Of a DNA stretch of 34,429 bases, positions 1 to 34,429 are shown in pieces. The stretch lies in IMG/VR virus record IMGVR_UViG_3300020613_000003. One strand, written 5' to 3'. This stretch comes from a virus. Positions within the stretch are counted from its first letter, which is position 1; every line of letters begins with the position of its first letter. The notes beneath the pieces were generated by a model. The model had not been told where the DNA came from and searched no databases. It saw only the letters and a program-made list of their open reading frames with translations. Both the position numbers and the translations under genes were made by a program.

Positions 1-55
1 TTCAAACACTGTTCATTGAAGGAAATATCACTCGCCTTGATGATGAAATTATGCG
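1..55. repeat. Terminal redundancy: nt 1-55 are identical to nt 34375-34429, so the contig closes on itself with a unit length of 34,374 bp.
   Basis: Direct comparison of the first and last 55 nt (ttcaaacactgttcattgaagg...gatgaaattatgcg) gives an exact match. The repeat lies inside terL, so it is an assembly overlap and not a physical genome end. Confidence 0.95.
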
Positions 56-296
56 TAAAGCCTTGATAAATGCGGTAATCAAAGAAGATAACATCGGTAT
101 TCAGGTCGATAAAATGAAATCCACTTACAAGATTGACGTTGTGGATGCTCTTATCGATGCTTTTTACGATGCCATGTACGCATTTGAAGACTATGCAATC
201 ACTAACAATCCAACATGGAAAGTCGAACATATGAGCCAAGAGGCAGTTTTAGCATGGCTAAAAAACCCAGAAAGTGGGCTATTAGAGGAGTATTAA
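1..296 (+). CDS. terL: Terminase large subunit, extreme C-terminus. It continues the frame that runs off the window end at 34429.
   Basis: The frame is open from nt 1 and in phase with the frame open from 33483 across the 55-nt overlap (34374 is divisible by 3). It ends at TAA 294-296. The track ORF 51..296 is only its Met-initiated tail. Confidence 0.9.
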   Translation, partial: QTLFIEGNITRLDDEIMRKALINAVIKEDNIGIQVDKMKSTYKIDVVDALIDAFYDAMYAFEDYAITNNPTWKVEHMSQEAVLAWLKNPESGLLEEY

Positions 297-300
297 ATAC

Positions 301-480
301 ATGATTTTGAAGTTTTTTAAGGCAATTTGGGCTATTTTCGACATTTTAATGTTCATTTTAGCTGCAATTTCACTCAATATAACCACTTACCACCTTGGCT
401 ATGTATGGTTTGGCATTAGCATGACAATCACGTTCATACTAGCAGGATTAGTGAGTGAGCTAGCTTCGAAAAATAGCTAG
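301..480 (+). CDS. Small 59-aa membrane protein with two predicted TM helices, lying between terL and portal.
   Basis: ATG 301 to TAG 478-480 translates to MILKFFKAIWAIFDILMFILAAISLNITTYHLGYVWFGISMTITFILAGLVSELASKNS. It falls below the 60-aa cut-off of the track, fills the gap exactly, and is very hydrophobic. Confidence 0.6.
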   Translation: MILKFFKAIWAIFDILMFILAAISLNITTYHLGYVWFGISMTITFILAGLVSELASKNS

Positions 481-497
481 AAAGGAGGTGATAACAA

Positions 498-1658
498 ATG
501 CCAATATTTAATATAACGAATCTTGCAACAGAGAGCCCACCAATCAGTCAAGGGGGCTTTTTTGATATTACTGATCCAGAGTTTTTAGCTACTATTCAGG
601 GTAGTGAGTGGGTATCAGCCGAAACTGCTCTTAAAAACTCGGATTTATTCTCTATTATCAATCAATTATCTAACGACCTTGCAACCGTTAAACTGACAGC
701 CAGTCGGAAACAATTACAGGGAATCATTGATAACCCGTCAAACAATGCTAACCGCTTTAATTTCTATCAATCTATCTTTGCTCAAATGCTACTTGGTGGG
801 GAAGCCTTTGCTTATCGATGGCGAAATGAAAATGGGCGGGATATGAAGTGGGAATATTTGCGACCGTCTCAAGTATCATTCAATCGCTTGGATAATAAAG
901 ATGGAATTTACTATAACATCACTTTTGACGACCCACGCATTCCACCAAAACAGCACGTCCCACAAGGTGACGTCTTACACTTTAAAATGCTATCTGTGGA
1001 TGGTGGTTTGACAAGTGTAAGCCCGTTGATGGCTCTTAGTAGGGAGTTGAATATACAGAAAGCCAGCGATAAGCTGACGCTTAACTCTCTCAAAAACGCC
1101 TTAAATGCCAATGGTATTTTGAAGATTAAAGGCGGTGGCTTGCTTGATTTTAAAACTAAACTCTCACGCTCACGGCAAGCGATGAAGCAAATGCAAGGCG
1201 GTCCGTTAGTGCTGGATGATTTAGAGGAATTCACACCGCTTGAAATTAAGTCGAACGTGTCTCAACTGCTTAAGCAAGCGGACTGGACAACTGGACAGTT
1301 TGCTAAGGTCTATGGTATCCCAGAGAATGTAGTTGGAGGTCAAGGAGACCAACAATCATCGCTGGAAATGAGTTTAGATCTCTATAACAAAGCAGTATCA
1401 CGATACTTAAGACCATTTATCGGTGAGCTATCTCAAAAACTATCCTGCGATGTAGATGCAGATATTTTGCCGGCTGTTGACCCTACTGGCTCTAATAGTG
1501 TCAGTCGGATTAATAGCATGGTTAAAAGTGGCACACTCGCACAGAATCAAGGCTTGTATATTTTGCAACAAGCTGAAATTTTACCTAAAGAGTTGCCAGA
1601 AGGGGAAAACCCTAATAAGACCACATTGAAAGGAGGTGAGATAAATGGGGAAGATTGA
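498..1658 (+). CDS. Portal protein (HK97-family type)
   Basis: 386 aa with SD aaaggaggtg 8 nt upstream. It sits directly after terL and before the prohead protease. Size and sequence are typical of cos-type S. thermophilus phage portals. Confidence 0.9.
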   Translation: MPIFNITNLATESPPISQGGFFDITDPEFLATIQGSEWVSAETALKNSDLFSIINQLSNDLATVKLTASRKQLQGIIDNPSNNANRFNFYQSIFAQMLLGGEAFAYRWRNENGRDMKWEYLRPSQVSFNRLDNKDGIYYNITFDDPRIPPKQHVPQGDVLHFKMLSVDGGLTSVSPLMALSRELNIQKASDKLTLNSLKNALNANGILKIKGGGLLDFKTKLSRSRQAMKQMQGGPLVLDDLEEFTPLEIKSNVSQLLKQADWTTGQFAKVYGIPENVVGGQGDQQSSLEMSLDLYNKAVSRYLRPFIGELSQKLSCDVDADILPAVDPTGSNSVSRINSMVKSGTLAQNQGLYILQQAEILPKELPEGENPNKTTLKGGEINGED

Positions 1659-2313
1659 CATTAAAGGCTATATAGTAAGCAATGACGATAGGGAATTCTA
1701 TGATTTCTATGGCATGACCAGTACCTATCCCAAGATGGTACAAGATGCCATTGCTAACGATGAAGATGAAGAAATTACGCTTAATATTGCTTCAAACGGC
1801 GGTGATGTGTTCGCAGCTAGTGAAATCTATACTATGCTTCGAGACAGTGGCAAGCGTATTGTAGTTAATATACAAGGCTTAGCAGCGTCTGCTGCTTCCG
1901 TCATATCAATGGCAGGCAATACCGTTCGCATTAGTCCAACGGCGCATATCATGATTCATAAAGCATCTAGCGGTTTCGTTGGGAACAGCGATGACATGGA
2001 ACATCAATCAGTAGTATTGAATAGCATTGACGAGTCTATCGCTTTGGCTTACGAGATGAAAACTGGTCTTAAACAGACAGAATTATTAGAGCTTATGGCA
2101 AAAGAAACATGGCTTAATGCCAAAACTGCTGTTGATAAAGGCTTTGCAGATGAAATTATGTTCTTTGGTGACGATGAAGAACAAATCATGGTTACTAACG
2201 CTGTACATCAGATGCCAAGCAAATCAGCAATCAATAAATTTAAAAATATGATTGCTAAACCTAAAACCAATTCTTTGCGTGAGCAAAAATTGAAAATTTT
2301 ACTTGAAAAATGA
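1645..2313 (+). CDS. ClpP-like prohead (maturation) serine protease
   Basis: 222 aa with ClpP-type motifs (NIASNGGDVFAASEIY, GLAASAASVISMAG, IMIHKAS). It lies between portal and major capsid and has SD aaaggaggtg. Confidence 0.9.
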   Translation: MGKIDIKGYIVSNDDREFYDFYGMTSTYPKMVQDAIANDEDEEITLNIASNGGDVFAASEIYTMLRDSGKRIVVNIQGLAASAASVISMAGNTVRISPTAHIMIHKASSGFVGNSDDMEHQSVVLNSIDESIALAYEMKTGLKQTELLELMAKETWLNAKTAVDKGFADEIMFFGDDEEQIMVTNAVHQMPSKSAINKFKNMIAKPKTNSLREQKLKILLEK

Positions 2314-2327
2314 AAGGAAAATAATTA

Positions 2328-3521
2328 ATGAAAACATCAAACGAATTGCATGACCTTTGGGTTGCTCAAGGCGACAAGGTCGAAAATCTTAACGAAAAAC
2401 TTAACGTAGCTATGCTTGACGATTCAGTTACTGCTGAAGAATTGCAAGCTATCAAAAACGAGCGTGACACTGCCAAAATGAAACGTGATATGTTTAAAGA
2501 ACAATACACAGAAGCTCGTGCTAATGAAGTAGTTAATATGTCCGAAGAAGATAAAAAACCTTTGACTAAAAATGAAGAAGAGGTTAAAGCTGGTTTTGTT
2601 AAAGACTTCAAAAACCTAGTCCGTGGTCGCTACCAAAACTTACTTGATTCTAAAACAGACCATTCTGGTTCTGATGCAGGTTTGACTATCCCTCAAGATA
2701 TTCAAACAGCTATTCATACATTGGTTCGTCAATACGATTCATTGCAAGAGTATGTAAATGTTGAGAACGTAACTACTCTTACTGGTTCACGTGTTTATGA
2801 AAAATGGACTGATATTACAGGTCTTGCTAATATTGATGATGAAGCAGGTAAAATTGCTGATATTGATGATCCAAAACTTTCTCTTATCAAATACACTATC
2901 AAGCGCTATGCTGGTATCTCAACAGTTACTAACAGCTTGCTTGCTGATTCTGCTGAAAATATCCTTGCTTGGCTTTCTGGTTGGATTGCCAAAAAAGTTG
3001 TTGTAACTCGTAACAAAGCTATCTTGGAAGCTATCGCTACGCTTCCAACAAAACCAACATTGACAAAATGGGATGACATCATTGACCTTCAAGCTAAAGT
3101 TGACCCAGCAATTAAGCAAACATCATTCTTCTTGACTAATACGTCTGGATTTACTGCACTTAAGAAAGTAAAGAATGCATTTGGTGATTATCTAATGGAA
3201 CGTGACGTAAAATCACCTACAGGCTATTCAATCGCTGGCTTCGCAGTCAAAGAAGTCGCTGACCGTTGGCTTGCTAACGGCACAGGTGGAGCTATGCCAC
3301 TATACTTTGGTGATTTGAAACAAGCCGTTACTTTGTTTGACCGTCAACAAATGTCATTGCTATCTACCAATATCGGTGGTGGTGCGTTTGAAACTGACAC
3401 TACTAAAGTACGTGTTATTGACCGTTTTGATGTTGTAGCAACTGATACAGAAGCGTTTGTACCAGCTTCATTTAAAGCCATCGCTGACCAAAAAGGTAAC
3501 ATTGGTTCAACAGCAGTCTAA
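2328..3521 (+). CDS. Major capsid protein (HK97 fold, with a cleavable coiled-coil N-terminal scaffold-like delta domain)
   Basis: 397 aa directly after the protease. The first ~100 aa are charged and coiled-coil, followed by a capsid-like body. Confidence 0.9.
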   Translation: MKTSNELHDLWVAQGDKVENLNEKLNVAMLDDSVTAEELQAIKNERDTAKMKRDMFKEQYTEARANEVVNMSEEDKKPLTKNEEEVKAGFVKDFKNLVRGRYQNLLDSKTDHSGSDAGLTIPQDIQTAIHTLVRQYDSLQEYVNVENVTTLTGSRVYEKWTDITGLANIDDEAGKIADIDDPKLSLIKYTIKRYAGISTVTNSLLADSAENILAWLSGWIAKKVVVTRNKAILEAIATLPTKPTLTKWDDIIDLQAKVDPAIKQTSFFLTNTSGFTALKKVKNAFGDYLMERDVKSPTGYSIAGFAVKEVADRWLANGTGGAMPLYFGDLKQAVTLFDRQQMSLLSTNIGGGAFETDTTKVRVIDRFDVVATDTEAFVPASFKAIADQKGNIGSTAV

Positions 3522-3535
3522 TTAGGAGGTAAGCT

Positions 3536-3850
3536 ATGAGTGTATCTAAGGAAACTATCATGCAGACTCTGAATCTGGATGAGACAGACGACACGGCACT
3601 CATCCCAGCTTACATTGAATCAGCTCGACAGTACGTCGTTAATTCAGTCGGGGATGATCCAAAATTTTACAACCTCGACAGTGTGAGAGCTTTGTTTGAT
3701 ACGGCTGTAATAGCCCTAACAAGCTCATATTTCACGTATAGAGTGGCATTGACAGATACGGCAACATATCCTGTTAATCTAACGCTAAACAGCATAATCG
3801 GGCAATTAAGGGGGCTGTACGCAACTTATAGCGAGGAAAGAGGTGACTAA
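3536..3850 (+). CDS. Head-tail connector / DNA-packaging adaptor (gp6-like)
   Basis: 104 aa with SD taggaggt. Its position immediately after the capsid gene is conserved. Confidence 0.7.
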   Translation: MSVSKETIMQTLNLDETDDTALIPAYIESARQYVVNSVGDDPKFYNLDSVRALFDTAVIALTSSYFTYRVALTDTATYPVNLTLNSIIGQLRGLYATYSEERGD

Positions 3851-4200
3851 TGGCTAGAGTTAGATATTTACCCTCAGACTTTCGTTATAAAGCAGATTTT
3901 GGGACATATCAAAGCACACCCAACAAATTCACTGGAGTGAGTGTGCCAAAGTTCGTGAAACAATTTACGCTTCATTACAAGCCACACACTAGAACGCTCA
4001 ATCAAGAGTATTTGGCTCAACAAAATGGCGAAAGTGATACAATAGTTATCGTCATCCGCCACAATGCAAAAGTATTAGAAGGTCAAGTTGTCACTTTAAA
4101 CGGCACTCAATATGACATCGTGCGTATCAGTGCAGACGAAAACTTTGGTTTTAACCACTACGACTTTATTACTTTGAAAAAGCGTAAGAAAGTTGGGTGA
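3850..4200 (+). CDS. Head-tail joining (head closure) protein
   Basis: 116 aa. Its ATG overlaps the upstream stop (TAATG) and it occupies the conserved morphogenesis position. Confidence 0.65.
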   Translation: MARVRYLPSDFRYKADFGTYQSTPNKFTGVSVPKFVKQFTLHYKPHTRTLNQEYLAQQNGESDTIVIVIRHNAKVLEGQVVTLNGTQYDIVRISADENFGFNHYDFITLKKRKKVG

Positions 4201-4206
4201 TGGCTT

Positions 4207-4629
4207 ATGACAGGTCTTGATGAAGCGTTAGAGGATTGGCTTAAAAAGGTCGCTAGTATTGGTGATTTAACACCAGCGGAACAAGCAAAGATTACAAACG
4301 CTGGTGCTAAGGTGTTTAAAGAAGAGTTGGCAGAAGTTACTCGTCAGAAACACTACTCAAACAAGAAACATTTGAAGTATGGTCACATGGCTGACGGCTT
4401 AGCTGTCCAATCCACAAACGTGGATGGTAGAAAAAATGGTGTGTCAACTGTGGGGTGGGTGAATAGGTACCACGCCCAAAACGCTAGACGATTAAATGAC
4501 GGCACTAAGAAATATCGTGCTGACCATTTTGTTACTAATGTACAAAACGATAGCGCTGTCCAAACTAAGGTGCTATTGGCAGAAAAAGAGGAATATGAGA
4601 AACTTATCCGCAAGAAGGGAGGGGAGTAA
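4207..4629 (+). CDS. HK97 gp10-like tail/neck component
   Basis: 140 aa in the conserved position. The call rests on synteny and size only. Confidence 0.6.
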   Translation: MTGLDEALEDWLKKVASIGDLTPAEQAKITNAGAKVFKEELAEVTRQKHYSNKKHLKYGHMADGLAVQSTNVDGRKNGVSTVGWVNRYHAQNARRLNDGTKKYRADHFVTNVQNDSAVQTKVLLAEKEEYEKLIRKKGGE

Positions 4630-4633
4630 TTAA

Positions 4634-5005
4634 GTGTTAGCAACCGTAAAACTAAAAGAGTTAATTGAGGGTAAAGGATTTGGTGAAATAAGCGAAGTAT
4701 ATGCAAACAACTTACCTAAAGAGCTCGAAGATAACACCGATAAGACAATCGTGTTGCTCACCGAAAGCAACCCATCACTTGATTTAAGCGGAAACAATAC
4801 CTTTTTCAGTAAAACAGATAGAGTAGAAGTGCAGATTTTTTATAAACTCGATATTGATTTTGATATTGAAGCTTTCGAGATGGAATTGATAAAATTCTTA
4901 AAATCTGAACACTACTCAATAACAGATATAAGAGAACATAGTATAGACCCTGATACATTGCAAATTACAGCGGTCTTTTTTGTTGCTTTCGATAAATTAA
5001 TTTAA
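4634..5005 (+). CDS. Tail completion / tail terminator-like protein
   Basis: 123 aa with a GTG start preceded by SD gggaggggag. The call rests on synteny. Confidence 0.55.
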   Translation: MLATVKLKELIEGKGFGEISEVYANNLPKELEDNTDKTIVLLTESNPSLDLSGNNTFFSKTDRVEVQIFYKLDIDFDIEAFEMELIKFLKSEHYSITDIREHSIDPDTLQITAVFFVAFDKLI

Positions 5006-5023
5006 CAAAAGGAGAAAATATAT

Positions 5024-5632
5024 ATGGCAATTGTAGGTTTGAAATTGGTGCAACTTGCTTTGGTTGACCCAAAAACTCAAAAACTTATTAAAGGTCCAGA
5101 AGGCCTTTCAACTGACGGTGTAATCGAAATCGATTCAAAAATGCTTGGTACTCGTACCGCTAACATCTCAAACTTGGAAGGACAAGCTACTAAAGTCCCA
5201 GGAAACAACGAAGTACAGGATATTATGATTGCTCCGGGTTCACCAACAGTCGCTTTTGAATTTAACAACCTTGATTTTGATATCAAACAAAAAATCCTTG
5301 GATTCAAATCGGACGGAAAAGGTGGATACGTTTACCAAGGTGAGAAACCACACGTGGCAGTATTGATTGAATCACAAACACTTGACCGCAAAAACTCAGT
5401 TTACTTTGGTTTTGCTAACGGAATCTTCCAAGAGTCAACACAGAACGTAGCTACAGATACAGACACCGCTCAAACCCGTCAAAACGACCACTTGACATAT
5501 AACGCATTGTCAGCGACTGAATTTGGCGGTGAGCCAATCAAGAAATACTTCACGGGTTCATCAACTTTCGATAAAGCAAACATGTACAAAGAAGTTTTCG
5601 GTGGTTACACACTAACTTCTAAAGCAGTTTAA
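5024..5632 (+). CDS. Major tail protein
   Basis: 202 aa with SD aaaggag, followed by a strong terminator. It lies directly upstream of the G/GT chaperone pair. Confidence 0.85.
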   Translation: MAIVGLKLVQLALVDPKTQKLIKGPEGLSTDGVIEIDSKMLGTRTANISNLEGQATKVPGNNEVQDIMIAPGSPTVAFEFNNLDFDIKQKILGFKSDGKGGYVYQGEKPHVAVLIESQTLDRKNSVYFGFANGIFQESTQNVATDTDTAQTRQNDHLTYNALSATEFGGEPIKKYFTGSSTFDKANMYKEVFGGYTLTSKAV

Positions 5633-5650
5633 CACATCATAATTCGCAAA

Positions 5651-5684
5651 GAGGTCAGGCTTATGGCCTGGCCTCTATTTTTTT
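5651..5684 (+). terminator. Rho-independent terminator after the major tail gene
   Basis: A 10-bp stem gaggtcaggc / gcctggcctc (one G:U pair) with loop ttatg, followed by tattttttt. Confidence 0.8.
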
Positions 5685-5705
5685 AAAAAAGGAGTAAAGA
5701 CCACA

Positions 5706-6059
5706 ATGGAAATCAGAACTATTAAAATCCCTGAAATCAGCAAGAAAGCATTTGAAGTATTTACAAGCAACCGCAATGTATTGCGTATGCATGAGTATCA
5801 GTTAGCAGTACTTAAAATCAGTGACACAATTGAAGATGGCGACACACAAGAGCAGGCTCAAGGTAGTTACTCAATCCTTAAAGAAATGCTTGGCTTTATC
5901 CGTGCTGTTCTTAACTTGAATGATGAAGATTATGACAAGTTACTCGATTTGGAAAATAAACGTACACAAGAGATTGCTGAGAAATTAGTGGGCTATATGT
6001 ATGGTTTGACAGATGAGCAACTTGAAAATGCCTCTGGTGAAGTTGACCCAAAAGAATAA
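5706..6059 (+). CDS. Tail assembly chaperone (gpG analogue)
   Basis: 117 aa, acidic, directly upstream of the tape measure. It ends 4 nt after a canonical slippery heptamer. Confidence 0.85.
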   Translation: MEIRTIKIPEISKKAFEVFTSNRNVLRMHEYQLAVLKISDTIEDGDTQEQAQGSYSILKEMLGFIRAVLNLNDEDYDKLLDLENKRTQEIAEKLVGYMYGLTDEQLENASGEVDPKE

Positions 6060-6250
6060 AATCAAAAGGTGAACAAATTTTTGATTTAGAAAATGGCATA
6101 GAGAATTTGAAGCTCATCGCTAAGAGATCGATTCAAGGTTTTGGTTGGACGTTGGAACAGTATTACGACACTGATTATTATGAATTGATGAAAATCTTGA
6201 ATGCAAAAGAGGAAGAGAATAGGATGGTAGACCCAACATCCTTACTCTAA
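5706..6250 (+). CDS. Tail assembly chaperone frameshift fusion (gpGT analogue), made by a -1 slip at 6047-6053
   Basis: After C CCA AAA (6047-6053) the -1 frame stays open for 65 codons (RIKSKGEQIFDLENGIENLKLIAKRSIQGFGWTLEQYYDTDYYELMKILNAKEEENRMVDPTSLL) to TAA 6248-6250. I translated it codon by codon and found no stop. Confidence 0.8.
6047..6053 (+). promoter_or_regulatory. -1 programmed ribosomal frameshift heptamer C CCA AAA
   Basis: It fits the X XXY YYZ pattern in the zero frame of the chaperone gene, 4 nt before its stop. Confidence 0.8.
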
Positions 6251-6277
6251 TTTTTTAAGGAAAGGAGGGAATATAAC

Positions 6278-9200
6278 ATGGCGAAAATACAAGCTACCAT
6301 GTCTACTGAAATAGCCTTAGACACGCTTCAGGCTGCTGACTCGATTAAACGATTAACTCAGTTAGTCAATAGTTCTACAAATGCTTGGAAGGCTCAAGAG
6401 AGCCAAATGCGTAGCGCTGGTGACTATTTAGGTGCGGCTCAAGCAAAATACGAAGGCTTGAGTAATACCATCCAGAACCAACAGCAAAAGATTGAGAAAC
6501 TGAAACAAGAACAGTCTCAACTTAAAGGGAGCACCGTCGAAGTCGCCGAACAGTACCTTAAGTACCAACAACAAATCGACCAAGCTACTACACGCTTAGC
6601 TGCGTTGGAAAATCAACAACGTCAAGCTAAGCAAAGCCTTGATTATCATAAGTCTGGTTTGGCAGAGCTTCAAAAGGAATATAAAGCCCAAAACGAGGCA
6701 TCTGATACCTACATCAAGCGTTTAAAGGCAGAGGGCAAGGAAGACGAAGCTAGACAGGAACAGCTCAAGCAATACAAGGGTTCAATCGCTAACCTAAACA
6801 AGCAGTATGAGACCCAAAAAGAAATGCTTGAGCGTATCGCTAAACAGACTAGCAAGACCTCAGAAGAATATCTCATCCAGAAAAAACGCTTAGATGAGAC
6901 AGCGACGAGTCTAGCTCATACTAGAAATGCCGCTAATAAACTTAACGATGAGATTGAGCAAAGTCAACGTTCTAGCACGTTCATCGAACACTTGAAAGAA
7001 AGCTTTCGCCGTTTGGGGAATGAAGTCGACGATACTGAACAAAAGACCTCACGTTTAAAAGGTATCTTTGGGGCTACGTTTACAGCTAATCTTATCAGCA
7101 ATGGTTTCCAAAATGCGTTGGGAGCTATCAAGGGTAAATTTGATGAAATTGCCCAATCCAGTTCCGAATACGTTAAATACCAACAAACCATGAACGCCAC
7201 TTGGTTGACCTTAACGGGTAATGCTGAAGAAGGTAAGAAGATGGTCGATATGACCAACCAAATGGCGCAGGCAGCGGCTAACTCAACCGAGATGGTTGAT
7301 GGCATGAACCAGAAATTCTATGCCGTTACTCACAATACTGAGTTGACTAAGCAACAAACACAAGCCATCTTGACATTGCAAGACGCTTTTGGTCAGACCG
7401 ATGCAGCCGTTGAGAATTTCGCTACTCAGTGGGCTCAAATGATTGCCAATGGTAAGGTTCAAGGGCAAGACATGATGTCTATTATCAATGTTTTTCCAGA
7501 AATGAAGAACCAACTTAAAGAAGTTGCCGGGCAAGAACTTGGCATTGCTAACATGACTCAAGAGCAATATGCCAAATTGCAAAGCGATGGTAAGATTACC
7601 GCCGAAATGGCGCAAAAAGCCTTGTTTGAGTTGCAAGACAAATACAAGGATGCGACGGTTAATTTCTCAACAACTATCGGCGGTCTTGAAAGAACCATCC
7701 AGTCTCGTATGCCAGCAGTAGTTGCAGCTTTCCGTGATCCAATCGATAAAACGAAAAACCCATTCTTACAACAGATTGGTAACTGGGTTGCTGACCCTAA
7801 AACTGAAGGCAAATTCAAAGAGCTTGGAGAGCATGTTTCCAAAGGTCTTGGCACAATCATGGACGCCTTCTCTAAGGTATTCAATCTCGGTGATGGTACA
7901 GACAAGCTTAATGGCTTAATAGACGGTCTCAATAAGTTTGTCGATAACCTTAGTAAGAACATTGCCAATAATGCCCCTAAAATTGTAGCTTTCTTCAAGG
8001 AAGCAAAAGATAGTCTAATTGCACTTTTCAGCATTGGGAAGAGCTTCGTTGGTGGTGTTTGGGAAACCGCAGTAGCCATGATTAAAGGTGTCGCTGGTGC
8101 TTTCAATTTAATGACTGGCAATGGTAAAAAAGCTAAAGAACAAGTCACATCACTATCCAATGCTTTAGGTAGTATTGCAAAACATAAAACAGCTATTGAA
8201 ACGGTTGGTTCTTTGTTTGCTGCATATTTTGTGGGCTCTAAAATCGCAAATGGGATCACAGCAGTTGTAAAAGGTATTCGTGCATGGAAAACAGCTACAG
8301 CAGGAATGACAGTGGCTCAAAAGGCATTGAATTTAGCTTTTGCTTCCAATCCAATTGGTTTAGTCGTGGTTGGAATAACTACTGCTATCGCTGCACTTAC
8401 GATGCTTTATAAGCACAATGAAAAATTCAAGAAATTCATTGATGGTATTGTAAAGAACATCAAAGATGGATTTTCTAACGCTGGTAAATGGCTTGGCAAG
8501 ACATGGGATGGCATGAAGAAAACTTGGACGGGTGCGATGGACTCAATGACCAAGAGCACCAAGAAGGGTTTTGAAAAGACTAAGACTTACTTCACTGGCG
8601 GTGAAAAAGGTATCAAAGCCTTTACTAACACCGCTAAGAAACTGCTTGTAATCTCTAATCCAGTAGTAGCTGGTTTTGAGTTGATGTATAAGCACAATAA
8701 ACCATTTAAGAAGTTTGTTGATGGCACTGTGGACCATGTCAAAGATATGGCCAAAGGTATTGCAAAACACATGAGTAACCTTAAGAAAGATTGGTCTGAT
8801 AAGTGGGACAACGTTAAGAAATTCGCATCTAAAACATGGAAAGGTGTCAAGGATAACGCTACTGAAGCCATGACTTCTCTAGGTAAGGATATCGACAAGC
8901 ACCACAAAGGTATCAATAATAATTGGTTTGATGGCTGGGAAAACTCCAAAAAATTTCTATCGAAAAAATGGGATGAAATCGGAGCGTTAACGCAAGATAA
9001 ATTCGGTGTTAAAATTACCAAACTAATCACCGACGCTTTAACCAACATCGCTAAATTCTTCAAGGATACATGGGATAATGTCAAAAATGGCTTCAGTGAC
9101 ATGTGGGATGGCATGAAACACCTTGCTGGCGATGGTATCAATGCGGTCATCAAAATTCCGAACGATGGTATCGACGGCATCAACGGCTTAATCCAAGACT

Positions 9201-11050
9201 TCGGTGGTCCGAAGAACGCAATCAGTAAAATCCCTAAAGTTAAATTTGCGGATGGTACAGGTCTATTCAGCTCATACCGAAACCCAATCACTAGACCAAC
9301 ACTTGCTACACTAAACGATGGTAATGATAGCCCTGAGACTAACAACCAAGAGATGGTAATATTGCCAAACGGTAAATCATTCTTGCCACAAGGTCGCAAT
9401 GTTGAATACCTCTTGCCAGCTGGTTCGGAAGTTATCAATGCCAGTGAATTGGCTATGCTCATGGGTGTTGAACGTGGAGCTTATGCTAAAGGTACTGGTT
9501 TTTGGTCTAAAATCTGGGATACAACTACCAATATAGCTGGCTCAGTTTGGAATGGGATGAAAAACGGTGTCGATAAATTCAAGAAAATGATTGAATTCAT
9601 CGGCGATGTCGTTAAAGACCCAGTTGGAACAATGGCTAAGAAATTCAGTCCTAACGCTGATAAATTGGGCGCTATGTTCAGTCCACTTGGGAATGCACTT
9701 TATAAGAAACCAGTTGAAGAAGCCAAAAACTGGTGGAAAGAGCTTTGGTCAATGGCTAATGCTTCAATGGATGAAGGCACAGCAGCCATGGGTGCCAAAG
9801 GCGATGACTACCGCTTCAAAGATAGAGCTAAAGATGCTGGATCAGACCCTTGGGGATACTATTTCCGTGAGTGTGTGTCATTCGTAGCTAGTCGTTTGGC
9901 AAACCTTGGGGTTAACCCTAGCTTGTTTAGTCATCTAGGTGATGGTAACCAATGGGTATCTGCAAGAGTGCCACACTTGAGCAGACCAAAACCAGGAACG
10001 GTGGCGGTTTACACTGGTGGTCCTATTTCAAGCAACCACGTTGACTTTGTTACAGCAGTTCACGGTGACACTTATGATGGTGAAGAATACAACTATGGCG
10101 GAACTGGTCAGTACCATCAATACACTGGGCGTCATATCAAGAATGCTGCTACATTCCTTGACTTCGGTGTTCGAGATAGTGGAAGTGGCGATGATGGAAA
10201 ACCACTTAAAGACCGCAACAATCCACTACAAAGCTTGATTAAGCGACAAGTCGGTGGCATGTTTGATTGGATTAAGAAAACGCTTGGACCACTACTCAGC
10301 CCTGATTGGGGTGGTGAAGATGGTCCTCAAGGGACTGGTGTAGCTCGTTGGAGAGATTCAGTAGTAAAAGCGTTGGAAGCAAATGGCATTGAAGCAACAA
10401 ACTTCCGTGTGTCTAAGATTTTAGCGACTATACAGAAGGAATCTGGTGGTGACCCTAACGCACAAAATAACTGGGATATTAATGCAAGAATGGGCGACCC
10501 ATCAATTGGATTGATGCAAACTATTAGTCGTACATTTAATGCATTCAAGCACCCAGGACACAACAATATCCGTAATGGATATGATAACTTGCTTGCTGCA
10601 ATCAACTATATCAAGCATCGCTATGGAACATCTGATGCAGCCTTTAACTACGTTGCAACTCATGGTTATGCAAATGGTGGTTTAGTACGCAAGAACGGTG
10701 TTTATGAGCTCGCTGAGGGTGATATGCCAGAGTATGTTATTCCAACCGATATTGCCAAACGTGGCAGAGCGTGGCAATTACTTTCCGAAGCAGTAGCACG
10801 CTTTGCTGGAGATGCCCCACAAGGCAATCACGACAGCACGCCAAACCATGAGCGTGTTTCTGTACTAGAAGACAAGCTAGACGTTATGATTGGTTTGCTT
10901 AGTCAATTGGTAACTAATGGCTCTAAGCCAATCGAGATTCAAAACATCATTGATGGTAGAAGCGTATCAAACGGTCTAGCACCATTTATTACAAAAGCCA
11001 CAAACGAATATGAGCGCAGGCAAGCGCTGTTAGGAGGTCGCATTATTTGA
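6278..11050 (+). CDS. tmp: Tape measure protein with C-terminal CHAP and lytic transglycosylase (SLT) domains
   Basis: 1590 aa with a coiled-coil N-terminal third and W/K-rich periodic repeats (YKHNEKFKKFIDG.. / YKHNKPFKKFVDG..). The CHAP motifs are FRECVSFVASRL and SNHVDFVTAV (~9800-10140). The SLT motifs are IQKESGGDPNA, IGLMQT and AAINYIKHRYG (~10335-10640). Confidence 0.95.
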   Translation: MAKIQATMSTEIALDTLQAADSIKRLTQLVNSSTNAWKAQESQMRSAGDYLGAAQAKYEGLSNTIQNQQQKIEKLKQEQSQLKGSTVEVAEQYLKYQQQIDQATTRLAALENQQRQAKQSLDYHKSGLAELQKEYKAQNEASDTYIKRLKAEGKEDEARQEQLKQYKGSIANLNKQYETQKEMLERIAKQTSKTSEEYLIQKKRLDETATSLAHTRNAANKLNDEIEQSQRSSTFIEHLKESFRRLGNEVDDTEQKTSRLKGIFGATFTANLISNGFQNALGAIKGKFDEIAQSSSEYVKYQQTMNATWLTLTGNAEEGKKMVDMTNQMAQAAANSTEMVDGMNQKFYAVTHNTELTKQQTQAILTLQDAFGQTDAAVENFATQWAQMIANGKVQGQDMMSIINVFPEMKNQLKEVAGQELGIANMTQEQYAKLQSDGKITAEMAQKALFELQDKYKDATVNFSTTIGGLERTIQSRMPAVVAAFRDPIDKTKNPFLQQIGNWVADPKTEGKFKELGEHVSKGLGTIMDAFSKVFNLGDGTDKLNGLIDGLNKFVDNLSKNIANNAPKIVAFFKEAKDSLIALFSIGKSFVGGVWETAVAMIKGVAGAFNLMTGNGKKAKEQVTSLSNALGSIAKHKTAIETVGSLFAAYFVGSKIANGITAVVKGIRAWKTATAGMTVAQKALNLAFASNPIGLVVVGITTAIAALTMLYKHNEKFKKFIDGIVKNIKDGFSNAGKWLGKTWDGMKKTWTGAMDSMTKSTKKGFEKTKTYFTGGEKGIKAFTNTAKKLLVISNPVVAGFELMYKHNKPFKKFVDGTVDHVKDMAKGIAKHMSNLKKDWSDKWDNVKKFASKTWKGVKDNATEAMTSLGKDIDKHHKGINNNWFDGWENSKKFLSKKWDEIGALTQDKFGVKITKLITDALTNIAKFFKDTWDNVKNGFSDMWDGMKHLAGDGINAVIKIPNDGIDGINGLIQDFGGPKNAISKIPKVKFADGTGLFSSYRNPITRPTLATLNDGNDSPETNNQEMVILPNGKSFLPQGRNVEYLLPAGSEVINASELAMLMGVERGAYAKGTGFWSKIWDTTTNIAGSVWNGMKNGVDKFKKMIEFIGDVVKDPVGTMAKKFSPNADKLGAMFSPLGNALYKKPVEEAKNWWKELWSMANASMDEGTAAMGAKGDDYRFKDRAKDAGSDPWGYYFRECVSFVASRLANLGVNPSLFSHLGDGNQWVSARVPHLSRPKPGTVAVYTGGPISSNHVDFVTAVHGDTYDGEEYNYGGTGQYHQYTGRHIKNAATFLDFGVRDSGSGDDGKPLKDRNNPLQSLIKRQVGGMFDWIKKTLGPLLSPDWGGEDGPQGTGVARWRDSVVKALEANGIEATNFRVSKILATIQKESGGDPNAQNNWDINARMGDPSIGLMQTISRTFNAFKHPGHNNIRNGYDNLLAAINYIKHRYGTSDAAFNYVATHGYANGGLVRKNGVYELAEGDMPEYVIPTDIAKRGRAWQLLSEAVARFAGDAPQGNHDSTPNHERVSVLEDKLDVMIGLLSQLVTNGSKPIEIQNIIDGRSVSNGLAPFITKATNEYERRQALLGGRII

Positions 11051-12612
11051 TAGGAATGTCAGTAACTTATGACGGCAAGAACTTAACCGAATTATTCAAT
11101 GAAGGTCAAGGACGTGCCGTTCCAGTGGATGTCACCAAAAACGTGGCATCAAATTTCAACAACAACTATCAAGAACAAGGTCATAGGCGCTACGGTCAGC
11201 AATTCCTATATAACACCTTATCAGTTAAACATATTCAAGTATCGTTTACTCTAGTTGGTAACTACGATTACTTTAATAGCGTAGCTGAAACGCTTGGTGG
11301 CTATCTGAATGTAGATAAACCGAAACCATTGATTTTCGGAGATGAACCTAATAAGGTTTGGGAAGCTATACCATCAGGCCAAGTGTCCTTAACTGTAGAC
11401 AAGAACACCTCACCGATTACCGCAACAGTAACGGTTACATTTGATGTTCCCAAAAGTTACAGCGAAAACAAAGCCGAAGCCTTGGTAAGTAGCGATGGCG
11501 AAACCAAGTTCGGCAGTATTAAAAAGGTATCGACTGGTCATTACAAGGCAACTTTAAAGAACTTTGGTACGGCTGAAACATACCCAGATATTAAGTTAAA
11601 ATTTAATTCAGATAATGGCTGGGTTGGGATTGTGAAATCTGCTACTGAAAGCTACGAGGTTGGTAATCCTAAAGAAGACGACACACGAGCCGTTAAGCGT
11701 TCGGAACTCCTCTTGGACTATCGAAACCCTGAAGACGTCAAACGTGGATTTGCACTAGGTCAAAAAAATGTTGGGCGTTTTAACGACGATTCGGAAAATC
11801 TCAACGGTACACTAGGATTGATTGATGTCTTCGACCGCCCAAACATTGCCTTAACTTCAATGGGAAGCGGACCTAGACAAAAAAATGGTAGCTCGATTAC
11901 ATGGGAAATCCCATCGGATTCCAGTGGTGAAAAAGGCTCACTCAATGATTACATCTGGTGGCGTGAAGTTTTTTGGTTAGGATCGCCTAACCAATACGGT
12001 TATATTAAATTATCCGTAACTGATGAAAACGAAGAGTTTCTCTACGGTGCAGAAACTAAAAAAGTCACTAATGGTCTTGATTGTGAATACAACTTTCTTG
12101 TATCAGACGGGAAAGGTGGCTATAAAATTCTTGAAAACAAACATTTTTACGGTACACACCTAAACGAACACAACCCGTTCAACGCTCCTCGTGGTTGGTC
12201 TGATATTTTGAGAGTAGATGACACGATTCAATTTTATTGGTGGGGTACTTATCCAAGATTTAAAGTACCAGCTTTAAAAGGTCGCAAATCTAAGAAGATT
12301 AATGTCATGTTGGCTAGCCTAGAACAAAAGCCATTAGTAACTCATATGTATCTTGACCAACTCTTGTATAGAAAAGATTTTGTCAATACTATTGAAGATA
12401 TTCCTAATCGATTCAGCATGGGTTCTATCTTAGAGGTGGACATGGCTAAAGGTAAAACCCTCATCGATAACTTGCCAGCATCTAATGAGTTAACATACTT
12501 GTCTGAACCATTCAGCATTAGCACTGGTGAAACTGAAATTGATATCTATACATCAAGCTGGATAGCCAAAGACCCAACAATTGAAATTTCATGGAAGGAA
12601 CGCTTTGTATAA
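11047..12612 (+). CDS. dit: Distal tail protein (Dit), enlarged form
   Basis: 521 aa immediately after tmp. The TTG start at 11047 lies 9 nt after AGGAGG (11032-11037); the alternative ATG at 11056 has poor SD spacing. The size is about twice that of a minimal Dit. Confidence 0.75.
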   Translation: MIGMSVTYDGKNLTELFNEGQGRAVPVDVTKNVASNFNNNYQEQGHRRYGQQFLYNTLSVKHIQVSFTLVGNYDYFNSVAETLGGYLNVDKPKPLIFGDEPNKVWEAIPSGQVSLTVDKNTSPITATVTVTFDVPKSYSENKAEALVSSDGETKFGSIKKVSTGHYKATLKNFGTAETYPDIKLKFNSDNGWVGIVKSATESYEVGNPKEDDTRAVKRSELLLDYRNPEDVKRGFALGQKNVGRFNDDSENLNGTLGLIDVFDRPNIALTSMGSGPRQKNGSSITWEIPSDSSGEKGSLNDYIWWREVFWLGSPNQYGYIKLSVTDENEEFLYGAETKKVTNGLDCEYNFLVSDGKGGYKILENKHFYGTHLNEHNPFNAPRGWSDILRVDDTIQFYWWGTYPRFKVPALKGRKSKKINVMLASLEQKPLVTHMYLDQLLYRKDFVNTIEDIPNRFSMGSILEVDMAKGKTLIDNLPASNELTYLSEPFSISTGETEIDIYTSSWIAKDPTIEISWKERFV

Positions 12613-15600
12613 TGCAAATATGGATTCATGATAAAAGTATGCGTAAAGTGTGTGCTTTGAATAATGAAATTCCAGGAATGTTGCCATATACGAACAGTCA
12701 ATGGCATCAATATCTTGAATACTCAACAAGCACGCTTGACTTCACAATTCCTAAGTTTGTAAATGGAAAACTGCACGATGATATTAAATACATCAATGAC
12801 CAAATGTATGTGTCGTTTTATTATGATAATTCCTACCACGTTTTTTATGTATCAAAACTCGTTGAGAATGATTTTAGTTTTCAAGTCACTTGTAATAACA
12901 CCAACCTTGAATTGGCAATGGAAGTTGCACGACCACTTGCAGATATTGGCGGTGCCAAGAGTGTTGAGTGGTATCTTCAAAATCTTGAGTTGCTTGGTTT
13001 TGCAGGTCTGGAAATAGGTGTCAATGAAATTTCTGATAGAACAAGAACGCTTACTTTTGAATCTCAAAGTGGAACTAAACTAGAGCGACTTCATAGCTTG
13101 ATGAATCAATTTGATGCAGAATTTATTTTCCGTACCGAATTAAACCGAGACGGAACTATGAAACGTTTCATCATCGACATCTACCAAGAAGCAGATGAAA
13201 ACCATCACGGTATAGGTAAGGCAAGAGGAGATGTTGTTCTCTACTACCAAAGCGGATTGAAAGGCGTTCAAGTTACTAGTGATAAAACGCAACTTTTCAA
13301 CGCTGGTAATTTCATTGGACAAGATGGCGTTAACCTAAACGACGTCGAATTTGAGGAAAAGAACGAGCTAGGACAAGTAGAGTTCTATTCTCGAAAGGGC
13401 ACTAGCTTCGTTTTCGCCCCACTATCAAGGGAACGCTACCCATCTACCATGAATCCAGACAGCGCTGATAACTGGACACGTAAGGATTTTCAAACAGAAT
13501 ACAAGGACGTTGAATCCTTAAAAGCTTACGCCTTGCGTACTATCAAGCAGTATGCTTATCCACTATTGACTTACACAGTAGATGTTCAGTCTAGCTTTCT
13601 GGATAACTACAAGGACATTAATCTAGGTGACACTGTTAAAATCATCGATAATAATTTTAGAGGTGGTTTAGCCCTCGAAGCTCGTGTGTCTGAAATGATA
13701 ATCAGCTTTGACAATCCTGCTAATAATTCAGTAGTTTTCACCAACTTTAAAAAGCTGGATAATAAACCATCGGATGCCTTGCAACAACGTATCGATGAGA
13801 TTGTTTCTAAGTCATTGCCATATCATGTTGAGATAAGGACCACAAACGGTACAGTATTTAAGAACGGCATTGGTCGTTCTACTGTTAAACCAATTTTGAA
13901 ACAAGGCGATAAAATTGTTGATGCAACTTATCGATTTGTGATTGACGGTACTATTAAATACGTAGGTATGACCTATGACATGGTAGCGTCAGAGATTAAC
14001 CAACCAACCACGCTTACTATCTCAGCGTGGGTAGATAACAAAGAAGTAGCTTCAGAAGAAGTTACTTTTGTAAATGTATCAGACGGTAAACAAGGGCCTA
14101 AAGGAGACAATGGTAAAGATGGAGTTGGATTAAAAACAACTACCATAGTTTATGGTCTTAGCGACAGCGATTCTACCAAACCTAATAACTGGTCTAGTCA
14201 GCCACCTGCATTGGTTAAGGGTAAATATCTATGGACTAAAACTATTTGGACGTACACTGACTCATCTAGTGAAACAGGTTATCAAAAAACTTACATTGCT
14301 AAAGATGGTAACGACGGTAATGACGGTCTTCCAGGTAAGGATGGTGTTGGGTTAGTTAATACAACCGTTGAATATCTAAAATATACCGACGGTCAAACAA
14401 TCCCAAAGGCAAAATACTATTCAAAATTCAATTGGAATGGTTTAACTTTACCTCAGCATTTAAAAAATAACTGGGTTCAAGACTTGACTCTCATTGAGAG
14501 CGGAAAACCTGTAAAATACACAGACTTATCGGTCGGAGAGTTTGTAACTGACAAAACTGGTGAGATATTACAAATCAAAGAGGTTTTTGGAACTGGTGGA
14601 GGTCCTAAAAACCCGGGAACCTTCAATTTAAATCCATCTATTGGAAAATGGAGTAAAGAAATTCCTACAGTGCCAGCTGGGCAGTATCTATGGACTAGAA
14701 CCACATGGTTTTACTCAGACGGTACTAGTGAACAAGGATTTTCAGTTGCTAAGATGGGAGAACGTGGTCCTAAAGGAGACAAAGGTGAGCGTGGTTTACA
14801 AGGACCGAAGGGTGACCAAGGTATACCTGGTCCTAAGGGTGCTGACGGTAAGACACAGTATACCCATATCGCTTACGCTGACACGGTTTCAGGTAGTGGC
14901 TTTAGTCAAACTGACTCAAGCAAGGCGTTCATTGGTATGTACCAAGACTTCAACGCTACAGATAGTCAAAACCCACAAGACTATCGTTGGACGAAATGGA
15001 AAGGTAGTGACGGAAAAGACGGTATCCCTGGTCCTAAAGGGGCAGATGGACGCACACCTTACGTGCATTTTGCTTATGCAGATAGTGCAGATGGCAGAGA
15101 GGGTTTCAGTTTGACACAGACTGGAAGTAAACGCTATTTAGGTGTGCTAACCAACTTCATCAAAGAAGATAGCACTAACCCAGATGACTATACATGGAGT
15201 GATACAGCGGGAAGTATTTCAATTGGTGGCAGGAACCTCTTGAATGGCTCAAAAGGTCCTTTTAAACCTGACCGTAAACCGACAGAAAACTTTGATAATT
15301 ACGTTTATTATGAAAATGAAACTTCTGTCTACTTAGAGCAAGGAAAGCAGTATATCATTAGCGCAAAAACAGATGGCAATTTTGTTAATTATCATGATGG
15401 TTCAAATGAAAGTGACAATGTAACACTCTGGTTATTTACTTTCTGGGATGTGGTTGATATTGTTTCTGATTCAAAAACAGGTACTACAGGAACTCAGTTT
15501 ACTTGGAATCACCCGACAGGTACATATCATCTACGTGTCAATACATATCACAAAGAAGCTATCAAATCTGTTTGGGAAGTTAAGATTGAAGAAGGAACAG

Positions 15601-16154
15601 TCAAAACAGATTGGACTCCTTCCGTCGAGGATGTACAAAAAGATATAAATAGCAAGGCAGACGATGTTCTGACTCAAGCACAACTAAACAAGCTCAACGA
15701 GATTAATTCAGTTATGAAAGCTGAATTGGATGCTAAAGCGTCTCTTGATACACTCAATCAGTGGGTGGAAGCCTATCAAAATTTTGTTAACGCAAACAAT
15801 GCCAATCGTGCACAAGCTGAAAAAGATTTAGCTGATGCAAGTGCTCGTGTAACTAAACTAGAAAACGACTTAAATGATATGTCAGAACGTTGGAATTTCA
15901 TTGATAGTTACATGAGTGCATCAAACGAAGGTCTTGTGGTTGGTAAAACAGACAATTCTAGTTCTATGCTATTCAGTCCAAACGGTCGTATTTCAATGTT
16001 TTCAGCTGGGAACGAGGTAATGTATATCTCGCAAGGTGTGATTCATATTGAAAATGGTATTTTCTCGAAAACCATTCAAATTGGACGGTATCGAGAGGAA
16101 CAAGATATTATTAATCCAGACCGTAATGTAATTAGATACGTAGGAGGTGCATAA
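12612..16154 (+). CDS. tal: Tail-associated protein / host-specificity (antireceptor) protein with collagen-like repeats
   Basis: The ATG at 12612 overlaps the Dit stop (TAATG) and gives MQIWIHDK.., a typical Tal N-terminus. The track start at 12591 lies inside dit. There are four G-X-Y stretches plus a duplicated module; the protein is 1180 aa. Confidence 0.85.
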   Translation: MQIWIHDKSMRKVCALNNEIPGMLPYTNSQWHQYLEYSTSTLDFTIPKFVNGKLHDDIKYINDQMYVSFYYDNSYHVFYVSKLVENDFSFQVTCNNTNLELAMEVARPLADIGGAKSVEWYLQNLELLGFAGLEIGVNEISDRTRTLTFESQSGTKLERLHSLMNQFDAEFIFRTELNRDGTMKRFIIDIYQEADENHHGIGKARGDVVLYYQSGLKGVQVTSDKTQLFNAGNFIGQDGVNLNDVEFEEKNELGQVEFYSRKGTSFVFAPLSRERYPSTMNPDSADNWTRKDFQTEYKDVESLKAYALRTIKQYAYPLLTYTVDVQSSFLDNYKDINLGDTVKIIDNNFRGGLALEARVSEMIISFDNPANNSVVFTNFKKLDNKPSDALQQRIDEIVSKSLPYHVEIRTTNGTVFKNGIGRSTVKPILKQGDKIVDATYRFVIDGTIKYVGMTYDMVASEINQPTTLTISAWVDNKEVASEEVTFVNVSDGKQGPKGDNGKDGVGLKTTTIVYGLSDSDSTKPNNWSSQPPALVKGKYLWTKTIWTYTDSSSETGYQKTYIAKDGNDGNDGLPGKDGVGLVNTTVEYLKYTDGQTIPKAKYYSKFNWNGLTLPQHLKNNWVQDLTLIESGKPVKYTDLSVGEFVTDKTGEILQIKEVFGTGGGPKNPGTFNLNPSIGKWSKEIPTVPAGQYLWTRTTWFYSDGTSEQGFSVAKMGERGPKGDKGERGLQGPKGDQGIPGPKGADGKTQYTHIAYADTVSGSGFSQTDSSKAFIGMYQDFNATDSQNPQDYRWTKWKGSDGKDGIPGPKGADGRTPYVHFAYADSADGREGFSLTQTGSKRYLGVLTNFIKEDSTNPDDYTWSDTAGSISIGGRNLLNGSKGPFKPDRKPTENFDNYVYYENETSVYLEQGKQYIISAKTDGNFVNYHDGSNESDNVTLWLFTFWDVVDIVSDSKTGTTGTQFTWNHPTGTYHLRVNTYHKEAIKSVWEVKIEEGTVKTDWTPSVEDVQKDINSKADDVLTQAQLNKLNEINSVMKAELDAKASLDTLNQWVEAYQNFVNANNANRAQAEKDLADASARVTKLENDLNDMSERWNFIDSYMSASNEGLVVGKTDNSSSMLFSPNGRISMFSAGNEVMYISQGVIHIENGIFSKTIQIGRYREEQDIINPDRNVIRYVGGA
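14094..15056 (+). repeat. Collagen-like G-X-Y repeat blocks within tal (14094-14129, 14307-14351, 14757-14855, 15003-15056)
   Basis: The translations are GPKGDNGKDGVG, GNDGNDGLPGKDGVG, GERGPKGDKGERGLQGPKGDQGIPGPKGADGKT and GSDGKDGIPGPKGADGRT. The last two blocks also share nucleotide identity (cctggtcctaa.gg.gc.ga.gg). Confidence 0.9.
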
Positions 16155-18169
16155 TGGCTGAATTTTGGAGTAATAACGACCGTGGATATCGCATCAGACT
16201 TTGGGTCGACCAGGTTGGTCAAGATATCCAAAACAATACAAGTCAAGTTAGATTGCGATTAGCGTTACTAAATACGACAACTACGTTTGCTCAATATCAA
16301 TGTAGTGCTTATGTCGAATTTAACGGTCAACGATTGAATTGGTCTGGTTCACCTAGCATGTTGGGGTGGAATCAAACAATTCCATTGATAGACCAAACAA
16401 TTACTGTTAGACATGCTGATGATGGAGTTGGTGTCTTCGGTGTATATGCTCACTTCAACGGTTCTGGTGGATGGAGCCCTGGAAATCTAGATATTGGTAA
16501 TCAGCAAATAACACTGACAACTATCCCAAGGGGAAGCTCGGTGAGAGTGTCTGATGGGTTCATTGGCAATCAAGTAGACATCTCTATCGATAAAAAAGTA
16601 GGTAGCGCTACACATACACTACGCTATTCTTGGTACAACAAACAAGGTAAAATTGCCGACAATGTTGGAACGTCGTATAAATGGACAATCCCAGAAGATT
16701 TCGCTAACGATATACCAAATTCAACAAGTGGACGGGGTACTATATATGTAGATACTTATATTAATGGAAATTTCATTCAAACACAGTCGACAACGTTCAC
16801 GGCAAGTGTTATCACAAATAACATGAAGCCGTCGTTAACTGGTTTCACGTTGACAGATGCTAATCCAGTATCTCAAAGAGTAATCCCAGAATCAACGCAT
16901 TTTGTTTCCATCATGTCGCTTGTCAAAGTTACATTTAATGGAGCTCAAGCCAAGAGCGGGGCTACCATAGATGGTTACTATGCTGAAATTGTTGGCGCTA
17001 ACAATTCTGTTACTGAGAATGGCGGAGTGTTGCGTGAGGTGTCTGTTAACAAAGACACTGAAATGACCTTAAGAGGAAGGGTTCTAGATTCTCGTGGGAT
17101 ATGGTCTGATTGGGTAGAGACGAAACTAATGTTTCTATTCTATTTTAGCCCAGCACTAAGATTCGAGGTTAAGAGAAGTGATAAGAAGTTAGATATCCTA
17201 ACTATTAAGAGATTCGCTAAAATAGCACCACTTACATTTAACGGCATGCAGAAAAACACCATGAAGCTGACTTTCACCACACGAAAATTCGATTCTTATA
17301 CTGAGGTTCTAGATAATGGCCAAGCTGGTGGAAGTTGGTCACAGGTTTCTGAATTTAACGCATCTGATGCCAACCTTGGTAATCGTTATCCTGCAGATAC
17401 ATCATATATCGTTACAGGGAAATTAGAAGATGAGTTTACAAGCACTTCATTCCAAGTCACCGTTCCAACCGATGAAGTTATTATGACCTATGATCGTCAA
17501 GGCGTTGGGATTGGTAAGTACCGAGAGCGTGGTGCTCTTGATGTTGACGGTGATATTTATGCTAACAATAACCCCATCCAACAATATCAGCTAACCAATA
17601 ATAACGGTGGTCCCAAATGGAATGTTCACGATGCAAACAGATTTTATCTACCGGGACAATACATCCTTGGCCCATCGGCACCGGGAAATCCTAATGGTCA
17701 GTGGGGGTTTCTATTCCATTACGGCTACAATGGAAATAATACTGACGGTACAAAAGAAGCTATCCAGACTTTCTGGAGTAATGATGGTCATCTATTTGTT
17801 AGGCATCATCGATGGTCGGAAATAATCGACGACTGGGAACCGTGGAAAGAGTTTGCTAGGAATGATAACACAAACCTCATTAATACAGGATGGCAGTATG
17901 CAGGATACGAGGGTAGCTATTACAAGCGTGTCGGAGATGTGTTGACAGTTAAATATAATTTTACTGGTAATGGGAATAATATTACCTTTGCAACAATACC
18001 AAAAGAAATTTTCACAGCCCCGCAATCATACATGTACGTAATAGCAGATTGGACCAATGACGGAAGTTACAATACTCACGCCCAAATAAGTAATGGAACT
18101 AGCTCTATTATTGCAATTAATACTAAAAATGATGTCATATATAGAGGTCAACTCACAATTATGCTATAA
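16154..18169 (+). CDS. Baseplate / tail fibre-like structural protein (possible receptor-binding accessory protein)
   Basis: 671 aa. Its ATG overlaps the tal stop (TAATG) and SD is aggaggtg. It occupies the conserved position distal to Tal in cos-type S. thermophilus phages. No catalytic motif was recognised. Confidence 0.7.
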   Translation: MAEFWSNNDRGYRIRLWVDQVGQDIQNNTSQVRLRLALLNTTTTFAQYQCSAYVEFNGQRLNWSGSPSMLGWNQTIPLIDQTITVRHADDGVGVFGVYAHFNGSGGWSPGNLDIGNQQITLTTIPRGSSVRVSDGFIGNQVDISIDKKVGSATHTLRYSWYNKQGKIADNVGTSYKWTIPEDFANDIPNSTSGRGTIYVDTYINGNFIQTQSTTFTASVITNNMKPSLTGFTLTDANPVSQRVIPESTHFVSIMSLVKVTFNGAQAKSGATIDGYYAEIVGANNSVTENGGVLREVSVNKDTEMTLRGRVLDSRGIWSDWVETKLMFLFYFSPALRFEVKRSDKKLDILTIKRFAKIAPLTFNGMQKNTMKLTFTTRKFDSYTEVLDNGQAGGSWSQVSEFNASDANLGNRYPADTSYIVTGKLEDEFTSTSFQVTVPTDEVIMTYDRQGVGIGKYRERGALDVDGDIYANNNPIQQYQLTNNNGGPKWNVHDANRFYLPGQYILGPSAPGNPNGQWGFLFHYGYNGNNTDGTKEAIQTFWSNDGHLFVRHHRWSEIIDDWEPWKEFARNDNTNLINTGWQYAGYEGSYYKRVGDVLTVKYNFTGNGNNITFATIPKEIFTAPQSYMYVIADWTNDGSYNTHAQISNGTSSIIAINTKNDVIYRGQLTIML

Positions 18170-18183
18170 ATGAAAGGAAAAAA

Positions 18184-18612
18184 ATGAAATTCGAATACGA
18201 TTCAAAATCTAAAGAATATGACGCAAGCGGTGCAGCGTATGCAACTAAAGTAATTTTGAGAAACCGAGATGGCGCTTACGTCCCTGTCTTTTTGCCAGTC
18301 GATAAAATCGACTTATCAAACACTGAACTACTGAATGAAGCACTAGAGGTTATCTATCAAGAAAACTTCCCGCAACGTGCGGAAAATGAAAAATTTAATG
18401 AACTTGATAAAAAAATCAAAGAGTACGAAGCATTAAACAAAAAAGCTACTGATACCATTGCTAAGATGGAAGCGCAAATGACGAAACAGCAAGAGCAATC
18501 GAAGACAGCACAAGTAACGCTGATGAATATCATTACTAAATTTTATGAAAAAGGGACGCTAAAGGATGAAGACTTGGCTGAATTGTCTATCGTTGACGTT
18601 GAAGAAGATTAA
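18184..18612 (+). CDS. Hypothetical protein with a coiled-coil C-terminal half (tail-associated module)
   Basis: 142 aa with SD gaaaggaaa. Function unknown. Confidence 0.6.
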   Translation: MKFEYDSKSKEYDASGAAYATKVILRNRDGAYVPVFLPVDKIDLSNTELLNEALEVIYQENFPQRAENEKFNELDKKIKEYEALNKKATDTIAKMEAQMTKQQEQSKTAQVTLMNIITKFYEKGTLKDEDLAELSIVDVEED

Positions 18613-18637
18613 AGAAGAAATAGAAAGGAAAAAAGAT

Positions 18638-18784
18638 ATGATGATTAAATTATTTGCTATTAACATTGTTGATGGGACCTACCCGTTTAAACGGGTTCCT
18701 AAAGTTTTGAAGCCAAAAGTTAAAGAACAAATCGCTAAGATGGTTGAGGATGACGAGCTCTTGGCTCAGCTCACAAAAGAATAG
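18638..18784 (+). CDS. XkdX-like small phage protein
   Basis: The ATG at 18638 follows SD gaaaggaaaaaag and gives MMIKLFAINIVDGTYPFKRVPKVLKPKVKEQIAKMVEDDELLAQLTKE (48 aa), resembling the XkdX family pattern. The longer track ORF from 18566 overlaps the previous gene and has no SD. Confidence 0.55.
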   Translation: MMIKLFAINIVDGTYPFKRVPKVLKPKVKEQIAKMVEDDELLAQLTKE

Positions 18785-18797
18785 TTAGGAGTGCGGT

Positions 18798-19121
18798 ATG
18801 GTAAATCAAACCGAGCCAGATTTGATGAACTGGCTTATTACGGTTATTTTCCCCATTACCATTTCAAGTGCGAGTTTCTATTTTTCCAGTCAGTCACGCG
18901 CCTCTCGTTTAGAACATCGAATCACTAAATTGGAGGTCGTCGACCATGAAATTGAAAAAATAATTGAAAACCACAATCAACGGCTTGACAAATATCAAGA
19001 AGAACAAAAAATAATTCTAGCTCTCGTCCAACGTATGGAACATCTTAATGAGAACGTTGTTGAGCTAAAAGGAAATATTGAAGAAGTTAAAAAAATAGTA
19101 GATCGAAACTTGAGAGGATAA
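18798..19121 (+). CDS. Membrane-anchored coiled-coil protein (holin-like / lysis-associated)
   Basis: 107 aa with one N-terminal TM segment (LMNWLITVIFPITISSASFYF) followed by coiled coil. It lies directly upstream of the holin and lysin. Confidence 0.5.
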   Translation: MVNQTEPDLMNWLITVIFPITISSASFYFSSQSRASRLEHRITKLEVVDHEIEKIIENHNQRLDKYQEEQKIILALVQRMEHLNENVVELKGNIEEVKKIVDRNLRG

Positions 19122-19128
19122 TAATAAA

Positions 19129-19371
19129 ATGATTAATTTAAAATTGAGACTAAAAAATAAAATGACATTATCAGCTCTTGTCTCAGCAGTATTTGTTATG
19201 TTGGGACAATTTGGGCTTGATATTCCACACAATATTCAAGATGGTATCAATACTCTATTGATGATATTGGTTATCCTCGGAATCGTTACCGACCCAACCA
19301 CTAAGGGGATTGCAGACAGCGAACGAGCATTGAGCTATGAACAACCACTAGACGAAAAGAAAGGAAAATAG
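19129..19371 (+). CDS. hol: Holin (phi-LC3-type family)
   Basis: 80 aa with two TM segments and the characteristic TDPTTKGIADSERALSYEQP C-terminus. It is adjacent to the lysin. Confidence 0.85.
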   Translation: MINLKLRLKNKMTLSALVSAVFVMLGQFGLDIPHNIQDGINTLLMILVILGIVTDPTTKGIADSERALSYEQPLDEKKGK

Positions 19372-19372
19372 T

Positions 19373-19968
19373 ATGAGCGTACAACAATCTATTGTAAATT
19401 GGTTTGTTAACCATAGAGGTAAATTGACCTATTCAATGTATGGTTCACGCAATGGGTCAGACGGCACTGCGGACTGTTCTGGTTCAATGTCACAAGCATT
19501 GAAAGAAGCAGGCATTCCTATCCAAGGGCTACCATCTACTGTTACTCTTGGGCAACAGCTTGCAAAGAATGGCTTCTATCGTGTAAGTATTAATCAGGAT
19601 TGGGATGCCTTGACAGGTGATATTGTAATGATGTCGTGGGGTGCTGATATGTCCACATCTGGCGGAGCTGGAGGGCACGTTGGTGTCATGATGGACAGTG
19701 TAAACTTCATTAGTTGCGACTACTCAACGCAAGGAGCACAAGGACAAGCCATCAATACTTACCCTTGGAATGACTACTATGCAGCCAACAAGCCAAGCTA
19801 TATTGAAGTTTGGCGTTACTCTGAAACAGCACCACAAACCAACAACCAAGCTAACACAGCAGTAGCACCACAACAAAAGGCTTACTATGAAGCTAATGAA
19901 GTTCAATTCGTTAATGGAATTTGGCAGATCAAATGTGACTATTTGGCACCTGTTGGATTCGACTGGGT
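19373..19968 (+). CDS. lys: Endolysin exon 1 (Amidase_5 / CHAP-like catalytic domain)
   Basis: The N-terminus MSVQQSIVNWFVNHRGKLTYSMYGSRNGSDGTADCSGS... is typical of S. thermophilus phage lysins. The unspliced frame runs only 2 codons into the intron (stop 19973-19975). The 5' splice site is placed after T19968 by the P1 pairing. Confidence 0.85.
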
Positions 19969-20982
19969 TAACTAATTTTCGGCTCAGTATAAACTAGGTG
20001 AACGCAAACAAAGCGGTGTCATGCAAAAGCATGGCTAACGGTGGACATCCAGACCGGACAATACCGTGCCAAATATGATATAATAGAATCATAAAGGTGT
20101 AACGACTATCCCTTTTGGGAGTACACTAGCTCTTTGTACGCTAGTGGAAGCGCCTAGACTTTAGAAAGATGGTGTCATGAGATGAGTAAAACCAAAAACG
20201 GCATTTGTGCCAATTGTCATAAAGTATTTGAAGTTTCTAAAAAACAAAATACAAAAATAAAAAACGGTAAATCAGTTTTTTGTTCAGAAAATTGTTCTTT
20301 AGAAAAATACGGAAAAACCAAAATTACAATTTCTGAAATCCCTTGTTATAGATGCAAAAAGATGTTTTATCCTACATATAGCCAATATAAAAGATATAAA
20401 TATAATAATTATATTTCTCTTTCGTTTTGCTCAAATAAATGTAGGTGGAAAAAAGAATATCCTTTCGTGTATCACAATGATTATGTTAGTGTCTTTGTGA
20501 AAGGGAAAGAAATTTTACTTGATTTTGATGTTTTTGAAAAATATACTAAAACACTATATATTCATAGTGACAAAACAAATGGTTATAATTCTGTATGGGT
20601 GTTCCATGAAGGGAAAAAGGTCCTTTCAAGGTTTATCATGTCTGTTACAGACAAAACCCAATATGTTGACCATATAAACGGAAATCCCTTAGATAATAGA
20701 AGAAGAAATTTAAGGGTGGTAAGTCACCAAGAAAACATGATGAACAAAAAAACTTATAAAAATAACACTTCTAAAATAAAAGGTGTTCACTTAAATAAAA
20801 AAGGTTTGTGGGTTGCTAGAATACAAGTTGGAAATAAACGAATTTTTCTAGGTTCATCTAAAGATAAATCAGTTGCTGAAAAATTAAGGATTGAAGCAGA
20901 AAAGAAGTATTTTGGTAAGTTTGACAGAAAATATCTAAAGTAAGATATAGTCTAATCCCACTAGGAATAGTGGGTAGTAATG
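19969..20982 (+). mobile_element. Group I self-splicing intron interrupting the lysin gene
   Basis: P1 pairs exon actgggt (19962-19968) with intron gctcagt plus G19982, giving a U:G wobble at the splice site. P10 candidate: gaaaa (20984-20988) with ttttc (19976-19980). P7 candidate: tagact (20155-60) with agtcta (20949-54). A P9-like hairpin cccacta-GGAA-tagtggg lies at 20957-74. The intron ends in G20982. Splicing restores the frame ..GFDW-V-ENGIPVDMVNWVD... Confidence 0.85.
20182..20943 (+). CDS. Intron-encoded HNH homing endonuclease with an AP2 DNA-binding domain and two N-terminal CxxC..FCSxxC zinc modules
   Basis: 253 aa. The HNH motif is VDHINGNPLDNRRRNLRVVSHQENMMN and the AP2-like domain is IKGVHLNKKGLWVARIQVGNKRIFLGSSKDKSVAEKLRIEAEKKYFGKF. 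Composition is markedly AT-rich relative to the flanking exons. Confidence 0.9.
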   Translation: MSKTKNGICANCHKVFEVSKKQNTKIKNGKSVFCSENCSLEKYGKTKITISEIPCYRCKKMFYPTYSQYKRYKYNNYISLSFCSNKCRWKKEYPFVYHNDYVSVFVKGKEILLDFDVFEKYTKTLYIHSDKTNGYNSVWVFHEGKKVLSRFIMSVTDKTQYVDHINGNPLDNRRRNLRVVSHQENMMNKKTYKNNTSKIKGVHLNKKGLWVARIQVGNKRIFLGSSKDKSVAEKLRIEAEKKYFGKFDRKYLK

Positions 20983-21232
20983 AGAAAACGGGATCCCAGT
21001 TGACATGGTAAATTGGGTGGATGCTAACGGTAATGATATTCCAGATGGCAAGTCTAAAGACTTCAAAGCTGGAATGTACTTTTCATTCTCTGGCGATGAA
21101 ACCAACATCACAGACACGGGTAATGGTGGATACTACGGTGGTTATTACTACCGAAAATTTGAGTTTGGACAATTCGGACCAGTTTGGTTGTCTTGTTGGA
21201 ATAAAGATGATTTGGTAAACTACTACCAATAG
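20983..21232 (+). CDS. lys: Endolysin exon 2 (C-terminal cell-wall binding region)
   Basis: The frame is open from 20984 with no SD or credible start of its own. It joins in phase to exon 1, and the spliced product is 281 aa. Confidence 0.85.
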
Positions 21233-21312
21233 ACCACGCAAACTAAAAAATAAAAAAGGAGTATATCACCTCCCGACAGACCACAATTCGGATATCATGG
21301 TGGTAGTGGTCG

Positions 21313-21342
21313 AAGCCTCAGCATTGTGCTGGGGCTTTTTTT
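21313..21342 (+). terminator. Rho-independent terminator ending the late operon
   Basis: A 10-bp stem aagcctcagc / gctggggctt with loop attgt and a T5 tail. Confidence 0.8.
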
Positions 21343-21456
21343 ATTTGACTTATAAATGATAATTTTATAAAATGTAATTGGATAACCTAGATACAATTTA
21401 TCTAGTGCAAAAGGTAAAAGACTGATTAGGTTCAGCGCCCTATAAGGGAATTCATA

Positions 21457-21495
21457 TAAAAAAAAGTCGGCTATTTTAGTCGACTCTTTTTTTTT
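21457..21495. terminator. Bidirectional terminator (A-run, hairpin, T-run)
   Basis: An 8-bp stem agtcggct / agtcgact (with one G:U pair) is flanked by A8 upstream and T9 downstream. Confidence 0.6.
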
Positions 21496-21524
21496 ATGTC
21501 ATGAGTATAGCGTTTTCTATTATG

Positions 21525-21608
21525 TTATCGATGTCGTGCTTTGTTAGCTAATTCAGACATCGACATAGAACTATTATCTAGTGAGATAATTTCTTCGTTG
21601 TTTCTCAT
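21525..21608 (-). CDS. Possible 27-aa divergent relic ORF, the only minus-strand candidate
   Basis: The reverse-strand ATG at 21608 gives MRNNEEIISLDNSSMSMSELANKARHR. It runs toward the bidirectional terminator, has a weak and distant SD, and is very short. Confidence 0.2.
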   Translation of the reverse strand: MRNNEEIISLDNSSMSMSELANKARHR

Positions 21609-21701
21609 ACTCTTTTTTTTTCCTTTATTTAATAGCCTGTTCCCAAAAATAAACAAGACGTTCCCCTGAAAAACTTTTTTTATGTTTTTTTGATTTTTTT
21701 G

Positions 21702-21730
21702 TTGACAAACGGGAACTGATTAGATATACT
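21702..21730 (+). promoter_or_regulatory. Strong sigma-A early promoter (TTGACA, 17-nt spacer, TATACT) with phased T-tracts upstream
   Basis: TTGACA lies at 21702-21707 and TATACT at 21725-21730. Three T7 tracts start at 21675, 21685 and 21694. The promoter is ~50 nt upstream of the cro-like gene. Confidence 0.75.
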
Positions 21731-21781
21731 ATAATTGTTCTAAGGAACAAGCAATAAAAACTAAATAAACGGAGGTAATCT

Positions 21782-22009
21782 ATGAAAGTTGATCTACTTC
21801 GTGTGAGAGCTGAACGAGTGGCTAAAGGTTATACTCAATCGAAAATGGCTGAATTAATGGGTTTGGCGCGTGAGCAGTATAATAAGAGAGAAAACGGAAA
21901 AATCTCATTTACCGCTGACGAACTTATCACACTTGCCAATTTACTTGGGTACGGAAAATATGAAATCGGTATTTTTTTTAAACAAACCGTTCCCGAAACG
22001 CAACAATAA
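21782..22009 (+). CDS. Cro-like XRE-family HTH regulator
   Basis: 75 aa with HTH GYTQSKMAELMGLAREQYNKRENGK and SD acggaggt. Confidence 0.85.
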   Translation: MKVDLLRVRAERVAKGYTQSKMAELMGLAREQYNKRENGKISFTADELITLANLLGYGKYEIGIFFKQTVPETQQ

Positions 22010-22197
22010 ACTATGAAAGGAAACGACATGAATGAACTAACTGGGAAATTGGTAGACGATTAAACCATATACCTCATTGCCACTCTTCCAGAGGAAGAAA
22101 AGCAAAAAAAGGATTGAAAGAAATTGGGTTACGCTATTGAGTGACTGAAAGCATTATAATAAAAAATAAAAAAAATTAAAAAAATAGAATAAAATTG

Positions 22198-22226
22198 TTG
22201 ACAAAATAAAAAATATGGTTTAAAAT
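22198..22226 (+). promoter_or_regulatory. Second early promoter (TTGACA, 17-nt spacer, TAAAAT) overlapped by an 8-bp inverted repeat
   Basis: TTGACA lies at 22198-22203 and TAAAAT at 22221-22226. The palindrome tatggttt-aaaata-aaaccata spans 22214-22235, and there are A-tracts upstream. Confidence 0.7.
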
Positions 22227-22256
22227 AAAACCATAAAGTTAAAAAAGGAGAAACGA

Positions 22257-22490
22257 ATGGAGTTTAAATACGATAAATTAAAAGGACGTATTAAAGAAAA
22301 ATACGGAACTCAAGAAAATTTTGCGAAAGCTATCGGAAAAACTCAAACCACAACATCTTTTAAAATTAACGGAAAAAGATTGTGGAATCAAGGTGAAATC
22401 ATTAAGGCTATTGAGCTATTAGACCTTTCAAAAGATGATATAGTTGAGTATTTCTTCAACTACAATGATATAGAGAGGAATCAAAAATGA
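22257..22490 (+). CDS. Second XRE-family HTH protein
   Basis: 77 aa with HTH-like GTQENFAKAIGKTQTTTSFKINGKR and SD aaaaggag. Confidence 0.75.
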   Translation: MEFKYDKLKGRIKEKYGTQENFAKAIGKTQTTTSFKINGKRLWNQGEIIKAIELLDLSKDDIVEYFFNYNDIERNQK

Positions 22491-22627
22491 AAAAACTATT
22501 TAATTTTATTTGGTCAAAAAAACAAACAGAAACAGAAGTGCCAAAATGGACTTTTGAAAAAAATGGATCAGAGCCTAGCCGTGACCGATACAACAAGGCA
22601 CACGGATTAGGAAAGACATTAATTTAA
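22487..22627 (+). CDS. Small 46-aa hypothetical protein, translationally coupled (ATGA overlap)
   Basis: The ATG at 22487 overlaps the TGA of the upstream gene and gives MKKLFNFIWSKKQTETEVPKWTFEKNGSEPSRDRYNKAHGLGKTLI. It falls below the track cut-off. Confidence 0.45.
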   Translation: MKKLFNFIWSKKQTETEVPKWTFEKNGSEPSRDRYNKAHGLGKTLI

Positions 22628-22787
22628 AGTAATATCGTTAGCTGTTTCAATCCGTAGCCACACCTCGGTGTGCGGAGTGCAACTAAATACCTTATACCCC
22701 AAAAATAACTACCTTCTTATGAAATTGAATAGCACATCGGGGGCTGGGTGCGGATTGAAGCACTAAAAAATGGCAGAAAGGAGAACA

Positions 22788-23261
22788 ATGGCAACTTTAT
22801 ATGAGTTAACAGGTCAGTTTCTAGAGATTTATAACATGGAAATTGACGATGAAACGAAACTCGACACACTCGAAGCGATTGACTGGACTAGTGATTATGA
22901 AAATAAGGTAGAAGGATATGTCAAAGTCATTAAGTCGCTTGAGGCAGACATTGAAGCTCGCAAAAACGAAAAGAAACGTTTAGACGGATTAAATAAGTCT
23001 GACCAATCAAAAATTGACAACCTAAAAGCGGCACTTTCAGTCAGCATGACTGAAACAGGTCAAACCAGAGTTGATACCACTCTATTCAAGGTTGGTTTTA
23101 GAAAATCTGAATCGGTGGTAGTTGACGAAACAAAACTACCTAAGGAGTATCAAGTAGCGACCTACAAGCCAGACAAGAAGACACTCAAAGAACTTCTTAA
23201 GTCTGGTAAGGAAATTGAGGGTGCTCATTTAGAAGAAAGGTTGAACTTAAATATACGATGA
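22788..23261 (+). CDS. Siphovirus Gp157-family protein
   Basis: The ATG at 22788 follows SD agaaaggaga and gives MATLYELTGQFLEIYNM..., 157 aa. The track start at 22770 adds 6 aa without an SD. It is the first gene of the replication module. Confidence 0.8.
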   Translation: MATLYELTGQFLEIYNMEIDDETKLDTLEAIDWTSDYENKVEGYVKVIKSLEADIEARKNEKKRLDGLNKSDQSKIDNLKAALSVSMTETGQTRVDTTLFKVGFRKSESVVVDETKLPKEYQVATYKPDKKTLKELLKSGKEIEGAHLEERLNLNIR

Positions 23262-23962
23262 TGAAAATTACTAAAGCTAAAGATATCCAGCGGACTGAAA
23301 ATTGGCGAATACTAGTTTACGGGAAAGCCGGTCTAGGGAAAACGACCCTAATAAAAAACATGCCCGGGAAGACCTTAGTACTATCGTTAGATAATTCTTC
23401 TAAGGTGCTTGCTGGTTCTGAGAACATAGACATTATTGATTTTGACCGTGAGCATCCAACTGAATTTATTAATAAGTTTCTGACTGAAGCAGATAGTTTG
23501 ATTAAGAACTATGACAATCTAGTCATTGATAACATTTCAAGTTTCCAATCTGATTGGTTTGTTGAACAAGGTCGCAACTCAAAAAATGGAATCAGTAATG
23601 AGTTACAACACTATTCACAGTGGACTAACTACTTCTTGCGAGTATTGACTGCTATCTATCTAAAACCTATCAATATCTATGTGACAGCGTGGGAAACCAC
23701 CCACGAACTCAACCTAGAATCTGGTCAGATTTTAACACAGTATGTGCCAGAAATTAGATCAAGCGTACTCAACCAACTGCTAGGGCTTACAGACATTGTT
23801 GGTCGTATTATGGTAAATGCCAAAACAGGTGCTCGTGGACTCATTTTAGAAGGTAGTGAAGGCACTTATGCAAAGAATCGTCTCGATAATCGAACGGCTT
23901 GCAAAATTGAAGACCTCTTTAAATTTGGTGATTTAGATGGAACTAAGGAATTACCAGAATGA
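23258..23962 (+). CDS. AAA-type ATPase (Sak4-like, RecA-fold single-strand annealing/recombination protein)
   Basis: 234 aa with Walker A YGKAGLGKTT and Walker B-like LVIDNIS. Confidence 0.75.
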   Translation: MMKITKAKDIQRTENWRILVYGKAGLGKTTLIKNMPGKTLVLSLDNSSKVLAGSENIDIIDFDREHPTEFINKFLTEADSLIKNYDNLVIDNISSFQSDWFVEQGRNSKNGISNELQHYSQWTNYFLRVLTAIYLKPINIYVTAWETTHELNLESGQILTQYVPEIRSSVLNQLLGLTDIVGRIMVNAKTGARGLILEGSEGTYAKNRLDNRTACKIEDLFKFGDLDGTKELPE

Positions 23963-25268
23963 TCTTGTTAATGGGATCAAGCAATCAATCTTAAGAGGTA
24001 ATAAGCGTATCATGGTGCAGTCACCACCCCGCAGTGGGAAGACAGTAGTAATGGCTCATATCACTAAAAACGCAACAGATAAAGGTAACACTGTTCTATT
24101 CTTTAGCCATCGAAAAGAAATTAATGAGCAGGTAGTCAATACATTCAAAAGAAATGACGTTGACATGAACCTTGTAACCATTGATAGTGTTACTAAGATA
24201 GCACGAAACCTAGATAGGATATCAGAGCCATCGATCATATTAATCGACGAAGCTCACCATGTTAAGGCTAAAACCTATCTAAAAATTATTGAATACTACT
24301 CTAACAGCATTGTTCTCATGTTCACAGGTACACCTGCACGGCTAGATGGTAGTGGGTTTGATGATATCGCAGACGACATTGTTCTCGGAAAGTCGGTTAA
24401 ATGGCTACAGGAGAACGGGAACATCGCACCATTTAAATATTATGCCCCTTCTTTAATCGACACTACAAACCTAAAAAAGCGTGGTGGAGAGTTTACTAAG
24501 AAATCCGTAGATGACACAATGAAACGTGTGATTTACGGTGACGTGATAAGACACTATGAGAAGTTAGCCAAAGGCAAACAAGCCATAGTATACACACATA
24601 GCGTAGAAGCTTCTGAGAGCGTTTCTAACACGTTTAACGATCAAGGTTATACTTCTATCGCGATCAGTGGTAAAACGCCACCAGAGGCTCGAGAGAGGGC
24701 AATGCAAGCCTTTAGAGACGGAGAACTTACAATTATGGTTAATTGTGAGTTATTCACTGAAGGAATTGACCTGCCAAACGTTGATGTTTGCATCATGCTA
24801 AGACCAACTCAATCATTATCACTCTATTTGCAGTTTGCCATGAGGGCTTTAAATCCAAGAGACGGTAAAACAGCTATTATAATCGACCATGTTGGAAATG
24901 TTGATAGGCATGGATTACCAAACGCCGACCGTGAATGGTCACTAAAAGGTGTAATTAAGAAGAAACAGAAAGCAAAACTCGGTGAACCTACCACACGGAC
25001 GTGTGATGAATGCTACGCTACGTTTTGGAGTGCTGAACGTATCTGTCCACTGTGTGGTCACGAAAACAAACCGACAAAAGAAGAAGTTGAAATAATTCGA
25101 GAAATAGAACTCGAAGAAAGACGGCAAGAGGTTGCTAGTAAAGTTGAAACATTCGTTACTAGTGACCAATGCCAAACAGTAGAAGAACTCAAAGAGTTCG
25201 CTAAACAACACGGATATAAACCCGGTTGGGTTTATTACCAACAGAAAAAAAATAATATATGGAGATAA
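23937..25268 (+). CDS. Superfamily-2 DEAD/DEAH-box helicase with a C-terminal zinc ribbon
   Basis: 443 aa. Motif I is SPPRSGKT, motif II is IDEAHH, the later motifs include the helicase-C motif FTEGIDLPNV, and the zinc ribbon is CDECYATFWSAERICPLCGHE. Confidence 0.9.
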   Translation: MELRNYQNDLVNGIKQSILRGNKRIMVQSPPRSGKTVVMAHITKNATDKGNTVLFFSHRKEINEQVVNTFKRNDVDMNLVTIDSVTKIARNLDRISEPSIILIDEAHHVKAKTYLKIIEYYSNSIVLMFTGTPARLDGSGFDDIADDIVLGKSVKWLQENGNIAPFKYYAPSLIDTTNLKKRGGEFTKKSVDDTMKRVIYGDVIRHYEKLAKGKQAIVYTHSVEASESVSNTFNDQGYTSIAISGKTPPEARERAMQAFRDGELTIMVNCELFTEGIDLPNVDVCIMLRPTQSLSLYLQFAMRALNPRDGKTAIIIDHVGNVDRHGLPNADREWSLKGVIKKKQKAKLGEPTTRTCDECYATFWSAERICPLCGHENKPTKEEVEIIREIELEERRQEVASKVETFVTSDQCQTVEELKEFAKQHGYKPGWVYYQQKKNNIWR

Positions 25269-25274
25269 AAAACT

Positions 25275-25721
25275 ATGTTTACAATTGATTACTCACAAGC
25301 AAAAGAATTCGGATCTATCAAAGACGGTACTTACGAAGTTACTATTGATTTAGCAAAACAAGATGCTACGGCAGGCGGTGCTGACTATCTCGACATTCGT
25401 TTTCGTATTCGCAAGGACTTCCAACAAGAATTCCAAAATAACATTATTTTCTATCGTATCTTTGCTAAAAAAGAAGACGGAAAATATCCAGTAGCTTCTA
25501 TCATGAATCTTGCTAAAGCTGCAGGAATTCCTGATGGTACTAAATTTAGTAGCTTGGAAGATTATCTCAACCAGTTGGAAGGAAAAGCTCTTAAAGTTAC
25601 CGTTAAAAACGAAAAATCTGAGTGGCAAGGTAAAACCTACGAAAATCTAAACGTTAAACGTTTGGAAGTTACCGATATCCCACTTCCAGAAGTTAATACT
25701 GAGATTGACCTTCCGTTCTAA
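25275..25721 (+). CDS. DUF669-like protein (probable ssDNA-binding partner of the Sak4-like ATPase)
   Basis: 148 aa in the conserved position between helicase and primase. The family assignment is from recollection only. Confidence 0.55.
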   Translation: MFTIDYSQAKEFGSIKDGTYEVTIDLAKQDATAGGADYLDIRFRIRKDFQQEFQNNIIFYRIFAKKEDGKYPVASIMNLAKAAGIPDGTKFSSLEDYLNQLEGKALKVTVKNEKSEWQGKTYENLNVKRLEVTDIPLPEVNTEIDLPF

Positions 25722-25723
25722 TT

Positions 25724-26530
25724 ATGAAGATGGTTGATTACGCAATCAACTATCAACGCATGGGCTATTCTGTTATCCCTATTTCAAAAAATGGCAAAAC
25801 CCCTCTTATTTCTTTCGCTGACAAACCACCAATGACTGAAAACGACATTCGGAGGGTGTGGCGAGATAATCCAGATGCTAACATTGCACTTAAAACCGAT
25901 ACATTCTTTGTCATTGACGTGGACATGCATGGCGATGTTGACGGTTTAACTAATTTAAGAAATTGGGAACATGCAAGACTCATACCCAAAACCTTGCAAG
26001 CTATAACCCCAAGCGGTGGGAGACATATCTACTTAAAAAAAGACCCCAACCATCCTATATCGCAAAATATTGGGATGATTGAGGGAGTAGATATCAAGGC
26101 ACACGTTAATAACTATATATTAGTTCCACCGTCCAATAATTCCAAAGGATACTATGAATGGGATACAGTGCATTCGCCAAAAGATGGAAGCATAACAGAA
26201 GCACCTCTTGCGTTGATAAAAGTATTGCAGAAAATGAAACCAAACTATGAAGTCTCATCGTTTGCTAGTGACAGTGTTAGAAGTACAAAAACCACAAAGT
26301 TATTCGAGAGCATCTTACTAGGTTTTGGAGACAAAGGCGGACGAAACAATGCACTTGCCGAGTTTGTCGGTGGACTACTACTTAGAGGCGTTGACCCAGA
26401 AATCACTTATCATCTTGCAAAGATGGCAAACAGCAACACCCAAGAGCCTTTGGGCAATAAGGAATTTGAAAGGACATTTAAGAGCATGTTAAACAAAGAA
26501 ATAAGGAGGATTGGACTTGACAACGATTGA
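25724..26530 (+). CDS. Bifunctional primase-polymerase (prim-pol) N-terminal domain protein
   Basis: 268 aa with YSVIPISKNGKTPL, FFVIDVDMHG and ITPSGGRHIYL, which are AEP/prim-pol motifs. Confidence 0.8.
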   Translation: MKMVDYAINYQRMGYSVIPISKNGKTPLISFADKPPMTENDIRRVWRDNPDANIALKTDTFFVIDVDMHGDVDGLTNLRNWEHARLIPKTLQAITPSGGRHIYLKKDPNHPISQNIGMIEGVDIKAHVNNYILVPPSNNSKGYYEWDTVHSPKDGSITEAPLALIKVLQKMKPNYEVSSFASDSVRSTKTTKLFESILLGFGDKGGRNNALAEFVGGLLLRGVDPEITYHLAKMANSNTQEPLGNKEFERTFKSMLNKEIRRIGLDND

Positions 26531-28019
26531 TTTCGATTATTACAGAGAACAATTTACTCTCTCGCCTGGGAAACCTAGCAGCAAAGAGGGAATTAAGAAT
26601 AAGCTTAAAGCCTATCGAAACGACTGGTTTGAAAAATTTAAGGAAGAAAATCCAGATAGCAAAGAACCAAAGGCATTGCCAGAATTAGCAGTAGCTAAAG
26701 GTTTAAATAAATACACTCATGTTATCACCATCGAAAATGGGAAAGTAGCTATATATGACCCAGAGCGGGGATACTACCAAAAAGATTACAGATATGCCTA
26801 CCAGCTTATCTATATCTTAGAACCTACATTCAATGAAACAAAATGCCGAAATGTTCTATTCTTGCTATCAAACATGAGCAGGGAATATGAATATAATAAC
26901 ATGTATATGGATTTTGAACCAGAATATCGAGATGTAAGGCGTTTTATTCTCGTTAAAAATGGCATCTACGATAAGCGAAAGAAGAAGCTGCTATCGTTTG
27001 ACCATAAGTTTATTAATTTTAGTACCATTGAAACAGAACTGGTCGAGAATGCCCCTAAACCAATTATTAATGGTTGGGATGTCGATAGTTGGTTGTTAGA
27101 TCTCATGAGTGGCGACAGTGAGCTTGTAGAATTACTATGGCAAGTGATTGCAGCGTCACTTAATGGTAACCATTCTTATCGAAAATCGATTTGGTTGGTC
27201 GGTAACGGTAATGACGGTAAAGGTACGTTTCAACAGTTAATTAGCAATCTTGTTGGATTAAAAAACGTAGCTCCCTTGAAACTTAACCAATTTTCAGAGC
27301 GTTTCGGTCTTGCCATTATCGAAGGTAAGACGGTCATCATTGGGGATGATGTCCAAGCTGGCATCTATGTGGATGAATCTTCCAATTTTAACTCAGTCGT
27401 TACTGGTGAACCAGTTTCAATTGAGAAAAAAGGAGAAAACCCCTACTTAGCGCAATTTAAGAAAACGGTTATCCAGTCTACCAACGCTATGCCAGTGTTT
27501 AAGAATAAGTCAAACGGGACATATCGACGTATCGTGATTATCCCATTCAAGAAAACATTTGGCATCAATGATGACAATTGGGCAATTAAGGATGATTACA
27601 TCAATCGTAAAGAAGTTTTGGAATATGTTCTTTGGAAAGCTATTAATTTAGATTTCGATAAATTCAGTGAACCAAAAGCGACACAAGAACGTATGCAAGA
27701 ATTCAAGGAAGAAAATAACACAGTTTATAAATTCCTTAATGAATACTTGTCAGATGTCGTTTCCACTCGAATTCCAGTTAGGTTCTTGTGGGATGTATAC
27801 CGCTCATGGTGTCATGAGGGAAATCATACTATACCTAAAAAATCTAACTTTGAAAAAGAGTTAGCACAGAATTTACCAGTTGGTTGGATTAAAGATAGAC
27901 AAAAACCTCTTGATTTTTTCAATCCAACTAAAGATAAGCCAGATTATTGGCATGATTTCAATTTTAATTGGGACGAAAACGAGGCGAAGAAAACAGCCGT
28001 AGTAATTACGGTTACTTAG
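26511..28019 (+). CDS. Phage/plasmid primase-helicase, P4/D5 family NTPase
   Basis: ~500 aa with Walker A VGNGNDGKGT and Walker B-like VIIGDDV. The most likely start is TTG 26517, 7 nt after AGGAGG; the track start TTG 26511 abuts the SD. Confidence 0.85.
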   Translation: MDLTTIDFDYYREQFTLSPGKPSSKEGIKNKLKAYRNDWFEKFKEENPDSKEPKALPELAVAKGLNKYTHVITIENGKVAIYDPERGYYQKDYRYAYQLIYILEPTFNETKCRNVLFLLSNMSREYEYNNMYMDFEPEYRDVRRFILVKNGIYDKRKKKLLSFDHKFINFSTIETELVENAPKPIINGWDVDSWLLDLMSGDSELVELLWQVIAASLNGNHSYRKSIWLVGNGNDGKGTFQQLISNLVGLKNVAPLKLNQFSERFGLAIIEGKTVIIGDDVQAGIYVDESSNFNSVVTGEPVSIEKKGENPYLAQFKKTVIQSTNAMPVFKNKSNGTYRRIVIIPFKKTFGINDDNWAIKDDYINRKEVLEYVLWKAINLDFDKFSEPKATQERMQEFKEENNTVYKFLNEYLSDVVSTRIPVRFLWDVYRSWCHEGNHTIPKKSNFEKELAQNLPVGWIKDRQKPLDFFNPTKDKPDYWHDFNFNWDENEAKKTAVVITVT

Positions 28020-28274
28020 TAACTATATGTTATCGCAACATGTAACCGTCAAACACCTTGATACATAAGGGTTTTCGGTTGCTTTAGTTATTTAGTTACT
28101 ATATATATATATATTTATAAATAAATAAATAAATAAATATATATATATAGAGAGAGCCATCAAAAAAACGTGTAACTAAATAACTAAAGTGGCCAGAAAC
28201 CTTGATATATAAGGGTTTGTAGTGGTTATTTACGTGATAACTAGGCAATTAACCGAATAACTATTAGGAGATAT
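28020..28274. other. Non-coding origin of replication (ori) region
   Basis: A perfect 18-bp inverted repeat ctttagttatttagttac (28082-28099) / gtaactaaataactaaag (28172-28189) flanks a (TA)n-(AAAT)5-(TA)n-(AG)n core. A 20-nt direct repeat accttgata(c/t)ataagggttt occurs at 28055 and 28199. There are five TAACTA and two TAGTTA hexamers. The region lies directly after the primase gene. Confidence 0.8.
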
Positions 28275-28598
28275 ATGACCACAGAATCACTAATTCAAAA
28301 TCAAATTCGAGTAGAACTATCAAAAGCTGGCTACATGGTATTTAGAATTAACGTTGGAAAAGTCAGAATGGCTGATGGACGTTGGTTTGATACTGGAGCA
28401 CCAAAAGGTTTCTGTGACTTGTTTGGATTTAGACCAGATGGACAGATATTTTTCATCGAAGTAAAAAATGAAAAAGGTCGTGTGAGAGACGACCAAAAGA
28501 AATTTATGGATGCCATGAAAAAACGAGGAGCACTCGTAGGAGTGGCAAGAAGCGTTAAGGATGCAATGAGGATAGTTGATGGTAAAACGGTGGAATGA
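28275..28598 (+). CDS. VRR-NUC domain nuclease (PD-(D/E)xK fold)
   Basis: 107 aa with GFCDLFGFRPDGQIFFIEVKNEKG, matching the D..E.K catalytic pattern. SD is taggag. Confidence 0.8.
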   Translation: MTTESLIQNQIRVELSKAGYMVFRINVGKVRMADGRWFDTGAPKGFCDLFGFRPDGQIFFIEVKNEKGRVRDDQKKFMDAMKKRGALVGVARSVKDAMRIVDGKTVE

Positions 28599-28827
28599 CC
28601 ATATGGCTGGCATTAAATATGCACCAAGACCATATGAAGAGCATATAACTTTGTTAGAGCGTGTAGAATATTTCAATCATTGGTTTTATGCTACCCATCA
28701 AAAGAAAGGTGCGGTGGCAATTAAACTAGGAATTAGTGATAATAAACTCAATCGCATACTGACACTTGAACAGTTACCAGATGATGAATTATTAGGAAGG
28801 ATGATGGTATTATGCAAAGGAGTATGA
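28579..28827 (+). CDS. Hypothetical early protein (possible HTH: AVAIKLGISDNKLNRIL)
   Basis: The ATG at 28579 has SD gagga 6 nt upstream (82 aa). The alternative start at 28603 is also possible. Confidence 0.6.
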   Translation: MVKRWNDHMAGIKYAPRPYEEHITLLERVEYFNHWFYATHQKKGAVAIKLGISDNKLNRILTLEQLPDDELLGRMMVLCKGV

Positions 28828-29045
28828 CAATTATTAGACTTCAAAATCCATACATGGATGAAACTATCAAGGTGGAAGAAGACTATAAACGTATCTTGGA
28901 CATACTGAAATGGATTGAGGAAGGGAATATGGATTATCTTCAGCTACAGCAGATTGAACCAAAAAAAAGAATAATAACTATCAGCCCTAAGAATTTCGCA
29001 AAGATTGATTACTATGAGTCGGAGGAAGTAGAAGATGAAGTATAA
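28812..29045 (+). CDS. Hypothetical small acidic early protein
   Basis: 77 aa with the C-terminus ESEEVEDEV. No family was recognised. Confidence 0.6.
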   Translation: MQRSMTIIRLQNPYMDETIKVEEDYKRILDILKWIEEGNMDYLQLQQIEPKKRIITISPKNFAKIDYYESEEVEDEV

Positions 29046-29202
29046 AGTAATAACATATTTTGATCACATGGAAGATGATGTAGAAATTTATGATAGCAAG
29101 GATGAAGCTATCAAGAGAGTGCATCATCTACGAGGTGTTAAATATAGAAATTTAAAATTATATAAAGTGGAAATGGTTGAGGTGGCTAAAAAACCCCTCT
29201 AA
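29035..29202 (+). CDS. Hypothetical 55-aa early protein
   Basis: The ATG at 29035 lies 9 nt after GGAGG and gives MKYKVITYFDHMEDDVEIYDSKDEAIKRVHHLRGVKYRNLKLYKVEMVEVAKKPL. It falls below the track cut-off. Confidence 0.55.
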   Translation: MKYKVITYFDHMEDDVEIYDSKDEAIKRVHHLRGVKYRNLKLYKVEMVEVAKKPL

Positions 29203-29383
29203 AATCGATTTTAAGGCGTGTGTTTTGCTAGGTAGTATAAATAGACTAGAGTACCATTAAAAACGCACTATACCCCCTTAAATTGAGAATTAGGGGCATC
29301 CATATATCTCGAACCAGAACGTTAAATCGTCTGTAATCAATTTAAAAGTGTGGGTGCCATTAAAACTTAAAGGAGAATAAACG

Positions 29384-29719
29384 ATGATTACTAGAGATGA
29401 AGCAGTTAAGAAGATTGCAGCTGAGGACTTAATTCCTAAACCTGTAGTGCCACAATATGTGGCTGATTGGTATGAGAAACATAAAGATAACTTTGAAGAA
29501 TACCTATTTCAATGTATCCATGATGTTGTATATTTTAATAACGTTGTATATTTTAATAACAGAGTCGAAGTAAAATATTTTAAAGATTGGCTATCTATTG
29601 TTGATGGTTTTATGAAGGACGAATTCAAAGCTTGGACTTATGAGAATGGAGCTATCAAAACACTCATCAACATGCACCTGTTTGGGTATGAGGTGAAAGA
29701 AAAACGATATGGTATTTGA
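29384..29719 (+). CDS. Hypothetical protein carrying an in-frame 18-bp tandem duplication
   Basis: 111 aa with SD aaaggag. The peptide VVYFNN is repeated. Confidence 0.7.
   Translation: MITRDEAVKKIAAEDLIPKPVVPQYVADWYEKHKDNFEEYLFQCIHDVVYFNNVVYFNNRVEVKYFKDWLSIVDGFMKDEFKAWTYENGAIKTLINMHLFGYEVKEKRYGI
29525..29560 (+). repeat. Perfect 18-bp tandem duplication gttgtatattttaataac x2
   Basis: Read directly from the sequence: 29525-29542 equals 29543-29560. Confidence 0.95.
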
Positions 29720-29743
29720 CTGTGGAAGTGGAAGAGGTGTAAT

Positions 29744-30064
29744 ATGCGAAAAATAGATCTGATAGCAAAGATTAACGAGTGGGCAGACGAACGCAACTTA
29801 AAACAAGCTGACCCTAAGATACAGTGGATGCGTGTAACGGAAGAAGTCGGTGAAATTAGGGATGTACTCTTGAAACCGACTAAATTCACAGACCCACAAA
29901 TGGCACTTAAAGACGCAATTGGAGACACACTAGTGACGATTATCGTATTGGCACATCAATTAGACCTTGATGTTACTGAATGCCTTGGTATTGCATACGA
30001 GGAAATTAAGAATAGAAAGGGAAAGATGGTAAATGGAACGTTTGTTAAAGAGGACGACCTATAG
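29744..30064 (+). CDS. MazG-like nucleotide pyrophosphohydrolase
   Basis: 106 aa showing the EEVGEIRD ... AIGDTLVTIIVLA ... AYEEIKNRKGKM pattern of small all-alpha MazG/NTP-PPase proteins. Confidence 0.7.
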   Translation: MRKIDLIAKINEWADERNLKQADPKIQWMRVTEEVGEIRDVLLKPTKFTDPQMALKDAIGDTLVTIIVLAHQLDLDVTECLGIAYEEIKNRKGKMVNGTFVKEDDL

Positions 30065-30130
30065 AGCCATTGCCTTACTACAATTATCAATGTCAGTGTA
30101 TATTACAAGCTATTTGAAAGGAAGAGGACA

Positions 30131-30838
30131 ATGAAGTACGTAGAGTACGCAGGACTGACCAAAGAATTACATTCAAGGGTCGTGGTTGAATTTAAAAATT
30201 TGAAAGAGCAACACCATAGAACATTAACAAAGTACGTGATGGAAACAAAGCAGTGCAACAGATTGCAAGCTAGAAAATATTGTCAAAGATTTGATAACGT
30301 GGTTAAAGAGCGTTCGAAACTGTCAACTACCACGTTGGATGATATGAGCGAGTATCTTACAGACGGTCTAGTTAATGACTTGAAAGAGTATCTATTAGAG
30401 AACTACTCTACTAAACGTGTCTCTTGTAAACGAGATGCTGATAAAACTAACGCAGGGCTTACAGAGGAACTTTTTCAACAATACCGCAAGGAAATCCAAG
30501 AGTTAAGAGCAGCACATCCAAACCGCATCGTGTCACATATCATGGAAGTGAAAGGATGTTCATATAATAAAGCTAATTCAATCCGCACAGCAATCTGTAC
30601 AGTATACTCAGGAATTGGCAATTTAACACCTCGCAAGGTAATCCAACTTGAAGGTCTTCTATCTAGAGAGCTATTTGGCAAAATAGCTAAATATGTATTT
30701 AATAAGTATGAATGGCCTGAGAGCCTAGATAGTGAAATTGATCGCATCTATTTAGAATATCGCACTAAAGGTGATTTAGGTCTTGAAAAGGAAAGTGTCA
30801 AGCGTGCGCTATATAAAGCGATTTCTATGGGCTTGTGA
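30131..30838 (+). CDS. Hypothetical protein made of two tandem ~100-aa repeats
   Basis: 235 aa. An ungapped self-alignment of AGLTKELHS...METKQC...A with AGLTEELFQ...MEVKGC...A gives 14 of 41 identical residues. Confidence 0.7.
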   Translation: MKYVEYAGLTKELHSRVVVEFKNLKEQHHRTLTKYVMETKQCNRLQARKYCQRFDNVVKERSKLSTTTLDDMSEYLTDGLVNDLKEYLLENYSTKRVSCKRDADKTNAGLTEELFQQYRKEIQELRAAHPNRIVSHIMEVKGCSYNKANSIRTAICTVYSGIGNLTPRKVIQLEGLLSRELFGKIAKYVFNKYEWPESLDSEIDRIYLEYRTKGDLGLEKESVKRALYKAISMGL

Positions 30839-30861
30839 GGGTTCGACTCCCTCGCTAGCTG
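30837..30861 (+). other. tRNA T-arm plus acceptor-3'-strand mimic (not a complete tRNA)
   Basis: GAGGG-TTCGACT-CCCTC (30837-30853) is followed by gctagct g. The 5-bp GC stem and 7-nt T-loop consensus start within the TGA stop of the 235-aa gene. Confidence 0.5.
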
Positions 30862-30862
30862 T

Positions 30863-30891
30863 TAGTCTGTCGTGACTAGGTAACTTTTTTT
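30863..30891 (+). terminator. Weak hairpin plus T7 run (possible terminator of the early/middle unit)
   Basis: The hairpin ttagtc-tgtcgt-gactag is followed by gtaacttttttt. The stem is short and imperfect. Confidence 0.35.
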
Positions 30892-31041
30892 CGACACTCG
30901 CATCGCTGACAGACCGATGCACAAACCCAGTAAATATTTTATAGAAACGAGGAAACCAATTTTACTCTAGTCTTGCATTGCTGGTAGCAAGGAATTTAAA
31001 ATAAAGGAGGTGGTAAATAAAAAAAAAGCCCAAGGCAAAGA

Positions 31042-31071
31042 TTGCCGAGAACTATTTGACAACATTATTAT
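31042..31071 (+). promoter_or_regulatory. Candidate promoter for the late-regulator gene (TTGCCG, 17/18-nt spacer, TATTAT)
   Basis: This is a hexamer match only; TTGCCG lies at 31042-31047 and TATTAT at 31066-31071. Confidence 0.3.
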
Positions 31072-31095
31072 ACCATGAAAAAGGAAAGACAATTT

Positions 31096-31494
31096 ATGAG
31101 AACAGTTGAGCGGTTACAAAGAATCAAAGCACTTGATAGATACATCGACAGTCAGATAGAGCAAATTAAGAGACTGGAATCACAAGCGCTTAAGGTCACA
31201 TCTGGTTCAATGCATACTGACATTGTTCAGGGTGGAAAGCGTAAGGGCAAAGATGATATTTATGTGGAACTTATAACGGCTAAGGAAGAATTAGAACGCT
31301 TCACAGCTGAAGCTATCAAACAGAAGCTAGAGTTTCGTAGACAGATAGCAAATATTGAGAATATAGATGCTAGGTCTTTGCTTCAAATGGTATACATTGA
31401 CCAACTTGGTATCTGGCAGATATGTGACAAGTTAGGGATTAGTAGAGCTACGTACTACGTTAAACTAAGACAAGCTGAGAAATATCTAGATTAA
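31096..31494 (+). CDS. ArpU / sigma-70 region-4-like transcriptional regulator (probable late-gene activator)
   Basis: The C-terminal HTH is LLQMVYIDQLGIWQICDKLGISRATYYVKLRQAEKYL. The ATG at 31096 has SD aaaggaaag; the track start at 31075 has none. It lies just upstream of the packaging genes. Confidence 0.7.
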   Translation: MRTVERLQRIKALDRYIDSQIEQIKRLESQALKVTSGSMHTDIVQGGKRKGKDDIYVELITAKEELERFTAEAIKQKLEFRRQIANIENIDARSLLQMVYIDQLGIWQICDKLGISRATYYVKLRQAEKYLD

Positions 31495-31542
31495 TTAATA
31501 CGGCATAATATTTTAGGCATGGTAATATAGTATTATCGAATC

Positions 31543-31574
31543 AGAAGGACACAGTAGTGTTCTTCTTTTATTTT
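31543..31574 (+). terminator. Rho-independent terminator after the regulator gene
   Basis: A 10-bp stem agaaggacac / gtgttcttct (one G:U pair) with loop agta, followed by tttatttt. Confidence 0.75.
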
Positions 31575-31595
31575 ACTCAAAGAGGAGGGAAGCCA

Positions 31596-32105
31596 ATGCC
31601 AATGGTAAGACGTTGCAAGGCAGATGGATGCCGTTCCTTAACAGAGAGACCATCACACTACTGTACTATACACAAGAGTATGGAAGCACAAGAGAGACAG
31701 AGATACTCACGCACTAGATACAACAAGAGAGTGAGGAACCGAGACGATGAGACTAAAGAGCGCTATGCATTCTATCGGTCAAGGACGTGGTCTTCTATTC
31801 GGAAGGTAGCACTAGAGCGTGACAACTATCTGTGTCAGTACTGCTTAGCATTAGACGTAGTCACACCTGATGCACGTATAGGTGACCACGTCACACCTGT
31901 TGAGATAGCACCAGAGCTTAGAACTGAAGTTTCAAACGTAGTAGCAACGTGTAGAAGCTGCGATAACACCAAGAGGACTTTAGAACAAGAAATCTATGGT
32001 ACTGGTCAAAACAGAACGAAACAGAACACTGACCTACGACTTTCCGTGGCAGCGTGGGCGGGTTTAATAGCCCGTAAAAAGGCGGACGTCGTTAAACCCC
32101 TCTAA
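31596..32105 (+). CDS. HNH endonuclease associated with the cos packaging machinery
   Basis: The ATG at 31596 lies 6 nt after agaggaggg; the track GTG at 31557 sits inside the terminator hairpin. The HNH motif is CQYCLAL....GDHVTPVE....NVVATCRSCDNTK. It is immediately upstream of cos and terS. Confidence 0.85.
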   Translation: MPMVRRCKADGCRSLTERPSHYCTIHKSMEAQERQRYSRTRYNKRVRNRDDETKERYAFYRSRTWSSIRKVALERDNYLCQYCLALDVVTPDARIGDHVTPVEIAPELRTEVSNVVATCRSCDNTKRTLEQEIYGTGQNRTKQNTDLRLSVAAWAGLIARKKADVVKPL

Positions 32106-32286
32106 AACGCCCGTAGCGCGATTTTAAATAAGGGGTGGTATATTTACCCTATGTGGGGTATAAAATCGACCCCCGCCCCCTTCTCGCGCCTTAGGAGAGC
32201 CACTACAAGGTATTTTCTTACGTCACGCACAATTTTTGAGGATTTTTAAAAGATGTCATGATTCAACTAGAGAGGAGAAACGATGA
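32106..32286. other. cos region (cohesive-end site and terminase-binding repeats), probably also holding the late promoter
   Basis: A 181-nt non-coding gap lies between the HNH gene and terS. It contains a 24-nt core with ~80% GC, cgacccccgcccccttctcgcgcc (32167-32190), in a visibly AT-rich genome. The repeats ggggtggtata (32132) and ggggtataaaa (32155) lie just upstream. The exact nick positions cannot be read from sequence. Confidence 0.6.
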
Positions 32287-32748
32287 GTGGTTAAGAATCC
32301 GTACTATCAACAAAATAACGGACGCTTACCCAGCGACCCGCCAAACCACTTAGGAACAGTGGCAAGGGAAGTTTGGCGCAAAATCGTTCCGTTTTTAGAA
32401 AGCACAAATAAGGTTCAACGCATTGATACGTTTTTGGTTGAAACTTACTGCACGAATTATGAAATTTACAAACTCGCTTATGAGGATATTAAGCAAAATG
32501 GCATTCAGCAGGAAATTAAAAAGCCGATTCAAGCGCAAGGGTCTGGTAAGGTTCTCGGTGAGCAGTCGCTTGGTTTTAAAAAGAATCCAGCGGTTGCTAC
32601 TATGAAGGACGCTGTAGACACTTTAAATAAAATCGGTATTCAGCTTGGTTTGACACCAAAAGGACGTCAAGAGTTGATGGAAATTGCTGGCGAGGAAACG
32701 AACAAGGCTTCAACAGCAGATATGCTGAAGGAATTTTTGGGGAAATAA
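32287..32748 (+). CDS. terS: Terminase small subunit
   Basis: 153 aa from GTG 32287 (MVKNPYYQQNNGRLPSDPP..), immediately upstream of terL. An ATG at 32283 with better SD spacing opens only a 3-codon ORF (see findings). Confidence 0.85.
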   Translation: MVKNPYYQQNNGRLPSDPPNHLGTVAREVWRKIVPFLESTNKVQRIDTFLVETYCTNYEIYKLAYEDIKQNGIQQEIKKPIQAQGSGKVLGEQSLGFKKNPAVATMKDAVDTLNKIGIQLGLTPKGRQELMEIAGEETNKASTADMLKEFLGK

Positions 32749-32788
32749 AAAGATGTCTATTATATTGAAAGGGGGTGATTAATAGTAA

Positions 32789-33478
32789 ATGAAAACAAAT
32801 CTAACAAAAACTCATGATATAGATGCAGCATATAATGAATTTGATTTTTCAGATGTTGCTCGAAAATATCAAGATGATGGCACAAAATATTGCTTTGATG
32901 TTTTAGAAGGTCGAATAGTCGCTGGTTACATGATTAAATTGGCGTGTTTCCGTCATTTAAGAGACCTACAACGACAAGGTAACGACGACTTTCCATATAC
33001 CTATGAAACGACTGAAGCGGACAAACTATTGAGATTTGCTAAGATATGTCCAAACGTAGACACTGGTGAGCCTACACAGTTGATGGCTTGGCAAAAGTTC
33101 ATCCTATGTATGCTTTTTGGATGGAGAAATGCCAACGGTGGTAAACGCTTTAGTCGTGCTATTGTTTCTGTTGGTCGTGGTCAAGGTAAAACGTATCTGA
33201 TGGCTATTCTAACGGCTTATTCATATTTTATTGAAAGCCTCGGACTTTCCAATCAGGACTATTTGGTTACATCAATCAACTTCAAACAAACAAACAAGTT
33301 GCTTGGTTACATCAAATCCATGATGAAGCAGATAATTCAGAACGAACCTTTCAAAAGTTTGGCAGTCGAGACTGAGTTGGGCTTGCATAGTGATCAAGTC
33401 ATCATGAAAGCAAACAACAACGTTTTAAGAGCCATATCAGCAGAGAGTGGTCAATATGATAGTTTTCATTTTACTTGA
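32789..33478 (+). CDS. terL: Terminase large subunit, N-terminal segment (ATPase Walker A part), ending prematurely at TGA 33476-33478
   Basis: 229 aa with SD aaaggggg and Walker A GRGQGKT (33173-33193). The frame stops one residue before where Walker B should begin. Confidence 0.9.
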   Translation: MKTNLTKTHDIDAAYNEFDFSDVARKYQDDGTKYCFDVLEGRIVAGYMIKLACFRHLRDLQRQGNDDFPYTYETTEADKLLRFAKICPNVDTGEPTQLMAWQKFILCMLFGWRNANGGKRFSRAIVSVGRGQGKTYLMAILTAYSYFIESLGLSNQDYLVTSINFKQTNKLLGYIKSMMKQIIQNEPFKSLAVETELGLHSDQVIMKANNNVLRAISAESGQYDSFHFT

Positions 33479-33482
33479 ATGA

Positions 33483-34429
33483 ACAACCGCTATTTTCGAT
33501 GAAATCGGAGAAATTGAAACAAGGGATGCAGTTTCTAAGATTGTTTCTGGGCAAGTTAAAGTTCCAAACCGACAATTCATTCAAATTTCTACTGCTTATC
33601 CAAACCCATCAGTTCCTTTCAGGGAAGACCAAAAAATCATGCAACAAGCCATGGAAGATGACGACAATAGAGATGCTGATACATACCTTTGCTTAGTTTG
33701 GTCGCAAGACAACCTTGATGAAGTCTTTCAACCAGAAACATGGGTGAAAAGTAATCCGCTTTTAGATTTAGATCAAGAGCGTGACAACCTCATGAAAGGG
33801 TTGATGGATAAAAGGGATAGCGACCTTTTAAGTGGTAACCTCGCTGACTTTCAAGTCAAGAACATGAACTGCTGGCTATTAGCTGATAGCAATAGCTTTC
33901 TCGATTTAAAAGATATTGAGAATGCAGTCGTAGATGACTTTGACATCAAGGGTAAGCGAGTTTATGTAGGATTGGATGCATCAATGTTCAGCGATAATAC
34001 AGCCATTGGCTTCGTCTATCCATACGTTGGTGAAGATGGAAGTCAGAAATGGCACATAGAACAGCACAGTTTCATTCCTTGGCAACAAGCAGGCTCGCTT
34101 GAAGCTAAAATGGAAAAAGACGGTGTTAACTATCGAGACTTGGAAGCCAAGGGTTTTTGTACAATCACAAGTCATCCAAAAGGTCTTATCAACTCTGAAG
34201 AAGTGTACCGTTGGTTTTGTGAGTATGTCGAAGATAATCAACTTGACGTCGTTTTCTTCGGCTATGATGCACTGGGTGTTTCTAAACTAATCAAGGCGTT
34301 GGAAGCTAATACTAGTTTCCCTATGATGCCAATTAGACAGCGTACAAGCGAATTGAAAGACCCTACAAAATTCCTTCAAACACTGTTCATTGAAGGAAAT
34401 ATCACTCGCCTTGATGATGAAATTATGCG
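33483..34429 (+). CDS. terL: Terminase large subunit, downstream segment in a different frame (Walker B through the nuclease domain). It continues into 1..296.
   Basis: The frame opens at ACA 33483, after TGA 33480-33482, and reads TTAIFDEIGEIETRD.. (Walker B), then ..KRVYVGLDASMFSDNTAIGFV.. (RNase-H-like nuclease Asp). There is no start codon or SD. It is absent from the ORF track because it lacks a Met start and runs off the window. Confidence 0.9.
34375..34429. repeat. Second copy of the 55-nt terminal redundancy
   Basis: Identical to nt 1-55. Confidence 0.95.

Follow-up and report, generated by a model that had tools for sequence, protein, structure and literature searches.

How a phage obtains its large terminase subunit (TerL) from a terL gene that is interrupted within the ATPase core is the question raised by the virus record IMGVR_UViG_3300020613_000003. 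The record, referred to below as the window, is 34,429 nucleotides long and was assembled as a circular contig whose ends overlap by 55 nt. It contains one terL locus. Comparison of this locus with its relatives suggests that terL is probably a single gene with a conserved 10-nt non-coding gap, and that a +10 hop of the ribosome from ACU to ACA would produce TerL.

Anatomy of the interrupted gene

The first open reading frame of terL (ORF1) has an ATG start, encodes the Walker A side of the ATPase domain and ends with the proposed take-off codon ACT (Table 1). Across the junction, frame A reads GAT AGT TTT CAT TTT ACT (33473-75) TGA (33476-78), which is followed by A and by a second TGA (33480-82). 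The sequence 3' of the second TGA is ACA (33483-85) ACC (33486-88) GCT ATT TTC GAT GAA. The sole frame that continues as TerL is the +1 frame, frame B. It reads TTAIFDEIGE... from 33483 and is open to the end of the window. The Walker B motif, AIFDE, occupies 33489-33503 and the nuclease domain is located downstream. The third frame (TTG 33475..33696) is not TerL.

The original prediction had described the upstream frame as ending at ACT-TGA and the continuing frame as being closed by its own TGA before opening at ACA. Both statements agree with the sequence. The claim that no single-nucleotide slip can join the frames also stands, since frames A and B have no open stretch in common and a shift on overlapping codons cannot connect them. 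The C terminus had been described as wrapping around to 1..296. The gene does continue past the circular join, but it resumes at position 56, because bases 1-55 duplicate the end of the window.

When the 10-nt gap is skipped, the joined protein matches the Pfam TerL_ATPase family at residues 101-267, unbroken across residues 229/230, and the TerL_nuclease family at residues 292-583. It can be aligned without gaps, junction included, to the HK97 TerL (6Z6D). This comparison places the break at the N-terminal edge of the Walker B strand, within the ATPase core.

Table 1. Coordinates of the terL features in the window
Feature	Position	Strand	Basis
terL ORF1, codons 1-229	32789..33475	+	229-aa ORF 32789..33478 including stop
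Hairpin, loop UACUU presenting ACU	33465..33483	+	arms 33465-71 / 33477-83
10-nt insert ACTTGAATGA	33473..33482 (or 33474-83, 33475-84)	+	alignment with intact terL
Proposed take-off codon ACT (Thr229)	33473..33475	+	conserved across T10 loci and variants
Stop TGA of frame A, A-site codon at proposed take-off	33476..33478	+	sequence
Putative non-decoded coding gap UGAAUGA plus landing codon	33476..33485	+	10-nt insert, 623-aa spacing
Stop TGA of +1 frame (frame B)	33480..33482	+	closes mini-ORF from ATG 33456
Proposed landing codon ACA (Thr codon of uninterrupted gene)	33483..33485	+	allele comparison
terL ORF2, resumes at ACC (Thr230)	33486..34429	+	translation, Pfam, dN/dS
terL C-terminal end past circular join	56..296	+	bases 1-55 repeat 34375-34429

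The size of the insert was determined by alignment with the intact terL genes of Abc2, Sfi19, D5842 and Javan288. A skip of either 7 or 10 nt had been proposed; the alignment with these related cos-type phages gives exactly 10 extra nucleotides, ACTTGAATGA. The placement of the insert is ambiguous by 2 nt owing to its AC...AC flanks. The intact 623-aa relatives Abc2, Sfi19 and D5842 have TTT|ACA ACN at the junction, and the intact-allele sequence there is TTTTCATTTTACA. Only two gap lengths are found at this junction in IMG/VR, 6 (intact) and 16 (interrupted). A join at ACA results in a protein of 623 aa (...DSFHFTTAIFDE...) that is identical to the intact TerL in length and local sequence, and the expected restoration of the normal spacing before Walker B is thereby obtained. 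The other join that had been considered, at ACC with a 622-aa product, is unsupported: ACC 33486-88 varies synonymously (ACC/ACG/ACT), like a decoded codon. No donor template for the insert was recognized. A second exact copy of ACTTGAATGA at 5914 is due to chance, as its flanks show no similarity.

Distribution and conservation of the insert

The 32-nt junction is present in about 103 GenBank records of Streptococcus thermophilus cos phages, nearly all at 100% identity, and is identical in DT1, CHPC1034, P3684 and P5652. There are 117 near matches, mostly annotated with two terL coding sequences. The insert is also found in IMG/VR, ENA, Logan and JGI contigs. The carriers in GenBank span several collections and sequencing technologies, and are isolated phages with named host strains, presumably plaque-forming and lytic. 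One of them, DT1, was reportedly Sanger-sequenced and published in 1999. The identity of the junction across about 100 independent records is more than would be expected by chance.

The codons around the gap are equally well preserved. The ACT take-off codon is unchanged in all 27 of the examined loci carrying the window's type of insert (T10) and in diverged variants. ACA occupies the landing position in 13 of 14 unique interrupted alleles, compared to 13 of 21 intact ones; the isolated phage P7632 and L030 have ACC instead. The diverged T10 lineages, with a TerL identity of 78-83%, retain the length of 10, the ACT, the ACA and both stops. Inside their inserts there are only two changes, both of which turn a TGA into TAA: the frame-A stop at 33476 is changed in variant L149/L150, and the +1-frame stop at 33480 in variant L147/L148. 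The gap had been said to be bracketed by matched Thr codons, and this bracketing, by ACT and ACA/ACC, extends to the diverged variants, with the qualification that ACU and ACA have the first two bases alone in common.

The downstream frame is under strong constraint. In the 14 unique interrupted alleles, the 56 codons preceding the first in-frame ATG have a pS of 0.48 and a dN/dS of 0.019. The same codons in intact alleles give 0.016, and wrong-frame controls give 4.5-5. On either side of the gap dN/dS is 0.02-0.03. By this measure, purifying selection on the codons just past the gap is equal to that on intact genes, which at the level of sequence shows frame B to be translated from the junction onward and characterizes the gap-bearing terL as functional and not decaying.

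The window is an assembled contig with overlapping ends, and the original prediction had itself warned of an assembly or sequencing insertion, a defective genome or a dead variant. An error of this kind, or a pseudogenized terL in a genome that is defective or satellite-dependent, has a negligible probability and is already refuted by the comparative data. The same 10 nt recur in the GenBank records and in many metagenome contigs, the carriers have been isolated on named hosts, and the low dN/dS holds on both sides of the gap. The terL locus is single, and each interrupted terL has one lesion, which is neither private to one record nor joined by others. Selection is not relaxed.

A hairpin of 6 bp, with ACT in its loop, had been proposed around the take-off codon. 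It is present and slightly longer, with 7 pairs, one of them U-G. The 41-nt fold has an energy of -6.4 kcal/mol (z = -3.5), and one of 200 shuffled sequences folds as well. The third-position T's of the 5' arm (33466 and 33469) are invariant in interrupted alleles and variable in intact ones. Variant L147 breaks the single C-G pair. The hairpin is not shared by the whole family: T10 and T10v2 have it, T10v1 has a weakened form, and the D, T5 and R4 classes described below lack it. It may stimulate the hop, or may merely reflect the origin of the insert.

That the insert and its flank form a hairpin would also suit a removal of the 10 nt from the mRNA, either because RNA polymerase skips the hairpin or through an editing or splicing event. 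This is highly improbable. The site has no homopolymer slippery run, the 4-9 nt classes of insert lack a comparable hairpin, and neither the matched take-off and landing codons nor the conserved stops are required by such a mechanism. We know of no bacterial mechanism for the precise removal of 10 nt from RNA.

The start codon of terL covaries with the insert. It is ATG in all 14 interrupted alleles, whereas 15 of the 21 intact alleles have GTG and 6 have ATG (Fisher 1.8e-5). Of 370 variable sites, none is as strongly associated with the insert as the start codon. The start codon is 684 nt away, and the sites in between are unassociated. The insert state does not cluster on the terL tree, requiring 11-13 changes compared to 11.2 for shuffled labels. 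The allele comparison thus shows, as far as sequence data can, that initiation strength co-evolves with the insert. With a leaky hop, an ATG start would yield about as much TerL as uninterrupted genes make from a GTG start, and the covariation suggests that the dose of TerL is tightly tuned.

The scatter of the insert on the tree, which resembles that of random labels, could also be produced at the DNA level. In that case the interrupted genome itself could not make TerL; a frequent, precise loss of the 10 nt during replication, involving the AC..AC microhomology and the hairpin, or recombination would generate intact copies that supply TerL in trans. DT1 (interrupted) and Abc2 (intact) differ at one of 600 flanking nucleotides, and five intact alleles, with ATG and TTTTCATTTT, resemble fresh revertants. 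Such a rescue is nevertheless very unlikely, because revertants should displace their parent, and yet about 103 GenBank records of independently isolated phages have the insert as their consensus. Deletion rates expected of a 2-nt microhomology are very low. Moreover, the rescue predicts neither the ATG/GTG covariation nor that diverged variants should conserve both stops, the ACT and the landing codon.

The proposed hop and other routes to TerL

Conventional ways of reaching the downstream frame are closed in the window. There is no ATG, GTG or TTG in frame B before Walker B. The nearby start candidates are misplaced: the ATG at 33456 is in frame B and is closed by the TGA at 33480, the TTG at 33475 is in frame C, and the ATG at 33479 is in frame A. 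The first ATG of frame B is downstream of Walker B, and the first ATG start chosen by gene callers is 33651. A split gene with translational coupling was rejected, since the window offers no downstream-frame start codon close to the upstream stop and ahead of Walker B. No purine-rich Shine-Dalgarno sequence precedes the ATT at 33492. Promoter-like sites number 2 compared to 1.6 expected, which is not above chance, and an internal promoter was discarded.

Frameshifting fares no better. Because the TGA at 33480-82 is in the +1 frame, any simple +1 route is blocked, and a slip at TTT-C or ACT-T runs into this stop. After a -1 slip at U-UUU (33469-72), the ribosome would be in frame C and need a second shift between 33483 and 33489, where there is no slippery site; this route would also insert residues that are absent from the intact TerL. 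Readthrough of the TGA at 33476 meets the next frame-A stop already at 33500. The genome has no second terL copy, and no phage-encoded tRNA was found.

The proposed mechanism is as follows. Translation would start at the ATG at 32789 and proceed through 229 codons. The ribosome would then pause while its P site holds peptidyl-tRNA(Thr) on ACU and its A site is occupied by UGA. In some ribosomes the anticodon would release ACU, the mRNA would slip by 10 nt and the tRNA would re-pair with ACA. Decoding would restart at ACC (33486), resulting in a single 623-aa TerL of roughly 71 kDa, the junction of which, HFT-TAIFDE, would be the same as in uninterrupted relatives. The predicted tryptic junction peptide is AISAESGQYDSFHFTTAIFDEIGEIETR. 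The other ribosomes would terminate and release a 229-aa fragment of roughly 26 kDa. The hop, its presumably modest efficiency and a role of the hairpin in it are what we infer from the arrangement of the site, which has the features of a bypass: two ORFs separated by a putative non-decoded gap, matched codons, and a stop that would occupy the A site during take-off. The window's site revealed no stimulator of the nascent-peptide or Shine-Dalgarno-like kind. The bypass reading of the original prediction gains comparative support from the conserved length, codons and stops, the purifying selection, the lack of a canonical restart codon and the start-codon covariation, as well as from a geometry equal to that of the phage phiHau3 terminase sites described below.

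The same matched-codon anatomy could serve to make TerL as two chains. The 229-aa chain would be released at UGA, and the ribosome, holding deacylated tRNA(Thr), would slide to ACA and resume elongation without initiator tRNA. The ORF1 product and the chain beginning at TAIFDE would then assemble non-covalently. The start-codon covariation is explained equally well in this way, and work cited in the paper on the Streptomyces phage phiHau3 (PMC10732093) indicates that termination need not lead to ribosome recycling. The restart codons of the related D4 and T5 inserts overlap the stop, so that a split TerL may be tolerated in the family. A two-chain TerL is, however, unlikely here. A productive split is hardly to be expected at a break inside the ATPase core, at the edge of the Walker B strand; a start codon in the right frame is altogether missing from T10, D5 and D9; and a phiHau3 site of the same geometry gave a junction peptide that spans the gap (PMC10732093).

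Related inserts and known bypass systems

Relatives among the phages of Lactobacillales carry other mini-inserts, of 4, 5, 8 and 9 nt, within the same 10 codons. The +4 class is GAY-TGAC, the +5 class ACT-TG-ACC and the +8 class GAC-TAACTGAT. The +9 classes are GAC-TAACTGGAC, TAACTAGAC and TAAGTAGAC, and also TAGCTAGGC. In all D and T classes a stop (TAG, TAA or TGA) directly follows the take-off codon; R4 alone has no stop. In every class, whatever the frame change, a cognate or near-cognate triplet precedes the codon at which reading would resume. The take-off and landing pairs of these sister inserts are GAY/GAC, GAC/GAT, ACT/ACC and CGA/CGT, and the commonest D9 form and D5 have the near-cognate GGC as landing. 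One D9 sequence, GAC TAA CTG GAC TCA, is a candidate natural in-frame stop-hop. D4 contains an in-frame ATG that overlaps the stop (from TATGAY), and T5 a TTG in ACTTGACC; because of this overlap, split-gene expression is possible in these parts of the family.

The closest parallel is the large terminase of phiHau3, in which two 10-nt inserts have been proposed to be bypassed (Smith et al. 2013; RNA Biol 2023, PMC10732093). The two sites are GGC-TTACTCC-GGT and TCT-TTAACGG-TCC (PMC10732093). For one of them, after its rare UUA had been replaced by a UAA stop, mass spectrometry in E. coli gave support for bypassing, and in reporters the addition of a +1-frame UGA to the gap raised bypassing 2.25-fold (PMC10732093). 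Such a +1-frame stop is conserved in the T10 insert. Both phages have, in the same gene, a codon, 7 nt and a synonymous codon, adding up to +10 (ACT-TGAATGA-ACA in the window), and both gaps begin with an A-site codon that is slow to decode. The g7/g8 site of phiHau3 is one residue away from the window's site relative to Walker B, S|TFVVLNE compared to T|TAIFDE, provided that VVLNE is the phiHau3 Walker B motif, as seems likely. In sequence, the phiHau3 inserts show no detectable relationship to the T10 insert. The trigger in phiHau3 is a rare, developmentally regulated, bldA-dependent UUA, whereas the window has a stop (UGA or TAA) in the A site and a low-GC host. The role proposed for the phiHau3 trigger is sensing of the host cell cycle. 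A survey found 3 of 100 terminase genes to be interrupted, those of phiHau3 and two prophages (PMC10732093), whereas the T10 type is present in about 100 isolates and is accompanied by further insert classes.

The original prediction had likened the site to T4 gene 60. The likeness holds for the layout, in which a stop is located right after the take-off codon, the landing codon is matched and one protein is made from two ORFs. In both cases the take-off codon is within an mRNA hairpin, that of the window being small, and a histidine occupies position -2 relative to the residue of the take-off codon (His227 in the window; in T4 His44, which is said to hinder RF1). The gene 60 gap is, however, 50 nt long, is flanked by identical GGA codons and interrupts a topoisomerase gene, whereas the window has 10 nt, synonymous ACT/ACA and a terminase. 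The window was not found to contain a nascent-peptide signal like that of T4, a 5' stem-loop or a Shine-Dalgarno-like element. The nascent-peptide signal of gene 60 may be similar to NNNVLRAISAES, a likeness that plays no part in the argument. Nor does the window belong to a cassette of the gene 60 type. The T4 insert is part of a cassette with the homing endonuclease mobA, and many genomes with terL inserts have a VSR-type homing endonuclease gene just upstream, between terS and terL, but the window lacks it.

Other systems are more distant. The inserts (byps) of Magnusiomyces capitatus mitochondria are similarly short, non-coding, located in essential genes and present in many copies and variants, and translational bypassing is what makes them tolerable. 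They are about 27-55 nt long, mobile and GC-rich, depend on mitochondrial translation and occupy many sites, as opposed to the window's one hot spot. In the prfB +1 frameshift, an A-site UGA likewise triggers recoding, and a short termination product competes. It requires an overlapping open +1 frame, whereas the +1 frame of the window is closed by the TGA at 33480-82 after the frame-A stop; no Shine-Dalgarno sequence at a prfB-type spacing is present in the window. In E. coli reporters, stop-hops occur when peptidyl-tRNA re-pairs at a nearby cognate codon with a stop in the A site, and according to the review that describes them, a natural in-frame stop-hop is not known (PMC5009743). Unprogrammed stop-hops are described as low-level. 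The E. coli events are synthetic or adventitious, whereas the hop in the window would be out of frame (+10) and in an essential gene.

The neighborhood of a homing endonuclease offers a tentative explanation for the origin of the family. The mini-inserts cluster within ~30 bp 5' of the Walker B codons in terL of streptococcal and lactobacillal phages, and might be immunity scars, 4, 5, 8, 9 or 10 nt long, that break the recognition site of the VSR-type endonuclease and survive only via ribosome hops. On the sequence comparisons we consider this possible but doubtful. The endonuclease gene is present at 15 of 38 insert-bearing loci and at 5 of 49 intact ones, these loci not being independent, and a strict linkage can be dismissed, as the association is an enrichment and not a rule. 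All 10 GenBank S. thermophilus cos phages with both the endonuclease and an interrupted terL carry T10. The only two such genomes that have the endonuclease and an intact terL contain a triple synonymous variant, TTC CAC TTT ACC. When interrupted alleles are matched with intact ones, the differences between them concentrate at -22 to +5, as would be expected of a short co-conversion tract, and the insert state is unlinked from the flanking phylogeny.

About 100 records in GenBank and RefSeq split terL into two annotated genes, and in DT1 and YMC-2011 the first half is called 'terminase small subunit'. The interruption was found undescribed for S. thermophilus phages in the full-text literature searched, an early remark in the 1999 DT1 paper being possible. 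The same literature yielded no report of a TerL polypeptide that spans the gap. The accessible portions of the Atkins 2016 review, the GeneTack paper and the 2017 survey of S. thermophilus phages do not mention it.

Natural bypassing that is put to use is known in very few systems, namely T4 gene 60 and its relatives, Magnusiomyces mitochondria and the candidate phiHau3. The natural +4, +5, +8, +9 and +10 variants constitute a ready mutational series for the rules of take-off, landing and distance. S. thermophilus phages can be engineered by CRISPR, so that the question of bypassing is directly testable. The endonuclease link, if true, would tie recoding to conflict between phages and would represent a second, independent arms race in the style of T4 mobA and gene 60; the D9 sequence GAC TAA CTG GAC TCA would provide the first natural in-frame stop-hops. 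If the hop is confirmed, an unrecognized, short, stop-triggered hop in an essential gene would be widespread in about 100 industrially important dairy phages.

The interrupted terL and its relatives

The original prediction held that terL of the window is broken into two frames whose open stretches do not overlap, and this is borne out by the window sequence and the ORF calls. Frame A, the upstream frame, and frame B, the +1 frame with the Walker B motif, are listed in the table together with the junction; the third frame, frame C, holds an unrelated 73-codon ORF at this point. Window bases 1-55 are identical to 34375-34429, a k-mer-sized overlap of a circular assembly, so that the genome is actually 34,374 nt long and terL spans the circular join. 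A second exact ACTTGAATGA at 5914-5923 has dissimilar flanks and was judged to be a chance match.

Coordinates and sequences of terL features, mini-inserts and endonuclease genes (L-numbers are the loci or contigs compared)
Feature	Position or locus	Description
terL start codon, window	32789-32791	compared with L005, L008, L011 and others
Frame A ORF (ORF1), window	32789..33478	229 aa; ORF calling
Junction, window		GAT AGT TTT CAT TTT ACT(33473-75) TGA(33476-78) A TGA(33480-82) ACA(33483-85) ACC GCT ATT TTC GAT GAA
Frame B, window	from 33483 to window end, finishing at 56..296	translation reads TTAIFDEIGE...
Correct terL CDS, window	join(32789..33475, 33486..34429, 56..296)	623 aa
Hairpin, window	33465-71 paired with 33477-83	7 pairs; UACUU loop containing ACU; RNA fold
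D4	metagenome contigs, IMG/VR	GAY-TGAC-TCA; +4
D5	metagenome contigs, IMG/VR	GAC-TAGGC-AGT; +5
D8	one metagenome contig	GAC-TAACTGAT-TCG; +8
D9		GAY, then TAGCTAGGC, TAGCAAGGC, TAACTGGAC, TAACTAGAC or TAAGTAGAC, then TCA; +9, in frame
All D classes	L097-L102, L106-L108, L111-L123, L125, L132, L133, L136, L151, L165, L173, L181, L183	
T5	L096 1579-1604 (S. salivarius phage YMC-2011, CP002889.1); also L103-L105	ACT-TG-ACC-AAT; +5; TTT ACT TGA CC AAT GCG ATT ATG GAT GAG
R4	L109, L110 (metagenome contigs)	CGA-T-CGT; +4, without stop; TTC CGA T CGT ACT GCC
phiHau3 inserts	L195, NC_018836.1, ~385-410 and 690-715	GGC-TTACTCC-GGT; TCT-TTAACGG-TCC
Endonuclease gene	L100 1369-2466; L103 1328-2464; L111 1627-2526	
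Endonuclease gene, Moineauvirus versions	L051, L071, L161, L038, L013	
Endonuclease gene, GenBank	P7631, P7632, SW5, SW2, P7601, CHPC1005, CHPC873, D1024, P3681, 140, VA460, Javan288	

A cos-type S. thermophilus phage of the genus Moineauvirus, the window matches 117 GenBank phage records at 80-91% identity, most of them with two annotated terL CDSs. In DT1, CHPC1034, P3684 and P5652 the first ORF is 690 nt long and the junction is identical, whereas Abc2, Sfi19, D5842 and prophage Javan288 have a single 1,872-nt terL (623 aa). Alignment with the terL genes of related cos phages, a check that had been proposed, gave exactly 10 extra nucleotides: intact genes read TTT CAT TTT/ACA ACG GCT, and interrupted genes are the same with ACTTGAATGA added. 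In a gapped pattern search of IMG/VR the spacing was 6 nt at 77 loci and 16 nt at 18, with no other value seen. The 32-nt junction occurs in ~103 GenBank records of isolated phages, nearly all 100% identical, which leaves a negligible chance that the insert is an artefact or marks a pseudogene. The phages that carry it are isolates for which host strains are named; we take them to be plaque-forming and lytic, and their terL must therefore work. The window genome has no second terL copy. Rescue at the DNA level is improbable.

GenBank annotation of these genes is inconsistent in DT1 (AF085222.2 / NC_002072.2) and ~100 other records. The two halves are labelled 'terminase small subunit' and 'large subunit', or as two 'terminase large subunit' genes, and the annotated starts of the second CDS fall downstream of Walker B, at the equivalent of window 33561 or 33651.

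Probable translation across the gap

Selection was analyzed in 35 unique colinear Moineauvirus terL genes, 14 interrupted and 21 intact. In the interrupted genes, dN/dS is 0.026 in ORF1 (pS 0.50), 0.019 in the 56 codons from the junction to the first in-frame ATG (pS 0.48) and 0.029 in the remainder (pS 0.60). The same three segments of the intact alleles give 0.016-0.029, and wrong-frame controls 4.5-5. These substitution patterns indicate that frame B is translated starting at the junction. The joined protein matches Pfam TerL_ATPase (residues 101-267) and TerL_nuclease (292-583) and aligns without gaps to HK97 TerL (6Z6D), with sfhfttaifdE against GLSPILAILDE, which places the break at the N-terminal edge of the Walker B strand.

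Translational bypassing, for which the original prediction had recognized the geometry, is probably the explanation of the interruption and the one best supported by the comparative data. Its main rival, in which termination is followed by re-pairing to give a two-chain TerL, is unlikely. Frame B contains no ATG, GTG or TTG between TGA 33480 and Walker B, and nearby starts are unusable: the frame-B ATG at 33456 runs into TGA 33480, TTG 33475 lies in frame C and ATG 33479 in frame A. Promoter-like sites are no more frequent than expected by chance, and an internal promoter was rejected.

The elements that bypassing would use are conserved. In diverged lineages whose TerL is 78-83% identical, the insert is altered at two positions only. 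The second stop is TAA in L147/148 (ACT TGA ATA A/ACA) and the first is TAA in L149/150 (ACT TAA ATG A/ACA), while length 10, ACT and ACA are retained and each of the two frames still meets a stop. The landing codon is ACC in the isolated phage P7632. The codons upstream of the junction are TTT CAT TTT in 14/14 interrupted genes versus 7/21 intact ones (Fisher 5.8e-5), where TTC/TTT and CAC/CAT both occur, and both variable positions map to the 5' arm of the hairpin. The predicted hairpin presenting ACT in its loop was confirmed by folding, with seven pairs instead of six (-6.4 kcal/mol for the 41-nt fold, z = -3.5). Its sole C-G pair is disrupted in L147 and the other insert classes have no comparable hairpin; thus it may be a stimulator, or may only be a relic of the insert's origin or spread.

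Start codon and homing endonuclease

The terL start codon is ATG in all 14 interrupted genes; of the 21 intact ones, 15 have GTG and six ATG (Fisher 1.8e-5). Although it lies 684 nt upstream, it has the strongest association with the insert among 370 variable sites. Position -4 ranks second, with no association at the intervening sites. Insert state does not cluster phylogenetically (11-13 changes on neighbour-joining trees, as with shuffled labels), and interrupted DT1 differs from intact Abc2 at 1/600 flanking nucleotides. The association therefore cannot be due to linkage, and the start codon is likely co-selected with the insert. In the simplest reading, ribosomes initiating ORF1 would yield the dosage-relevant product through the gap, and the low efficiency of the hop would be offset by a stronger start codon. 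Of the six intact ATG alleles, five also carry TTTTCATTTT, and their sequences suggest that the insert was recently and precisely lost.

Many of these genomes contain an ORF of 300-378 aa between terS and terL. It matches the PHROG families 'HNH endonuclease' and 'homing endonuclease' (E down to 1e-92) and, in tblastn, 'group I intron-associated VSR homing endonuclease' genes of Staphylococcus and Bacillus phages. The gene is free-standing and encodes a predicted VSR/PD-(D/E)xK-type homing endonuclease with treble-clef zinc fingers. Among the loci compared, which are non-independent, 15/38 with an insert carry it versus 5/49 intact ones. It is missing from the window, where the terS-terL gap is only 41 nt. 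All ten GenBank S. thermophilus cos phages with the endonuclease and an interrupted terL have T10, the 10-nt class of the window. Of the endonuclease-positive GenBank genomes, only VA460 and Javan288 have an intact terL, and both carry a triple synonymous variant, TTC CAC TTT ACC (changes at -7, -4 and +2). A scenario like that of T4 mobA and gene 60, with inserts protecting a conserved target site, is speculative; the data fit it but do not show it.

Mini-inserts at the same spot and known systems

With the 229-aa ORF1 as query, numerous truncated N-terminal fragments were recovered (54-94% identity). The DNA of these fragments and anchored pattern scans across IMG/VR, GTDB genomes and metagenomes yielded further insert classes, all within the same 10 codons. 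Skipping the mini-insert alone gives one uninterrupted ORF of 622-634 aa in each gene. A stop directly follows the take-off codon in all classes but R4, and at any frame change decoding would resume after a cognate or near-cognate triplet (GAC, GAT, ACC, CGT, GGC). This pattern is a prediction of peptidyl-tRNA re-pairing, not of readthrough or decay. Removal of the insert from the RNA is very improbable.

The D-class inserts (4, 5, 8 and 9 nt), from phages and prophages of lactobacilli and relatives, sit five codons upstream, after the Asp codon of Q-Y-D; all retain the stop and end with the triplet GAC, GAT or GGC. D9 is carried by prophages of Levilactobacillus, Limosilactobacillus and Lactiplantibacillus. 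T5 breaks terL of an S. salivarius prophage at the same Thr codon as in the window, and a +5 hop from ACU to ACC would restore HFT-NAIMDE. ORF1 of YMC-2011 is mislabelled 'terminase small subunit'. The R4 step from CGA to CGT is a putative +4 hop; the frames overlap, so that formally it could be a +1 shift. In D4 and T5 an in-frame restart codon overlaps the stop (in T5, TTG overlaps TGA in the downstream frame), and a split, translationally coupled TerL is possible. These two classes start terL with GTG (T5) and with TTG in one D4 locus and ATG in the other; T10 variants, D5 and D9 have ATG.

Full-text searching found no report of the S. thermophilus phage terL interruption; the 1999 DT1 paper lay outside that search. 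The closest precedent is the terminase of Streptomyces phage phiHau3, in which ribosomes are proposed to skip two 10-nt inserts; for one of them, assayed in E. coli after its rare UUA had been replaced by a UAA stop, mass spectrometry supports this (PMC10732093). Both sites consist of a codon, 7 nt and a synonymous codon, like ACT-TGAATGA-ACA in the window, and the second is one residue off the window site relative to Walker B. However, the trigger is a rare UUA there and a stop codon here, and host and scale also differ. The resemblance could be convergence or reflect a shared reason for the spot.

Resemblances to T4 gene 60 are the stop after take-off, a hairpin at take-off, landing on a matched codon, and His at position -2. 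The window element nevertheless does not belong to that cassette family, because gene 60 has a gap of 50 nt and dedicated signals. Window 33467-33475 encodes His227-Phe228-Thr229, with His two residues ahead of the take-off residue. In gene 60, His44 likewise precedes Gly46, and cryo-EM suggests hindrance of RF1. The His in TerL may be a coincidence, the HF motif being a conserved part of the protein. According to a 2016 recoding review (PMC5009743), no natural in-frame stop-hop is known; the 9-nt in-frame forms of D9 would be natural candidates for one.
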